From an uncultured Chlamydiae bacterium (GTDB lineage: Bacteria; Chlamydiota; Chlamydiia; Chlamydiales; SM23-39): a stretch of DNA of 64,000 bases. A model generated the notes under the pieces. The model was not told where the DNA came from, ran no database searches, and saw nothing but the letters and a program-made list of their open reading frames with translations. The stretch lies in NCBI GenBank assembly GCA_963828125.1, contig CAWHDP010000002.1, positions 128,001 to 192,000 on the forward strand. The letters run 5' to 3'. A program made the position numbers and the translations under genes. Shown here piece after piece: positions 1 through 64,000 of the stretch (position 1 is its first letter; every line of letters begins with the position of its first letter).

Positions 1-1
1 G

Positions 2-112
2 CTAATATGCCCTATGTGCCTAGATACCTGGCAATCTGTGAATTACGATGGTGCTTTAGTGCGATGTTCGAATTGTCAGGCAATATTGAATAATCCTCGT
101 CACCTGAAATAG
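2..112 (+). CDS. 3' end of a hypothetical protein with a C-terminal zinc ribbon (partial)
   Basis: Manual translation LICPMCLDTWQSVNYDGALVRCSNCQAILNNPRHLK*, with two CxxC motifs; open to the window edge. Confidence 0.6.
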   Translation, partial: LICPMCLDTWQSVNYDGALVRCSNCQAILNNPRHLK

Positions 113-522
113 TAAGGGGTTGTCCAACAATAACTTTGAGAGCTGTATACTCTCTCAAATAACACATTGTAACGTGTTGGCACTCTGCGTGTTGGAAGAC
201 GCTGTAGAATCGGTCTTGATCTCATAGAGCAGATCCATTGTACGCGAGAATTTTGTTTTTTTCAACAGAGTGAAAAATGAAAAAAACGAACCTATTGTTC
301 CGATCATGGGATTTTTGGCCGTTTTTTTGTGTTAGCAACAAAAAATTCCAACCCATGATCGTTTTTTTAACAAGAGATTCTTTTAAATTCTGTTGAAAAT
401 TTAGACAACTGTTAAGCTGCGAGATTCAAATTTGAACTGATTTTGCGCCGCTTCGGCGCGAAATGAGTCCAAACTCCAGGTCTCTATGCGCCGATCAATG
501 GCAAGGGCCCAAGTAAAACAAC

Positions 523-557
523 GAACCGCGCACATCTTTTCACGCGGTTCATTTTTT
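523..557. terminator. Intrinsic terminator-like hairpin
   Basis: GAACCGCG...CGCGGTTC stem with T-rich tails on both strands, just downstream of the minus-strand lipoprotein gene. Confidence 0.5.
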
Positions 558-561
558 GTCT

Positions 562-690
562 TTACTTAGGTTGTTCGTCGCAGCAGCTTTTTCCGCCTGG
601 ATAGGGGGTAAATTCCTCATCTTCCTTGCTGCACGAGCAGCCGGCGAGAAATAGTGTCAGGGCCAAGGTCAAAATCAATTTCATCTTCAT
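562..690 (-). CDS. Small Cys-containing lipoprotein (42 aa)
   Basis: MKMKLILTLALTLFLAGC lipobox, GGAG upstream of the ATG, directly downstream of the TolC gene. Confidence 0.7.
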   Translation of the reverse strand: MKMKLILTLALTLFLAGCSCSKEDEEFTPYPGGKSCCDEQPK

Positions 691-706
691 ATAGAGAGCT
701 CCATAG

Positions 707-2137
707 TTAGTTTGCATCCACTCCCGTTGAATAACGGATTTGGTAATATGCTGCAAGGAGATCGAAGCTTGCCTGATTTTGTTGGTTGCGGGCTTGGGCG
801 AGCTGATTGACTGAATCGCGGTATTCTAGGGGGGCTATTCTTCCAAACTCGAGTTTTTCTTGCGCCTGTAGACGGGCCTGTTCAGCGACATAAACCGCTT
901 GAGTGGCAGAGGAATAGGTGAGCATCGCCTCTTCGAGCTGATAGAGTCCGTTCCGGATCTCCACCTCGATCTGCTGCCACTCCTGATCGTAGCTGATTTT
1001 CGAAGAAGATTTCACCGACCGGGCCTCTCGCACCTCATGCTCTCTCAGCAGGCTGTCAAAGAGATTCCAACTCAAAACGACCCCTGCCGACCAGTCGTAG
1101 GCCTCTCTGAAGAAGGGACGGGTCCCCAGGTCGACGTCGTTATAGGAATAACGGACATAGCCCGAAATTTTGGGGAGATAGGTTCCCAATTTCGTATTGA
1201 CGTTTTGGGTTGCGACGTCTACTTCGAGTTTGCGGGCGAGGAGATCGGGCCTGAGCGAGAGGGCCAAATCGAGGTAATTTTGCACCTCTTCAGGGGAAAA
1301 CAGGGTGAGCTTCCGTGCATTTTCCAGCCGGTCGATGTGGAGCAAATAGTCATTGGTGCTCGGAAACGTATCCATCCGGTAGTTGAATTTTTGTTCGAGT
1401 TCTTTCAATTTTAGAGCGAGCTCAGGAATCGCCTCGATGGGCTGTTTAGCCTCGCGGAGCCCCATTTCTGGTTCGAGCAGCGGATCGATTCCGAGCGTTA
1501 AAATCAGCGCATTTCTCGCATTTTTCAGATCTTTGAGCGTAGAGTAATATAGCGAGATCGCATTAGCTACAGAGACTTTGCTTTGATTGACCTCGAAAGG
1601 AGTGGAACTTCCCGCCTCCAATTTCCCCTGCTCTTGCTGCAGTGCATAAGCGAGATAATCGATGTTCTCCCGTTCGATGAGGAGCGCCTTTTCGAAGAGG
1701 AGGACGGCGTAGTATCGATCGCGGACGGCAAGGAGGAGTTCGTTTTTTGTATTGGCTTGAGTATAACTATAAACCTCTGCCTCCAGCTCCTTCGATTTGA
1801 GCCCGAAAATCAGATCGGTCGAAAAAATCGGCTGGCTGAGCTGCAAAATGCTGCTATAGCCCTGATGGCTGAAGGCGAATTTCGAACTAAATACGTTGAA
1901 AAAAAGCTCTTTTTTGTCGATTTCCCGAAATTCTGCCCGATAGCCGATCGCGGGGAGCCAGCGGGAGACAGCCTGTTTTTTTCTCTCCTTGGCTTGAATA
2001 GTGCTCTCTTGGGCGATCAGATAATTTTTGTTCAGCTCGAGCGCGATCTCTTCAGCCCCTTGCAAGGAGAGATCCTTCAGCAGAAGGTCGGAAAATAGGG
2101 GAGCGGACAAGAGGAGAAAAAAAAATGTTTTACTCAT
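707..2137 (-). CDS. TolC-family outer membrane efflux protein
   Basis: Signal peptide, two OEP-type repeats, WSAGVVLSWNLFD strand, C-terminal GRIAPLEYRDS motif. Confidence 0.85.
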   Translation of the reverse strand: MSKTFFFLLLSAPLFSDLLLKDLSLQGAEEIALELNKNYLIAQESTIQAKERKKQAVSRWLPAIGYRAEFREIDKKELFFNVFSSKFAFSHQGYSSILQLSQPIFSTDLIFGLKSKELEAEVYSYTQANTKNELLLAVRDRYYAVLLFEKALLIERENIDYLAYALQQEQGKLEAGSSTPFEVNQSKVSVANAISLYYSTLKDLKNARNALILTLGIDPLLEPEMGLREAKQPIEAIPELALKLKELEQKFNYRMDTFPSTNDYLLHIDRLENARKLTLFSPEEVQNYLDLALSLRPDLLARKLEVDVATQNVNTKLGTYLPKISGYVRYSYNDVDLGTRPFFREAYDWSAGVVLSWNLFDSLLREHEVREARSVKSSSKISYDQEWQQIEVEIRNGLYQLEEAMLTYSSATQAVYVAEQARLQAQEKLEFGRIAPLEYRDSVNQLAQARNQQNQASFDLLAAYYQIRYSTGVDAN

Positions 2138-2188
2138 TACCCCTCCATATACTAAGATTGAATATTTTAGAACATGGGCATTTTCTCT

Positions 2189-3544
2189 ATGGACGTATTA
2201 TTTCTCTCTCGCATCCAGTTTGCTCTGAACACCTGTTTTCACTATCTCTATCCTCCCATCAGCATCGGCCTCGGCTTGATGCTGGTCATTATGGAGGGGA
2301 TGTATTTGAAAACAAAGGAGGTCAAGTACAAAAAAATGACCGATTTTTGGATCAAGATTTTTTCTTTGACCTTTGCTCTCGGAGTGGCAACGGGGCTTGT
2401 GCAGACATTTGCCTTTGGAACGAATTGGGCCCGCTATTCTCGGTTTGTCGGCGACGTCTTTGGGAGCGCGCTTGCAGCTGAGGGGGTCTTTGCCTTTTTC
2501 TTAGAAGCTGGGTTTCTCGGCATCCTCCTCTTCGGTTGGGATCGGGTCGGCCCTAAACTCCACTATTTTGCCAATATCTGCGTCTGTCTCGGCGCCCACT
2601 TTAGCGCTGTTTGGATCGTCGTCGCAAACTCGTGGATGCAGACCCCTGCCGGTTTTCACATTGTCGACACCCCCCTCGGCCCCCGCGCTGAAATCACCGC
2701 TTTTTGGGAGATGGTCTTTAACCCTTCCACTCTCGACCGTCTCTGCCATGTACTGCTCGGCTGCTGGCTTACAGGGGCCTTTTTTGTGATCAGCGTCGCC
2801 GCCTACTACCTCCTTAAACGAAAACACCAAGAGATCGCCCACTCAATGATGTACATTGGCCTGAGCTTTGCCAGCGTGTCGCTCATCCTCCAACTCTTTT
2901 CGGGCGACTCGAGCGCACGGCTCATCGCCCAGTATCAGCCCGCCAAACTCGCCGCTTTCGAAGGGCTCTATAAAACGGTCCCCTCGACCCCCATTTCGGT
3001 CGTCGGATGGGTCGATGGGAAGAGCGAGACCGTCCATTCGATCAAAATCCCTGCCGCCCTTAGTTTGATGACCTACCGGAATTTCAAGACGCCCGTCGCC
3101 GGCCTCGACCAGATCCCCCGCGATGAGTGGCCCAACGTGCCCCTCACTTTCCAGACCTACCACATCATGGTCGCCGTGTGGGGACTCCTCTTCCTCATCG
3201 CGGCGCTCGGTATTTACTATGGGCGGAAAAAAACGCTCGACCGAAAACGGTGGCTCCTTTGGGCCATGGTGGGCTCCGTCATCCTTCCCCACATCGCCCA
3301 GCAATGTGGATGGATCTCCGCCGAAGTGGGGAGACAGCCGTGGATCGTCTGGAAAGCGCTCAGGACAAGCGAAGGCGTTTCCACCGCGATCACCGCCTCT
3401 CAAGTCTTTGGCTCGATCACCATGTTCCTTTTTATCTACATCCTCCTCTTTGCCCTTTTTCTTTTCCTCCTCGACCGGAAAATCAAGCACGGCCCTGAGG
3501 AGATCTCTCCCGACGACATGGTTTACCGCGAAGCGAGGTTCTGA
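2189..3544 (+). CDS. cydA: Cytochrome bd ubiquinol oxidase subunit I
   Basis: RIQFA..FHYLYP, FGTNW, NSWMQTP, QPAKLAAFEG and EVGRQPW motifs; alternative start at 2174. Confidence 0.97.
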   Translation: MDVLFLSRIQFALNTCFHYLYPPISIGLGLMLVIMEGMYLKTKEVKYKKMTDFWIKIFSLTFALGVATGLVQTFAFGTNWARYSRFVGDVFGSALAAEGVFAFFLEAGFLGILLFGWDRVGPKLHYFANICVCLGAHFSAVWIVVANSWMQTPAGFHIVDTPLGPRAEITAFWEMVFNPSTLDRLCHVLLGCWLTGAFFVISVAAYYLLKRKHQEIAHSMMYIGLSFASVSLILQLFSGDSSARLIAQYQPAKLAAFEGLYKTVPSTPISVVGWVDGKSETVHSIKIPAALSLMTYRNFKTPVAGLDQIPRDEWPNVPLTFQTYHIMVAVWGLLFLIAALGIYYGRKKTLDRKRWLLWAMVGSVILPHIAQQCGWISAEVGRQPWIVWKALRTSEGVSTAITASQVFGSITMFLFIYILLFALFLFLLDRKIKHGPEEISPDDMVYREARF

Positions 3545-4557
3545 TGGCGTTTTTGTGGTATATTGTTTTAGGCGTCGCATCGATGGCCTACTGTATTTTA
3601 GACGGCTTTGATCTCGGCGTCGGGGCGCTCCACCTCTTTGCAAAAAACGACAACCAGAGACGGATCTTTCTGAACGCCATCGGCCCCGTTTGGGATGGGA
3701 ATGAAGTATGGATTGTGATTATGATGGGAGGGCTCTTTGCCGGCTTCCCGAACGCCTATGCGACGATTTTTTCCGGCTTTTACACTCTTTTTATGTTTTT
3801 GATTGCCGGCCTGATGTTCCGCGCTGCCGCCATTGAATTCCGGAGCAAAAGGGAGTCGCCGCTCTGGCGCTCGTTCTGGGATGTGATGTTTTCCCTTTCG
3901 AGCATCCTTGTCGGCCTGGTGATTGGCCTGCTCCTCGGCAATATGATCGAAGGGATTCCCCTCAATGCGCAACAAGACTATGTCGGCGCCTTCGCCGATT
4001 TTTTCCGCCCTTATTCAATCATTGTAAGCATTACGGCGATGTCCCTTTTTGCCATGCATGGGACCATTTATCTCACGATGAAAACAGAAGGAGAGGCGCA
4101 CGAAGTGGTTCGGAAATGGATCAACAAGGCGATTGCCGTTTTCATCTTTTTCTATCTGCTCACCACCGTTGCAACGGTGATTTATATGCCCCACATGATT
4201 CAACATATTCTCGACCACCCCTATGCGATGATCTTTCCGCTGATTGCCCTTCTCGCCATCCTCAATATTCCGCGGCTCGTCAGCCAAGGGAAAGACGGGT
4301 GGGCCTTCATCTTCTCTTCGATGAGCATTGCCCTGCTGCTGATTTTGTTCAGCCTCGGCACCTATCCGACGATTGTCCGCTCGACGATGGATCCAGAGAC
4401 GAATAGCCTGACTATTTTCAATTCTGCATCGAGTGAAAAAACCCTCTCGCTGCTTCTGATTGTGGTCGTGATCGGCGTTCCCCTCGTCCTCGCCTATGGC
4501 GCATGGATCTACCGTATTTTCCGCGGCAAGGTGCGGCTCGAAAAATCGAGTTATTAA
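3544..4557 (+). CDS. cydB: Cytochrome bd ubiquinol oxidase subunit II
   Basis: LDGFDLGVG and GPVWDGNEVW motifs; coupled to cydA. Confidence 0.97.
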   Translation: MAFLWYIVLGVASMAYCILDGFDLGVGALHLFAKNDNQRRIFLNAIGPVWDGNEVWIVIMMGGLFAGFPNAYATIFSGFYTLFMFLIAGLMFRAAAIEFRSKRESPLWRSFWDVMFSLSSILVGLVIGLLLGNMIEGIPLNAQQDYVGAFADFFRPYSIIVSITAMSLFAMHGTIYLTMKTEGEAHEVVRKWINKAIAVFIFFYLLTTVATVIYMPHMIQHILDHPYAMIFPLIALLAILNIPRLVSQGKDGWAFIFSSMSIALLLILFSLGTYPTIVRSTMDPETNSLTIFNSASSEKTLSLLLIVVVIGVPLVLAYGAWIYRIFRGKVRLEKSSY

Positions 4558-5144
4558 ATGTTTCCCGGGAAGCCGACTACCGCCTCGTAGCATTGGAGCA
4601 GATGGCGCGCCCCGTTCATAGCTCGATGGGGTTTCGCTTCGCCTGGCAGCTTATATTGCGCGGCGATGAGATCTTTAGAAATCCCCGTTTCCCAGGGAAA
4701 CGGTCCCATGTTCTCTTTGGCTTTGCGGATTGAGAGGGCCCAATACATGGAGGCTAGGTCGAGCCAATGGTACGGCCAGCTGAGCAGCTCTTGGGTATCG
4801 GGGTCGATGAGCTGAGAAAAAAAGATCCTGTCGAAGGAAGGATTCTGGCAGATAAATACGGCTTTTTTTCTCCGAACGCCGCAACGGGTGAATACGTCGA
4901 TGATTGTCTGTGAAGCGTGGCGAGCCGTTTTTCCCTTCGAAACCTCATTCCAAGTGAATCCATTGATCCGCAAACTCTCCTGATCGCTCTTTTCCCACGC
5001 TTCAATGGAGGGGGCGATGAGTGTTTGATACTCTTCCTTCAATGCGCCGCTCGTCAGATCGACGATCTGAAAAGCGAGCTCAACGATTCTATGAATCTGC
5101 GAGTTAAGTCCATTTGTTTCTGTATCGAGAAATACACCTATCAC
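4554..5144 (-). CDS. DEDDh 3'-5' exonuclease
   Basis: FLDTETNGL, QNPSFD and HRAMNG motifs. Confidence 0.85.
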   Translation of the reverse strand: MIGVFLDTETNGLNSQIHRIVELAFQIVDLTSGALKEEYQTLIAPSIEAWEKSDQESLRINGFTWNEVSKGKTARHASQTIIDVFTRCGVRRKKAVFICQNPSFDRIFFSQLIDPDTQELLSWPYHWLDLASMYWALSIRKAKENMGPFPWETGISKDLIAAQYKLPGEAKPHRAMNGARHLLQCYEAVVGFPGNI

Positions 5145-5294
5145 GGCCCAGTCCCCAAGAGGGTAAGAGGGCCATTGTAGTATTTTCAGTAAAAATAAGC
5201 AAGATCAGAGTGGCGAGAGCAGCAGCTCCCGCTGGAAGTGGGAACTCGCGAACTTCTTCCGCTCTGTGAGAAATAGCGGCTATGTCAAGAGATT

Positions 5295-5342
5295 TATACT
5301 GCGGCCACCCCAAATTCATATTTTTGAGGTGGCCGCAGTATA
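5295..5342. repeat. 48-bp palindromic element, family A copy 1
   Basis: TATACTGCGGCCACCCCAAA-TTCATATT-TTTGAGGTGGCCGCAGTATA. Confidence 0.95.
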
Positions 5343-5495
5343 TCATGCAATTTCCCTGACACTTGAAAATAAAAATTTTTAATTAAATTGTTATTTTTCT
5401 ATTTACTGTATCTATATTCTGGTTTTTTTGTATAATCCTTGCAACATCATGCGTCTCGCATAATATGGAACAAAATGAAAATAGTGTCAGGATTC

Positions 5496-7025
5496 ATGGA
5501 ATCACACGTTCTGCAAGTGCAAAATGAACGATTTCAAAAATTAGTATCTGGTTACAATATCAGTAAACAGGTCTGGAATCAAGGTGGTGTCAAAAAAATT
5601 GTTGCATGTGTGGTGGCTTTTTTTGAATTATTAAGAAATTTAGTTGTTTTGATTCCTAATGCAGTCATTACGTTAGCGAACCGTTTCCATCCCATTGTTT
5701 TTCCCGCTCAAAAAGAATTGACCAACCCAAATCCGAGTCATCCAGAGAATAACAAAAATGCCATAGAATTAAAACAACCGGATCCAGTCAAAATAGAAAC
5801 TCCCAGTTTGTTTCGTAGAACGGTAAATAAAATATATGGTTTTTTAAAAAATCATCCTGTTGCATGCGGATTGGGATTAGCCGCAGGACTAGGCATTGGA
5901 GGGGCCGTATACATGGGAGCTTTTTCTTCAGCAGCAGGAGGCGGATTAGCTGTTACGGGGCCTTGTATGGGGTCTGGAGCTTTCATGCAAGCGGTAGCTG
6001 AATTAACGGCTACTTGTGAGGCGTCTACAGCGGCAGGTACTACAGCGGCAGGAGTAGCTTCGACGGTTACGGGGTCAGGAGTCGCATTGGGTGGATTAAA
6101 TGCTGGAGGAACTTGTGCGGCGCCTGGAGCTTTCATGGAAGCGGTAGCTGGATTAACGGCTACTTGTGAGGCGTCTACAGCGACAGGTACTACAGCAGCA
6201 GGAGTAGCTTCGACGGTCACGGGGTCAGGAGTCGCATTGGGTGGATTAGATGCTGGAGGAACTTGTGCGGCGCCTGGAGCTTTCATGAAGTCAGTGGCTG
6301 AATTAGCTGCTCGAGGAACTTGTGCGGCGCCTGGAGCTTTCATGAAGTCAGTGGCTGAATTAGCTGCTCGAGGAACTTGTGCGGCGCCTGGAGCTTTCAT
6401 GAAGTCAGTGGATGGATTAGCTGCTCGAGGAACTTGTCCGGCGCCTGGAGCTTTCATGAAGTCAGTGGATGGATTAGCTGCTCGAGGAACTTTTGCGGCG
6501 CCTGGTAGAGTTTCTGAGTTTATTACGGGTTTTTTCAGTTTAAAGACATTGGTTATGGCAATTAGCGCATTCGTAGCTGGATTTTTCACTATACGGGCCG
6601 CGCGCGACTTCTGCGAAATGTTGCCGCCGGAGCCAAAAAAAAATAAATCGCATATAATAGCGGCAATGCGAGAGAGGGATCAAAAGAACGAAAACATCAG
6701 AGAACAGAAGAGACAAAAAGAAGAACAGCTAGCGGCACAACGACAACGACACATGGAGGAACAACAACGACAAATGGAGGCATACCAACAACGAACAATA
6801 GAGGCAGAACGATTAACGCAGAGCGCCAAAAGGTTCCCTTTGAAACGGAATGAAAAATACGGCCCATTTGAGCATCTACCTCCTTTTACTAACCAGGGAG
6901 GTGGATATATACATAGTTTGTCATCGTCTCAAGCAGTTGGGCAAGCCGCATCTGATCTGGCAAAGCAAACTCGAGGACGACGGGGTCGACGACGGGGTCA
7001 GGGTCAGCCCACCAAGAAACAATGA
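5496..7025 (+). CDS. Hypothetical membrane protein with internal tandem repeats and a C-terminal coiled coil (Inc/effector-like)
   Basis: Two hydrophobic segments flank the repeats, followed by a Q/E/R-rich helix; start uncertain (5439, 5475 or 5496). Confidence 0.75.
   Translation: MESHVLQVQNERFQKLVSGYNISKQVWNQGGVKKIVACVVAFFELLRNLVVLIPNAVITLANRFHPIVFPAQKELTNPNPSHPENNKNAIELKQPDPVKIETPSLFRRTVNKIYGFLKNHPVACGLGLAAGLGIGGAVYMGAFSSAAGGGLAVTGPCMGSGAFMQAVAELTATCEASTAAGTTAAGVASTVTGSGVALGGLNAGGTCAAPGAFMEAVAGLTATCEASTATGTTAAGVASTVTGSGVALGGLDAGGTCAAPGAFMKSVAELAARGTCAAPGAFMKSVAELAARGTCAAPGAFMKSVDGLAARGTCPAPGAFMKSVDGLAARGTFAAPGRVSEFITGFFSLKTLVMAISAFVAGFFTIRAARDFCEMLPPEPKKNKSHIIAAMRERDQKNENIREQKRQKEEQLAAQRQRHMEEQQRQMEAYQQRTIEAERLTQSAKRFPLKRNEKYGPFEHLPPFTNQGGGYIHSLSSSQAVGQAASDLAKQTRGRRGRRRGQGQPTKKQ
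5974..6505 (+). repeat. Coding tandem repeats: 2 x 150 bp then 4 x 57 bp
   Basis: CTGGAGCTTTCATG anchor at 5974, 6124, 6274, 6331, 6388 and 6445; partial at 6502. Confidence 0.95.
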
Positions 7026-7101
7026 TTAGATCTTCTGTTTACAAAGAGTATGCATAAACTAGGAAATCTGGTAGACTGCCCGAAAACCTACCCCGGACGC
7101 C

Positions 7102-7536
7102 ATGCCCCTACCTCCGCAAAAATTTAGAGAAGCCGTTTTTCAGATCTTGTATAGCGCCGATTTCGGCTCTGAGTCGGACGCGATGGTTCCGTTTATGATG
7201 CAGGAGCTGCAGACGACCCGGAGGGCAATGCTTGAGGCGAAGAGCCGGGTGGGCGAGATTCTAGCGAGGCAAACCGAGATCGATGAAATCATCACTGCTG
7301 CCTCTACTGAGTATACGTTTGAGCGGATTTCGCGTGTTGAGAAGACTCTCCTCCGCCTCGGGTGTTTTGAGCTTTTATTCGACCCCTCTCTTCCAGCCCA
7401 GATTGTGATTGCCGAGTCGGTTCGTCTTTGCCGCAAGTTTGGGACTCCCGAAAGCGCTCAGTTTGTGAATGCGATTTTAGATGGAGTTTATAAAAAACAT
7501 GGCGCTCCAGCTCCAAACGTGCCGCAGCCTGTCTGA
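7102..7536 (+). CDS. nusB: Transcription antitermination factor NusB
   Basis: KFREAVFQILY, LRLGCFEL and FVNAILD motifs. Confidence 0.93.
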   Translation: MPLPPQKFREAVFQILYSADFGSESDAMVPFMMQELQTTRRAMLEAKSRVGEILARQTEIDEIITAASTEYTFERISRVEKTLLRLGCFELLFDPSLPAQIVIAESVRLCRKFGTPESAQFVNAILDGVYKKHGAPAPNVPQPV

Positions 7537-8341
7537 ATTTTCTACATTTGGAATCGGCGGGCCCATCCGTTATTTCGTCGAAGTGGCCACCATCGAAGAG
7601 ATGGACGAGGTCTTTCGGCTCGATTTCCCTAAGCTGATTATTGGCAAAGGCTCTAACTGTTTATTTAGCGATCAAGGATTTAGCGGCCTTGTGATTCTCA
7701 ACAAAATCGATTTTTGCAATTGGAATGGCGGAGAGGTGACTGCCGGTTCTGGGTATTCTTTTTCTCTACTCGGCGTCCAAACGGCCCGCAAAGGGTTGTC
7801 AGGGCTCGAATTCGCATCGGGGATTCCTGCGACTGTCGGCGGCGCCGTCTTTATGAATGCTGGCGCAAACGGATCAGAGACTTCTAAGAGCGTGAAATCG
7901 GTCCTTTTTTTTGACGGATGCCGCCATAGGGAATATCTCCGCTCAGAGATTGCATTCGGCTATAGGAGTTCCCCTTTTCAGAAAATGGGTGGGGTGATCC
8001 TCTCTGCCACTTTTTCTTTAACGCCATCGGAAGAGGCGCGGAAATCGCAATTAGAGATCATCGATTACCGAATAAAAACCCAGCCGCTAAAAGAAAAAAG
8101 CATCGGCTGTATTTTCCGCAATCCGCAAGGCGTCTCTGCGGGGGCCCTCATCGACCGATGCGGCCTTAAGGGGGCTTCGGTCGGCTCTGCGAAAGTCTCA
8201 GAAATACACGCTAACTTCATTGTGAATCGAGGGAACGCCTCTGCCGAAGAGGTTAAACAGCTCATTCGACTTGTGCAGGAAAAGGTTTTAGAGCAAACTG
8301 GAGTTTGTCTCGAACCTGAAATCCGAATGATCGATGCCTAA
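7499..8341 (+). CDS. murB: UDP-N-acetylmuramate dehydrogenase
   Basis: STFGIGGP, GKGSN, GIPATVGGAVFMNAGA, GCIFRNP and HANFIVN motifs. Confidence 0.96.
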   Translation: MALQLQTCRSLSEFSTFGIGGPIRYFVEVATIEEMDEVFRLDFPKLIIGKGSNCLFSDQGFSGLVILNKIDFCNWNGGEVTAGSGYSFSLLGVQTARKGLSGLEFASGIPATVGGAVFMNAGANGSETSKSVKSVLFFDGCRHREYLRSEIAFGYRSSPFQKMGGVILSATFSLTPSEEARKSQLEIIDYRIKTQPLKEKSIGCIFRNPQGVSAGALIDRCGLKGASVGSAKVSEIHANFIVNRGNASAEEVKQLIRLVQEKVLEQTGVCLEPEIRMIDA

Positions 8342-9161
8342 AGAATTTCGCGCTGATATCCACTGCCACACAAACTGTTCCGATGGATCAGACGCTCCTC
8401 TCGCCCTTCTTCGCCTAGCTAGGGAGGCTGATTTGCAAGGGCTCTCGATCACTGACCACGATACGATAGACGCTTATACCCCTGAACTCTTTGTGGAAGC
8501 GAAGAGTCTTGACGTCCTCCTCTTGCCAGGGATCGAAATCTCCTCTGAATTGGACGACGTGTCGGTCCACATCCTCGGCTATGGCTTTGATCTTAACGAC
8601 GCGGGATTAAAGGAATTTCTCATCCTGATGCAAGAGAGGAGAGGAGAGCGGAATCGGGCGATTCTGAAGAAGCTAGCAGAGCGAAAGATGCCGATTTCTG
8701 AGGAGGAGTTGAATGCCTTTGCAACGGAGCGGACCGTCGGTAGGCCTCACATTGCCCAAATGATGGTGAGGAAAAGGTATGTGGCCACCATACAGGAGGC
8801 TTTTGAAATCTATCTGAAAGAAGGGGGGCTTTGCTACGCCTCTGGCATTAAATATTCGCCCCGCGAAGTGATCGATCAGATCCATAAAGCGAGGGGACAG
8901 GCGGTCCTCGCCCACCCCCACTTCATTAAAAAAGGGGCTTTTTTAAGAAAACTGCTCGACCTCCCGTTCGACGGGCTCGAATGCTATTACTCAAGGCTCG
9001 CTAAAGCGCTCGAGCTCCCCTGGCTAAAAATTGCCAAAGAGCGAGGACTCATCGCTACCGGCGGCTCCGATTACCACGGCGCTCTCAAGCCCCACATCCC
9101 GCTCGGATGCTCATGGGTCGGCGAACAGACCTTCACTCGACTTCTTCACAATCCAAAATAG
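8334..9161 (+). CDS. PHP-domain metal-dependent phosphoesterase (TrpH/YciV-like)
   Basis: DIHCHTNCSDG, ITDHD, AHP and GGSDYHG motifs. Confidence 0.9.
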   Translation: MPKEFRADIHCHTNCSDGSDAPLALLRLAREADLQGLSITDHDTIDAYTPELFVEAKSLDVLLLPGIEISSELDDVSVHILGYGFDLNDAGLKEFLILMQERRGERNRAILKKLAERKMPISEEELNAFATERTVGRPHIAQMMVRKRYVATIQEAFEIYLKEGGLCYASGIKYSPREVIDQIHKARGQAVLAHPHFIKKGAFLRKLLDLPFDGLECYYSRLAKALELPWLKIAKERGLIATGGSDYHGALKPHIPLGCSWVGEQTFTRLLHNPK

Positions 9162-9677
9162 CGAAGGGGCTCTTGTCCGGTTTACCCACCGATGATGGCA
9201 CGCCGACCCCACGGCATACGGCAAACGGGCAGCCCACTCTCCAATTGCCTGCTCCTCGCGGAGCCCCTCCTCATGGCCCGGATAGCACACCACTGAAAGA
9301 GCGCCTCCGGGCGCCAGCAAACGGAGGCTTTTATCTAGACTCGATAAGGTCGATTCCGTTTGGGTCGTGATCGACTTCTCTCCTCCCGGCAAGTAACCCA
9401 GGTTGTAGACGATCAGCTTGGGAGGCGAGGGGAGGGGGATCTGGTCGATCGCCTCGTGCGACAAACAATAAATCAATGCCTGCCGCCCCTCTTTTTCCAA
9501 AAGAGCCTTTGTGTTTTGTACAGCCACCCTTTGAATATCGATCCCAATCACAGAACAAATTCCCGCTAAAAACAATGTGTCGTATCCATTGCCGCACGTA
9601 GAGTCGATCGCCCAATCAGAGCTTTTTAAAAGCCCCTTCCAATAATTTTTTGCCAATAAAAGATGAGGTGCGCGCAT
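9111..9677 (-). CDS. Class I SAM-dependent RNA methyltransferase (YtqB/MnmM-like)
   Basis: IDSTCGNGYDT, YNLGYLPGG and CYPGHEEG motifs. Confidence 0.85.
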   Translation of the reverse strand: MRAPHLLLAKNYWKGLLKSSDWAIDSTCGNGYDTLFLAGICSVIGIDIQRVAVQNTKALLEKEGRQALIYCLSHEAIDQIPLPSPPKLIVYNLGYLPGGEKSITTQTESTLSSLDKSLRLLAPGGALSVVCYPGHEEGLREEQAIGEWAARLPYAVGSACHHRWVNRTRAPSLFWIVKKSSEGLFADP

Positions 9678-9752
9678 GCCGATATTATACCCGCGCAACC
9701 CATTTTTCTTCCCATTTATTCCCCATTTGGCTATGATGCTTAAAGTTTGAAA

Positions 9753-9826
9753 GGGGTGTTAGCTCAGTTGGTTAGAGCGCTACGTTGACATCGTAGAGGT
9801 CAGCTGTTCGAGTCAGCTACATCCCA
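9753..9826 (+). tRNA. tRNA-Val(GAC)
   Basis: GGGGTGT/ACATCCC acceptor stem, CTACG-TTGACAT-CGTAG anticodon arm, TTCGAGT T-loop. Confidence 0.96.
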
Positions 9827-9839
9827 ACCTTGATGGTTC

Positions 9840-10841
9840 ATGTTGGATATCTCGACTTTGCGCCGCACAGCGGCAGAAATAGCCGCTTTGGCCCTCTCAG
9901 AACTCTACCCCGGCGTTCACCTGTTGGGCGGCGGCGAGACCCCCCTCGGCTTTTATTACGACTTCTCTATCCCCTACCCCGTTCACATTCACCTCGTTGA
10001 AGAAAAAATGAGGCAGATCATCCGCGAAAAACGGGAGATCCGCACCCTCGAAATGGTCCCTTTCAGCGCCGCCGAACTGCTCAAAAGTGAGGGGCTTTTG
10101 TCCCGTTTGGGGGAACTCTCGGGAGAAGAGGGGCTCGTCGAATTGATCCAAATCGGAAAATTTTATGACCTCAGCCCAGGCCCCCATCTCAAAAATACAG
10201 CAGGTCTTGCCGCTTTCAAAATTTCCATGGAACCACTCCCTGAGAATAGCATCAGAATTCTCGGCTGGTGCGAACAGTCGAAAGACGCCCTCAAACAATT
10301 TTTGAAAAAATTGGATCAATATACGGAACCAGCTGTATTAGGGGAGCGGATGAAACTCTGGAAAGGGGATGTTTGGCTCCCAGCCGGGCTGAAAATGAGA
10401 CAGGAACTCACTCAATTTTTAAAAAAAAAATGGTTTGTCAACGCCCTCGAAATCGGAGGGCCTTATGGAGCCGATCGGCTTGAACTCCACCGCTCGATGG
10501 GGGTGGCGAAGGTGGCCGAAATCTGGATGCCGACATCCGGCGAGACCTGCATTCAAGTCAGTTTTTTTGGAAAACCCGAGGGGGAAATGATTTCCCTCTT
10601 GCAATCGATTGGAAAAACCCTTACTATCTTAGGCTTTGATCATTCTACTGTCCCTGTGGGGCGGGAGGTTGATTATTTAGTAGAGGACGGGTTGGGTAGA
10701 GTCCACCCTCTGGTCCATGTGAAGAAGGCGTCGAGGAAAGGGTTCTTGGCGGACGGTTTTTATATGACAGCCGTGGTGGAGAGAATTTTGTTTCAAATGC
10801 TGGAGAAAAACCTTATGATGGTAGAGCTTGAGAATCAATAG
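9840..10841 (+). CDS. Degenerate threonyl-tRNA-synthetase-like protein (333 aa)
   Basis: GFYYDF and YDLSPGPHL resemble the ThrRS N2 editing domain; sits at the canonical thrS position before infC; about half the normal length. Confidence 0.75.
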   Translation: MLDISTLRRTAAEIAALALSELYPGVHLLGGGETPLGFYYDFSIPYPVHIHLVEEKMRQIIREKREIRTLEMVPFSAAELLKSEGLLSRLGELSGEEGLVELIQIGKFYDLSPGPHLKNTAGLAAFKISMEPLPENSIRILGWCEQSKDALKQFLKKLDQYTEPAVLGERMKLWKGDVWLPAGLKMRQELTQFLKKKWFVNALEIGGPYGADRLELHRSMGVAKVAEIWMPTSGETCIQVSFFGKPEGEMISLLQSIGKTLTILGFDHSTVPVGREVDYLVEDGLGRVHPLVHVKKASRKGFLADGFYMTAVVERILFQMLEKNLMMVELENQ

Positions 10842-11373
10842 AGAAATTCGTGCAGATCGGCTGAGAGTCATCACAGAGGATGGCGAGCAGCTGGGGATAT
10901 TGACCTTCCGGGAAGCGTTAGCTAAGGCGGAAGAGATGGGGCTCGATTTAGTGGAGATTGCCCCGACGGCGAAGCCTCCTGTTGCGAAGATTATCGATTA
11001 TGGAAAACTCCGCTACTATCAAGCAAAGAAAGAGAAAGAGGGTAAAAAAGCGCAAGTCGTGATTAAGGTGAAGGAGATCAAACTCAAGCCGAACATCGAT
11101 ACTCACGATTTCCAGACGAAAGTGAAGCACGCCCGGGACTTTGTCCTCAAGGGGTGCAAGGTGCGCATCAGCATTGTGTTTCGAGGTCGAGAGATGTTGC
11201 ATATCGATCTTGGACAGAAAGTGGTCAAGCAATTTTGCGAGGAGCTTTCTGATATAGCGCTTGTTGAAACGCCCCCGAAATTATTGGGCCGTACGATGAC
11301 GACTATTTTATCGCCGACAGGGAAGCGGCCTAAAACAAACGAAAAGAAAATTGGAGAATCAACCAGTGCCTAA
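10828..11373 (+). CDS. infC: Translation initiation factor IF-3
   Basis: RINREIR, LDLVEI, IIDYGK and VKEIKL motifs; non-ATG (TTG) start. Confidence 0.96.
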   Translation: MRINREIRADRLRVITEDGEQLGILTFREALAKAEEMGLDLVEIAPTAKPPVAKIIDYGKLRYYQAKKEKEGKKAQVVIKVKEIKLKPNIDTHDFQTKVKHARDFVLKGCKVRISIVFRGREMLHIDLGQKVVKQFCEELSDIALVETPPKLLGRTMTTILSPTGKRPKTNEKKIGESTSA

Positions 11374-11560
11374 AATGAAGACACGGAAGGCGATGAAGGC
11401 CCGTTTTAAAGTGACTGGACGAGGAAAATTAAAGAGGACCCGTCCTGGACGCCGCCATATATTGACGAAGAAGAGTTCGAAGCGCAAGCGAAGCCTTGCC
11501 AAATCGAGGCTTGTCGATGCAGGACAAGTGAAGATGTATAAAATAATGATAGGAGCTTAA
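11366..11560 (+). CDS. rpmI: 50S ribosomal protein L35
   Basis: PKMKTRK..RFKVTG..HILTKK; GTG start. Confidence 0.95.
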   Translation: MPKMKTRKAMKARFKVTGRGKLKRTRPGRRHILTKKSSKRKRSLAKSRLVDAGQVKMYKIMIGA

Positions 11561-11562
11561 CC

Positions 11563-11922
11563 ATGGTTAGAGTCACTAATTCGGTCGCGGCCCGCAAAAG
11601 AACCAAGAGGCTCCTCAAGCGCTGTAAAGGTTTTTACGGAGATCGGAAAAATCACTTGAAGCTCAGTAAAGACGCATTGATGTCTGCGCTGGCGTTCAAT
11701 TATAAGCATAGGAAGCTGCGGAAGCGCGATTTCCGGAGTCTTTGGATTACCCGAATCGGGGTAGCCGCCAAACTCAACGGACTTTCATATAGCCGCTTCA
11801 TCAATGGATTGAAAAAAGTAGGCTGTGAGATGAATCGGAAAATTTTGGCTGAAATTGCGATTCGCGATCCTGGTGCGTTTACGGCGATTGCAGGGACGGC
11901 TAAGCAAGGTCTTGTAGCTTAA
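11563..11922 (+). CDS. rplT: 50S ribosomal protein L20
   Basis: RKRDFRSLWITRI and SYSRFINGL motifs. Confidence 0.97.
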   Translation: MVRVTNSVAARKRTKRLLKRCKGFYGDRKNHLKLSKDALMSALAFNYKHRKLRKRDFRSLWITRIGVAAKLNGLSYSRFINGLKKVGCEMNRKILAEIAIRDPGAFTAIAGTAKQGLVA

Positions 11923-11934
11923 GGGGTCTTTTTT

Positions 11935-12966
11935 ATGGCCTCCCTTCACGAGCAGATTGGCGAACTTCGCTCCAAGTTCATGAGTGAGCTGAGGGAGGCC
12001 GTCCATTCGAAGGATCTTGAGAACATCAAATCCAAATATCTGGGCAAGAAGGGGCCCGTTCAGGCGCTGATGCTCTCTTTGAAGAGTTGCAGCCCCGAAG
12101 AGCGGCCTCACTTCGGCAAGCTCGTTAATGACTTGAAGGAGGAGTTGATCGCCCATTGCGACCATAGCCTCGCCCGCGTGAAGCAAGCCGAACTCAACGA
12201 ACGGCTGAAAAGGGAGTGGCTCGATGCGACCCTGCCAGGCAGGCGCACCCGTCAAGGGCGGCTTCACCCGGTCACCCAGGCGATGAATCGGATCATCGAT
12301 ATACTGGTCGGCATGGGATTTTCCGTTCAGCTCGGTCCAGACGTCGATACCGATTATTACAATTTCGAAGGGTTGAATTTTGCCGAGGGCCACCCGGCTC
12401 GCGATATGCAGGACACCTTTTATCTCTCTCCTGATCTCCTCCTCCGGACCCACACGAGCAACGTCCAGGTACACGCCATGGAGAAATACCTCCCTCCGAT
12501 CCGGATCATTGCACCCGGCCGTTGTTTCCGCAATGAGGACATATCGGCCAGATCCCACGTTTTTTTTCATCAGATTGAAGGATTTTACATCGATCGAAAC
12601 GTCACGTTTGCCGATCTATTTTCGACGATGGATGACTTTCTCGGTAAGCTCCTTGGCGAAAAGGTGGAGACCCGCTATCGCCCCTCCTATTTTCCTTTCG
12701 TGGAGCCCGGCCTTGAAGTCGACGTCCGGTGCATTTCGTGCAAAGGGGCTGGCTGCCGGATCTGCAAGCAGACAGGGTGGCTGGAGATTCTCGGCGCAGG
12801 GATGATTCATCCCAACGTTCTGAAGAGAGGCAATATCGATCCAGAGAGCTATTCGGGTTATGCTTGGGGGATGGGGATCGAACGGCTGACGATGCTTTTG
12901 GGCGACATCCGAGACATCCGACTCTTTACGGAGAACGATCTCCGGTTCTTGGAGCAATTTCCTTGA
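11935..12966 (+). CDS. pheS: Phenylalanine--tRNA ligase alpha subunit
   Basis: HPARDMQDTF, LRTHTS, YFPFVEP and GMGIERL motifs. Confidence 0.98.
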   Translation: MASLHEQIGELRSKFMSELREAVHSKDLENIKSKYLGKKGPVQALMLSLKSCSPEERPHFGKLVNDLKEELIAHCDHSLARVKQAELNERLKREWLDATLPGRRTRQGRLHPVTQAMNRIIDILVGMGFSVQLGPDVDTDYYNFEGLNFAEGHPARDMQDTFYLSPDLLLRTHTSNVQVHAMEKYLPPIRIIAPGRCFRNEDISARSHVFFHQIEGFYIDRNVTFADLFSTMDDFLGKLLGEKVETRYRPSYFPFVEPGLEVDVRCISCKGAGCRICKQTGWLEILGAGMIHPNVLKRGNIDPESYSGYAWGMGIERLTMLLGDIRDIRLFTENDLRFLEQFP

Positions 12967-13005
12967 TTAAAAAGACTTAAAAGGCGTAAGATCAGTCCTT
13001 CTTTT

Positions 13006-13094
13006 GGAAGAGTGGCAGAGTGGCCGATTGCACCTGTCTTGAAAACAGGAGGCCCTTCCGGGGTCCGTGGGTTCGAATCCTACCTCTTCCGCCA
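13006..13094 (+). tRNA. tRNA-Ser(TGA)
   Basis: GGAAGAG/CTCTTCC acceptor stem, CCTGT-CTTGAAA-ACAGG anticodon arm, long variable arm, encoded CCA. Confidence 0.96.
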
Positions 13095-13097
13095 TTA

Positions 13098-13162
13098 TGT
13101 ACCACCATCGGCCAATGACTTGGCTTGGGTTCAAATCCAAGTTGTTGGCCGGTGGTGGTATA
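13098..13162. repeat. 65-bp palindromic element, family B full copy
   Basis: TGTACCACCATCGGCCAATGACTTGG-CTTGGGTTCAAAT-CCAAGTTGTTGGCCGGTGGTGGTATA. Confidence 0.85.
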
Positions 13163-13182
13163 ATCCCTTCGAGTCCTGAATC

Positions 13183-14526
13183 TCATTCAGCAAGGCCAGG
13201 ATTTCGATTTTTTACCTTGTCTCTTTGCGTGAACGCTATCCACTCGCCGATGCTATAGCCGGCGAGCGAGAGGAGAATGCTGCCGATTTCCGATGGGGTG
13301 GGCGGGGAGACGAATTTGAAAAGACAAAATCCGGCGATCCCAAAAACCATCGAGAGAATGCCCGAGATAAAATGCCCCTGCTTTTTGAAGAGAGCGGTGA
13401 GGATGGGGATGAGAAGGCAGCTCAGAGAAAGCTCATAACTCTGTATGAGCATCTCTACGACGTTATTGAAAAAGAAGGCGCAAATAATGGCTGCTGCTGA
13501 GAGAGCTGCTGTGAGGATTTGCATCGAGCGGAGGCTTTTTTGTTTGGAGAAAAAATCGCTCGAGAGATTCGAGCTGATGGCGCTGATGAGCGAGGTGGCG
13601 GTTGAGATAACGGCGGCGAGGACAGCGCAGCCGACGATGGCGGTGATCCAGGGATTGGTGAGGGTGGAGACGGCGACCATGAGGACGCTCGCTCCGGGGG
13701 GGATGATGAGGCCAAGGCTCTTGGCGAGGACGCCAAAATAGACCGGAATAATGCAGATCAGCATGGCGAGTATGCCGGCCCAGAAGCTGGCCTTGGAGAC
13801 GGTGCGAGGCGATTCTCCGGCAAAACACCTTTGTCCCATGTCTTGCTCAATGATCATGAAGAGAAGGGGCATGAGGAGCCATCCGGTGTATTTCGATGTG
13901 GCGACGGCATATGATTCGATGGATGCGGGAAATGGGCCGTCGTAGGCGACCCAGCTGAAAGCAAAGAGGAACACGAGGGTAAAGAGGGTGGCTTGGGCCA
14001 TGTCGGTGGCGATGACGGCTTTAAGGCCGCCTCGTACGGTGTAGAGAATGATGCTGGCCCAGACGGCGACAAAGATGGCGTTGCTAGGGACGCCCATGGC
14101 GACTAAGAATTTTTTGGAGGCGATGATTTGGCCGGCTAGAATCATAAACAGGGAGATCACAGAGAGCATGGAGGCGATTTTGCGCAAGAGAGGGGAGCGG
14201 TAGATCACTTCGAGAATCTGGGCGACGGTCGATACTTGAAATTGGGCGAGTTTTCGGCCGAGGCCGAGGCCGAGAAAGATCAGGCCGAGGGCGTTGCCAA
14301 GGGGGTAAAAGAGGATGGCCCAGCCATATTTGTAAGCCTCATCTGCTGCGCCGAGGACGAGTCCTCCTCCTACTTGGGTGGCGAGGAAGGTCATCATGAG
14401 GGGAAAGAAGGTGACGGTTTTGCCGGCTAGGTAGTAATCGTCTTGGGTTTTGATGTTCTTAGAAGAACGTTTACCAATATACCAATAGATCGTTTGAAGA
14501 ATGAGCACTAAAAATATAAATTTCAT
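13183..14526 (-). CDS. Sodium:solute symporter family transporter
   Basis: DYYLAG, ATQVGGG, YTVRGGLKAVIATD and QDMGQRCFA motifs; many TM helices. Confidence 0.92.
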   Translation of the reverse strand: MKFIFLVLILQTIYWYIGKRSSKNIKTQDDYYLAGKTVTFFPLMMTFLATQVGGGLVLGAADEAYKYGWAILFYPLGNALGLIFLGLGLGRKLAQFQVSTVAQILEVIYRSPLLRKIASMLSVISLFMILAGQIIASKKFLVAMGVPSNAIFVAVWASIILYTVRGGLKAVIATDMAQATLFTLVFLFAFSWVAYDGPFPASIESYAVATSKYTGWLLMPLLFMIIEQDMGQRCFAGESPRTVSKASFWAGILAMLICIIPVYFGVLAKSLGLIIPPGASVLMVAVSTLTNPWITAIVGCAVLAAVISTATSLISAISSNLSSDFFSKQKSLRSMQILTAALSAAAIICAFFFNNVVEMLIQSYELSLSCLLIPILTALFKKQGHFISGILSMVFGIAGFCLFKFVSPPTPSEIGSILLSLAGYSIGEWIAFTQRDKVKNRNPGLAE

Positions 14527-14593
14527 AAAATTCCAAAAATAAAAATTAAAAAAACGCTAACGCGCGAAAAAAATCAGTAAAATGGGGAGAAGA

Positions 14594-14665
14594 TTAATGG
14601 GAATGATGATGGCGGGAACGGGAAAGGGAGCGGGTGGCTGGCGCGTTCAATATTTTCTTAAACAT
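14594..14665 (-). promoter_or_regulatory. Putative His-rich leader peptide MFKKILNAPATRSLSRSRHHHSH
   Basis: 23-codon ORF with an AAGGTAGG SD-like sequence and four CAT codons among the last five; ends 67 nt before the symporter ATG. Confidence 0.6.
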
Positions 14666-14781
14666 AGATACCTACCTTTGTGGCTGATGGGAGCGTACAT
14701 TTATTGAGGATTTAAAGATACTGAAAACAAAACCTTTGCCAAGATCACGATTGACGATCTCTTGGGTTGATTCTCGTTCGT

Positions 14782-14931
14782 TCAACGTCTTTTGAAGAAC
14801 TGAATTTCCCGCTCGTGCTGAACGGCTGCCGCGCGGGTGGTGAAAGTCCCCAAATTCCTTCTCCGGCCCGTCTTGGGGTTTTTCTTGCGCGAATAGAGGC
14901 GATATCCCCCTGAAGGGAGTTTTCTGATCAT
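14782..14931 (-). CDS. Small basic conserved hypothetical protein (49 aa, missed by the ORF track)
   Basis: MIRKLPSGGYRLYSRKKNPKTGRRRNLGTFTTRAAAVQHEREIQFFKRR*; resembles, from memory, a widespread small uncharacterised family. Confidence 0.75.
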   Translation of the reverse strand: MIRKLPSGGYRLYSRKKNPKTGRRRNLGTFTTRAAAVQHEREIQFFKRR

Positions 14932-14962
14932 GATCATCGCATAACAAAGAGACGTTGATTTG

Positions 14963-15631
14963 TCAACCGATCATCTTCCCGTCTTCGAGCCGGACGATCC
15001 GGTCGGCGAAGTGGGCGATGCGAGGATCGTGGGAGACAATGATGAGGGTTTTCTTCCGATCGGTGACGATTTTGCGGAGGAGTTCCATGATTTTAGCGCC
15101 TGTTTCGTGGTCTAAAAAACTGGTCGGCTCATCGCAGACGATGAGGTCGGGGTCGTGGATGAGGGCGCGGGCGATCGCGACCCGTTGCTGCTGGCCGCCC
15201 GAGAGGAGATCGGGGGTGGCGCCGGCTTTTTCTCCGATTCCTAAATCTCGAAGCAGCGCAGCTGCTTTTAGCTCGGCGCTCTTTCGATCCACGCGATTCA
15301 AGAGAAGGGGGATGGCGATGTTTTCAGCGCAGGTGAGCATGGGGACGAGATTGAAGGCTTGGAAGACGAAGCCGATGTGTTGGCTCCGATACCGGGTTTT
15401 TTCGAGATCGGGGAGGCGATTCAAATCTTTTTCTCCGACGAGACATTCTCCGCTTGTTTGCGTTAACATGCCGGCGATGACGGAAATCAGGGTCGTTTTG
15501 CCCGATCCGGAGGGACCCATGATCATCAAAAGTTCGCCGTCTTTAACTTCGAGATCGATGCCGCGGAGGGCGTCCACCCTCGTCGTCCCTTCGCCGAATA
15601 CTTTTGTGACATTCTTGCAGACGACTTTCAT
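14963..15631 (-). CDS. ABC transporter ATP-binding protein (LolD/MacB-like)
   Basis: GPSGSGKT, LSGGQQQR, DEPT and SHD motifs. Confidence 0.95.
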   Translation of the reverse strand: MKVVCKNVTKVFGEGTTRVDALRGIDLEVKDGELLMIMGPSGSGKTTLISVIAGMLTQTSGECLVGEKDLNRLPDLEKTRYRSQHIGFVFQAFNLVPMLTCAENIAIPLLLNRVDRKSAELKAAALLRDLGIGEKAGATPDLLSGGQQQRVAIARALIHDPDLIVCDEPTSFLDHETGAKIMELLRKIVTDRKKTLIIVSHDPRIAHFADRIVRLEDGKMIG

Positions 15632-15634
15632 CTG

Positions 15635-16774
15635 TTAACTCTTGAATACAATGGCCGGATCGATCCGGATTACTTTAATGATGCTGAAGAGGGCGGCGAT
15701 GAGGCAAATGCAGAAGAGGCAAACGCCGCTGAGGAGGTAGAGCCACCAGGGGAGCGAGAAGGAGAGTTCGGTATGGCGGAGGAGCCAGCCGAATAGGGCG
15801 GCGGCGCCTATGCCGATGCCCCAGCCGATGGCGGCCACCATGGCGGCTTGGAGAAAGACCATCTTGATGAGGAGCGCATTGGTGGCCCCCATGGCTTTAT
15901 AGATGCCGAAATAGCGGATATTTTCGAGGATGAAATTAAAAAAGGTTTGCCCTGCGATCGCGACGCCAATAATAAAGCCGAGGAGGATAGCCACTCCGAA
16001 ATTGACGACAATCCCTGTGTATTTCGCATAGTAGAACATCGTGAGCTTTTGAAAATCCCAGCTGGTGTAGGCGGCGTATCCGGTGATGGCGCGGATCTGA
16101 CGGCAGAGCGTCTCTGGAGCTACCCCTTTTTTCGCTTTGACGAGGACGAAGGTGAGGACGTCGCGGACGAGGGGGGCGATGGTAGTGGCGTTATTGTAGG
16201 TCGTATAGATGACGGGTTGGGATTGGAACGTCCTTGCGGTGGAACAGATCCCGGCGACGTAGGCCCTCCTATCGTTGAGTTCCATCACGTCGCCTACCCT
16301 CAACGGGACGCCGTGCGAGGCGAGTTTGTCGGCAGCGCCGATCTGATTGACGAAGACGGCGTCGGGAAAGCGGAGATCGTGAAGGGTCCCTTCGACCATG
16401 GCAGGGGGGCCGCCGATGAGAGTCGCATCATCGATGCCAATGAAGACGCAGGTCTGGAAGGCGCCGCTCAAAAGTCTTGCCTGAATCGTCCCCTTATAAA
16501 GGGGAACTGCCCAATCGATCCCTTCAAGGCTTCTGATCCGATACAAAACAGTCTCTTTCATCCCTTTTAAATCGTCAATGTACTGTACGGTCGGATCCAT
16601 CACCCAAATATCGGGTTGCGAGGTGTCGGTGATATAGCTAAAGGTCCTTTTCATGATCCCGACGAAAATGGCCCCTTGCTGACTGATGATGAAGGAGGCA
16701 AACCCGAGGGCGACCACGAGACCGAGATATTTCATCCGATCGCCGATCAACATTTTTAGGGCGTAGAGGAGCAT
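15635..16774 (-). CDS. ABC transporter permease (FtsX/MacB-like)
   Basis: One N-terminal TM, periplasmic domain, three C-terminal TMs, KAMGA motif and DPAIVFK end. Confidence 0.9.
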   Translation of the reverse strand: MLLYALKMLIGDRMKYLGLVVALGFASFIISQQGAIFVGIMKRTFSYITDTSQPDIWVMDPTVQYIDDLKGMKETVLYRIRSLEGIDWAVPLYKGTIQARLLSGAFQTCVFIGIDDATLIGGPPAMVEGTLHDLRFPDAVFVNQIGAADKLASHGVPLRVGDVMELNDRRAYVAGICSTARTFQSQPVIYTTYNNATTIAPLVRDVLTFVLVKAKKGVAPETLCRQIRAITGYAAYTSWDFQKLTMFYYAKYTGIVVNFGVAILLGFIIGVAIAGQTFFNFILENIRYFGIYKAMGATNALLIKMVFLQAAMVAAIGWGIGIGAAALFGWLLRHTELSFSLPWWLYLLSGVCLFCICLIAALFSIIKVIRIDPAIVFKS

Positions 16775-18207
16775 TGCCAGTTCCCTCCCAGAGCTTTGTA
16801 AAGAGAGATGAGATCGGCGGCGAGCGCCTGTTCGCTTTGAATCAACGTACTTTCTGCATCGAGGAGCGTCTTGAGCGCTCCGAGCGACTCTAACTCGCTC
16901 GCAAGCCCGGCTTGCCATAGGTCATTTGTCAATGCAAGGGATCTCGCATCTGCAGCTAGCTGCGCCGTGATATCGCCATTGCGCCGCTCTTCGTCGAAAT
17001 AGGCGACGAGAGCCCCCTCCACGTCTTGCAAGGCGGAGATCACCGTTTGCTCATAGGATAAAAGCGCTTGCCGTTGGACCGAGTTTGCGGCGTCGATCTG
17101 ACCTCTCGTTTTTCCAAAATCGATCAAATCCCAGTTGATGCTAGGGCCAATGCCCCAGAGGCTGCTCCCGTGCTTAAAGAGCTTCGAAAACGTATTCGCC
17201 TCGTAGCCGTATCCGTTGCCAGTGAGGGCGATGCTTGGGAAAAGGGCAGAAATCGCAATCCCGATCTGTTCGGTCGCAGCCGCTAGCTGCCGTTCAGAAG
17301 CTCTGATGTCGGGTCTTCGGCGGAGAAGATCGGAGGGGAGCCCTGCAGGCACTTTGCCGCAAAAAAGGGGCATCCGGCCTGTCTCATTAAAGCGGTGGGA
17401 GAGCTCCTCAGGCGGCTTGCCCATGAGGACGGCGAGAGCATAGACCGTCTCTTTCAACGATGTTTCTAAAACGGGGAGAGCTGCCTGGTCGCTCTGTAGC
17501 GTCGCGATCTGGTTTTGGATCTGAATTTCATTATCGATTCCTGCATCGAAAAGGACTTGCAATAACTGCAGTTCGCGTGCGTCGGCGGCGATCTTTTTTC
17601 TCAATACTTCGATCTGTCTCTGAAGAGAGCGGATCGCGATATAATCGCGCGCCCCCTCTCCGATTGCAGTGATCAAGATGTTGTCTGCCAAAAATTGGCT
17701 CGCTTCCCATTGATCGAGCGCCGCCTGCTTGCCCCGCCTGAATTTGCCCCAAAAATCGAGCTCCCAAACGGCGTCGAATCCAAATTGGAAAAAATTTTGC
17801 ACGGGAGGGCCTGTGATTGCGCCGATGCCCGACGTGGTGGTTCCGCTTGCGAAGGCCACTGCATTGGCAGCGGTCGTAAATAAATTCTGGCTAAAGCGCT
17901 GCCGAACCGCTACCGCATTTAAATCAATCGTCGGCCAAAGGGTCGAATTTTGGATTTGAAACTGGGCCCGCGCTTCGATGATTTGCTCTACGGCGATTCG
18001 GAAATCGTAATTTCCCTGGATCACTTCATCGATGACCTCATCGAGTATCGGGTCGCCAAATTGCTTCCACCACTGGCATAAATCTTCATCGGAAATCGGC
18101 GCTTGCCCCTCGGAAAATTGCTCGGGCATGGCCACTTCGGGCGTTTGATATCTCGGACCTACCATGCATCCACCGAAAAAAATAAGGAGCACGCCCCAGA
18201 TCCTCAT
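16756..18207 (-). CDS. Efflux outer membrane lipoprotein (NodT/OprM family)
   Basis: GCMVGP lipobox, WELDFWG, PSDLLRRRPDI and LYKALGG motifs. Confidence 0.93.
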   Translation of the reverse strand: MRIWGVLLIFFGGCMVGPRYQTPEVAMPEQFSEGQAPISDEDLCQWWKQFGDPILDEVIDEVIQGNYDFRIAVEQIIEARAQFQIQNSTLWPTIDLNAVAVRQRFSQNLFTTAANAVAFASGTTTSGIGAITGPPVQNFFQFGFDAVWELDFWGKFRRGKQAALDQWEASQFLADNILITAIGEGARDYIAIRSLQRQIEVLRKKIAADARELQLLQVLFDAGIDNEIQIQNQIATLQSDQAALPVLETSLKETVYALAVLMGKPPEELSHRFNETGRMPLFCGKVPAGLPSDLLRRRPDIRASERQLAAATEQIGIAISALFPSIALTGNGYGYEANTFSKLFKHGSSLWGIGPSINWDLIDFGKTRGQIDAANSVQRQALLSYEQTVISALQDVEGALVAYFDEERRNGDITAQLAADARSLALTNDLWQAGLASELESLGALKTLLDAESTLIQSEQALAADLISLYKALGGNWQCSSTP

Positions 18208-19142
18208 CTTTCACCTTGGAATAGCGTTGCTGCTTCAATATAGACGTCTAAAAGCTGGCCTGCATAGACTGGAAGATCCATCCGGTCAAACTGGTAGAGA
18301 ACCTGAAGAACCCTTGTATCGAGCCTTTCAATCGTCTCGCCAGTAAAAGAGGTTTTCGGAATGACGTAGGGCTCTATTCTCAAAAATTTCATCGGGAAGG
18401 AAATATTCGCATTGCCTCGCACGAAAGCGGTGGCCCGCGCTCCCTTTTGAAAGCGCCAGCAATCCTCCTCGTCGATATCGATCCGCATTTGTAAAGGAGA
18501 GACGGTTCCCATCAAAATCTGCGCCGTCTGCAAATTAGAGTAAGATTGTGTGACGCCGTAAGAGTTCGGAGCGTAGATTTCGCCGATATGGGCATTGATT
18601 TGCAAAATCTCTCCGTCAACGGGCGCGCAAATCGTCGAACGGACGATGTCGGTCTCCACCTGTTGCAGCTGATTTTGCGCGACATAAACCTGTTCTTCCG
18701 CCTCGAGCATGGCGTAGTAGGCGGAGGCATATGCCTGCTCGCTCACGGCCCTCCGATCGGTCAGCCTTTGATAAAAAGAAAATTGGGTCTTCTGGTTTTT
18801 ATAGGCAATCTGGGCTGCAGACAGTTGGCTTTCGGCTGTCTTCTTTGACGCCTCGAGGCTCCGGGTATCTTGTTTCAAAAGGGGATCTCCCGCTTTCACT
18901 AGATCCCCCTCGACTACATAGATAGCGACGACCGGTTCCACAAACGGAGTCCCAATGGCGATGTTTTCGGTCGAGGCTTCGATGATCCCTGCTCCATAGA
19001 TGGCCGCTCTGTAAGGCGATGTCGGCGCCGGAAATTCAATCGGAGGGACAGGGAGTTTTCTTTGACTCCAAAACACGACCCAGAGGGCGACGATCGCCCC
19101 GATCGCCGCCAAAATAGGAAGGATCCATTTCTTATAGCCCAT
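18204..19142 (-). CDS. Membrane fusion / periplasmic adaptor protein
   Basis: VVEGDLVKAGDPL and ICAPVDG lipoyl-like motifs; DTRVLQV. Confidence 0.9.
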   Translation of the reverse strand: MGYKKWILPILAAIGAIVALWVVFWSQRKLPVPPIEFPAPTSPYRAAIYGAGIIEASTENIAIGTPFVEPVVAIYVVEGDLVKAGDPLLKQDTRSLEASKKTAESQLSAAQIAYKNQKTQFSFYQRLTDRRAVSEQAYASAYYAMLEAEEQVYVAQNQLQQVETDIVRSTICAPVDGEILQINAHIGEIYAPNSYGVTQSYSNLQTAQILMGTVSPLQMRIDIDEEDCWRFQKGARATAFVRGNANISFPMKFLRIEPYVIPKTSFTGETIERLDTRVLQVLYQFDRMDLPVYAGQLLDVYIEAATLFQGER

Positions 19143-19245
19143 TCAAGCCGGACAATAGAAATTTTCCAATACTTGTGCAACCAGTTTGTAAAGAATGTAG
19201 GTTTTCAATATATTTTTAGATCGTAAAATTTTTTAAAGGAGGGTC

Positions 19246-19941
19246 ATGGCATCCACCCCCACTACGCCGAATTCGTTACGAGTCCAGATGGGAGATTACC
19301 CAGAGCCTCCTCAAAATGTTGAGGCGCCAAGTCCGCTTATGGAAGAAATGCAACAAATCACGGATCTGTTAGAGAAAGGGCATGCAGCTAAAACGCTATT
19401 TTGTTGCGGCGAAAAGATAAAAAAACACATTCAAGCCTTGGACATTCGGAAAATTAATGAATTTATGGACAAATATGACAATCTACAACATGTGCAGGCC
19501 ATGCCTGTGTCGCTGAGGCGTTGGCAGCAATTATTGATCCAACATTATGTGACAAGACGCCCAGTTGGCCAAGAGATTCCAGCGAAGGTACTCCCGAAAA
19601 AAGTGTGCCAATGTTTAGACCGGATCACTCTTGCTTACATGACCCTGTCTGCGCGACGGGAAGGGATTGCTGAGGGGGATCTCCGAGGGTATTATCAACG
19701 GATGTTGCGAGCTGAAGAATTTGGCCGAATGAAAACAATCAACGATCACTTTCATCCCCGAAAGCCAGCGCCTCAAATCATCTTACAAGAGGGCTCCGAT
19801 GAGGAAAAACAGGAGCCTTCCCTGCTGAAACAGGATCGGATAAAAATCGCAGCAGCCGATGAAAATAAAGCCGAGGAGGAGCGATGCGAAAGTGATCGTT
19901 TCGACGGTGAGCGGCTGTTTGAAAAACAAGAGGATCCGTGA
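19246..19941 (+). CDS. Hypothetical protein
   Basis: Strong AAGGAG SD and P/T/S-rich N-terminus; 3' end overlaps the convergent gene. Confidence 0.6.
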   Translation: MASTPTTPNSLRVQMGDYPEPPQNVEAPSPLMEEMQQITDLLEKGHAAKTLFCCGEKIKKHIQALDIRKINEFMDKYDNLQHVQAMPVSLRRWQQLLIQHYVTRRPVGQEIPAKVLPKKVCQCLDRITLAYMTLSARREGIAEGDLRGYYQRMLRAEEFGRMKTINDHFHPRKPAPQIILQEGSDEEKQEPSLLKQDRIKIAAADENKAEEERCESDRFDGERLFEKQEDP

Positions 19942-21087
19942 GGCGAGGCAAAATAGGAGGGCGGCGACTGAGAGGAGTCCTGTCTCGCAGGCGAGAAAGA
20001 GGAACATGTTATGAGGCCCGGTCGAGCGAATATGGCCGGGGGCGTCAGGGGGGAAATAGGGATCCGAGCGCTCGGAGAATTGGGTAAAGCCCAGGCCGAA
20101 AAAGGGGTGGTCTTTGATGATTTTGAGGGCTGTTTTTTGGTGGAATTTCCGAATATCGTCGGAGCTTTTCGCTAGAGCGTTGTAATTGATCACGCCGCCG
20201 CGGTGGACATACTGTTTATAAAGGAGCGCGGCGCTGAAGCTAAAGGAGATCAAGACGAGGAGGGCGATTCGCGGCAATTGTCTGTTTCGATAGGCCATGA
20301 GGCCAAACCAGAGGAGTGTGGAGAGGGCCCAGGCGAAAAGGGCCGATCTGGAAAAGGAGAGGCTCATGGCGAAAAATTGGATGGGAAGAGCGAGGATCAG
20401 GAGCCAGCGGATTTTTTTGGCCTGCATCCAGAGGGCGTAGGTGGCAAGGAGGGAGAAGAAGAGGAAGCCGCCAAGGATGTTGGGGTGGGAAAATGTCCCT
20501 TGCGCGCGGAGGACGATGGGTGTGTGGGCGGGGCGATTCGATAGGGCGTCGAGGAGCCAGCGGCTCCCATTTTCGATATAAAATACAGATTTGAGGGGGC
20601 TCTCGCCAAGGAGGCGGAGGCCGATGGGCGATTGGTTCAGGTATTGGGCGATGGCGACAAAGGATTGAAACAGGGCGCCTGCTACAACTGCAATGAGGAT
20701 GTAGCGGGTGATTTTAGAGCGCTCGTTGGGAGAAAAGGCGGTGGAGACGATCGAAAAAAGGGCAATGGGAGTGAAGAGCTGCAAAAGGCGGATATAGGGG
20801 AGAGGGTAGGCGTAAAAAGGGGAGGCGATAATCGAGGCGAGGGCAAAGAGGGGGAGGAGCCATAGGACGCTCCGTTTGATCGGGACAATGCACAGGAGGG
20901 CCAGAACAATGAGATCGGAGATATAAAAATAGATTTTTTTGTCGTAATTTGCTGAAACCTTGAGCCCTTCAGGAATGAGGGTGAGCGAGTAATACCGGAA
21001 GAGCTTGTCGTACTTGTGCTCAACCGGTATTAAAATCGCTAAAAGAACCAGAAGAAAACTGGCTAAAATAAACCGTTTATTAGACAT
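19783..21087 (-). CDS. O-antigen ligase (Wzy_C/WaaL) family protein
   Basis: RAQGTFSHPN, SFSRSA, PFFGLG and PHNMFLFLACETG motifs. Confidence 0.85.
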   Translation of the reverse strand: MSNKRFILASFLLVLLAILIPVEHKYDKLFRYYSLTLIPEGLKVSANYDKKIYFYISDLIVLALLCIVPIKRSVLWLLPLFALASIIASPFYAYPLPYIRLLQLFTPIALFSIVSTAFSPNERSKITRYILIAVVAGALFQSFVAIAQYLNQSPIGLRLLGESPLKSVFYIENGSRWLLDALSNRPAHTPIVLRAQGTFSHPNILGGFLFFSLLATYALWMQAKKIRWLLILALPIQFFAMSLSFSRSALFAWALSTLLWFGLMAYRNRQLPRIALLVLISFSFSAALLYKQYVHRGGVINYNALAKSSDDIRKFHQKTALKIIKDHPFFGLGFTQFSERSDPYFPPDAPGHIRSTGPHNMFLFLACETGLLSVAALLFCLASRILLFFKQPLTVETITFASLLLGFIFIGCCDFYPILFQQGRLLFFLIGALL

Positions 21088-21088
21088 C

Positions 21089-22903
21089 TCATCGAGAGTG
21101 CCGCTTCCGGTCGATTTCAGTCAAATAGACTTTTCTCAGCCGGATGAAATTGGGCGTCACCTCTACCAGCTCGTCATCGGCGATGTAATCGATCGCCTGC
21201 TCGAGAGTGAATTTCCGCGGCGGCGTGAGGATGATGTTCTCATCGCTCCCCGCGGCGCGGACGTTGGTGAGCTGTTTGGCTTTGGTCGCATTCACAACGA
21301 GATCGTTGTCTCGGGAGTGTTCGCCGACGACCATCCCTTCGTAGACTTCATCGCCCGGTTTAACGAAGAGCGAACCCCTCTCTTGTAAATTGAAGAGAGC
21401 ATAACCGTTCGATTTGCCGCTGCTATTGGAGATGAGTACGCCGCGGGCTCTCCCTGCCATGTCCCCCTTCCAAGGGGCGAATGTCTCGAAAATCGAGGTG
21501 AGGATCCCGAGTCCCGAGGTGCGGGTTAAAAAGTCGTTTCGATAGCCCATCAAGCCCCTCGTCGGGACAAGGAACTGCATCGTGGTGAGCCCATGCTCGG
21601 AGGTCTCCAGCGAGCGCATTTCCCCTTTTCTGCGGGAAAGATCCTCAATCACCGTGCCGGAGAAATTTTCGGGAACCTCTATATGAACCCGTTCCATCGG
21701 CTCCATGAGGACTCCGTCGATCTCTTTCGTGATCACTTTCGGTTTGGAGATCGCAAGCTCATACCCTTCCCGCCGCATCGCCTCAATCAAAACGGCCAAG
21801 TGGAGCTCCCCTCTGCCGCAGACCTGAATAGCGTCGTCTCTGCCTGGGATCTCCTCGATTTTGAGGGAAATATTGGCCCGCTTCTCCTTCATGAGCCGTT
21901 CGCGGAGTTTATTCATCGTCACATGCTTGCCGTCTTTCCCTACGAAAGGGCTGGCATTGATGAGGAACTCGACCGATACGGTCGGCTCCGCGAGAGTAAT
22001 CGGCGGCAATTGCCGCACGGAACCCGGATCGCAAATTGTATCGCCAATCTCGATTTCTGGGATGCCCGAGAGGACGACGATATCGCCTGCCCCTGCGTCT
22101 AGAAGATCGACCTCTTTGAGCCCCATGTGCCCTTCGATCCGGACAATTTTGTGGTTTGTGTGATTCCCATTCCGGTCGACTCGGGTAACCATGTCGTTTT
22201 TCCGGATCGTCCCTTCCAGAATCCGGCCGCAAGCTTGCCTCCCCACATAGTCGTCATAAGAGAGGGTCGCCGCTTGCATTAAGAAGGGGAGATCGAGGCT
22301 GCCTGAGGGGGCGGGAGCTTTTTGCAGAATCATCTCAAACAGCGGCGTCAAATCCTTTGGCGCGTCTCCGATCTTGTCGATCGCATAGCCGTTGAACCCG
22401 GAAGCGTAGATATAGGGGAAATCGAGCTGCTCGTCATTTGCGCCCAGTTCAAGGAATAAATCGAAGGTGAGGTTGAGAGCCCTGTCTGGATTGGCGTGGG
22501 GGCGGTCGATCTTATTTAAGACAACGATCGGCCGGAGGCCCATTTTGAGCGCTTGGGAGAGGACGAACCGGGTCTGGGGCATTGGCCCCTCTTGGGCGTC
22601 GACTAGAAGAAGGACGCAGTTGACCATCCCCAGCACCCGCTCCACTTCGCCCGAAAAATCGGCGTGGCCAGGAGTGTCGATAATATTTATTTTATAATCT
22701 TTGTAAGTGACGCAGGTGTGCTTGGCAAAAATGGTAATGCCCCGCTCCTTTTCCTGGTCGTAGCTGTCCATGGCCCGTTCGGCCACTTTTTCGTGTTCAA
22801 GAAATACGTGGCCCTGTTTGAGGAGGCTATCGAGAAGAGTGGTCTTCCCGTGGTCGATGTGTGCAATGATCGCTATATTGCGAATTTTTTCTGGGTCGTG
22901 CAT
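21089..22903 (-). CDS. typA: Translational GTPase TypA/BipA
   Basis: [17 protein letters not shown] and GRGELHL motifs. Confidence 0.98.
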
Positions 22904-22980
22904 ATGGGAGCCGATATTAAAGAAAATAGGATTTAATTTCTAGAGATAAATAATGGAATCGTCTAGAATCTCGGCGACGA

Positions 22981-24420
22981 ATGGGGGATTACAGGATGGA
23001 AGAGCAAGAAGGGGAATCCCAGACCAGCCGCATTGATGATTTGCTCAAGGAGAAATTAGAAAAAACGTTTCATAAGCAGACTTCGAAAGTCCGCTTGCAC
23101 GATATTGCTAAAATCGCCTGTGAACACTCTCCGATCGACCTCGCCTACGCGGCCAGCCACCTTCCCCCGAATGTCCGGCCTGTCCTTTACGAAAATCTCC
23201 CAAGCCGGGATGACAAAATCAAATTTATCATCAATACGGATAGCGATACTCGGCTGACCCTATTCCGGCAGCTCGACGATATTGAGCTCAAGAAAATTTT
23301 CGATCGGATGCCCACCGACGAGGCGGTCTGGGTCGTCGATGACATGCCGGAGCGGAGATTTCGGCGGCTGATGGATCTGATCGACTCGAAAAAAGCGATG
23401 CGGATCCGCGAACTCAAAAAGCATAGCCGAAAAAGCGCTGGGAGACTCATGACCTCCGAGTTCTTCGCCTTTACGATGGAGCTGACTATTGGCGAGGCGG
23501 CAGCCTACATCAGGGATAATCCCCGGATCGATTTTACGAAGGGGATTTTCGTTCTCAATCACACCGGGGAGCTCCAAGGCTACGTCCCGGCGCGGAATAT
23601 GATGATCAACCCCGCCCAGACCCCCCTGAGGCAGGTCATGCGCCCTGTCCTCCATAAAGTGACAGTGGATGCGACCCGCGAAGAGGTGATCGACATTGTA
23701 GAAAGGTATAAAATTTCTTCGCTGCCGGTCGTTGATATCGATAATGAACTCATCGGCGTCATTTCTCATGACGATATTGTCGAGGCGATGGAGGATTTGG
23801 CTGACGAGACGATGGCGAGGATGGCAGGGACCAATGAAAAATTTACCTCGCACGATCCGATTTTGCGCCGTTTCCTTTCAAGGGCCCCTTGGCTTTTCGT
23901 CACCCTTACGGCGGGGCTTTTGAATGTGGGGGTCATGTCGTCCTTCCAAAGACACGAAGGGGGCGTTTTGACCTTCGCCCTCTGTTTCGTTCCGCTCATC
24001 ACGGGGATGTCTGGCAATATCGGGCTCCAGTGCAGCACTGTCCTTGTCCGGATCATGGCCGTCGGAGGCCTTTCGGCAGGGAGCCGGAGAGAGACGATTG
24101 TCAAAGAACTTCTCAGCGGCCTTTTTACCGGCGCTGTTTTTGGCGTCGGTTGCGGCGTCCTTGTCTATTTGCTCGATTTTTTAAGCGGCGGAGCCCTCGG
24201 GTCAACGACGCCCGGCGCCGTTGCCTCGATCGTGAGCATCGGTCTCGTCGGCGGCTGTTTTGCAGGGACGTTTCTCGGCGTTTTTTCTCCCCTTTTTTTC
24301 TCGCGGATCGGCGTCGATCCGGCGATATCGGCAGGTCCGATTATCACGGCGTTTAACGATTTTCTTTCGATGACGATCTACTTTATGATCGCTTGGGGCG
24401 TCAGCAACTTTTTCTTTTGA
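22981..24420 (+). CDS. mgtE: Magnesium transporter MgtE
   Basis: CBS pair, GMSGNIGLQ and GVDPAISAGPIITAFND motifs. Confidence 0.95.
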   Translation: MGDYRMEEQEGESQTSRIDDLLKEKLEKTFHKQTSKVRLHDIAKIACEHSPIDLAYAASHLPPNVRPVLYENLPSRDDKIKFIINTDSDTRLTLFRQLDDIELKKIFDRMPTDEAVWVVDDMPERRFRRLMDLIDSKKAMRIRELKKHSRKSAGRLMTSEFFAFTMELTIGEAAAYIRDNPRIDFTKGIFVLNHTGELQGYVPARNMMINPAQTPLRQVMRPVLHKVTVDATREEVIDIVERYKISSLPVVDIDNELIGVISHDDIVEAMEDLADETMARMAGTNEKFTSHDPILRRFLSRAPWLFVTLTAGLLNVGVMSSFQRHEGGVLTFALCFVPLITGMSGNIGLQCSTVLVRIMAVGGLSAGSRRETIVKELLSGLFTGAVFGVGCGVLVYLLDFLSGGALGSTTPGAVASIVSIGLVGGCFAGTFLGVFSPLFFSRIGVDPAISAGPIITAFNDFLSMTIYFMIAWGVSNFFF

Positions 24421-24468
24421 GCTGGACATTGGCCGTTTATCAGCGCTGATCAATAGCCAGTGTCCAGT
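24421..24468. repeat. Imperfect palindrome directly after the mgtE stop
   Basis: CTGGACATTGGC...ATCAGCGCTGAT...GCCAGTGTCCAG. Confidence 0.65.
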
Positions 24469-24515
24469 TGAGAGGGTCTTGTATTTTACATTGTTTTTTG
24501 ATAGAGTGACTGGTT

Positions 24516-27325
<2,810 letters not shown>

Positions 27326-27333
27326 GGGATTGC

Positions 27334-29790
27334 ATGTCGTATACACAAGATGAGACGATCGTAGCGCGCAACGTTGAAGAGGAGATGAAGGAGAGTTATC
27401 TTCGCTATTCGATGTCGGTCATTATTTCCCGCGCCCTTCCCGATGTGAGAGATGGGCTTAAACCGTCGCAGCGGAGAATTTTGTATGCCATGCGACAGCT
27501 GAACCTAACCCCCGGCGCCAAGCACCGTAAATGCGCCAAGATCTCGGGCGACACCTCCGGCGATTACCACCCGCACGGTGAAACAGTGATCTATCCGACT
27601 TTAGTCCGCCTCGCGCAAGATTGGGTCATGCGCTATACGCTCATCAACGGCCAAGGAAACTTTGGCTCGATCGACGGAGATCCGCCCGCCGCGATGCGTT
27701 ACACTGAAGCGCGCCTCACCGCCGCCTCGATGGCCCTCATGGAAGATCTCGATAAAGAGACCGTCGAAATGGTTCCGAACTACGACGAAACCAAGAACGA
27801 GCCGACCGTCTTTCCGGCGAAATTTCCCAACCTTCTTTGTAACGGCTCTTCTGGGATTGCAGTCGGGATGGCGACGAATATTCCGCCTCACAATCTCCTC
27901 GAACTCATCGGAGCGACTCTCCTTGTCCTCGACAACCGCAATGTAACGATCGACGAGATTATGAAAGTGATGCCCGGCCCCGATTTTCCCACAGGCGGCG
28001 TCATCTGCGGCTATCGAGGCGTCAAAGAGGCCTATCACTCCGGCAGAGGCAAACTGATCCTTCGCGCCCAAATGCGAGTGGAAGATATTGCGAACAATAA
28101 CCGGCAACAGATTGTCGTCGATGAAATCCCCTACAACGTCAATAAATCGAGACTCATCGAACGGATTGCCGAATTGATCAATGAAAAGACGATCACCGGC
28201 CTCTCTGATATTCGCGACGAATCGGATAAAGACGGCCTCCGGATCGTCCTCGAACTCAAACGGGGCGAGATTCCCGATGTTGTGATCAATCAGCTCTATA
28301 AAAATACCGATCTGCAAGTCACCTTTGGCTGCAACATGCTCGCCCTCGATCATGGTTTGCCTCGGACGATGAATATCAAGCACTTCATCTCTGCCTGGAT
28401 CGATCACCGGATCGACGTCATCCGCCGCAGAACCCGCTATGAATTGGCCAAAGCCGAGGCCCGCGCCCACATTTTAGAAGGGTACTTAAAGGCGCTCGAT
28501 CACCTCGACGAAGTGGTGAGAGTGATTAGAGCCTCCTCGAATCGGGACGCCGCCCGCACCGAGTTGATGATGCGCTTCGGCCTCTCCGAGAAGCAATCCA
28601 ACGCCGTCCTCGACCTCCGCCTCTACCAGCTCACGGGATTGGAGGCCGAGAAGATCGACGCCGAGTACAAAGATTTGCTTCTGAAGATTGCCCACTATCA
28701 GGCCGTCCTCGCCTCTGAATCGCTCGTCCGAGATATTATCCGTGAAGAGCTCGAAGATCTGAAAAAAGGACACAAAGCGGAGAGGAAAACCAAAATCATC
28801 GCCGCCGAAGGGGAATTTGCGATGGAAGATCTCATCGCCGACGAGCAGGTCGTCATTGCGATTTCGAGCGACGACTATATTAAGCGGATGCCCATCGACA
28901 CCTTCCGCGAACAGCGGCGAGGCGGCGCTGGCGTGAGCGGCATGGAGATGAAGAAAGAGACCGATAACTTAAAGAACATCTACGTCGCCTCTACCCACGA
29001 TTATTTGCTCATTTTTACCACCCTTGGGCGATGCTATTGGACCAAAGTCTGGCAAATTCCCGAAGGGGCCCGCCGAACCAAGGGACGCCCTATCATTAAC
29101 CTGTTAGAGGATTTAAGCGAAAATGAGAAGGTAGCGGCCATTCTCAGAGTAAAGAGCTTTGATGAAGAGGGGGCCTCAATCCTCCTCGCCACGATGAAAG
29201 GGGTCGTGAAAAAAACGGAACTCTCTGAATTCAGCAACCCCCGCCGCAAAGGGGTCTACGCCCTGAATATTGATGAAGGAGATCAGCTCATCGCCGCCCG
29301 TATGACCCATCCAGCCCAGCAGGTCATGCTCTTCACCAAGAACGGCATGGCCGTCCGCTTCGACGAATCGCTCGTCCGCTCCGTCGGCAGAGTCGCAAGG
29401 GGCGTTCGCGGAGTGACCCTGAAAAACGAGAATGACAAAGTAGTCAGCTGCGAAGTGGTTACCCCCGAAGAGAATATCCTTGTCGTCTGTGAAAATGGGT
29501 TTGGCAAGAGATCGAAAGTCGATGATTTTAGACAGACCAACCGAGGCGGCGTCGGAGTCCGCTCGATCATTGTCTCCGAACGGAATGGGCTTGTTGTCGG
29601 CGCGCTGAGCGTCGTCGATTCCGATAGCGTTTTGCTGATGTCCTCTGCAGGACAAGCTGTAAGGATTCCGATGAGCGACGTCCGCGTCATGGGCAGATCG
29701 ACCCAAGGAGTGCGCCTCGTCAATTTGAAAGAAGAGAACGACCTTGTCGTCGGCGCCCAGAAAATCGAAGCGGTTGCCGAAGAGCCTTAA
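27334..29790 (+). CDS. gyrA: DNA gyrase subunit A
   Basis: [13 protein letters not shown] and GyrA-box QRRGGAG; beta-pinwheel repeats. Confidence 0.98.
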
Positions 29791-29861
29791 TGGAGTTGGT
29801 AGAGTGGGCTGAAGCTATCCTCAGACAAGTTCTGCAGGCAGCCTAATATTGGACGACGAAC

Positions 29862-29909
29862 TATACTGCGGCCACCCCAAATTCACACTTTTGGGGTGGC
29901 CGCAGTATA
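29862..29909. repeat. 48-bp palindromic element, family A copy 2
   Basis: TATACTGCGGCCACCCCAAA-TTCACACT-TTTGGGGTGGCCGCAGTATA with perfect 20-bp arms. Confidence 0.97.
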
Positions 29910-30018
29910 TAAGAAATGGCTCTGGGTACGCACGATTTTTTGCCAGTCGAGCTCAAAAAGTTGGGACAAAAAATCGGCTCTCTGATAGCATCGTGGACAT
30001 TTCGTTTTCCGGAATGCT

Positions 30019-30996
30019 ATGCAACACATTGTCTATACTAGAGATCTTCGAAAAAGCTTTGCCGCCAAAAAGGGTCCCTATGAGGCGGTTCGAGGGGTGG
30101 ATTTGGCGGTAGCGCCTGGGGAAATCTTCGGGTTTCTAGGTCCAAACGGCGCAGGGAAGACCACGACCCTGAAAATGCTCACCACTCTCATGCAGCCCGA
30201 TAGCGGCGATGCGCAGGTCAGCGGTTTTGATGTGAGGAAGGATCCTCAAGAAGTTCGAAAACGGATCGGCTACGTGAGCCAGGCGGGCGGCACCGATCGG
30301 GACGCGAAGGGGATTGAAAACCTCCTTTTGCAGGGCCAGCTCTACGGGATGACGCTGGAGTGCGCCAAAAAACGGGCGGCTGAAGTGATCGAGATCCTCA
30401 ATCTGACCGACTGCGCTGACCGTTTTGTGAATACTTATTCCGGAGGTCAGCGAAGAAGACTCGATATTGGCTTAGGCGTCATGCACCGCCCCGATGTACT
30501 GTTCCTAGACGAGCCAACCACCGGTTTGGATCCGCAAAATCGGGCCAACCTTTGGGATCAAATCCGCTCTCTCCGCGAGCAGGGGACAACCGTATTTCTC
30601 ACCTCCCACTATCTCGACGAAATCGATCTCCTCTCCGATCGGCTGGCTATTATGGATCATGGAATGATTGTCGCTGAGGGAACTCCTCGAGATTTGAAGA
30701 AGGAGATCGCAGGGGACGTTGTGACAATCGGCCTTAAAAAAGGGCAAAAAATCGATCTCCGCTCGATGGAACTTTTCATGAGACGGCCGTTTGTTCGCGA
30801 AGTGACGCAGGCGGAGCAAAGTATGCGCCTTTATGTGGAAGACGGCGAAACGGCCCTCCCTCAAATTCTCCGCCTTCTCGATGAGGAAAAAATCCACCTG
30901 CAAACAATTGCCCTCTCAATGCCAACCCTCGACGACGTGTTCCTCAAAAAAACAGGAAGATCTCTCCGCGAGAGCGATACGCAAGGAAAATCATGA
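30019..30996 (+). CDS. DrrA-family ABC exporter ATP-binding protein
   Basis: GPNGAGKTT, YSGGQRRR, DEPTTGLD and PTLDDVFL motifs. Confidence 0.92.
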   Translation: MQHIVYTRDLRKSFAAKKGPYEAVRGVDLAVAPGEIFGFLGPNGAGKTTTLKMLTTLMQPDSGDAQVSGFDVRKDPQEVRKRIGYVSQAGGTDRDAKGIENLLLQGQLYGMTLECAKKRAAEVIEILNLTDCADRFVNTYSGGQRRRLDIGLGVMHRPDVLFLDEPTTGLDPQNRANLWDQIRSLREQGTTVFLTSHYLDEIDLLSDRLAIMDHGMIVAEGTPRDLKKEIAGDVVTIGLKKGQKIDLRSMELFMRRPFVREVTQAEQSMRLYVEDGETALPQILRLLDEEKIHLQTIALSMPTLDDVFLKKTGRSLRESDTQGKS

Positions 30997-31754
30997 AAAT
31001 ACTCACTGATATCCGTCTCTTCTACAAGAGAAAACTCCTCGAGCTCCTCCGGAATCCCCCCTTCATCTTCATGGGCATTTCGACGCCGATCCTCTACCTT
31101 GCCCTCTTCTCCCCTTTGCTCAAAAATTTTGCTGGCGCCCCTGGATTTCCCGAGGGTAACATCCTCAATACCTTCGTTCCGGGGATGCTGATTCTGACCG
31201 CCTTCTATAACGGCCTTTTTGCCGGATGGGGCGTCATTGACGAACTTCGAAATGGGGTGATCGACCGCTTTCGGGTCAGCCCGTGCAGCCGTTTCTCTAT
31301 TTTGGCTGGCCCTGTCCTGCGCGATCTCGTAGCGGTTCTCTTTCAGAATCTCTTCTTCGTCCTCATCGCGCTTCCCTTCGGCTTCCGGTTCGATCCGCTA
31401 GGGATGCTCATCCTCTTCTCCCTTTTTTCCCTCCTCCTCGCCTGCTCCTCGACCCTCGCAAACGCCCTAGGCCTGATCACAAAAAGCGAAGACAAGCTAG
31501 CCCCCATCATCCAAGGGATCACACTCCCCATCACACTCCTTTCAGGGATGCTCTTGCCAATGGAGCTCGCTCCCACTTGGCTCCGTGCCGTTGCCCACTT
31601 CAACCCCCTCTTTTATGTCGTGCAGGCAGCGCGCGAACTCACAGCCGGCCATATCGGCGCTCCTGTTGTGATCCAGGCTTTTATCATCATGAGTTTGCTG
31701 ACTGTAGTCACTCTTCGATGGGGGACGAATCTCTTCCGCAAGGCGGTTGCTTGA
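30993..31754 (+). CDS. ABC-2 type permease (DrrB-like)
   Basis: Six TMs; LLSG..LP...P.WL...AHFNPLFY motif. Confidence 0.9.
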   Translation: MKILTDIRLFYKRKLLELLRNPPFIFMGISTPILYLALFSPLLKNFAGAPGFPEGNILNTFVPGMLILTAFYNGLFAGWGVIDELRNGVIDRFRVSPCSRFSILAGPVLRDLVAVLFQNLFFVLIALPFGFRFDPLGMLILFSLFSLLLACSSTLANALGLITKSEDKLAPIIQGITLPITLLSGMLLPMELAPTWLRAVAHFNPLFYVVQAARELTAGHIGAPVVIQAFIIMSLLTVVTLRWGTNLFRKAVA

Positions 31755-31799
31755 AAACTCAAGCGACCAAAAAAGCCGAAAAGTGGTATGAGCTGAGGT

Positions 31800-33608
31800 A
31801 TGGCAAAAAAATATGATGAAAGCACCGTCCAGTCGCTAGACGCCCTCGCCCATATAAGGCTCCGCTCAGGGATGTATATCGGCCGTCTCGGAGATGGCTC
31901 CCACCCCGATGACGGAATCTATGTGATGCTCAAAGAATCGATTGACAATTCAATCGATGAGTTCATCATGGGATACGGGAAGAAAATTGATATTCAACTC
32001 AACGAAAAAACCTCAACTATTGCGGTCAGAGACTGGGGCCGAGGCATTCCGCTTGGCAAAGTGATCGAGTGTGTCAGCCAAATCAACACCGGAGCTAAGT
32101 ACAATGACGATGTCTTCCAATTCTCGGTCGGCTTGAATGGGGTCGGGATGAAGGCGGTCAACGCCCTCTCCTCCCATTTCATGGTCAGAAGCGTCCGCGA
32201 CGGGGAATTTGTCGAGGTCCACTTTGCGAGAGGGGTTCTCAAGGAGAAAAAGAAGGGGAAAACCAAAGAGGAGGACGGCACCTTTGTCGAGTTCATCCCC
32301 GATACGGTGATTTTTAAAAAATTCGCATTTCATAAAGAACTGATTTTGAAGAGATTGCGACACTATGCTTATTTGAACGTCGGACTGACCCTCGTCTTCA
32401 ACGGGGAGGAGATCTACTCTAAAAACGGTCTTCTGGATCTCTTGAACGAGGAGGTGAAGGAGGATTTGCTCTATGAGCCGCTCCATTACAGAGGCCAGCA
32501 CATCGAATTTGCCTTTCTCCACGCATCGAGTTATGGCGAGACCTATTTTTCCTTTGTGAACGGCCAATACACGCAAGATGGGGGAACCCATTTATCAGCC
32601 TTCAGAGAGGGGATTTTGAAGGGGGTCAACGAATATGCGAAGAAGAATTTTCAGGGGGTCGATGTTCGGGAAGGGATTGTAGGGGCGATTCTTGTGAAGG
32701 TCAAAGATCCGGTCTTTGAGTCCCAGACGAAAAATAAGCTCTCGAATAGCGAAATTCGGGGGCCGATCCTTCAAGAGGTGAAAGACGCGGTTCAAAATTT
32801 GCTGTTTAAGCATGAGGAGACGGGAAAAAAAATTCTTGAACGGATTCTTTTTAACGAACGGCTTAGAAAAGAGCTGGCTGCGGTGAAAAAGGACGCCAAA
32901 GAGAAGCATAAGAAAATCTCCTTCAAGATCCCGAAGCTTCGCGATTCGAAGTTCCACTTTGGAGACGGATCGAAGGAAGGGGAACAGTCGGTGATTTTTT
33001 TGACGGAAGGGGAGTCGGCCTCAGCATCGATCGTCATGACGCGCGATCCACTGACGCAGGCAGTCTTTTCGCTCCGCGGCAAGCCGCTCAACGTATATGG
33101 GATGAAACTCGAGCAGCTCTATAAGAATGAGGAGATGTACAATCTCATGTCGGCGCTCAATATCGAAGACGACATCGCCAACTTGAGGTACAATAAAGTG
33201 ATTTTAGCCACCGATGCCGATGTAGACGGGATGCATATTCGGAATTTATTAATCACATTTTTTTTGACCTATTTCGAGGGGCTTGTCTTGAACGGCCACC
33301 TCCATATCTTGGAGACGCCCTTGTTCAAGGTGCGCAATCAAGAGAAGACGCTCTATTGCTATTCGGAGGAGGAGAAATTGAAAGCGGAGAAAGAGCTCGT
33401 CCGTGGGATTGAAATCACCCGTTTTAAAGGTCTCGGAGAGATCTCGCCGAACGAATTTAAGCAATTTATTGCGAAGGATATCCGTTTGCTCCCCGTGGTG
33501 ATTCAGAATTTATCCGACGTGAAGCCGACCCTCGAATTTTACATGGGCAAGAACACCCCCGCGAGAAAGACTTTTATTATGAAAAATTTGGTGATTGACA
33601 ATGGATGA
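31800..33608 (+). CDS. parE: DNA topoisomerase IV subunit B
   Basis: ESIDNSIDE, GLNGVG, TEGESA and ATDADVDG motifs; shorter than GyrB. Confidence 0.93.
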   Translation: MAKKYDESTVQSLDALAHIRLRSGMYIGRLGDGSHPDDGIYVMLKESIDNSIDEFIMGYGKKIDIQLNEKTSTIAVRDWGRGIPLGKVIECVSQINTGAKYNDDVFQFSVGLNGVGMKAVNALSSHFMVRSVRDGEFVEVHFARGVLKEKKKGKTKEEDGTFVEFIPDTVIFKKFAFHKELILKRLRHYAYLNVGLTLVFNGEEIYSKNGLLDLLNEEVKEDLLYEPLHYRGQHIEFAFLHASSYGETYFSFVNGQYTQDGGTHLSAFREGILKGVNEYAKKNFQGVDVREGIVGAILVKVKDPVFESQTKNKLSNSEIRGPILQEVKDAVQNLLFKHEETGKKILERILFNERLRKELAAVKKDAKEKHKKISFKIPKLRDSKFHFGDGSKEGEQSVIFLTEGESASASIVMTRDPLTQAVFSLRGKPLNVYGMKLEQLYKNEEMYNLMSALNIEDDIANLRYNKVILATDADVDGMHIRNLLITFFLTYFEGLVLNGHLHILETPLFKVRNQEKTLYCYSEEEKLKAEKELVRGIEITRFKGLGEISPNEFKQFIAKDIRLLPVVIQNLSDVKPTLEFYMGKNTPARKTFIMKNLVIDNG

Positions 33609-35487
33609 TCTGAAAGAGCAGATGAAAGATCATTTTATCCAATATGCCTCATACGTCATCCTCGACCGGGCGATTCCGAATGTGGCCGATGGGCTCAAAC
33701 CCGTGCAGCGGCGGATTTTAGAGATTTTATGGCGGCAGAATGATGATAAGCTCCACAAAGTGGCGAATATCGTCGGTCAGACGATGCAGCTCCATCCGCA
33801 TGGCGACGCCCCGATTTACGAGGCGCTCGTCAATTTAGCGAATAAGGGCTTTGTACTAGACCGGCAGGGAAATTTTGGCAATATCTACACAGGGGATCCT
33901 TCGGCAGCCGCCCGATATATTGAAACGCGGCTCTCCCAACTGGCTAAAGAGACGCTCTTCAATCCAGACATCACGGAGCAAATCCCCTCTTATGATGGGA
34001 GGAACGTCGAGCCAGTCGCTTTGCCCGCCAAAATTCCCTTGCTGCTGATGCAAGGGGCCGAAGGGATTGCCGTTGGGATGGCGACCCATATCCCGCCCCA
34101 CAATTTTACCGAACTCCTCGAGGCTGAGATCGCCTGCCTTGAGGGGAAAAATTTTAAGATTTTTCCCGATTTTCCCACTGGCGGCATCATGGATAAAAGC
34201 GATTACGATAAGGGGCGCGGTAAGGTCAAACTGCGGGCCAAAATCGAGATTAAGGATCCCAAAACGCTCGTGATTCGAGAGATCTGTTACGGGACGACGA
34301 CGGAGAGCCTGATCCGATCGATCGACGAGGCGGCCAAGAAGGGGAAAATCAAGATTGAGGCGATCAACGACTACACGGCGCAAAGTGTCGAAATTGAGAT
34401 CAAGCTCCCTCGCGGCCAATATGCGGAGGAGATTCTCGATGCGCTATATGGATTTACCGAGTGCGAAGTCTCCTTTAACTCGCAGATTATTGTGATTAAG
34501 GAGGGACTCCCTTGGGAGACTGATGTGAACGAAATCCTCGCTTATAATGCAGCGAAGGTCGTCGAATTTTTAAAACGAGAACTCGAAATCGAGCGAAACC
34601 TGCTCCTTGAGAAAATTTTCTACAAGTCGCTTGAGAGGATTTTCATTGAAAACCGGCTCTATAAAAAAATTGAGACGGTCAAAACCCTCGAAAAGATCCA
34701 TGAGACTTTGAGTGAATCCTTTGTCCCTTACCGGAAAAAACTGATCCGAGAGCCGACTCACGGTGACCGGGAGAAGCTCCTCCAGATTCCGATTCGGCGT
34801 ATCTCGCAGTTCGACATCGATAAGAATAAGGACGAAATTGCAGCGCTTGAAGAGGGATATCGCAATGTGGAGAAACATCTCAAGAACGTCAAAAAATATG
34901 CGATCGATCACCTCAAAAAATTAGTGGTGAAGTATGGCAAGGAGTTTCCCCGCAAAACCCGCATCAAAGCCATTGAGGAGATCGACCGGAGGGCCATCGA
35001 GACGAAGGAGATTCGGGTCGGCTATGATTTGCAAAGCGGCTTTGTCGGGACTAAAGTTTCAGGAGCTTCCCACTTCGGCTGTACCAACTTCGATAAAATG
35101 ATCCTTTTTACTAAAGAGGGCACTTATAAAGTGATTCCGATCCCCGAGAAGCAATATGTGGAGAAATTGGTCTGGACGGGCGTGGCTGATAAAAAAACGG
35201 TGATGAACGTCATCTATAAAAATCGAGAGAGCGGCCAAGTGTGGGCCAAGCGGTTCATTGTCGATCAATTCATTCTCGATAAAACCTACCGATTTCTCGA
35301 CGAAAATGTGGATCTCGAACATATTTCTGCAGATGAGAAAGCAGAGATCGAACTCCAATTTGGAACGAAAGGGGGAAAAAAGATCAAAAATAGAAATTTT
35401 CCCCTCAAAGCAATCCCCATTAAAGGAGCCCACGCCCGCGGGTCGCGCCTCGCGAATGAAAAAGTAAAAAAAGTGATCTTGCGCTGA
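33601..35487 (+). CDS. parC: DNA topoisomerase IV subunit A
   Basis: DGLKPVQRR, HPHGDA and AAARYIE motifs; no GyrA-box. Confidence 0.93.
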   Translation: MDDLKEQMKDHFIQYASYVILDRAIPNVADGLKPVQRRILEILWRQNDDKLHKVANIVGQTMQLHPHGDAPIYEALVNLANKGFVLDRQGNFGNIYTGDPSAAARYIETRLSQLAKETLFNPDITEQIPSYDGRNVEPVALPAKIPLLLMQGAEGIAVGMATHIPPHNFTELLEAEIACLEGKNFKIFPDFPTGGIMDKSDYDKGRGKVKLRAKIEIKDPKTLVIREICYGTTTESLIRSIDEAAKKGKIKIEAINDYTAQSVEIEIKLPRGQYAEEILDALYGFTECEVSFNSQIIVIKEGLPWETDVNEILAYNAAKVVEFLKRELEIERNLLLEKIFYKSLERIFIENRLYKKIETVKTLEKIHETLSESFVPYRKKLIREPTHGDREKLLQIPIRRISQFDIDKNKDEIAALEEGYRNVEKHLKNVKKYAIDHLKKLVVKYGKEFPRKTRIKAIEEIDRRAIETKEIRVGYDLQSGFVGTKVSGASHFGCTNFDKMILFTKEGTYKVIPIPEKQYVEKLVWTGVADKKTVMNVIYKNRESGQVWAKRFIVDQFILDKTYRFLDENVDLEHISADEKAEIELQFGTKGGKKIKNRNFPLKAIPIKGAHARGSRLANEKVKKVILR

Positions 35488-35713
35488 GAAATGGCCCATG
35501 TCCAGTATAACCCGCATTTTTCACACAGACGCGAGAAAAGGTGCTCAATCTGTTATTCAGGTTCATCTCCAGTTTACACATGAACGAAAAGTCCGCAGCG
35601 ATATCTGATGTATTTTCCTGACTTGTGCCATTTTCGAGAGACCTGCTATGTTGACAAAGATGACTCAGGCAAAGGAATCCGTGTCCGTTCCCGTCGTGCC
35701 CTTGCCTTTGCCC

Positions 35714-35743
35714 AGTTCAGTCCCCGAAGGGGACTGAACTTTT
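35714..35743. terminator. Intrinsic terminator-like hairpin
   Basis: AGTTCAGTCCCC-GAA-GGGGACTGAACT followed by TTT, between convergent genes. Confidence 0.65.
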
Positions 35744-35804
35744 ACAGTTGACTGGAACGCGTATCACGTTGCGAGGCAATTTAGAAGATTTTCAAAAGAG
35801 TCGT

Positions 35805-36557
35805 TTATCCCAAATCATTTTGTGGCACTACCAAAGCATTTTGTGGCACTACCAAAGCATTTTGTGGCACTACCAAAGCATTTTGTGGCACTACCAAAGC
35901 ATTTTGTCGCACTACCAAAGCATTTCGTGGCACTAATTCGAGGAAGTCAGCGGTGAATACCAAGTCTAGACATGAACAAAAAGTCCGCAGCGATATCTGA
36001 TGTATTTTTTTTGTCTTTGTATCTTCAATTCTGACAAATTCTGTGCAATTAGTAATTTGTTGGGCCAATCGATATTCTTTTTTTTGATATGAAAAAACTG
36101 TTGTTAGATCAGCATATAATATTATTTTTTCAAATGGCTCTTGATAGTGTGAGAAACACTTTCCTTCCATAGGGCAAATTTTAGAAAATAACATTCTTGT
36201 AGGTTTCTTTGCTCTTTCGTTGGCGGTAATTATGTAGGCACGAATAGTGCAATCTGATCTTATACTTATGAAACTACATGTATAGTATTCTTTTTTCCTG
36301 TAATATTGGATTAGTTTTCCTGAGGGCAATGTTTTCACCCACGCTTCGGCTTCTTGAAGACTTTTTAGTATTAAGAACTTTGTAAAAACGCTCTGAGCTG
36401 ATTGGATGACTTGTGATGTGCCTGCAAAATTTATGCCTATCTCTTGCGAACTGAATGCATGTGTATTTTGGGTCTCCGGTAAGGATATCGCTTTCTCCTC
36501 GGTTGGAAAAAAGGCAGGTGTTGAAGGAGGATTCACTGTGGCGGTCTGGATGATCAT
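35805..36557 (-). CDS. Hypothetical protein with C-terminal heptapeptide repeats
   Basis: AT-rich ORF with AGGA SD, S/T/P-rich N-terminus and (NALVVPQ)n tail. Confidence 0.7.
   Translation of the reverse strand: MIIQTATVNPPSTPAFFPTEEKAISLPETQNTHAFSSQEIGINFAGTSQVIQSAQSVFTKFLILKSLQEAEAWVKTLPSGKLIQYYRKKEYYTCSFISIRSDCTIRAYIITANERAKKPTRMLFSKICPMEGKCFSHYQEPFEKIILYADLTTVFSYQKKEYRLAQQITNCTEFVRIEDTKTKKIHQISLRTFCSCLDLVFTADFLELVPRNALVVRQNALVVPQNALVVPQNALVVPQNALVVPQNDLG
35816..35935. repeat. 21-bp tandem repeat, about 5.7 copies
   Basis: CATTTTGTGGCACTACCAAAG repeated head-to-tail with no spacers. Confidence 0.97.
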
Positions 36558-36796
36558 GATAATTTCCTGTTTTAAGATGAACACGGGGAGTATATCGAAA
36601 AATCAAATTAAATGCTCTTTTTATGTGATTGCTCGATGTGCTGTTTATTTTTTTTACTGATTGTAAATCATTGAAAATAAAGTGGTTATTATAAAAAATA
36701 AGCGTCCTTCACCCACATTATCGGTATCGGTGCAAAGTGAAAACTTGCAGAAAAATAAATTTTTTTTTATACTGCTTGACTTTATCGGAGAAAAAA

Positions 36797-38341
36797 ATGA
36801 AACGTTTTTTTATGTGGTTTCCGCTCTTGTGCTTTGCATGTCAGCTCTCCGCGACGGTGTACCGCGTCGTTGGCTATTATGAAAATTGGGCGCAGTATTG
36901 GACCTCTTACGACGGAGGAAAATATGCTTCCTCTCCTTCGACGATCAGCCCCTACTTACAAGGTCTGACGACTTTTAATTATGCTTTTGCTTTTTTTCAT
37001 TATGGCTCATTAAACGGGGGCAATAACGTCGTGCAGCCCGATTGGGGGATTTACCCTTCAGAGTGGGATGATATCAACCAGTATCCTCCCCCTGTCAGTT
37101 TTTGGACTCAGGCGACCGATTTAAAAAACACCTATCCAGATATGAGTGTGATCCTGTCGATCGGAGGATGGAATTTTTGTACGAACGGAGCAGGGACTTA
37201 TGGATATATCACCTATTCATTTTTCTCCGAACTCGTCGCCAATTCGACCTATACCGACCAATTTATCGCCTCAGCGCTCACGATTTGCAATTCGGACACT
37301 TACCCCTTTGATGGAATCGATATCGATTGGGAGTATCCCGCTTGCGCAGGGGAACACGGAGGATCGGGCGCCGATTACCAAAATTTTCTCAACTTCCTCT
37401 CAGCGCTCTCGACGGCTCTGCATGGAAATTTCGAGCGGCCTCTCCTTCTCACAATGACCGCACCTTCCGTAATACCCGTGTCCCAAGGCCTCGTCAATGG
37501 TTCGTATATGTTCGACGGGATGATGTATTCGGTCAATATTTCCGATCCTTCTACTTATTACCAATGGTTGGCTCACTGTGCGACCTATGTCGACTGGATT
37601 AATTTATTGAATTATGACTACTATGGACCAGGATATGCTCCACAGAATAACACAGTGACGGGCGATAACGCTCCCTTTGCATCTTATCCGACAACCGCCA
37701 ATTTTTCAGTTCAGCAAACGGTCTCGAATTATCTGAGCGCGGGAATCCCCTCCGATAAGCTGGTCGTCGGCATCCCTACTTACGGACACACTTATGTTGG
37801 ACTTCAAACCCCTTCCCAGTGGGATCCAACTCAGGCGCCCAACGGTCCCGGATGTCCATTCACCGGCGCCGATGCTCCAGGTCCTCTGACCAGTCAAGAA
37901 GGATATTTGTCCTATATTGAAATCTGTCAATACCTGCCCGATACAAGCGCTTCCCCTATCTCTTACACGCAAAGCGCCTTCCAGCTCTCTTCGACAACAA
38001 GCGTCCCGATCTATAGCTATCAACTCTCATCGAGTACTCTGGCTGTGAATTTGGATGCTTCAACCTATTACACTACGGCCCAATACAATCCCGATACGCA
38101 AACTTGGTATGCTTACAATCTACAGAGCGGAAAATGGGTCAGTTTCGATGCTCCTCTCAATCCCCCATATAATCCGAGCGGATTGAGTTCTGTTGCGGTC
38201 AAATGCCAATACATCAGGGACAATTCGCTCGGCGGCGCAATGATTTGGGCTCTGGATGAAGATACCTATCTCGGATCGACCCCTTCCATTTTACAGACAG
38301 TGGTGGATCAGCTGAGTCCGGAAGAGTCTGGGAAACAATAA
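36797..38341 (+). CDS. Secreted glycoside hydrolase family 18 (chitinase-like)
   Basis: Signal peptide; VVGYYENW, SIGGW, FDGIDIDWEYP, NLLNYDY and LGGAMIWALDED motifs. Confidence 0.92.
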   Translation: MKRFFMWFPLLCFACQLSATVYRVVGYYENWAQYWTSYDGGKYASSPSTISPYLQGLTTFNYAFAFFHYGSLNGGNNVVQPDWGIYPSEWDDINQYPPPVSFWTQATDLKNTYPDMSVILSIGGWNFCTNGAGTYGYITYSFFSELVANSTYTDQFIASALTICNSDTYPFDGIDIDWEYPACAGEHGGSGADYQNFLNFLSALSTALHGNFERPLLLTMTAPSVIPVSQGLVNGSYMFDGMMYSVNISDPSTYYQWLAHCATYVDWINLLNYDYYGPGYAPQNNTVTGDNAPFASYPTTANFSVQQTVSNYLSAGIPSDKLVVGIPTYGHTYVGLQTPSQWDPTQAPNGPGCPFTGADAPGPLTSQEGYLSYIEICQYLPDTSASPISYTQSAFQLSSTTSVPIYSYQLSSSTLAVNLDASTYYTTAQYNPDTQTWYAYNLQSGKWVSFDAPLNPPYNPSGLSSVAVKCQYIRDNSLGGAMIWALDEDTYLGSTPSILQTVVDQLSPEESGKQ

Positions 38342-38355
38342 GAACCTGCTAAATG

Positions 38356-38390
38356 GGCCGCGCCAAAGCTCCGGAGGCTTTGGCGCGGCC
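38356..38390. terminator. GC-rich hairpin between convergent genes
   Basis: GGCCGCGCCAAAGC-TCCGGAG-GCTTTGGCGCGGCC, 14-bp perfect stem. Confidence 0.65.
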
Positions 38391-38418
38391 AAACCTTTAC
38401 TTGGCCCGCCGCTTCTCC

Positions 38419-39396
38419 CTACCAGTTGAACCGGCCCGTTAAGGTGAGTCCTTGGAACATCAGGTCGGCTACATCGGCTCCATAGAGGACGATTCGGATG
38501 GTCTTTAGTCCATCTTGATGGGCGTAGAATAATAGATCATATCCGGCGCTGAACTCACAGGAGTAGCGGTTTTTCCAGGTGGGGCTTTTCCAATTGACGG
38601 CAAATGAGACGTCGAAATTAGGGTTGAGCAAATCGACATGCATCGAATCTTTGGTGATCAGATTGGGATTTGTGGTGCTCCCATTGGCCGCTTTGATCTT
38701 CATTTGCTCATACAGCAGGTTGAGATCCATCGAAAAGAGGATAGAAAATCCCCGCCATAAATCGATTGTATTTTTGATTCCCCCTCCTCCTCCCAAAAGC
38801 CAAGCATGGGAATGATAGTGATTCCCAACAATAAAAGTTTGCCCGGAAGGGGTTCCATCTTGGGTCAGGCTTTGCGTAATCCAGCCCCCTTTGAGCCCAA
38901 AATAGGGAGAGAGCGTCCACCTCCCCTTTTGCACTAAGTTTGTAGACCACAGCCAATTGAGCATATCATAATGGAGCGCCCAACTGTGATCGAGCGAGCT
39001 AAACTGTCCCCCTCCCAAGGTGAAATAGGGAGAATAGCCGACATCGCCAGATGGAACGGTGAGCTTTTTTTGATTTGTCCCATGAACGCGCGTATACTCG
39101 ACCCACGTTTGCACCTCGTGATAATCCATTCCAAGGTTCAATTTAAATCCCGGCATAAATTGAAAGGGGCAAGCGATCTCTTGATAGAGATTGGGACTTG
39201 TTACAGCATTGGGCGTTGCAATGATCAGTTCGGCAATTTGGAGATCTCCTTCAATGGCCTGCCAATAGACAAAACTAGCGCCCACATGAAAGGAGGGCGA
39301 AGGGCAGGTTGGAGGAGGGGGCGGCGGCGAAGTGTCTGCAAGAAGGGGGACAGCCGTCAAAAACAGCAAGGATGTGAAGAGCAGTTTATTTTTCAT
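38419..39396 (-). CDS. Outer membrane beta-barrel porin (Lpg1974/MOMP-like)
   Basis: Signal peptide, FVYWQA, PGFKLNLG and terminal DLMFQGLTLTGRFNW strand. Confidence 0.75.
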   Translation of the reverse strand: MKNKLLFTSLLFLTAVPLLADTSPPPPPPTCPSPSFHVGASFVYWQAIEGDLQIAELIIATPNAVTSPNLYQEIACPFQFMPGFKLNLGMDYHEVQTWVEYTRVHGTNQKKLTVPSGDVGYSPYFTLGGGQFSSLDHSWALHYDMLNWLWSTNLVQKGRWTLSPYFGLKGGWITQSLTQDGTPSGQTFIVGNHYHSHAWLLGGGGGIKNTIDLWRGFSILFSMDLNLLYEQMKIKAANGSTTNPNLITKDSMHVDLLNPNFDVSFAVNWKSPTWKNRYSCEFSAGYDLLFYAHQDGLKTIRIVLYGADVADLMFQGLTLTGRFNW

Positions 39397-39406
39397 AGTT
39401 GATCCT

Positions 39407-39901
39407 TTAATATTTGGGTTGGTGGCTCACCCACCGTTTAAGCCAGGCGTCAATTGAAATCCGTCCCGGGCCAAACATCAGCACCATCAGCGCTGTGACT
39501 AACACCGGATAGGGTTCCTGGATGACGAGAAGATACGGTTCACTTAAAAATTTAAAGTTCCCGAGCGTCTCTCCGTGCGCTGTACTCAGGGCGGTCAGCA
39601 TCACGAAAATCACAGGGATCGAAAAAAGCCGCGAGGCGAGGCCGAAAAAAATAGAGAGAGCTCCCACGGTCTCCAAAATCCCCACTTCGTAGGCGTGAAA
39701 AAGGGGGGATGGGATCCCGAGCTTGGTGAAAAAGAGGACCGTTCCGGGAATGTCGTTTAACTTGTGCAGACCGGCTAAAAAGAGCTGGTGGCCCCAGGTG
39801 ATCCTCATGTATAACAGAAAGAGGCTCTGTAGGTTAGAGCCTATTTTAATAAAGAAACCATAGATTTTGTCCACCCAGTAGAGAAATGGATTGCTTAGCA
39901 T
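39407..39901 (-). CDS. DoxX family membrane protein
   Basis: GLHKL, ETVGAL..FGLASR and FGPGRISID motifs. Confidence 0.88.
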   Translation of the reverse strand: MLSNPFLYWVDKIYGFFIKIGSNLQSLFLLYMRITWGHQLFLAGLHKLNDIPGTVLFFTKLGIPSPLFHAYEVGILETVGALSIFFGLASRLFSIPVIFVMLTALSTAHGETLGNFKFLSEPYLLVIQEPYPVLVTALMVLMFGPGRISIDAWLKRWVSHQPKY

Positions 39902-39943
39902 GGCTATCCCCTTTTTTCCGATTATGCTATACTTCCCGCTGTC

Positions 39944-40975
39944 ATGAAAGAAATTTGTTCGTTTTCATTGGAAGAACTCAAGATTTGGATGGGGCAAAAC
40001 GGGGAAAAACCGTTCCGCGCCGCTCAAATTTTCGATTGGATTTATCGGAAAGGGGCCCTCTCATTCGAGGCGATGACCAATGTGGCTAAGGAACTTCGTT
40101 CGAAGTTGACGGGCCAGTTTTCCTTTCCAGTGATTCGACTCTTAAAGACGCTAGAATCTGAGGATCGGGAGACGATCAAATTTCTTTGGGAACTCCCCGA
40201 CAAAAAGCGGGTCGAGTCGGTTCTCATCCTATCGGGCGATCGGAGGACAGTCTGCATCTCTTGTCAAGTGGGCTGCCCAGCGCGGTGCGCCTTCTGCGCT
40301 TCGGGCAAAGAGGGGCTCCTCCGGAATCTCAGCACGGCCGAGATCGTTGAACAGGTTCTCCACATCCACCGGTTCCTCGGAGAAAAAGGGGAGAGGGTCT
40401 CGCATCTCGTTTTCATGGGGATGGGCGAGCCTCTCGAGAACTATGAATCGGTCGTCCGGTCGATCGAAATTTTTAACCATCCCGACGGACTCAATATTTC
40501 CCAGCGCCGGATTACTGTCTCAACGGTGGGGGTGGTCGAAGGGATCCGCAGGCTTTCCAAGGAGGCGCTTAAAGTCAATCTGGTCCTCTCTCTTCATGCG
40601 CCGAACCAACATATCCGGAAGAAAATCATCCCCTACGCGAGGAAATATCCGCTTGAGGAGATTTTAATGGCGATGGATCAATATTCGGAGGAGACAAAGC
40701 GCGATATCACCTATGAATACACCCTCATCGCCGGCGTCAATGACCATGGAAAACATGCTGAGGAACTGGCGCGGCTTTTAGCGGGAAAGCAGTGTACAGT
40801 CAATTTGATCCCCTATAATCCGGTCGACGGGCTTAAGTTGGAGCGGCCCGCCAAAGAAGAGATCGAGGATTTCCGCTCTATTTTAGAAGAGGCGGGGATC
40901 AACACTACTTGGCGCTACACGAAGGGAAAAGACATTGCTGCTGCGTGCGGACAACTGGCGTTGCAAAAAAGTTGA
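39944..40975 (+). CDS. rlmN: 23S rRNA m2A2503 radical SAM methyltransferase
   Basis: CxxxCxxC (GCPARCAFC), MGMGEP and AACGQL motifs. Confidence 0.97.
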   Translation: MKEICSFSLEELKIWMGQNGEKPFRAAQIFDWIYRKGALSFEAMTNVAKELRSKLTGQFSFPVIRLLKTLESEDRETIKFLWELPDKKRVESVLILSGDRRTVCISCQVGCPARCAFCASGKEGLLRNLSTAEIVEQVLHIHRFLGEKGERVSHLVFMGMGEPLENYESVVRSIEIFNHPDGLNISQRRITVSTVGVVEGIRRLSKEALKVNLVLSLHAPNQHIRKKIIPYARKYPLEEILMAMDQYSEETKRDITYEYTLIAGVNDHGKHAEELARLLAGKQCTVNLIPYNPVDGLKLERPAKEEIEDFRSILEEAGINTTWRYTKGKDIAAACGQLALQKS

Positions 40976-40998
40976 TCCTTGTTTACTCTTGAACCGGT

Positions 40999-41580
40999 AT
41001 GAATCCTTCGCATTATCTCACCTTGCTCAGGATCTTTCTGAGCCCCCTATTCCCTATCCTCTATTTGGAGAGGGATTCTCTCGGTATTCCTCTCGTGTGG
41101 CTCCCTTATCTCCTCCTCCTCCTCCTGATTATTTGTGAATCTTCGGACGTCCTCGACGGTATGCTCGCCCGGAGACGGAATGAGGTGACCGATCTCGGTA
41201 AAATTCTCGATCCAATGGCAGATAGCATCACCCATATCTCCCTCTTCCTCACCTTCACGCAAGGGATTGTAGAGCTCCCGCTCCTTTTAGTCTTCGTCTT
41301 TTTATATCGGGATCTTTTGATTAGCACGTTGAGGACGCTCTGCGCGCTCCGGGGAGTGGCGCTTGCTGCCCGCTTTAGCGGGAAAATGAAAACTCTTCTT
41401 CAGGGAGCCGTCGCCTTTTTGGTGATCCTTCTGATGATCCCTTATACAACGGGGCTAATCACCCTTGCCCTCTTTCAAGAGATCAGTCTTTTTGCCGCTG
41501 CTATCGCAGCGCTCTATACGATCCTTTCGCTCGGGGACTATGTTTATGCGAATTGGGTTCATATCAAGCGCGCTTTTTAA
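40999..41580 (+). CDS. pgsA: CDP-diacylglycerol--glycerol-3-phosphate phosphatidyltransferase
   Basis: DVLDGMLARR..TDLGKILDPMAD motif. Confidence 0.92.
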   Translation: MNPSHYLTLLRIFLSPLFPILYLERDSLGIPLVWLPYLLLLLLIICESSDVLDGMLARRRNEVTDLGKILDPMADSITHISLFLTFTQGIVELPLLLVFVFLYRDLLISTLRTLCALRGVALAARFSGKMKTLLQGAVAFLVILLMIPYTTGLITLALFQEISLFAAAIAALYTILSLGDYVYANWVHIKRAF

Positions 41581-43026
41581 CAGCGACCTATAGAGTTTTA
41601 AATACTCCTGCGCCGGTTTTTTCCAACTGAAGTCGGACTGCATGCCGCGCCGGATCAGCGATTGAAAAGTGAACGGCTCTTCCCTATACAAACGGAACGC
41701 TCTCTGAAGAGCGCTATTTAGCGAGGCTTGGGTCGCGTCTGCAAAGGAAAACCCGTTCCTCCGCTGAATCGGGATTTGGAAATTTTCACAGTCAAATACT
41801 GTATCTTTGAGCCCGCCTGTTGCGCGTACTATCGGCACTGTTCCATAGCGCATGGCGATCAGCTGGGTGAGTCCGCACGGCTCAAAGTGCGAGGGGACCA
41901 CCAACAGATCGAGCGCCGCATAGAGCAGGTGGGCCAGGTCCTCGTCGTAGTGGCCGTGGAGCATGACCTGGGGATGCCCCTTGTATTTTTGGCTTAAGCG
42001 CTCGAAATGTTCCTGGATTTTCGGTATCGGCGAGGAACCGAGAAGAAGAAAAGAGCCACCCAATTCTAAAGTCGTTTTGAGGGCCTCTTCAAGCAGCTCA
42101 GGCCCCTTTTGCGGAACCAAGCGGGTGATCGCACCGACCCAAGGCCGTTTTTCTCGATCTATTCCATATACGCTCAGCCTTTTCCGATTCGCCTCCTTCC
42201 CTATCTTGGCCGACTCTGCCGTGTAATGGGCCCCAATCCGTTCGTCTTTGGCTGGATCCCAAATCGTCGTGTCGATTCCATTCAAAATCCCTTTGATCTT
42301 CTTCGGCATTTTTCTCAAAGTCGTTTCCAGATTAAACCCATACTCCGGAGTCAAGATTTCAGTAGAATATGTGGGAGAGACAGGGACGATCGCATCGGCA
42401 TAAACGATCCCCCCTTTCAACAAATTAATCGTCTTTGGAAATTTCGGATCGTCGTCCTGCATCCGATCCGCAGTTAAATAATTCGGGCCCTTCATCCCAA
42501 TCCAATCGAGATCGAAAGTAGCACATTTCCCTTGGTATTCGATGTTGTGGATGGTGAGGACTACTGCCTTGATATTCAGCTCGTTAAAAACGTCCTTCAC
42601 GAGTGGGGCGCAAAGGCTCGTGTGCCAATCGTGGAGATGGAGGATATCGATCGGTCTATTTTCCAAACGGAGGTATTCTAAAGCCGCACGGGAAAAATAG
42701 GTGAAACGGGCTGTATCATCCTCAAATCCATAGATTTTTTTTCGATGGAAAAAACCGGCCGGGTGCCGAGCTTCCAGAAGATGGAGGCTGCACTCCTCGA
42801 CTTGGGCCGACCACATTGTGTTTTTGTAGTTAATACACTGAAAATTAGCCACTTCCATCTTTAAATACGGGAGCTTAGAGTGGTCGATAAAGTCATATTT
42901 GGGGATGATGATCTCGACGTCGTGGTGGCTCAAAGTCAGTTCGCGGCAAAGGCCGACGAGCACCTCTCCGAGTCCGCCCGCTTTGGCGATCGGGGCAAAT
43001 TCAGCAGATAAATGAACGATTCTCAT
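41455..43026 (-). CDS. glgA: Glycogen synthase
   Basis: KAGGLG, HLHDWHT, NGID and PSHFEPCGLTQL motifs; true start MRIVHL at 43026. Confidence 0.95.
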   Translation of the reverse strand: MRIVHLSAEFAPIAKAGGLGEVLVGLCRELTLSHHDVEIIIPKYDFIDHSKLPYLKMEVANFQCINYKNTMWSAQVEECSLHLLEARHPAGFFHRKKIYGFEDDTARFTYFSRAALEYLRLENRPIDILHLHDWHTSLCAPLVKDVFNELNIKAVVLTIHNIEYQGKCATFDLDWIGMKGPNYLTADRMQDDDPKFPKTINLLKGGIVYADAIVPVSPTYSTEILTPEYGFNLETTLRKMPKKIKGILNGIDTTIWDPAKDERIGAHYTAESAKIGKEANRKRLSVYGIDREKRPWVGAITRLVPQKGPELLEEALKTTLELGGSFLLLGSSPIPKIQEHFERLSQKYKGHPQVMLHGHYDEDLAHLLYAALDLLVVPSHFEPCGLTQLIAMRYGTVPIVRATGGLKDTVFDCENFQIPIQRRNGFSFADATQASLNSALQRAFRLYREEPFTFQSLIRRGMQSDFSWKKPAQEYLKLYRSLLKSALDMNPIRINIVPERKDRIERCDSSGKKTDLLKEGKGD

Positions 43027-43109
43027 GATTTTCTGTATAGACTGAGATTGGATTCCTTGCCAAATATAATCCTTTTTCGCTATGATGATTGCTTCAAATT
43101 TTTTGGTAT

Positions 43110-43181
43110 TGGGGCGTCGCCAAGCGGTAAGGCAGTGGTTTTTGGTACCACCATGCGGAGGTTCGAATCCTTCCGCCCCAA
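43110..43181 (+). tRNA. tRNA-Gln(TTG)
   Basis: TGGGGCG/CGCCCCA acceptor stem, GTGGT-TTTTGGT-ACCAC anticodon arm, GGTTCGAATCC T-arm. Confidence 0.95.
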
Positions 43182-43194
43182 AATAAGTGAGAAG

Positions 43195-44118
43195 ATGGCT
43201 CAGGATTTCATGATTTTTGCCGGATCGTCCCATCCGGAATTGGCCTGTGAGGTGGCAAAAATCTTGCACGTTGAATTGGGGCAGGTGCTGATAGAGACTT
43301 TTCCTGATGGAGAGATCGGAGCGCAGATTCTCCAGAATGTGAGAGGGAAAGATGTGTTTGTGGTGCAGTCCCCAGCCCGTCATCCCAACCATTTTTTGAT
43401 GGAGCTGTTGATTTTAACCGATGCTCTGAAGAGAGCCTCGGCTCGGAGCATTGTGGCCGTCATGCCATATTATCCGTACGCCAGACAGGATCGGAAAGAG
43501 AAAGGGCGAGTGCCGATCACGGCGAGGTTGGTGGCCAATTTGCTTGAGAGGGCGGGGGTCACGCGGGTGATGACGATGGATTTGCACACAGAGCAGATCC
43601 AGGGATTTTTCGATATTCCCGTCGATCATCTCTATGCCCGTCAATTATTTGTGAAGGCTCTCAAGGAATTGCCGTTGAAAAAGGCTGTCATTGTCTCTCC
43701 AGATATTGGGAGCAATAAGATGGCGAGAAAATTCGCGGAAGGGTTGAAATTGGAGATCGCGATCGTCGATAAGAGGCGGATCGATGGGCGGGACGTGGAA
43801 GTCAACGCCCTCATCGGAAGCGTCCAAGGGAAGAGTGCCATTTTAGTCGATGATATTTGTTCGACTGGAGGGACCCTGGAGCTTGCCGCGAAAGTTTGTA
43901 GAGAACACGGTGCGGAAACCGTTTTTGCCGTTGTGACGCACGCTCTCTTGATGGGCGGGCCTAAATTGAAGGGGATAGATCAACTTTTTGTGACTAATTC
44001 GGTGCCCCAGATCAAAGAGGAGGGGGGGATGCATGTCCTTTCGATCGCTCCCTTGATTGCAGAGGCTGTTGAGTGCGTTATTTCAGCAAAATCGATTTCG
44101 TCGCTATTTAAAAGGTAG
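43195..44118 (+). CDS. prs: Ribose-phosphate pyrophosphokinase
   Basis: FPDGE, YARQDR, DLH..QIQGFF and VDDICSTGGT motifs. Confidence 0.97.
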   Translation: MAQDFMIFAGSSHPELACEVAKILHVELGQVLIETFPDGEIGAQILQNVRGKDVFVVQSPARHPNHFLMELLILTDALKRASARSIVAVMPYYPYARQDRKEKGRVPITARLVANLLERAGVTRVMTMDLHTEQIQGFFDIPVDHLYARQLFVKALKELPLKKAVIVSPDIGSNKMARKFAEGLKLEIAIVDKRRIDGRDVEVNALIGSVQGKSAILVDDICSTGGTLELAAKVCREHGAETVFAVVTHALLMGGPKLKGIDQLFVTNSVPQIKEEGGMHVLSIAPLIAEAVECVISAKSISSLFKR

Positions 44119-44124
44119 AAAAAT

Positions 44125-44703
44125 ATGAAACTAGAAGTACAGACAAGAACGACTGGAAAAAAAGGGGAGACGAATAAGCTCCGCCGTGAAGGGAATATCC
44201 CTGCCATTTTATACGGCGTCAACGTACCTGGGATTCCAGTTCACGTAAAAGGCGATGAGATCAAGGCGATTTTGCGCAATATCCAGCCGGGGCTTTTGGC
44301 GACGACTTTATTTGAGTTAGTGGAACCAGGGCACAATAAGCGCCATAAAGCGATCATCAAAGAGATCCAATATAATGTGGCCTCTTATGAGGTCGAACAT
44401 ATTGACTTTGCCCTTGTGACTGAAAGTCAGCCTGTGACGGTGAACGTTTCGGTTCGGATCGTTGGCGCTGCTGAATGCGTGGGGGTGAAGCTCGGCGGTT
44501 TCTTGCGCCAAGTAGTCAGAAGAGTCAAAGTCTCTTGCTTACCTAAACATATTCCGCAAGAGTTGACGATTGACGTACGGGAATTGAACGTCGGCCAGTC
44601 GAAAACGTTGGCTGATATCGCCATTCCTGCACATGTCACCCCGGTCGCAGCCGATCTTTCCGGAGTGGTTGTCGTGGTCGGCAAGAAAGCGGGAACCGCA
44701 TAA
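44125..44703 (+). CDS. rplY: 50S ribosomal protein L25 / Ctc
   Basis: LRREGNIPAILYG, HIDF and GVKLGG motifs. Confidence 0.95.
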   Translation: MKLEVQTRTTGKKGETNKLRREGNIPAILYGVNVPGIPVHVKGDEIKAILRNIQPGLLATTLFELVEPGHNKRHKAIIKEIQYNVASYEVEHIDFALVTESQPVTVNVSVRIVGAAECVGVKLGGFLRQVVRRVKVSCLPKHIPQELTIDVRELNVGQSKTLADIAIPAHVTPVAADLSGVVVVVGKKAGTA

Positions 44704-44706
44704 GTT

Positions 44707-45321
44707 GTGGCTGACACTGCTTTGATCGTAGGACTCGGAAATCCCGGCAAAACCTATGATCGGACGCGTCACAATATCGGTTTTGCGGCTGTTGAGAGGC
44801 TCGCCAGGAAACATGGGCTTGAGTTCAAAAAACAGCTGAAGTTTAAAGGGCTTCTCGCCAGTGGACTCATCGGCGAGGATCCTGTGATTTTGCTGATGCC
44901 GCTGACGTTCATGAATCTCAGCGGCGAGGCGGTAGCGCTCGCAATGCACTACTTTCAGATTGATTTGTCCCGTCTGCTCATCTTGACCGATGATGTGGAT
45001 CTTCCGCTGGGACAGTTGCGGATCCGGATCAATAGCGGCTCTGGAGGTCATAATGGACTTCGGAGCGTTGAAGGATCTTTGCAGACGAATCGGTATCCCC
45101 GGCTCCGGATAGGGGTGGGCGACCGAACAGAGGGGGAGTTGGCAGACCATGTGTTGTCCCGATTCTCTGAAGGGGAAGAAAAGCTTGTTCCAGGCGTTCT
45201 GGAGCGGGTGGTTCAGGCCGTTGAAATTTGGCTGGACAAAGGATTAACCAGTGCGATGAATTTTGCAAATACGAAAAATTCATCGACTCCGAGCATTGGA
45301 GATGGAAATGAAGAAAAATGA
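44707..45321 (+). CDS. pth: Peptidyl-tRNA hydrolase
   Basis: GLGNPG, TRHNIGF, FMNLSG and GGHNGL motifs. Confidence 0.97.
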   Translation: MADTALIVGLGNPGKTYDRTRHNIGFAAVERLARKHGLEFKKQLKFKGLLASGLIGEDPVILLMPLTFMNLSGEAVALAMHYFQIDLSRLLILTDDVDLPLGQLRIRINSGSGGHNGLRSVEGSLQTNRYPRLRIGVGDRTEGELADHVLSRFSEGEEKLVPGVLERVVQAVEIWLDKGLTSAMNFANTKNSSTPSIGDGNEEK

Positions 45322-45655
45322 GCGAAAAGGGCTCTATGAGGGGATGTATATCCTTAGCGCGACGCTGAGCGAAGATTCCCGCAAGAAAGCTTTTGACAAG
45401 ATCACTGACGGGATCACCGAGAAAGGGGGCGAGATCCATAAAATTCACGAACAAGGGCGGAAGAAACTCGCCTATGAGATCGATGGAAAACGAGAAGGGT
45501 ACTATTACGTGCTCTACTTTACTGCGCCGACCCAGATCATTGGGGAGCTTTGGAAGGAGTACCATCTTCACGAGGATCTCATCCGATTTTTGACCATGCG
45601 GGCAGAGAAAGTTCTCGACACACTCGAATTTCAACCCATTAAAACCCAAGGCTAA
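45308..45655 (+). CDS. rpsF: 30S ribosomal protein S6
   Basis: [16 protein letters not shown] and GYY motifs. Confidence 0.95.
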
Positions 45656-45657
45656 CC

Positions 45658-45960
45658 ATGTATCCAAGTCCAAAAAAATCATTCCAGCAGTATGGACAGA
45701 GCCAGCAGCGGGAGCAACAGCCAGTTGGAGACGCCTCGTCCCCATTTACGAGAAAGAAAAAGACATGTCCTTTTGTCGCATCGAAAGCCGATACAATCGA
45801 TTATAAAGATACCGAGACTCTGAAGCAGTTCATTACTGAGCGGGGCAAGATTTTGCCGAGACGGATCACCGGAGTATCTTACTATTATCAAAAAGTCCTC
45901 AAAAGAGCGATCAAGCGCGCCCGTCATATGGCGTTGCTCCCGTTCGTAGCGGAAGAATAG
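45658..45960 (+). CDS. rpsR: 30S ribosomal protein S18
   Basis: [17 protein letters not shown] and AIKRAR motifs. Confidence 0.96.
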
Positions 45961-45970
45961 GAGAGGCCCC

Positions 45971-46498
45971 ATGAAACAACAATTGTTATTGCTCCAAGAC
46001 GTAGAAGCCCTCGGTAAGAAGGGGGAGATTGTAACGGCGAAGCCTGGCTATATCCGGAATTTTCTTCTCCCGCAAGGGTTTGCAGTGGTTGCCAGCCCCA
46101 ATACGCTCCGCAAGCAAGAGAGGCTGAGAGCTGAGCGGGCCAAGCAAGCGGTCATCGACCGGAAAGAGTCGGAAGAGCTTGCCGCCCAAGTTGAGGGGAG
46201 CTCCCTCGAGATCCGTGTCAAGGTCGACCCAGAAGGGCATATGTACGGTTCTGTTTCTGCAGCTGACATTGCCCAGCTTTTCCAAGAGAAAGGGTTGCCG
46301 GTTGAAAAGAAATCGGTTCTTGTGAACAAGCCGATTAAAACGACAGGCGTTCATATCATCTCTCTCAAGCTGAAAGAGGGGATTGAAGCCAAGTGCCAAC
46401 TCTCGATTATTCCGGAAGGAGTGGTAGCGACAGGGATTGAAGCGGTCACCGCTCCATTGCCCCCTGCCGAAGAAAAGGGAGAAGACAAGTCTGAATAG
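45971..46498 (+). CDS. rplI: 50S ribosomal protein L9
   Basis: LGKKGEIV..KPGYIRNFLLP and YGSVS motifs. Confidence 0.96.
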   Translation: MKQQLLLLQDVEALGKKGEIVTAKPGYIRNFLLPQGFAVVASPNTLRKQERLRAERAKQAVIDRKESEELAAQVEGSSLEIRVKVDPEGHMYGSVSAADIAQLFQEKGLPVEKKSVLVNKPIKTTGVHIISLKLKEGIEAKCQLSIIPEGVVATGIEAVTAPLPPAEEKGEDKSE

Positions 46499-47318
46499 TC
46501 TCATCTCGCCCGCCAAGCTCAACTTGTTTTTTCGAGTTTTGCAAAAGCGGCCCGACGGCTATCACGATATTGCGTCTTTATTTCAGGCGGTCGATCTATT
46601 CGACCGCCTTTTTTTTTGCTATGCGGACGCCGACGCCCTTAGCTGTACTGATCCAGCCATTCCCAAGGATAACACCAATCTTGTGGCTCGGGCCCTCGCC
46701 CTCTTTCGACGCCATTATCCGCTCCCGCCCGTTCAGATCCATATTGAAAAGCGGATACCCGTTCAAGCCGGGCTTGGCGGCGGCAGCAGCAATGCGGCCA
46801 CGGCCCTTTGGGGCTTTAATGAGTTAGCAGGCCGCCCCTATACACAAGACCAACTGATCCAAATGGGCGCTGAGATCGGCTCGGACGTCCCCTTTTTTTT
46901 CTCATCGGGCGCCGCCTACTGCACTGGACGGGGAGAAATCCTCGAACCCTACCATTTGCCAGAGCCCCTCTCTGGTTTCATTGCGAAGCCCGCCTACGGA
47001 CTCTCGACGCCCCTCGTCTACCAAAACACTCGCCCTGCCGAAAGCCTGCCGCGCGACCCGCGCCAAGCCCTCAGCCATTACCCCCAATTCTTCAACGACC
47101 TAGAGACGCCCGCCTTCCGTCTTGAGCCGCGGCTCGCTATCCTCCAAAGAGAGCTTCGCAAGCGCTTTGCCACAGTCGTGATGACGGGCAGCGGGACAGC
47201 TTTTTTTTGCCTGAGAGGGGAGCCGAGTCCGATTCCTGGCGTCGTATTTTATCCGTTTGGTTCTCTGCACCGTCCCGATCTATCGAGCTGGTATACTGCG
47301 GCCACCCCAAAAGTGTGA
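46437..47318 (+). CDS. ispE: 4-(cytidine 5'-diphospho)-2-C-methyl-D-erythritol kinase
   Basis: PAKLNL, IPVQAGLGGGSSNAA, GSDVPFF and MTGSG motifs; start uncertain (probably near 46491); stop lies inside a palindromic element. Confidence 0.93.
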   Translation: MKRSPLHCPLPKKREKTSLNSLISPAKLNLFFRVLQKRPDGYHDIASLFQAVDLFDRLFFCYADADALSCTDPAIPKDNTNLVARALALFRRHYPLPPVQIHIEKRIPVQAGLGGGSSNAATALWGFNELAGRPYTQDQLIQMGAEIGSDVPFFFSSGAAYCTGRGEILEPYHLPEPLSGFIAKPAYGLSTPLVYQNTRPAESLPRDPRQALSHYPQFFNDLETPAFRLEPRLAILQRELRKRFATVVMTGSGTAFFCLRGEPSPIPGVVFYPFGSLHRPDLSSWYTAATPKV

Positions 47319-47339
47319 ATTTGGGGTGGCCGCAGTATA
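47292..47339. repeat. 48-bp palindromic element, family A copy 3
   Basis: TATACTGCGGCCACCCCAAA-AGTGTGAA-TTTGGGGTGGCCGCAGTATA. Confidence 0.97.
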
Positions 47340-47347
47340 CATTGATC

Positions 47348-47378
47348 CCACCATCGGCCAATAACTTGGCGTGTTCAA
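47348..47378. repeat. Family B partial copy
   Basis: CCACCATCGGCCAATAACTTGGC matches the arm at 13102-13124 with one mismatch. Confidence 0.8.
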
Positions 47379-47782
47379 GATTGATTCGTCATGCGCTGTT
47401 GAGCTTGAAGGCCCTTCTCTCTAGACGTTCCGAGCCACAATCCTCCGCCCAAACCGGCTAGCATGCCGCCCCCGATAACCGAGCCGACCGCTGTAAAAAA
47501 TAATAGACCATCACCAGATAGGCCGCAAATCGCCCCGCCCTTATAAATAAATAATTTAATAGCAAATGATGCAACACTAACTGTAGTAAAATGTGTAACG
47601 GGGAGGATGCAAATCACGGCGCCCATCCCAAATGCCAAAGAGGCAATGCCGATCACTAATAAGGCAATTCCAATTTCTCTTTTGTGATCTCTCATCCAAT
47701 CACAAAATCGGTGAAATTTTCCTTTAGGCGGTTCTAAATTTAATCTTGACTGAGTAGTTAATTTTATACTGTCTATAGGCAT
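47375..47782 (-). CDS. Small hydrophobic hypothetical protein (Inc-like)
   Basis: Hydrophilic N-terminus without a signal peptide, then long Gly-rich hydrophobic segments; AT-rich context. Confidence 0.65.
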   Translation of the reverse strand: MPIDSIKLTTQSRLNLEPPKGKFHRFCDWMRDHKREIGIALLVIGIASLAFGMGAVICILPVTHFTTVSVASFAIKLFIYKGGAICGLSGDGLLFFTAVGSVIGGGMLAGLGGGLWLGTSREKGLQAQQRMTNQS

Positions 47783-48029
47783 TTGTTTTATTTGTTTGTT
47801 AAACAGTTTATTGTAACTAAAAAAGAAAATAATTTCAACAGGGACAATATGAGGCGAATAAGCCGTCTAAAAAAGGGGGGCTGCGGCTTTGGCGTCGTTC
47901 AATTATGTAGATTTTTTTTGTGTAAGTCATTTATGATTAATGTATTGTGGTTTTTTTGTTTTTTTATTGTTAAGTAAAATATTTGTTTGTGATATAATTT
48001 ACAATAATAAACATTAAAATGGAGGTAAT

Positions 48030-48518
48030 ATGAATTCGGTTAGTGGACATAATAATGCTGGCAATAACAGATCAATTAATAGTTCCGGCGAGAATCAGCC
48101 CGTTATACATTCAGCACAACAGAAGACGGCACAAGCTGCAACATCGGCGATGTCTTCAACAGGGACTTCGTCGCCGCGCTCTGCAGAGCCACGAGCTGAA
48201 AGCAAGCAAGAGTTGCCACCGGTGGCATTGAAAAAGTTGGACGGTTCGGATTGTCAGAAGGCTATAGACAACTTTGAGAGAGCCCTAAAAAAACTGACTG
48301 ACCATCAAAAAGAGATTCTGCGAGATGGTGGTTGGTGGCTGAATTGCGCATGTGCAGTGAACAAGGATTTGAGCAAAGCCCGTGACGCCATGGACGCGCT
48401 AATAAAGCAAGAAGGAGATCCTAACCTGTATCTGCCAAGCAAGGCAAAGCCGGTCCAGCAGCATGCGAGTGGCGCATCTAGTGGATACTGGGGTAATCAG
48501 AATCCGAATAGCAACTAG
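48030..48518 (+). CDS. Hypothetical protein with S/N-rich N-terminus (T3SS effector-like)
   Basis: GGAGG SD; disordered MNSVSGHNNAGNN start followed by a helical domain. Confidence 0.65.
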   Translation: MNSVSGHNNAGNNRSINSSGENQPVIHSAQQKTAQAATSAMSSTGTSSPRSAEPRAESKQELPPVALKKLDGSDCQKAIDNFERALKKLTDHQKEILRDGGWWLNCACAVNKDLSKARDAMDALIKQEGDPNLYLPSKAKPVQQHASGASSGYWGNQNPNSN

Positions 48519-48582
48519 AACATCGATGTAGACAGCTCCAATTCCAATATGCTAGCCTCTCTTATTTGAATCTAGAGAGGCT

Positions 48583-49578
48583 ATGACAAAAGAGAAAGTG
48601 ATCCTAGTCACCGGCGCAGCTGGCATGATCGGTTCTGGAGTTGTCCGTTATCTGAATGATTTGGGACATACGAATCTACTCCTTGTCGACGATTTAAAAA
48701 GCGGCGAAAAGTGGAAGAATCTGCTCGGCAAACGCTTTATCAACCTCATTTCTAAGCATACGCTTTTTGATTGGCTCTTTTCCAAAGAGGGAGAGGTCGA
48801 TGCGATCATCCATTTAGGCGCTTGTTCCGATACAACAGAATCGAACGCCGACTATCTGCTCGAAAACAATTTCCGCTACACCATTCGCCTCGCTGAATGG
48901 GCTCTCAGTCACAACAAGCGATTCATCTACGCCTCTTCCGCAGCCACCTATGGCGATGGATCTCTCGGCTTTAAAGACGACGAATCTGCCTTGGAAACCC
49001 TCCGTCCTTTGAATATGTATGGGTTTTCCAAACACCTCGTCGACTTGTGGATGAAGCGCGAAAATGTGCTGAACCGAGTCGTGGGGCTCAAGTACTTCAA
49101 TGTATTCGGTCCCAACGAGTCCCACAAAGGGCGCATGGCCTCGATGGTTCTCAAAATGATGCAAAAATCTCACGACGGCAGCGCGGTTTATCTCTTCAAA
49201 TCAAACGATCCTCTCTATGCCGATGGAGGGCAGATGCGCGATTTCATTTATTTGAAGGATGCGGTCAAAATGACCTGCGCGTTTCTCGAACCGCAGTATC
49301 GGAACATCTCCGGTATTTTCAATATTGGGCAAGGGATCCCCACCAGCTGGAATCTACTTGCCGACGCATTTTTTAAAGCGCTTGGGAAGCGGACGAATAT
49401 CGGCTACATCGATATGCCGCCCGATCTTGCTGGGCAGTATCAGAATTATACTTGCGCAAACAGGGATAAATTCAATAAGATCTTCTCTTCTGATCCAAAG
49501 TACAGTGCAACGACTCCGGTTAGCGGGGCGGTTTGCGAATATGTGCAGGAGTATCTGATGAGAAACGATCGATGGTGA
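48583..49578 (+). CDS. hldD: ADP-L-glycero-D-manno-heptose 6-epimerase
   Basis: TGAAGMIGS, HLGACSDTTE, YASSAATYG, LNMYGFSK and YFNVFGPNE motifs. Confidence 0.95.
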   Translation: MTKEKVILVTGAAGMIGSGVVRYLNDLGHTNLLLVDDLKSGEKWKNLLGKRFINLISKHTLFDWLFSKEGEVDAIIHLGACSDTTESNADYLLENNFRYTIRLAEWALSHNKRFIYASSAATYGDGSLGFKDDESALETLRPLNMYGFSKHLVDLWMKRENVLNRVVGLKYFNVFGPNESHKGRMASMVLKMMQKSHDGSAVYLFKSNDPLYADGGQMRDFIYLKDAVKMTCAFLEPQYRNISGIFNIGQGIPTSWNLLADAFFKALGKRTNIGYIDMPPDLAGQYQNYTCANRDKFNKIFSSDPKYSATTPVSGAVCEYVQEYLMRNDRW

Positions 49579-50903
49579 AATTAGCGAAGATGTTCCGTCA
49601 TCTTCGTCCCTTTAAGGCTCTCGTGCTTGGAGACTTCATGCTCGACACCTACACGACGGGGAGAGTGAAGCGGATCTCTCCCGAGGCGCCGGTGCCAGTG
49701 ATGGAGGTGATCCATCAAGAGTCGAGGCCGGGCGGCGCGGGCAACGTCGTACTCAATTTGACGACGCTGGGCGCGGCTGTCTTCGCGATGGGCCGCATTG
49801 GGAACGACCGAGAGGGGGACGAATTGAGGCGGCAGCTCTCTAGAGCCGACACCTCTTGTCTTTTCATAGAACCGCACTACAAAACGCCAGTTAAAAATCG
49901 GCTGATTGCCGACAGCCAGCAGTTGATCCGAGTCGATTTTGAGACGATCGCGCCCCTCTCTGCCGAGTTAGAAGAGATTTTCATTGAACGGCTCAAGGAA
50001 TTCATTCCCCAAGTAGACGTCGTCGCCCTCTCCGATTACGGGAAAGGGTTTTTGACGAATTCTCTCATCCGATCGGCTCTCCAAATTGCGAACAAGGCGA
50101 AGATCCCCTCCATTGTCGATCCTAAGGGGATCGATTTTTCCAAATATACAGGGGCCACCATCCTCAAGCCAAACCTCTCGGAGGCTTACGCCGCAGCGAA
50201 ATGCCCCCTTAACGCTCCGCTCAATGAGGTGGCCGGGCGGCTCCTCTCTATCGCGGACACCCTTCTGATCACCCGTTCTGAGGCGGGGATTTCCATATTC
50301 AATACACAAGGGGAGCAGACCGACTTTCCCGTCCGTTCCAAAGAGGTGAAGGATGTGACCGGCGCAGGAGATACAGTGTTATCGATGATTTGTCTAGGGA
50401 TTGCCAATGGACTCGATATCCAATTGGCCGCCCAACTGGCCAATATCGCAGCAGGACTCTCGATCGAACGGCTCGGTTGCGTCCAGATCACCCTCTCTGA
50501 ACTGGCCGAGAGGCTTTTAGAGATCGATTCGGATACAAAGGTTTTCGATGAGAGCCACACCTACGCCCTGCATCAAGTGTTACAGGGTAAAAAATATTCC
50601 CTCCTCGTCCTTGAGAAAGGACAGACCATGTCGAATACCCTTTTTCGGACGATCCGGAAACTCTCAAGGCAAGAAGGGGAGGAATTAATCATCTATGTGC
50701 GCGAGACTGAACCTGACGATGAGTTCATCCATCTCCTCTCTTCTTTACATGAGGTCGATTACATCGTGCTGCAGACAGAGAGCCTCAAAAATCTCTGCAA
50801 TGCGATCCATCCTCACGAAGTGTATCTCTTAGAGCAGGACAAACTCATCGGCGTCGATTTGGCCAAAGATTTGCTCCATTCTTTGATTCAGCAATTGGTC
50901 TGA
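49572..50903 (+). CDS. hldE: Heptose-7-phosphate kinase (HldE-like) with a divergent C-terminal domain
   Basis: RISPEAPVPV, GGAGNV, SDYGKG and DVTGAGDT motifs. Confidence 0.88.
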   Translation: MVKLAKMFRHLRPFKALVLGDFMLDTYTTGRVKRISPEAPVPVMEVIHQESRPGGAGNVVLNLTTLGAAVFAMGRIGNDREGDELRRQLSRADTSCLFIEPHYKTPVKNRLIADSQQLIRVDFETIAPLSAELEEIFIERLKEFIPQVDVVALSDYGKGFLTNSLIRSALQIANKAKIPSIVDPKGIDFSKYTGATILKPNLSEAYAAAKCPLNAPLNEVAGRLLSIADTLLITRSEAGISIFNTQGEQTDFPVRSKEVKDVTGAGDTVLSMICLGIANGLDIQLAAQLANIAAGLSIERLGCVQITLSELAERLLEIDSDTKVFDESHTYALHQVLQGKKYSLLVLEKGQTMSNTLFRTIRKLSRQEGEELIIYVRETEPDDEFIHLLSSLHEVDYIVLQTESLKNLCNAIHPHEVYLLEQDKLIGVDLAKDLLHSLIQQLV

Positions 50904-50914
50904 GAAATGCGGGC

Positions 50915-50962
50915 TATACTGCGGCCACCTCAAAAGTGTGAATTTGGAGTGGCCGCAGTATA
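50915..50962. repeat. 48-bp palindromic element, family A copy 4
   Basis: TATACTGCGGCCACCTCAAA-AGTGTGAA-TTTGGAGTGGCCGCAGTATA. Confidence 0.95.
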
Positions 50963-51343
50963 GATCATCGCCGTGCAGGTAATTTCAATGAGGGCGTCTA
51001 AGGGGAGGCGCGCGACTTGGAAGGCATGACGGGCGGGCTTCGCTTCTTGAGGAAACATCTTCGCATAGACCTCATTCATCGCCTGAAAATCCCCTAAATC
51101 CTTTAAAAAGACCTCCATTCGGACTACATGTCCAAAATGGAGTCCTGCCGCTTCGAGAACTTCTTCGATGTTGTGGAAGATCTGGCGGGTCTGTCCTTCG
51201 ATGGTCGTCTCTACGATTTTACCCAATGTGGGATCGATGGCGAGCATTCCCGATAAGAATAGAAAAGATCCGGCTTTGATGGCTTGGGAATAGGGGCCGA
51301 TCGCTTTCGGAGCCTTATCTGTCTCGATTTTCTGAATTTTCAT
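50930..51343 (-). CDS. ridA: RidA/YjgF family enamine deaminase
   Basis: APKAIGPYSQA, MNEVY and PAR..VARLP...LIEI motifs; tail encoded by the palindrome. Confidence 0.93.
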   Translation of the reverse strand: MKIQKIETDKAPKAIGPYSQAIKAGSFLFLSGMLAIDPTLGKIVETTIEGQTRQIFHNIEEVLEAAGLHFGHVVRMEVFLKDLGDFQAMNEVYAKMFPQEAKPARHAFQVARLPLDALIEITCTAMIYTAATPNSHF

Positions 51344-51380
51344 GGATCCTCTCTGTGATTGCGCAAAGCCCAGTCAGCGC

Positions 51381-51474
51381 TGCGCACCCTAGCCCTGCAG
51401 TAGAGCCAATTTTATTTAGAATGGCTTTTTTTACCACCTAAATAAAATTGGCTCTTGCAGGGCTAGGGTGCGCA
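51381..51474. repeat. Long inverted repeat (37-bp arms)
   Basis: TGCGCACCCTAGCCCTGCA(GT)AGAGCCAATTTTATTTAG, 18-nt loop, CTAAATAAAATTGGCTCTTGCAGGGCTAGGGTGCGCA. Confidence 0.9.
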
Positions 51475-51603
51475 TTCAAATAGTTTTTAGAGGGAGTTGT
51501 AAGAGCCTATCCGCAATTAAACTGGACACCATCTCGTCCGATCGTTTATACTCACGCTGAAAATTTCGCTTTTGAAAAATGTGCCCAACTTAATATTTTG
51601 CAG

Positions 51604-51981
51604 ATGATGAGTAGAACCCCCCTTGAGACCCTTAACGCGATCGCCCAGGTGGTCTATGACAAAAAGGGGTTCAATATCTTAGCTCTTGACGTTCAAGGGC
51701 TTTCTAGCATTACAGATTTTCTTCTTATCGCTGAAGGGAATGTCGATCGGCATGTCTCCTCCATCGCTCGAGCTGTGATCGAAGAGCTCGATGAAAGAGG
51801 AGAAAACCTCGTCCACGCCGAAGGGCTGAAGACGGGGGATTGGGCTGTTTTGGACTATGGCAACATCACGGTCCATATCTTTAGCCCCGGCCTACGCGAA
51901 AGATATTCTTTAGAACGGCTCTGGAGCGGTAGCAAGATCGTAGATCTTGAGATCGACGTCTCCAAGCCGGCGACTGGCTAA
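51604..51981 (+). CDS. rsfS: Ribosome silencing factor
   Basis: DKKG.NI..LDV, WAVLDYG..VHIF and RYSLERLW motifs. Confidence 0.95.
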   Translation: MMSRTPLETLNAIAQVVYDKKGFNILALDVQGLSSITDFLLIAEGNVDRHVSSIARAVIEELDERGENLVHAEGLKTGDWAVLDYGNITVHIFSPGLRERYSLERLWSGSKIVDLEIDVSKPATG

Positions 51982-52002
51982 CCCTTTAAATGAAAGAAGA
52001 AC

Positions 52003-53193
52003 ATGACATTCGAACTATTACATGAAAAACTGCAAAAAGCAATTGGCGATTTAGGCCATACAACGCCCACTCCCATCCAGGAGCAGGCGATCCCAAAGGC
52101 GCTCGAAGGGCGCGACCTTCAGGGATGCGCCCAAACTGGAACGGGCAAGACAGCGGCCTACATTCTCCCCGCTTTGAATAAACTCACAACGGCGATGGCT
52201 GGAAAAGGGCCCCGCGTCCTCATTCTCGCGCCGACGCGCGAACTAGCGATGCAGGTGGCCAATGAAGCCGCTAAGTACAGCAAGCACCTCCCGCATATCA
52301 AGACGGTTTGCATCTATGGAGGCATGCCCTATCCTCTGCAGAATAAACAGCTCTCAAAACCCTACGATATTCTCGTTGCAACTCCAGGCCGTCTCATCGA
52401 CCACATCGAGCGGGGCCGGATCCAATTGTCCCGCGTTCAAATGCTCATTCTCGATGAGGCTGACCGGATGCTCGATATGGGATTTGCGGAGCCGGTGGAA
52501 TACATTGCCTCTATGACTCCGAAAAATCGGCAGACGCTCATGTTCTCGGCCACTTTAAAGGGAAATGTACTCAAATTATCCAAGAGACTTTTGAACAATC
52601 CTCTCGAAATCCACATCGAGCCAGCTGAAACGACCCAAGAAAATATTGAGCAGCAGGTTCACACTGTCGACAATATCGAGCATAAATACCGGCTTTTAGA
52701 CCATTTGCTCTCCGATGAGGCGCTCACGCAGGTGATCGTTTTTACCGCGACCAAGCACCAAGCCGATGAGCTCGCTGATAAACTCTCTGTGGGCGGCCAT
52801 CCGGCAAGCGCTCTTCATGGGGACATGAATCAAAGGCAAAGAACCCGGACGATTGCCGCCTTGAGGAAAGGGGCGATTCGGATCCTCGTCGCGACCGATG
52901 TCGCGGCAAGGGGGATCGATATCCCGGCGATCAGCCACGTGATCAATTTCGACCTTCCGATGAGCGCAGAGGACTATGTCCACCGGATCGGCCGGACGGG
53001 CCGGGCAGGTTCTACCGGAGTGGCCCTCTCTTTTGCCGCTCACCGGGATCTCAGGGTCGTCCAGCAAATTGAAAGATTTACTGGTAAGAAGATGACCCCG
53101 ACGGTCATTCCCGGTATGGAACCCAAATTTAAGCCTGCCTCTATGAAGCCGCGGAAAAAAAGTTGGGGGCCTCCGAGACGGAGATTCCGGTAA
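52003..53193 (+). CDS. DEAD-box RNA helicase
   Basis: AQTGTGKT, PTRELA, DEAD, SAT and HRIGRTGR motifs. Confidence 0.97.
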   Translation: MTFELLHEKLQKAIGDLGHTTPTPIQEQAIPKALEGRDLQGCAQTGTGKTAAYILPALNKLTTAMAGKGPRVLILAPTRELAMQVANEAAKYSKHLPHIKTVCIYGGMPYPLQNKQLSKPYDILVATPGRLIDHIERGRIQLSRVQMLILDEADRMLDMGFAEPVEYIASMTPKNRQTLMFSATLKGNVLKLSKRLLNNPLEIHIEPAETTQENIEQQVHTVDNIEHKYRLLDHLLSDEALTQVIVFTATKHQADELADKLSVGGHPASALHGDMNQRQRTRTIAALRKGAIRILVATDVAARGIDIPAISHVINFDLPMSAEDYVHRIGRTGRAGSTGVALSFAAHRDLRVVQQIERFTGKKMTPTVIPGMEPKFKPASMKPRKKSWGPPRRRFR

Positions 53194-53263
53194 TTTTGGG
53201 GTTGCTAGGCCCCCCTTTTTTTGATATGATCATCGTACTGAAAAAATAAAAATTGGGTTTTAC

Positions 53264-54535
53264 ATGGCTAAAAAACGGATTGTTGTCACAGGGATGGGGA
53301 TCGTTTCCTGCTTTGGGACGGACGTCGACCATTTCTACGGGGAGCTCCTCGCAGGGAAAAGCGGCATTGTTCCGATCGAGGGGTTCCCTTGCGCCGAGTA
53401 TCCGACCCGTTTTGCCGGCGCCGTCCGCGATTTCGATGTAGGCGATTACATGGACAAGAAGCAGGCGCGGAGAGTCGATCCGTTCATCCGCTATTCGGTT
53501 GTGAGCGGCAAAAAGGCTCTCGAGCGGGCAGGGCTGAATGGGGAGGCTTTGGCCAGGCTCGACAAAAAACGGTGCGGCATTGTCATTGGCTCTGGTATGG
53601 GCGGTATGTCTATTTTTTATGACGGTGTGGAGACTATTTTGACCAAAGGCTATAAGCGGCTTACCCCTTTTTTCGTCCCTTATATCATCACAAATATGGG
53701 GGGGGCTCTATTAGCGATCGATATCGGATTTATGGGGCCCAATTTTTCGATTTCAACCGCTTGTGCGACCTCCAATTTTTGTATCCACGCGGCAGCCGAA
53801 CAGATCCAGCAGGGGCGTGCCGATCTCATGCTTTGCGGCGGAGCGGAGGCCCCCATCACCCCGATCGGTCTTGCCGGATTCGTTGCGATCGGCGCTCTAT
53901 CGACGCGAAACGATGATCCAGCCAAAGCGTCCCGTCCCTGGGATCAGCAAAGAGATGGCTTCGTCATGGGCGAGGGGGCAGGCGTCCTTGTCCTCGAGAC
54001 GCTCGAACATGCCCTCGCTCGGGGAGCTCCTATTTTCGCCGAGTATTTGGGAGGTTCGGTCAATTGCGACGCTTATCACATGACCAACCCGCGCGAAGAT
54101 GGCGGGGGAGTGGGCTTGTGCATTGAGGACGCTATTAAAGACGCAGGAATTGCCAAAGAAGAGATCAACTATATCAACGCTCATGCCACCTCGACTCTCG
54201 CTGGCGATTTGTGTGAAATCGAGGCGATCCGAAAGGTGTTTGGAGCGCATGCGGGAAAGATTAAAATCAATGGGACAAAATCGATGATTGGCCACTGTCT
54301 GGGTGCAGCAGGAGGTCTTGAAGCAGTCGCTACGATCCAAGCGATTTTAACGGGTAGGCTCCATCCGACGGTCAATCTTGACCATCCAGAGCCTGCCCTT
54401 GAGGGGTTGGACATTGTTGCTGGTAGAGCCCAGCCGCATACAGTGACAGCCGCCCTTTCCAATTCGTTTGGGTTTGGCGGCCATAATTCGACGCTTGTAT
54501 TTGCGCCATATCGAGGTAATAGTGCAAAAAGATGA
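53264..54535 (+). CDS. fabF: Beta-ketoacyl-ACP synthase II
   Basis: STACAT, NAHATST, KSMIGH and SNSFGFGGHN motifs. Confidence 0.97.
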   Translation: MAKKRIVVTGMGIVSCFGTDVDHFYGELLAGKSGIVPIEGFPCAEYPTRFAGAVRDFDVGDYMDKKQARRVDPFIRYSVVSGKKALERAGLNGEALARLDKKRCGIVIGSGMGGMSIFYDGVETILTKGYKRLTPFFVPYIITNMGGALLAIDIGFMGPNFSISTACATSNFCIHAAAEQIQQGRADLMLCGGAEAPITPIGLAGFVAIGALSTRNDDPAKASRPWDQQRDGFVMGEGAGVLVLETLEHALARGAPIFAEYLGGSVNCDAYHMTNPREDGGGVGLCIEDAIKDAGIAKEEINYINAHATSTLAGDLCEIEAIRKVFGAHAGKIKINGTKSMIGHCLGAAGGLEAVATIQAILTGRLHPTVNLDHPEPALEGLDIVAGRAQPHTVTAALSNSFGFGGHNSTLVFAPYRGNSAKR

Positions 54536-54941
54536 ATCGTTCGGCATTATACCGGTTTCAAGGAAGAAAGGCCATTGGGAAGTGTTTCTCATTCAACATA
54601 ATCGGAGCGGCTATTGGGGATTTCCCAAAGGGCATGCTGAAGGGGAAGAGAGCCGCGAGGCGGCCGCTTTTAGGGAACTCAAAGAGGAGACCAACCTCGA
54701 TGTGATTCAGTTGCTTCAAAAGGAACCTTTGATGGAGCAATATACTTTTATCCTCGAAAGGCGGAGAGTGTTCAAGCAGGTCTTTTATTTTATTGCCGAG
54801 GTGGGCGGGGCGGTCGAGCTGCAAAAGCAAGAGATCCACGATGGAAAATGGATGCCGTTTTCTGAGGCGATTGCCCAGGTGACCCATCAAGAGGGGAAAG
54901 CCCTTTTAGCTCAAGTAGAAAAACTCCTTCCGCCTGTTTAA
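54522..54941 (+). CDS. NUDIX hydrolase (Ap4A hydrolase-like)
   Basis: WGFPKGH..GE....AA.RELKEET Nudix box; GTG start after GAGG. Confidence 0.9.
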   Translation: MQKDESFGIIPVSRKKGHWEVFLIQHNRSGYWGFPKGHAEGEESREAAAFRELKEETNLDVIQLLQKEPLMEQYTFILERRRVFKQVFYFIAEVGGAVELQKQEIHDGKWMPFSEAIAQVTHQEGKALLAQVEKLLPPV

Positions 54942-54943
54942 GA

Positions 54944-55678
54944 ATGTTTTTTTTTAGACGTAAAACAGTCAAAGGGTCCCCGCAGCGGCCAGTCGAAGTC
55001 TTCGTGAGGCATTGCCATTATTCGGCGGCCTCGCAGCACAAACAGCGGCCCGCCGGCTTTTCAAAAGAGGCATGCTACAGAAATCTTTTAGCGACCCTCG
55101 ATGAGCGGATCCGGCTCACTCACTTTCTCGATACGGCCCGAGACGGAGATCATTTCTTAAAGGGGCAGGCGATTGAAATCAATGAGGGGACCGAGGCTGG
55201 CTCCTTTCTCCGGATGCTCGAATATGTAGCGAGCCTCGCTCTCCATCCCGACCAGATCGTCTATTTTCTCGAAGACGATTATCTCCACCGTCCCGGGTGG
55301 ATCGATGTGCTCCTCGAGGGGTTTTCCACCGCGGCAGATTACGTGACGCTCTATGACCACCTTGATAAATACACCCTTTATCCTAAATTGAGCTCAAAAA
55401 TCTTCGCCACCGCCTCCTGCCATTGGCGCACGACCCCATCGACCACTAATACCTATGCGATGCGCTTTTCAACCCTCAAAGAAGATTTTTCGATCCATCG
55501 CCGTTTTTCTCTTGGAAGAAAAATCACCGCCGATCATGATAAATTCTGTTTTTTAAAAAAAAGGGGGGCTATGTTGATTTCGTCGATCCCTGGATGGGCG
55601 ACCCACGCTGACGTTGAATACGCCTCCCCATGCATTAACTGGGCGCCATTTTATAAGGAGAATTTATGCAAGCGCTGA
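54944..55678 (+). CDS. Hypothetical glycosyltransferase-like protein
   Basis: VYFLEDDYLH acidic motif, YDHLDKY and STTNT. Confidence 0.55.
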   Translation: MFFFRRKTVKGSPQRPVEVFVRHCHYSAASQHKQRPAGFSKEACYRNLLATLDERIRLTHFLDTARDGDHFLKGQAIEINEGTEAGSFLRMLEYVASLALHPDQIVYFLEDDYLHRPGWIDVLLEGFSTAADYVTLYDHLDKYTLYPKLSSKIFATASCHWRTTPSTTNTYAMRFSTLKEDFSIHRRFSLGRKITADHDKFCFLKKRGAMLISSIPGWATHADVEYASPCINWAPFYKENLCKR

Positions 55679-56193
55679 CTTACCCAAGAGTGACCGGACG
55701 GGACTTTATCCTCGTACTGCTCGCCAGTTTTGTTATTTGCCTATTTGGATCGATTTCGATCCCCCTTTGGTTCACACCCATTCCGATCGGGACGCAAAAC
55801 TCGGTATGCCTGCTCATGGGGGCCCTATTGGGCGCTCGGAGAGGGGCTGCCGCTGTCTTCGCATTCCTCATGCAAGGGGCGATGGGGCTCCCTGTGTTTG
55901 CTGGCGGCGCTGCCGGTTGTCTCCACTTAATGGGGCCGAGAGGCGGCTATTTGATCGGATATCTGATTGCGGCCTTTGTCGTAGGAACGATTGTGGAAAG
56001 AAGACGGACCCTGGCCAGTGCGGCCCTGGCATTAGCAGCCGGGAATGGGATTATTTATTTGGCTGGAGCCGGTTATCTTGCGCTGTTTGTCGGGGGCGCC
56101 AAAGCGTTGACTCTCGGCATTGTCCCTTTTCTGGCCGGCGATCTTTTGAAGATGGTTGTGACTCTCAAAATATTGAAAGGGAGCTGGTCGTAG
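55666..56193 (+). CDS. bioY: Biotin transporter BioY
   Basis: PIPIGTQ, GLPVFAGG, GPRGGYLIG and PFLAGDLLK motifs. Confidence 0.93.
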   Translation: MQALTYPRVTGRDFILVLLASFVICLFGSISIPLWFTPIPIGTQNSVCLLMGALLGARRGAAAVFAFLMQGAMGLPVFAGGAAGCLHLMGPRGGYLIGYLIAAFVVGTIVERRRTLASAALALAAGNGIIYLAGAGYLALFVGGAKALTLGIVPFLAGDLLKMVVTLKILKGSWS

Positions 56194-56215
56194 ATTCCTA
56201 ATGAGCCTATCCGGC

Positions 56216-56257
56216 TATACTATAGCCACCCCAAAAGTGTGAATTTGGGGTGGCCGC
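56216..56257. repeat. Family A degenerate copy 5
   Basis: TATACTATAGCCACCCCAAAAGTGTGAATTTGGGGTGGCCGC. Confidence 0.88.
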
Positions 56258-56262
56258 CATGT

Positions 56263-57303
56263 CTATTCATTGAGATTGGTGTCCACCATGAAATGGCTGT
56301 TGTCGGCTAAGGGGAGATAAGGTCTTTGACCTGCTTTGCAGCCCCCAAAAGAATAGTTCAGGCCAAAGCAGACATTGGATGCATAGTTGCTCGACTCTTG
56401 GAAGGCTGAACCGCTATGAGATCCCATATAGGAACCATGTCCGATCACGCTCAAGGCTCGGGTCAGCGGAGCTCTAAAACTGGCGCCAAAAAGATAATTG
56501 CCGGCTCTCCCAGAAGAAAACATCAGCCCTCTCCGGTAGGGAGTTCCCGCCCAGAGCATGGTTTCAGCCGTATTTTTGAAAGAGTGGAGCCAATAGATAC
56601 TGACTTGGCAAATCGATCGGAATCTGACGGGAATTTCAGAGGTCACTTCATGAGCTGTCTGGGTGTCCACCGCCCCCCAGACCCCGATTTCGTTGCCTCC
56701 TTGAATCAAATAGCCGAATTGTCCCCGTATTTGCCCTAAAATCGGACTCAAAGCAAAGACGCCGAATTCTTTATTCAACATCAAGTCGTAAACGATCCCT
56801 CCGTTAAACCCCGATGAATGGGGGGTTACCCTGAATAGACCCGCCGTGATAAACCCTTGTTGCTGCAAGGTTTTTGAATTCTCGGTTGTTGTCGAGCCTC
56901 TCCCATTCCAATCATAGAGGCCGTAGCTGCCGCCGAGTTGTGCGCCAAAACCATATTTTTCTTTCGGAATGCCAATTGCGAGATTGAGACTTGCAAAAGC
57001 GCCGCTATTTCCAGCCCAGCTTCCGTCCGGCAAACTTCTAAAACCATCCAATGCGAGGGCAATATCTCCGCCGATCATCAAGGAAGGGCAGTGGCCAGGG
57101 TAAGGTTTTAAATAGCGTCTTGACGGAGGGGGATTGTTGGCTTGCCTAGGAGGCATTGCTTCTTTTTGTTCGCCCTGAGCGGTTCGAAAAAAATTGCCAG
57201 CTACACCCCAATCGGTCAACAACTGAGATTGAGACTCGTCTGCAGTAGCAGCGGCGATCGAAAGAAGAAATATGAAATAGAGGCCGATTTTACACATACC
57301 CAT
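56263..57303 (-). CDS. Exported hypothetical protein, probable outer membrane beta-barrel
   Basis: Signal peptide and many Gly/aromatic amphipathic strands. Confidence 0.6.
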   Translation of the reverse strand: MGMCKIGLYFIFLLSIAAATADESQSQLLTDWGVAGNFFRTAQGEQKEAMPPRQANNPPPSRRYLKPYPGHCPSLMIGGDIALALDGFRSLPDGSWAGNSGAFASLNLAIGIPKEKYGFGAQLGGSYGLYDWNGRGSTTTENSKTLQQQGFITAGLFRVTPHSSGFNGGIVYDLMLNKEFGVFALSPILGQIRGQFGYLIQGGNEIGVWGAVDTQTAHEVTSEIPVRFRSICQVSIYWLHSFKNTAETMLWAGTPYRRGLMFSSGRAGNYLFGASFRAPLTRALSVIGHGSYMGSHSGSAFQESSNYASNVCFGLNYSFGGCKAGQRPYLPLADNSHFMVDTNLNE

Positions 57304-57416
57304 GCTCCTAGCCTGAGTTTATCTCGACATCAGAGCATACATAGATCGCTCGATGTGGGCAAATAAATTTTTATTGATGAAAAAATTTTTTTGGTCTACG
57401 ATGTTCTCTATTCTTT

Positions 57417-58487
57417 TTGAGGGGAATAGTCCGTTTGTACATAGTCGCCTGTTTTGTTTGCCTGATTTCGAGTTTTGTCTATTCCGATTCCGAATTGGAA
57501 AAAAAATATCTGTCTAATGTCCGGCAATTGACTTTTTCAAGCATGGGCTTCGAAAGGGCGGGAGAGGCGTATTTTTCTCCGGATGGAAATACAATCGTCT
57601 TTCAGGCGATCCCTGTAGGGGAAAAACAGTTTCAAATTTTCACAATGGATTTGAACAGCGGTATCCCCATCAGGGTGAGTACGGGCAAAGGCGCCTGCAC
57701 GTGTTCCTATTTTAGACCGGATGGGAAAAAAATCCTTTTCGCCTCTAGCCACGAAAGCCCCGAAAACGGTGCTTGGAAAGAGCAGCAATCCTCTGAGAAT
57801 GGCAGGTATAAGTGGGATTTGACGCCTTACATGAATATCTATGAAGCAGATCCCGATGGGAGCCATCTTGTGGCTTTGACGTCCGGACCCGCTTATCACG
57901 CTGAATGCTCTTATTCAAGCGATGGATCGGAAATTGTCTATGCGAGCAATCAAGACGGGAGCATGAATTTGTATGTCATGAACGGAGACGGTTCCAATGT
58001 AAGACAAATCACACACACCCAATCCTCCTACAATGGAGGACCCTTTTTCTCTCCTAACGGAGAAACAATTGTCTTTCGAGCGGATAGGGAACGGACCCAT
58101 TACCTACAGATTTATCTCATCAACCGGGATGGCACTGATGAAAGGCAATTGACGTCCAATCAGGCGGTCAATTGGGCTCCCTATTGGCATCCGAATGGAA
58201 AAATGGTCGCTTATACCCGGTCAATCAACGGACACAATCAGTATGAGATTTATCTTCTCAATGTTGAGACCGGAGCGGAGTATCGTATAACCTACCAGGC
58301 AAGCTTTAATGGATTGCCGACTTTTAGTTCGGATGGCCGGAAGCTTCTCTGGACTTCAACACGAGATGCCCAATCCAGTCAAATATTTATCGGAGATTTT
58401 ATTCTGCCCGAAGAGGAGAGGCGACCGGGCGTTGCCGCAGAGAGGCAAAGCCCCGATGCATTTATGAAAGCGGCCCACGGAGGATGA
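57417..58487 (+). CDS. TolB-like beta-propeller (PD40 repeats)
   Basis: Repeated FSPDG, FRPDG, YSSDG, FSPNG and WHPNG motifs; signal peptide. Confidence 0.88.
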   Translation: MRGIVRLYIVACFVCLISSFVYSDSELEKKYLSNVRQLTFSSMGFERAGEAYFSPDGNTIVFQAIPVGEKQFQIFTMDLNSGIPIRVSTGKGACTCSYFRPDGKKILFASSHESPENGAWKEQQSSENGRYKWDLTPYMNIYEADPDGSHLVALTSGPAYHAECSYSSDGSEIVYASNQDGSMNLYVMNGDGSNVRQITHTQSSYNGGPFFSPNGETIVFRADRERTHYLQIYLINRDGTDERQLTSNQAVNWAPYWHPNGKMVAYTRSINGHNQYEIYLLNVETGAEYRITYQASFNGLPTFSSDGRKLLWTSTRDAQSSQIFIGDFILPEEERRPGVAAERQSPDAFMKAAHGG

Positions 58488-59944
58488 TGCTCAATATGTT
58501 TAGTTTACTCATTTTTATGTTGTTAACCATTTCATTTCCAAGACTTTGGGGTCAAAATCAAACATCGGATTTGAGTCCTATTTTTCCCCCCGACTCATTG
58601 CCTTTCACTATTTCTATTACCCTCGCCGATTTTCAGCTCCCCTCGGATAACCTCAACGCATTTGGAATCCAATCCTTCGCATGGGCCGTTTATCAGGGGA
58701 AAGCCCTTTTAATAGCTGGAAGAACGAACGGCCTTCACGGGTTTGATATTGGAGATAATAACTTTCCTCCTCGTCAACAGAACACAATCGTCTATGTCGT
58801 AGACCCCGACTCTCAAACCGTTGCGACCAAATCTCTCCTCGATCCCTCCTCCCAACTGAGCCAATCGCAAATCGACGCTTTATCTGTAACAGCGTCTCAA
58901 TACTTCCAAGTCAACAATACGTTGTACATTGTTGGCGGCTATGGGGTCGATACGCCTACGGGTCAGTTTAGCACTAAATCGACAATCACAGCGATCGACG
59001 TCCCAGGCTTGATGAGCTGGGTAGAGAGCGGCAATGGGTCAGCAGCGAAGTACGTGCGTCAGAATACTCACCCGCTCATTCAAGTAGCCGGCGGATTTTT
59101 GACGCAGGTCAGTCCCCATCAGCCGTTTTTGTTGGTCTTTGGCCAAAATTTTCCAGGATTTTATTCGGCTGGCTCAAACGGCATTTACACGCAGCAGGTG
59201 CGGATCTTTAAAATCCTCGATAACGGCGTCGATCTCTATATAAAACCGGAAAAGCAATTCGATCCAAATCCAAACTATCGACGAAGAGATATATCTGTAT
59301 TTCCAATTATGCAGAAAACAGCTACTAGTTACGTTCCTGCTGTTGTGGCTCTCAGCGGTGTGTTTACGCCAAACGCATTAGCAGGTATTTGGACAGTCCC
59401 CGTAATGATCAAAGGAGACGGCGCTTCATCCATGGCTGATCCCGCCGACCCCAATACATTTAAACAGGGGATGAATAACTATGATTGCGCCCGCGCAGGT
59501 CTTTATTCAAAAAGTACGAACGATATGTATCTTCTGTCATTTGGGGGGATCAGTTATCTCCAAGTGAGCGGCGGAATGATTGTGCCCGATGAGGAGCTCC
59601 CTTTTACTAATAGCGTGACCACCGTGAAAATCGATGCAAATGGAAATTTTTCTCAATATTTAATGGCCAACCAATACCCGACTATTCTTTCTCAATTTAC
59701 CCATCCTGGATTTCCCCTTTTATTTGGAGCTGAGGCGAGATTTATACCCGCTAATCATGCACCTCTTTTTCCAAACGGTGTTTTTTCCTTTGATGATCTA
59801 AGCTCCTCGCCGACTCTCTTGGGGTACATCGTAGGCGGCATTCAAAGCACTTTAGGTAACACGATGGATATTGCAGATTCTGCGGCCTCCCCCTATATCT
59901 TTAACGTATATATACAGAAACGGTATACCACCATTGGCCAATAA
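58484..59944 (+). CDS. Exported hypothetical protein (beta-rich, kelch-like motifs)
   Basis: Signal peptide; IAGRTNGLH, YIVGGYG and FGGIS motifs; tail encoded by the family B half element. Confidence 0.7.
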   Translation: MMLNMFSLLIFMLLTISFPRLWGQNQTSDLSPIFPPDSLPFTISITLADFQLPSDNLNAFGIQSFAWAVYQGKALLIAGRTNGLHGFDIGDNNFPPRQQNTIVYVVDPDSQTVATKSLLDPSSQLSQSQIDALSVTASQYFQVNNTLYIVGGYGVDTPTGQFSTKSTITAIDVPGLMSWVESGNGSAAKYVRQNTHPLIQVAGGFLTQVSPHQPFLLVFGQNFPGFYSAGSNGIYTQQVRIFKILDNGVDLYIKPEKQFDPNPNYRRRDISVFPIMQKTATSYVPAVVALSGVFTPNALAGIWTVPVMIKGDGASSMADPADPNTFKQGMNNYDCARAGLYSKSTNDMYLLSFGGISYLQVSGGMIVPDEELPFTNSVTTVKIDANGNFSQYLMANQYPTILSQFTHPGFPLLFGAEARFIPANHAPLFPNGVFSFDDLSSSPTLLGYIVGGIQSTLGNTMDIADSAASPYIFNVYIQKRYTTIGQ

Positions 59945-59960
59945 CTTGGATTTGAACCCA
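59924..59960. repeat. Family B half copy
   Basis: TATACCACCATTGGCCAATAACTTGGATTTGAACCCA is the reverse complement of 13126-13162 with three mismatches. Confidence 0.85.
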
Positions 59961-59964
59961 GGGG

Positions 59965-60114
59965 GTCTCTAATGAGGATGCTGATCCTTTGCTCGACTGG
60001 GCAAAAGAGTACAAATTCCCGAATAGAGATGATCGAGGCAAACCTCACTGGGATGCAAGGGGTGGTATGGATCATATCCATCTAGGCCCAAAACATATTC
60101 CGGTAAACAATTAA
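59965..60114 (+). pseudogene. Start-less fragment resembling a polymorphic toxin C-terminal tip
   Basis: VSNEDADPLLDWAKEYKFPNRDDRGKPHWDARGGMDHIHLGPKHIPVNN*, followed immediately by AGGAGG and the next ATG. Confidence 0.5.
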
Positions 60115-60128
60115 AAGGAGGGGAAATC

Positions 60129-60689
60129 ATGCATATGCTCATTTTGATAGAAAGAGATCCTCCTTCGTATGATTCCTGGCCGAGTTTAATACAAAAGAAA
60201 AAAATTCCAGACTTGTCTGTACAAGAGGCGGTTAGTAAGTATCAAGGATTTGAAGGCGAGTTGGTGTGTTTTTTTGAAGTCAATGGAAATACATCTGAGT
60301 TTAAAAAAAAAATTAATGAATGTTTAAGAGTGAAAGAATTGGGGAATTGTTTTTTGTTGCATGTCCTTTCTAGTCCATCAGAGATGCCAATTTTTCTGAA
60401 AGATCAGGCGATTAAACTAGGGTATGATGTTGGGGCGTGTGACGAAGAAGCAACCATTTATTCTTCCATTTTTCATGAAATAATTTTCGGCTATTTTGAT
60501 GAGCTAGTTGTTTATAAAGATCTGTTAAATGAGAACCTTCTCTTCCCAGATAGATCTTTAGCTGAAAAATATGTTGAAACGCATAATGAATTGTCGGCTC
60601 AAGGGAAAGGCGTAGAAGACTACATGGAAATGATTATTTACGAGATTTGGAAACATAAAGGTTATACTGCGGCCACCCCAAAAGTGTGA
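60129..60689 (+). CDS. Acidic hypothetical protein, candidate immunity protein
   Basis: AT-rich, strong SD, LGYDVG..YSSI..LNENLLF motif; tail encoded by the palindrome. Confidence 0.65.
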   Translation: MHMLILIERDPPSYDSWPSLIQKKKIPDLSVQEAVSKYQGFEGELVCFFEVNGNTSEFKKKINECLRVKELGNCFLLHVLSSPSEMPIFLKDQAIKLGYDVGACDEEATIYSSIFHEIIFGYFDELVVYKDLLNENLLFPDRSLAEKYVETHNELSAQGKGVEDYMEMIIYEIWKHKGYTAATPKV

Positions 60690-60710
60690 ATTTGGGGTGG
60701 CCGCAGTATA
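60663..60710. repeat. 48-bp palindromic element, family A copy 6
   Basis: Identical to the copy at 47292-47339. Confidence 0.97.
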
Positions 60711-60751
60711 TATTTTGCATTTTGTGCTGCGAAGCGCGTTTTGCAACCCCT

Positions 60752-61879
60752 CTATTTTTTTTTAATTTCCATTCCGTCTCTCATTCTATTATTTGCAGAG
60801 ACCACGATCTCATCGCCTTGACCGAGCCCATCGATAATTTCGATATAAGAGCCATAATCTCGGCCTATCTTGACTTCCCGGAAATGGATTTTATTATTCG
60901 CTCCCACCACAGCAATATAAGGGGGGCCTGCACGGATAATTACCGCCTCTATCGGAACAATAAAACTCTTTTTTTCTGGGCTAAATTTCAATTTTACTTC
61001 AGCGTAAAGACCCGGTAAAAGCTCCCCTTTTCTATTGTCTATATTAATTTGAGTGAGTAAAGTGCGGGCCACTGGATCCAGTGCGCCAGCATTTCGATCG
61101 ACCCTTCCGATAAATATTTTTTTTGGAAACTGGGGAATTCTGAGTTCAGCTTCCATTCCATCTTTAATCAAATGAAAATAATTTTGAGGCACATTAATAA
61201 AGGCACGCAATACATCTGATTTAGCAATTTGAAACATTTGCTGCGCGTAATTATTGCTTCCAGCAGTAATGAGCGATCCGATATCGATGGCCCTTTCGAT
61301 AATCGTTCCATCAAAAGGGGCGTACAAATTTTTAAATCCCTGTAAGTACCTAAATCGTCCAAGCCGCCCTTTTGCCGCTTCTATATCAGCAAGCGCCTGC
61401 TGGTGATCTGCCACCATTTGATCGATCTCCTCTTTGGAGATGGCTTCAGGATTATGCTGATACAGCCGCAAGCCCCGGTCAGCTGTGATTTTTGTGATGT
61501 TTTCTTTGGCCATTGCCGCGCCCAAATCGCCTTCAGCTTGAATCACTTCTTGATCTACGTCAGGGGTATCGATATGAGCTAGGAGATCGCCCTCTTTCAC
61601 TTTATCTCCAATATCGACAAGCCAATTGAGCAAATAACCGTTTGTCCGTGCCCAAATCGGGGTGATATTGATGGCATCTAAAAAACTCGGCAGCACGAGT
61701 TCGCTGTCTTTATGTTCAGCATAAACTTTCATAATTCGTACTAGAGGAGGCCTCTCTATTTCTTTAGAATGGGCGACCCGTTCTTCTACACGAGATCGGT
61801 AAAGAAAATAAAAGGGGGTAAAAAGACTTAAAAGGAGGAAAAATGCCGCTCCAAAAATCATCAATCTCTTGTCCTTCAC
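60752..61879 (-). CDS. RND efflux periplasmic adaptor subunit
   Basis: ARTNGY..VDIGDKVKEG, APFDG and LLPGLY motifs. Confidence 0.92.
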   Translation of the reverse strand: MKDKRLMIFGAAFFLLLSLFTPFYFLYRSRVEERVAHSKEIERPPLVRIMKVYAEHKDSELVLPSFLDAINITPIWARTNGYLLNWLVDIGDKVKEGDLLAHIDTPDVDQEVIQAEGDLGAAMAKENITKITADRGLRLYQHNPEAISKEEIDQMVADHQQALADIEAAKGRLGRFRYLQGFKNLYAPFDGTIIERAIDIGSLITAGSNNYAQQMFQIAKSDVLRAFINVPQNYFHLIKDGMEAELRIPQFPKKIFIGRVDRNAGALDPVARTLLTQINIDNRKGELLPGLYAEVKLKFSPEKKSFIVPIEAVIIRAGPPYIAVVGANNKIHFREVKIGRDYGSYIEIIDGLGQGDEIVVSANNRMRDGMEIKKK

Positions 61880-64000
61880 CGAGACTCCAAATAGGGATTA
61901 GATTGTTTGCGTAAGGATGAGAACATGACTGGAACCAAAAATAAAGTCGAAATCGTGGCTACAAGAAGCCCTCCGACAACGGCTCTAGCCAGCGGCGCCT
62001 GCGCTTCTGCCCCAGCCCCAATTCCTAAGGCCATCGGGAGCATGCCAACAATCATGGCGCAGGCTGTCATTAATATAGGCCGAAGTCTCGTCTTGCCGGC
62101 AGAAAGCGCTGCATCCAAGGGACTTTTCCCCTGGAGCAATTCCTGATTTGCAAATGTAATCAAGAGAATGCTATTGGCTGTAGCCAGTCCCATCACAACA
62201 ATGGATCCCATCAAAGAAGAGATGCTGATGGAAGTAGAGGTGAGAAATAGGGCCCAAAAAATGCCTGCTAGCGCTCCAGGAAGTGCAAAAATGATCACAA
62301 AAGGATCTACCCAGGATTGAAAATTGATGACCAGAATAAAATAAATAAGGAGAATGCTTGCTATCAGTCCCAGTCCCAGTAATTTAAAAGAGCTATGCAT
62401 GGTGCGGACCATCCCCAAGAGGCGGATTTCATTGCCGGGAGCCATTTTAGGTTGTAGTTCATCGATAATCTCCTGAATTTGGGTCGAAACAGCTCCTAGG
62501 TCGATTCCTTCGATATTTGCATAAATATCATAGGTTGGCTGGATGTTATAGTGATTGACTACTCCAGGAGTCGTTCTACGTTCTAATGTCGCCAGATTGC
62601 TCAAGAGCTCCGACGTTTTTTGTTCTAGTGGAGGAAGACGGCTGCCGGAAGACATTTGGGGTTGAGGGCTGGCTCCTGAGGGTTGGATTCTCTCCGAAGA
62701 AGGATAGGAAATGGGCGTCCGCATCAATGCTTCGATGCTATCGACCCGATATTTTGGAGTCTGGACCGCAATGAGATAAGGAAGTCCCATTTTTTTATTG
62801 ATCCAGAAATTCGGCGTGACGACTGTGCTGTCGCTATTTGTAATTAACAGGTTATTTGCTACATGATTCTGAGTCAGATTGACTTGCGTTAATAGAAGAC
62901 GGTTGACGTTAACAAATAGTTCAGGGGCGTCGACGTCTTGATGTAAATGGACGTCGACAGCTCCTGGGATGCGTGAAATGCGATCGACTAATTCTCTGGC
63001 GACTTCTAAATTGTTCTTGTCGTCATAACCGATCACTTTCACATCGATAGGCGCCGGCAGCCCAAAATAGAGGATCTGGCCGATCAGATCAGCGGGTTTG
63101 AAATAGAAGGTGCACTCAGGAAACTGCTGGGTTAAATGAGTTCGAAGCTGGTTTTGATAAAATGCAATTTTATGTTTTCTTGAGGGCTTAAGGGAGATGA
63201 GAATTTCACCGTCCCATGTTCCGATCGTAGCATTATCTCCGAAAGCCAAAGTGTAGGGAATAGGATTCAGCCCGATATTGTCCGAAATAGAGAGAATTTC
63301 CTCTTTGGATATGATTTTTTGGATCTCTTCTTCGACATCTCCAAAAATCTCCTCTGTCACCTCGATACGCGTCCCTGGAGGAGCTCTGACATGCAATCTA
63401 AGTTGAGAAGAGTTTGAAGAGGGGAAAAAATCGGTGCCTATGAAGAAAAATAAAATAAAAATGCTGCAAAAAATCAAACCAAAAACAGAGAAGACTGTTC
63501 CCCGATTTTCTAAACACCATGCCAGCGCTTTCTCATACCTCTCTTGCCAATGGACAAAGAAGGGTACTGTTTTTAATTGATGTTCTTTATATAAACGCCA
63601 GATCATCACAGGAACTAAAGTGCGGGAGAGAAAGTAAGAAACGGCGATGGCGAAAACTGCAGAATAGGCAAACGGGACAAAAAGGAATTTCGAGGGCCCA
63701 GCCAAAAGCGCAATCGGTAAGAATGCAATACAGATGGCCAGAGAGGAGACAAAAGCGGGGACGGCGATCTGATTAGATCCCTCCATGACCGCTTCATGTA
63801 ATGGTTTTCCCAGACTTAAATTCCTGTGAATATTTTCGACTGTGATTGTCGCATCATCGACTAAGATCCCAATGGCTAATGCCAGTCCTCCTAACGTCAT
63901 CAAATTTAAGGAGTAGCCAATGAGATTTAAAAATAGAATGCTAGCCAAAATCGAAAGGGGAATAGAAATAATAACGATTGCTGTATGGATCCAACTTCTG
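61876..64000 (-). CDS. RND efflux permease (AcrB/AcrD/AcrF family), 5'-partial
   Basis: GILVDDA..VENI, RLRPILMT and PLARAVVGG motifs; frame stays open to the window end. Confidence 0.93.
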   Translation of the reverse strand, partial: RSWIHTAIVIISIPLSILASILFLNLIGYSLNLMTLGGLALAIGILVDDATITVENIHRNLSLGKPLHEAVMEGSNQIAVPAFVSSLAICIAFLPIALLAGPSKFLFVPFAYSAVFAIAVSYFLSRTLVPVMIWRLYKEHQLKTVPFFVHWQERYEKALAWCLENRGTVFSVFGLIFCSIFILFFFIGTDFFPSSNSSQLRLHVRAPPGTRIEVTEEIFGDVEEEIQKIISKEEILSISDNIGLNPIPYTLAFGDNATIGTWDGEILISLKPSRKHKIAFYQNQLRTHLTQQFPECTFYFKPADLIGQILYFGLPAPIDVKVIGYDDKNNLEVARELVDRISRIPGAVDVHLHQDVDAPELFVNVNRLLLTQVNLTQNHVANNLLITNSDSTVVTPNFWINKKMGLPYLIAVQTPKYRVDSIEALMRTPISYPSSERIQPSGASPQPQMSSGSRLPPLEQKTSELLSNLATLERRTTPGVVNHYNIQPTYDIYANIEGIDLGAVSTQIQEIIDELQPKMAPGNEIRLLGMVRTMHSSFKLLGLGLIASILLIYFILVINFQSWVDPFVIIFALPGALAGIFWALFLTSTSISISSLMGSIVVMGLATANSILLITFANQELLQGKSPLDAALSAGKTRLRPILMTACAMIVGMLPMALGIGAGAEAQAPLARAVVGGLLVATISTLFLVPVMFSSLRKQSNPYLESR

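Follow-up and report, generated by a model that had tools for sequence, protein, structure and literature searches.

Does a short upstream open reading frame (uORF) that ends in histidine codons sense the histidine supply of a chlamydial cell, and does it control the sodium:solute symporter gene that lies behind it? The question is raised by a locus in the window analysed here, a stretch of 64,000 nucleotides from an uncultured Chlamydiae bacterium, in which an initial annotation had proposed a hisL-type, possibly Rho-dependent attenuator of a histidine importer. Chlamydiae need amino acids from their hosts and possess few regulators, and we know of no leader-peptide attenuator that has been validated in them. 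No description of a chlamydial His leader or of a His-importing SSS protein was found in the main texts of the literature covered; the genome-wide tables of leaders in PMC4833913 and PMC2965389 may contain some of the ORFs, and the attenuator surveys of Gelfand and Lyubetsky lay outside this scope.

The window belongs to a genome (G000) that is 95% complete, and all features of the locus described below lie on its minus strand. The leader ORF (14594..14665) encodes 23 residues, MFKKILNAPATRSLSRSRHHHSH*, with His codons at 14611-14603 and 14599-14597. It is preceded by the SD-like sequence AAAGGTAGGT (14670..14679), at the place of which the nearest relative has AAAGGATAGGT, and its stop is separated by 67 nt from the symporter start at 14526; the coordinates given in the initial annotation were confirmed in these respects. 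The symporter gene (13183..14526) encodes an SSF/SSS protein of 447 residues, predicted to import histidine, that matches PF00474 with an E value of 3.5e-22 and 79.3 bits, against a gathering score of 22.8. A candidate sigma-70-like promoter for leader and symporter, TTGGCA-16-TATCTT (14715..14742), is weak, with 9 of 12 matches, and is not significant, one such site being found where 0.8 are expected in shuffles. Two further features lie upstream of the leader on the same strand. The first is a small basic ORF of 49-51 aa (14782-14937) that has no Pfam or NCBIfam match and falls into unnamed Atlas clusters of proteins of 49-50 aa; because these score 0.98, its sequence probably represents a real, widespread microprotein. 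The second is an apparent efflux operon (14963-19142) of DevA-like ABC ATPase, permease, outer-membrane-factor-like and membrane-fusion-like genes.

The leader is more than a chance ORF, as its distribution in front of orthologous symporters demonstrates. The 174 symporter loci gathered were reduced to 141 by shared 8-mers, which merged some near relatives with different contexts (L008 into L178), and six with less than 250 nt of upstream sequence were left out, giving 135 evaluable, non-redundant loci. They are a sample of a family matched in 159 of 400 genomes of the phylum (E<=1e-30), one gathering step having kept 80 of 183 matches. With an adjacent leader defined as an ORF that has at least four His in its last 14 codons and ends no more than 350 nt from the symporter, leaders of this type are conserved in 81 of the 135 loci, adjacent in 67 and further upstream in 14, while 12 loci have three His and 42 have none, including seven of a low-His variant (g73, see below); these counts include kin and are not independent. 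Conserved His-rich uORFs before orthologous symporters, which the initial annotation had named as the check on its proposal, were thus present. The same rule selected only five of 1239 genes of G000, the symporter of the window among them, and none of the 135 antisense upstream windows. Applied to other residues, it yielded at most three cases each for C, W, Y, M, N and Q, and 49, 33, 26 and 18 for L, S, I and F, partly in the same leaders. In a FastTree phylogeny of the symporters, leaders are spread over most clades and are entirely missing from others, such as L155/L156/L164/L165/L168/L183/L184. The named relatives are by title nearly all chlamydial or unclassified MAGs, and a few are labelled Verrucomicrobia.

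Leaders start with ATG in 77 of 83 cases and follow an SD-like sequence in 69 of 83, a count that is partly circular since starts were picked for the best SD. Their spacers to the next gene range from 39 nt to 280 nt, and spacer lengths are evenly distributed modulo 3 (25/28/21), which rules out a coupling of frames between leader and symporter by read-through or frameshifting into the next gene. It is hardly credible that the His-rich peptide is itself functional, for instance as a metal-binding microprotein, or that the ORF is a by-product of CAT repeats. His-rich peptides do bind metals, and 87% of the His codons in leaders (419/481) are CAT, but the absence of leaders from the antisense windows argues against a repeat by-product, and the peptide outside its His tail is unconserved, with a mean column identity of 25% among environmental leaders. 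CAT and CAC are mixed in 48 of 83 leaders. The placement of the leader before his operons and His-poor importers, described below, likewise fits His sensing and not metal handling.

Other searches for the leader gave mixed returns. A leader-peptide profile run against 61 genomes was insensitive: it gave five matches, missing both G000 and G002, and these were three leaders already known, an ABC target not seen before (L200) and poly-His proteins that are unrelated (L202). The latter, at L202 1330-2126 in G019, are encoded by three tandem copies of an 82-aa ORF, nearly identical to one another, each of which begins like a signal peptide and also has a hydrophobic stretch and nine consecutive His. 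A scan of G000 for other C-rich, G-poor uORFs with an SD returned 52 of 4146, the leader of the window being the highest in C, and revealed no clear second sensor. No leader was seen at hisS of G000, where an upstream ORF ends about 20 nt before the gene. In one symporter clade (L086, L093/L146, L111, L113, L147), the gene lies tail-to-head opposite an ispG-like gene, as read from translation, and only a reduced leader is left, as in L111 (MNHPFIFLHPSHQI) and L145 (MKHHTPHRL), or none.

What the leader senses is best judged from the company that it keeps. Histidine synthesis is rare in the phylum: hisD was found in two of 61 relatives and hisG in five of 400 phylum genomes, neither of them in G000, by searches that were positive in 14 of 14 control genomes. 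Six his operons were found (in G002, G027, G142, G408, G295 and G291), and all six carry the same Ser/Phe-rich, His-ended leader 90-147 nt before their first gene. The first gene of each is purH-like, and hisI and hisG come next where they were identified; the purH-like product would recycle the by-product AICAR. A close symporter is absent from all six genomes, G291 having only a match at E 1.8e-45 and G027 being only 63% complete. Among these loci (L037, L038, L196-L199), a hisC-HAD domain fusion is seen in L037, with ORFs of similar length in several others, and the copy in G027 is split into many pieces. The third target, reached through the leader profile search, is a polar-amino-acid ABC operon. 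Six of 11 close homologs of its binding protein have the leader, and in none of the genomes concerned does a symporter carry one; in two other genomes the leader stands at the symporter and not at the ABC gene, and in three it stands at neither. No His leader was detected at 43 TyrP permease ORFs, from 30 loci among well over 100 matches. Elsewhere in the genome of the window, L205 (G000:C1, 1414-4380) holds an aromatic amino-acid ammonia-lyase gene of the HutH/PAL family, adjoined by the end of a divergent MFS transporter gene and with a transposase-like ORF nearby; its product could serve in His degradation or in the synthesis of a secondary metabolite.

Homology of the symporter says nothing in favour of His, because the proteins of known structure nearest to it transport choline (E 2.5e-30 and 4.9e-22), and the protein falls under every substrate-specific NCBIfam cut-off (PutP, 37.4 against 515.5; PanF, 50.9 against 328; ActP also below). 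Its composition is more telling. A single His among 447 residues (0.22%) equals the lowest value among 66 hydrophobic proteins of G000, the control set, which contains 1.67%. Symporters with an adjacent leader contain 0.25% His and those with a distant leader 0.11%, compared with 0.49% in those without leader; 30 of 66 with an adjacent leader have no His at all, as is also the case for L030, one of three distant paralogs. Behind one leader type there is thus either His synthesis, the symporter or the ABC importer, which provides a strong argument for His sensing and a good one for His import. Together with the conservation of the leader, the His-poor symporter and the rarity of hisD and hisG, it makes it very probable that the leader senses His in the form of charged tRNA-His, and likely that the symporter imports His or a direct source of it, as these sequence patterns predict. 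The two corresponding proposals of the initial annotation, sensing of His and import of His by the symporter, gain support from phylum-wide conservation, from the leader shared with six of six his operons and an unrelated ABC importer, and from the depletion of His.

In some loci the leader heads a longer operon, which consists of a gene of the Asp/Glu-racemase family, an ORF without convincing Pfam or NCBIfam match, and the symporter (L058 826-2484, L080 855-2457, L073 488-1935 and others); this arrangement occurs in eight loci, or nine with L160, and racemase remnants persist in three more. Both the CNT and the GCTE motifs are present in eight of the nine racemases examined. The middle ORF has 157 homologs with conserved YxWxEG, QYxEGY and LPNDExKYY motifs, is poor in His (0.55% among the 120 listed of the 157) and gave only sub-0.9 leads in the ESM Atlas. 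These operons, and the choline-transporting relatives, lend something to the idea that the leader senses His while the symporter carries another relief of His shortage, such as a His-containing dipeptide, D-His or another imidazole compound, which the racemase-like protein and the product of the middle ORF would process. We consider it improbable, as the symporter stands alone behind the leader in most loci, that of the window included, one query detected no racemase in G000, and his operons or a polar-amino-acid ABC importer can take the place of the symporter behind the leader.

How a leader that very probably responds to His would act on the gene behind it must be sought in its RNA. Across the leader family, G makes up only 3-9% at positions -60 to -15, and U accounts for 49-55% past the stop. 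The last 60 nt contain on average 19 C and 4.5 G, compared with 13.5 and 13.8 in a coding control, and have a median MFE of -4.6 kcal/mol, compared with -17.3 kcal/mol for coding windows. Codon choice indicates that selection acts on the RNA, given that 188 of 199 Ser codons before the His run are TCN, with AGY at 5.5%, whereas symporter ORFs use TCN for 74% of their Ser codons and AGY for 26%; of the Leu codons in that region, 99 of 145 are CTY, as opposed to 40% in symporter ORFs. A U-tract (at least seven of eight) within 20 nt of the stop is present in 34 of 88 leaders and at 24 of 393 ordinary stops. In the window, the leader has 26 C and 9 G in 72 nt, as its description as C-rich and G-poor had implied, and 17 C and 2 G in the 37 nt of its 3' half. 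Centred on the His codons lies a tract of 75 nt (14566..14640; C31 T28 A11 G5) whose MFE structure is mostly unpaired save for two short helices.

Sites at which Rho loads (rut sites) are described as 60-90 nt long, with C exceeding G and little structure (PMC12360218). The tract of the window (75 nt, C31 G5) is rut-like in having more C than G and a low structure content, and it overlaps the site at which a ribosome would stall, so that it is a predicted Rho loading site. G000 encodes Rho (TIGR00767, over cut-off). Rho-dependent attenuation is favoured because the leaders are C-rich, G-poor and unstructured and are often followed by U-tracts, and shielding of the rut site by the ribosome because leader composition matches the published description and rho is present. 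When His is plentiful, the ribosome would pass through the His codons and be released at UAA, exposing the roughly 75-nt C/U tract, on which Rho would load to end transcription at or past the U-rich pause region. When His is scarce, a ribosome stalled on the His codons would cover the core of the tract, and polymerase would read on into the symporter, whose near-absence of His would allow it to be made in His starvation. On balance, it is somewhat probable that the leader senses charged tRNA-His and gates transcription of the predicted His importer through Rho; that Rho is the main output of the leader is about an even call. The leader composition is in keeping with the role for Rho that the initial annotation had raised as possible. 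Ribosome shielding of a rut site has precedents in tnaC, speFL and cruR (PMC12360218). Spacers down to 39 nt leave Rho little room unless termination falls inside the next gene. Contigs from four sequencing runs at L151, all from one study and of guessed RNA status, are divided: those of two runs stop near the leader stop codon (1611, 1619), one contig of the other two spans the stretch, and one has no leader coverage.

The same transcript has features of a classical terminator and antiterminator, as the initial annotation had noted. AACGCGC (14641..14647) has a perfect 7-nt complement, GCGCGTT (14565..14559), and pairing of the two, which belongs to the MFE structure, would disrupt a weak 4-bp hairpin, GCGC-GUUA-GCGU, that is followed by U7 (14548..14565, about -5 kcal/mol). 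The complement had been described as preceding a T7 run; it does exist, but the run (14554..14548) begins four bases past it and not directly after. The helix is not more than chance, since shuffling the spacer still leaves it with a perfect 7-nt complement to the uORF in 49% of cases. In L039, the nearest relative compared at the DNA level (70% protein identity, which no relative from the genus and metagenome searches exceeded; three proteins at 84-85% also exist), the small downstream hairpin and its U-rich tail are kept but the AACGCGC arm is missing, and the best duplex reaches -5.2 kcal/mol, compared with -13.6 in the window. Masking the codons around codon 8 does let the hairpin form (probability 0.47). 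The helix, however, keeps a probability of 0.93 irrespective of which of four places the ribosome occupies (His19, His21, His23 or the stop codon), and if a second ribosome queued behind it, starvation would promote termination, which is the wrong sign. The AACGCGC/GCGCGTT helix was therefore rejected as the switch for which it had been taken, being at chance level, unconserved in the nearest relative and insensitive to ribosome position.

Nor is there much in the family as a whole to commend terminator control. Hairpins of -12 kcal/mol or better were found in 3 of 83 leaders, of -8 in 14 and of -5 in 25; at the last threshold they are somewhat enriched (25/83, compared with 16% of shuffles), and the median energy is -3.1, compared with -3.0 in shuffles; the leader of the window stands at -4.6 kcal/mol. 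The whole leader of the window folds no better than shuffles (z 0.35), a terminator scanner returned no match on the minus strand of the window, the hairpin being below its threshold, and Rfam His_leader gave no match at E<=10 in the window and none at gathering in 12 loci. With a hairpin of only about -5 kcal/mol and no Rfam match, classical terminator control is very unlikely, and the locus does not qualify as a hisL-type attenuator in the strict sense. The hairpin with its U7 is possibly a pause site or a weak terminator.

Translational attenuation would draw on the same composition, since an anti-Shine-Dalgarno element, too, would have to be rich in C and U. In such a scheme, the downstream RBS and start would be sequestered by base-pairing with the stretch around the His codons (CAU/CAC, UCC, UUC) until a ribosome stalled there released them, and Rho would act secondarily on untranslated mRNA. 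Leaders pair with the RBS of their own locus at -9.4 kcal/mol, compared with -8.6 across loci, -8.0 for the RBS of leaderless symporters and -8.0 for shuffled RBS, and beat G-matched permutations (-9.4 vs -8.8 kcal/mol, p 0.0055, among kin that are not independent). Locus-specific complementarity beyond -3 kcal/mol was detected in 12 of 67 loci, with one in the opposite tail and none for the control segment, and L039 reaches -13.2 kcal/mol. In contrast, the duplex of the window attains only -6.6, with a pairing probability of 0.01. With the His codons blocked, the RBS is on average hardly more accessible (0.40 instead of 0.37, 59 loci), and accessibility improves by more than 0.1 in 14 loci, compared with five for a control block; spacers extend up to 280 nt with no relation between length and energy; and the six his-operon leaders are mixed, from -3.3 to -12.6. 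Translational attenuation is thus unlikely as the general explanation, at the level of a minority possibility, and Rho gating and RBS pairing could act together.

One branch of the family departs from the design of a His-codon run. In g73, a genus of small genomes (1.0-1.3 Mb) of which 15 of the 19 matching genomes were examined, the uORF is kept in 15 of 15 loci (L119-L131, L135, L136), 75-110 nt before the symporter. Its first ATG lies 29-35 codons before the stop, and it ends in an RYSGRYLH-type motif with only one to three His. Variable columns fall 13 times at third codon positions and six times at each of the others, and a CTC CAT pair is invariant, although the motif also served as the locator, so that its invariance is partly by construction. 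The sequence makes it possible that this leader is an arrest peptide and suggests a codon-run sensor that is turning into one. Cpn0486 presumably belongs to the same symporter family. It is listed as 'proline permease' (PMC5723314), and the g73 transporter may be misannotated under that name.

Compared with known systems, the chlamydial leader appears to combine a hisL-like signal with an output like that of tnaC, speFL and cruR. The enterobacterial hisL and the His leaders of the Bacillus cereus group and of clostridia share with it a short uORF with tandem His before his or His-related genes, in the accounts of PMC9413887 and PMC2965389, and the presumed signal, charged tRNA-His, is the same. 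Unlike hisL, the chlamydial leader has no conserved antiterminator and terminator hairpins and no Rfam match, and its His run closes the ORF and lies within an unstructured tract that is poor in G. Its main target is an SSS symporter, whereas the His transporters named in PMC9413887 are HisXYZ and YuiF. As described in PMC12360218, a ribosome held on the uORF of tnaC, speFL or Bordetella cruR shields a rut site that adjoins the uORF or lies within it, as proposed here, and cruR also gates an importer. These three, however, rely on a free ligand together with a conserved arrest peptide, according to the same source, whereas most chlamydial leaders offer only hungry codons, an arrangement to which the g73 leader with its invariant motif may be the exception. 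The mycobacterial poly-Cys 'ribulon', in the descriptions of 10.1101/834739 and PMC1262725, likewise places one residue-run uORF before several operons without a terminator hairpin. Those poly-Cys uORFs are presented as leaderless, RBS-sequestering and Cys-sensing, in contrast to the chlamydial leaders, which have an SD, sense His by our reading and pair with the RBS in a subset only. For the SSS domain of Pseudomonas CbrA, L-histidine transport is reported (PMC7918813); it is described there as fused to a sensor kinase and constitutive, and what it has in common with the window symporter is the SSS-family fold. Within Chlamydia trachomatis, TrpL and the WWW motif of YtgR provide codon-based amino-acid sensing, as here, but both concern Trp, TrpL being described as unvalidated and atypical and YtgR as acting in trans from inside a coding sequence (PMC7755916, PMC3937554).

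The chlamydial leader can thus be regarded as a variant on amino-acid leader attenuation that much of the phylum has conserved and for which we propose a mechanism and predict a substrate. We tentatively go further and suggest that it may represent a phylum-wide histidine 'ribulon' in Chlamydiota: Rho would be gated directly, with no RNA switch, by hungry His codons that lie within a rut site. The genes so controlled would be those of an SSS histidine importer not described before and of an ABC importer, a racemase operon and the rare his operons, and g73 would show a codon-run sensor that is becoming an arrest peptide. For chlamydiae, the finding would mean a conserved cis-acting His sensor and a testable substrate for a family of symporters that has matches (E<=1e-30) in 159 of 400 genomes of the phylum, and the leaders would offer a natural series for asking whether stalling in starvation alone gates Rho without RNA structure.
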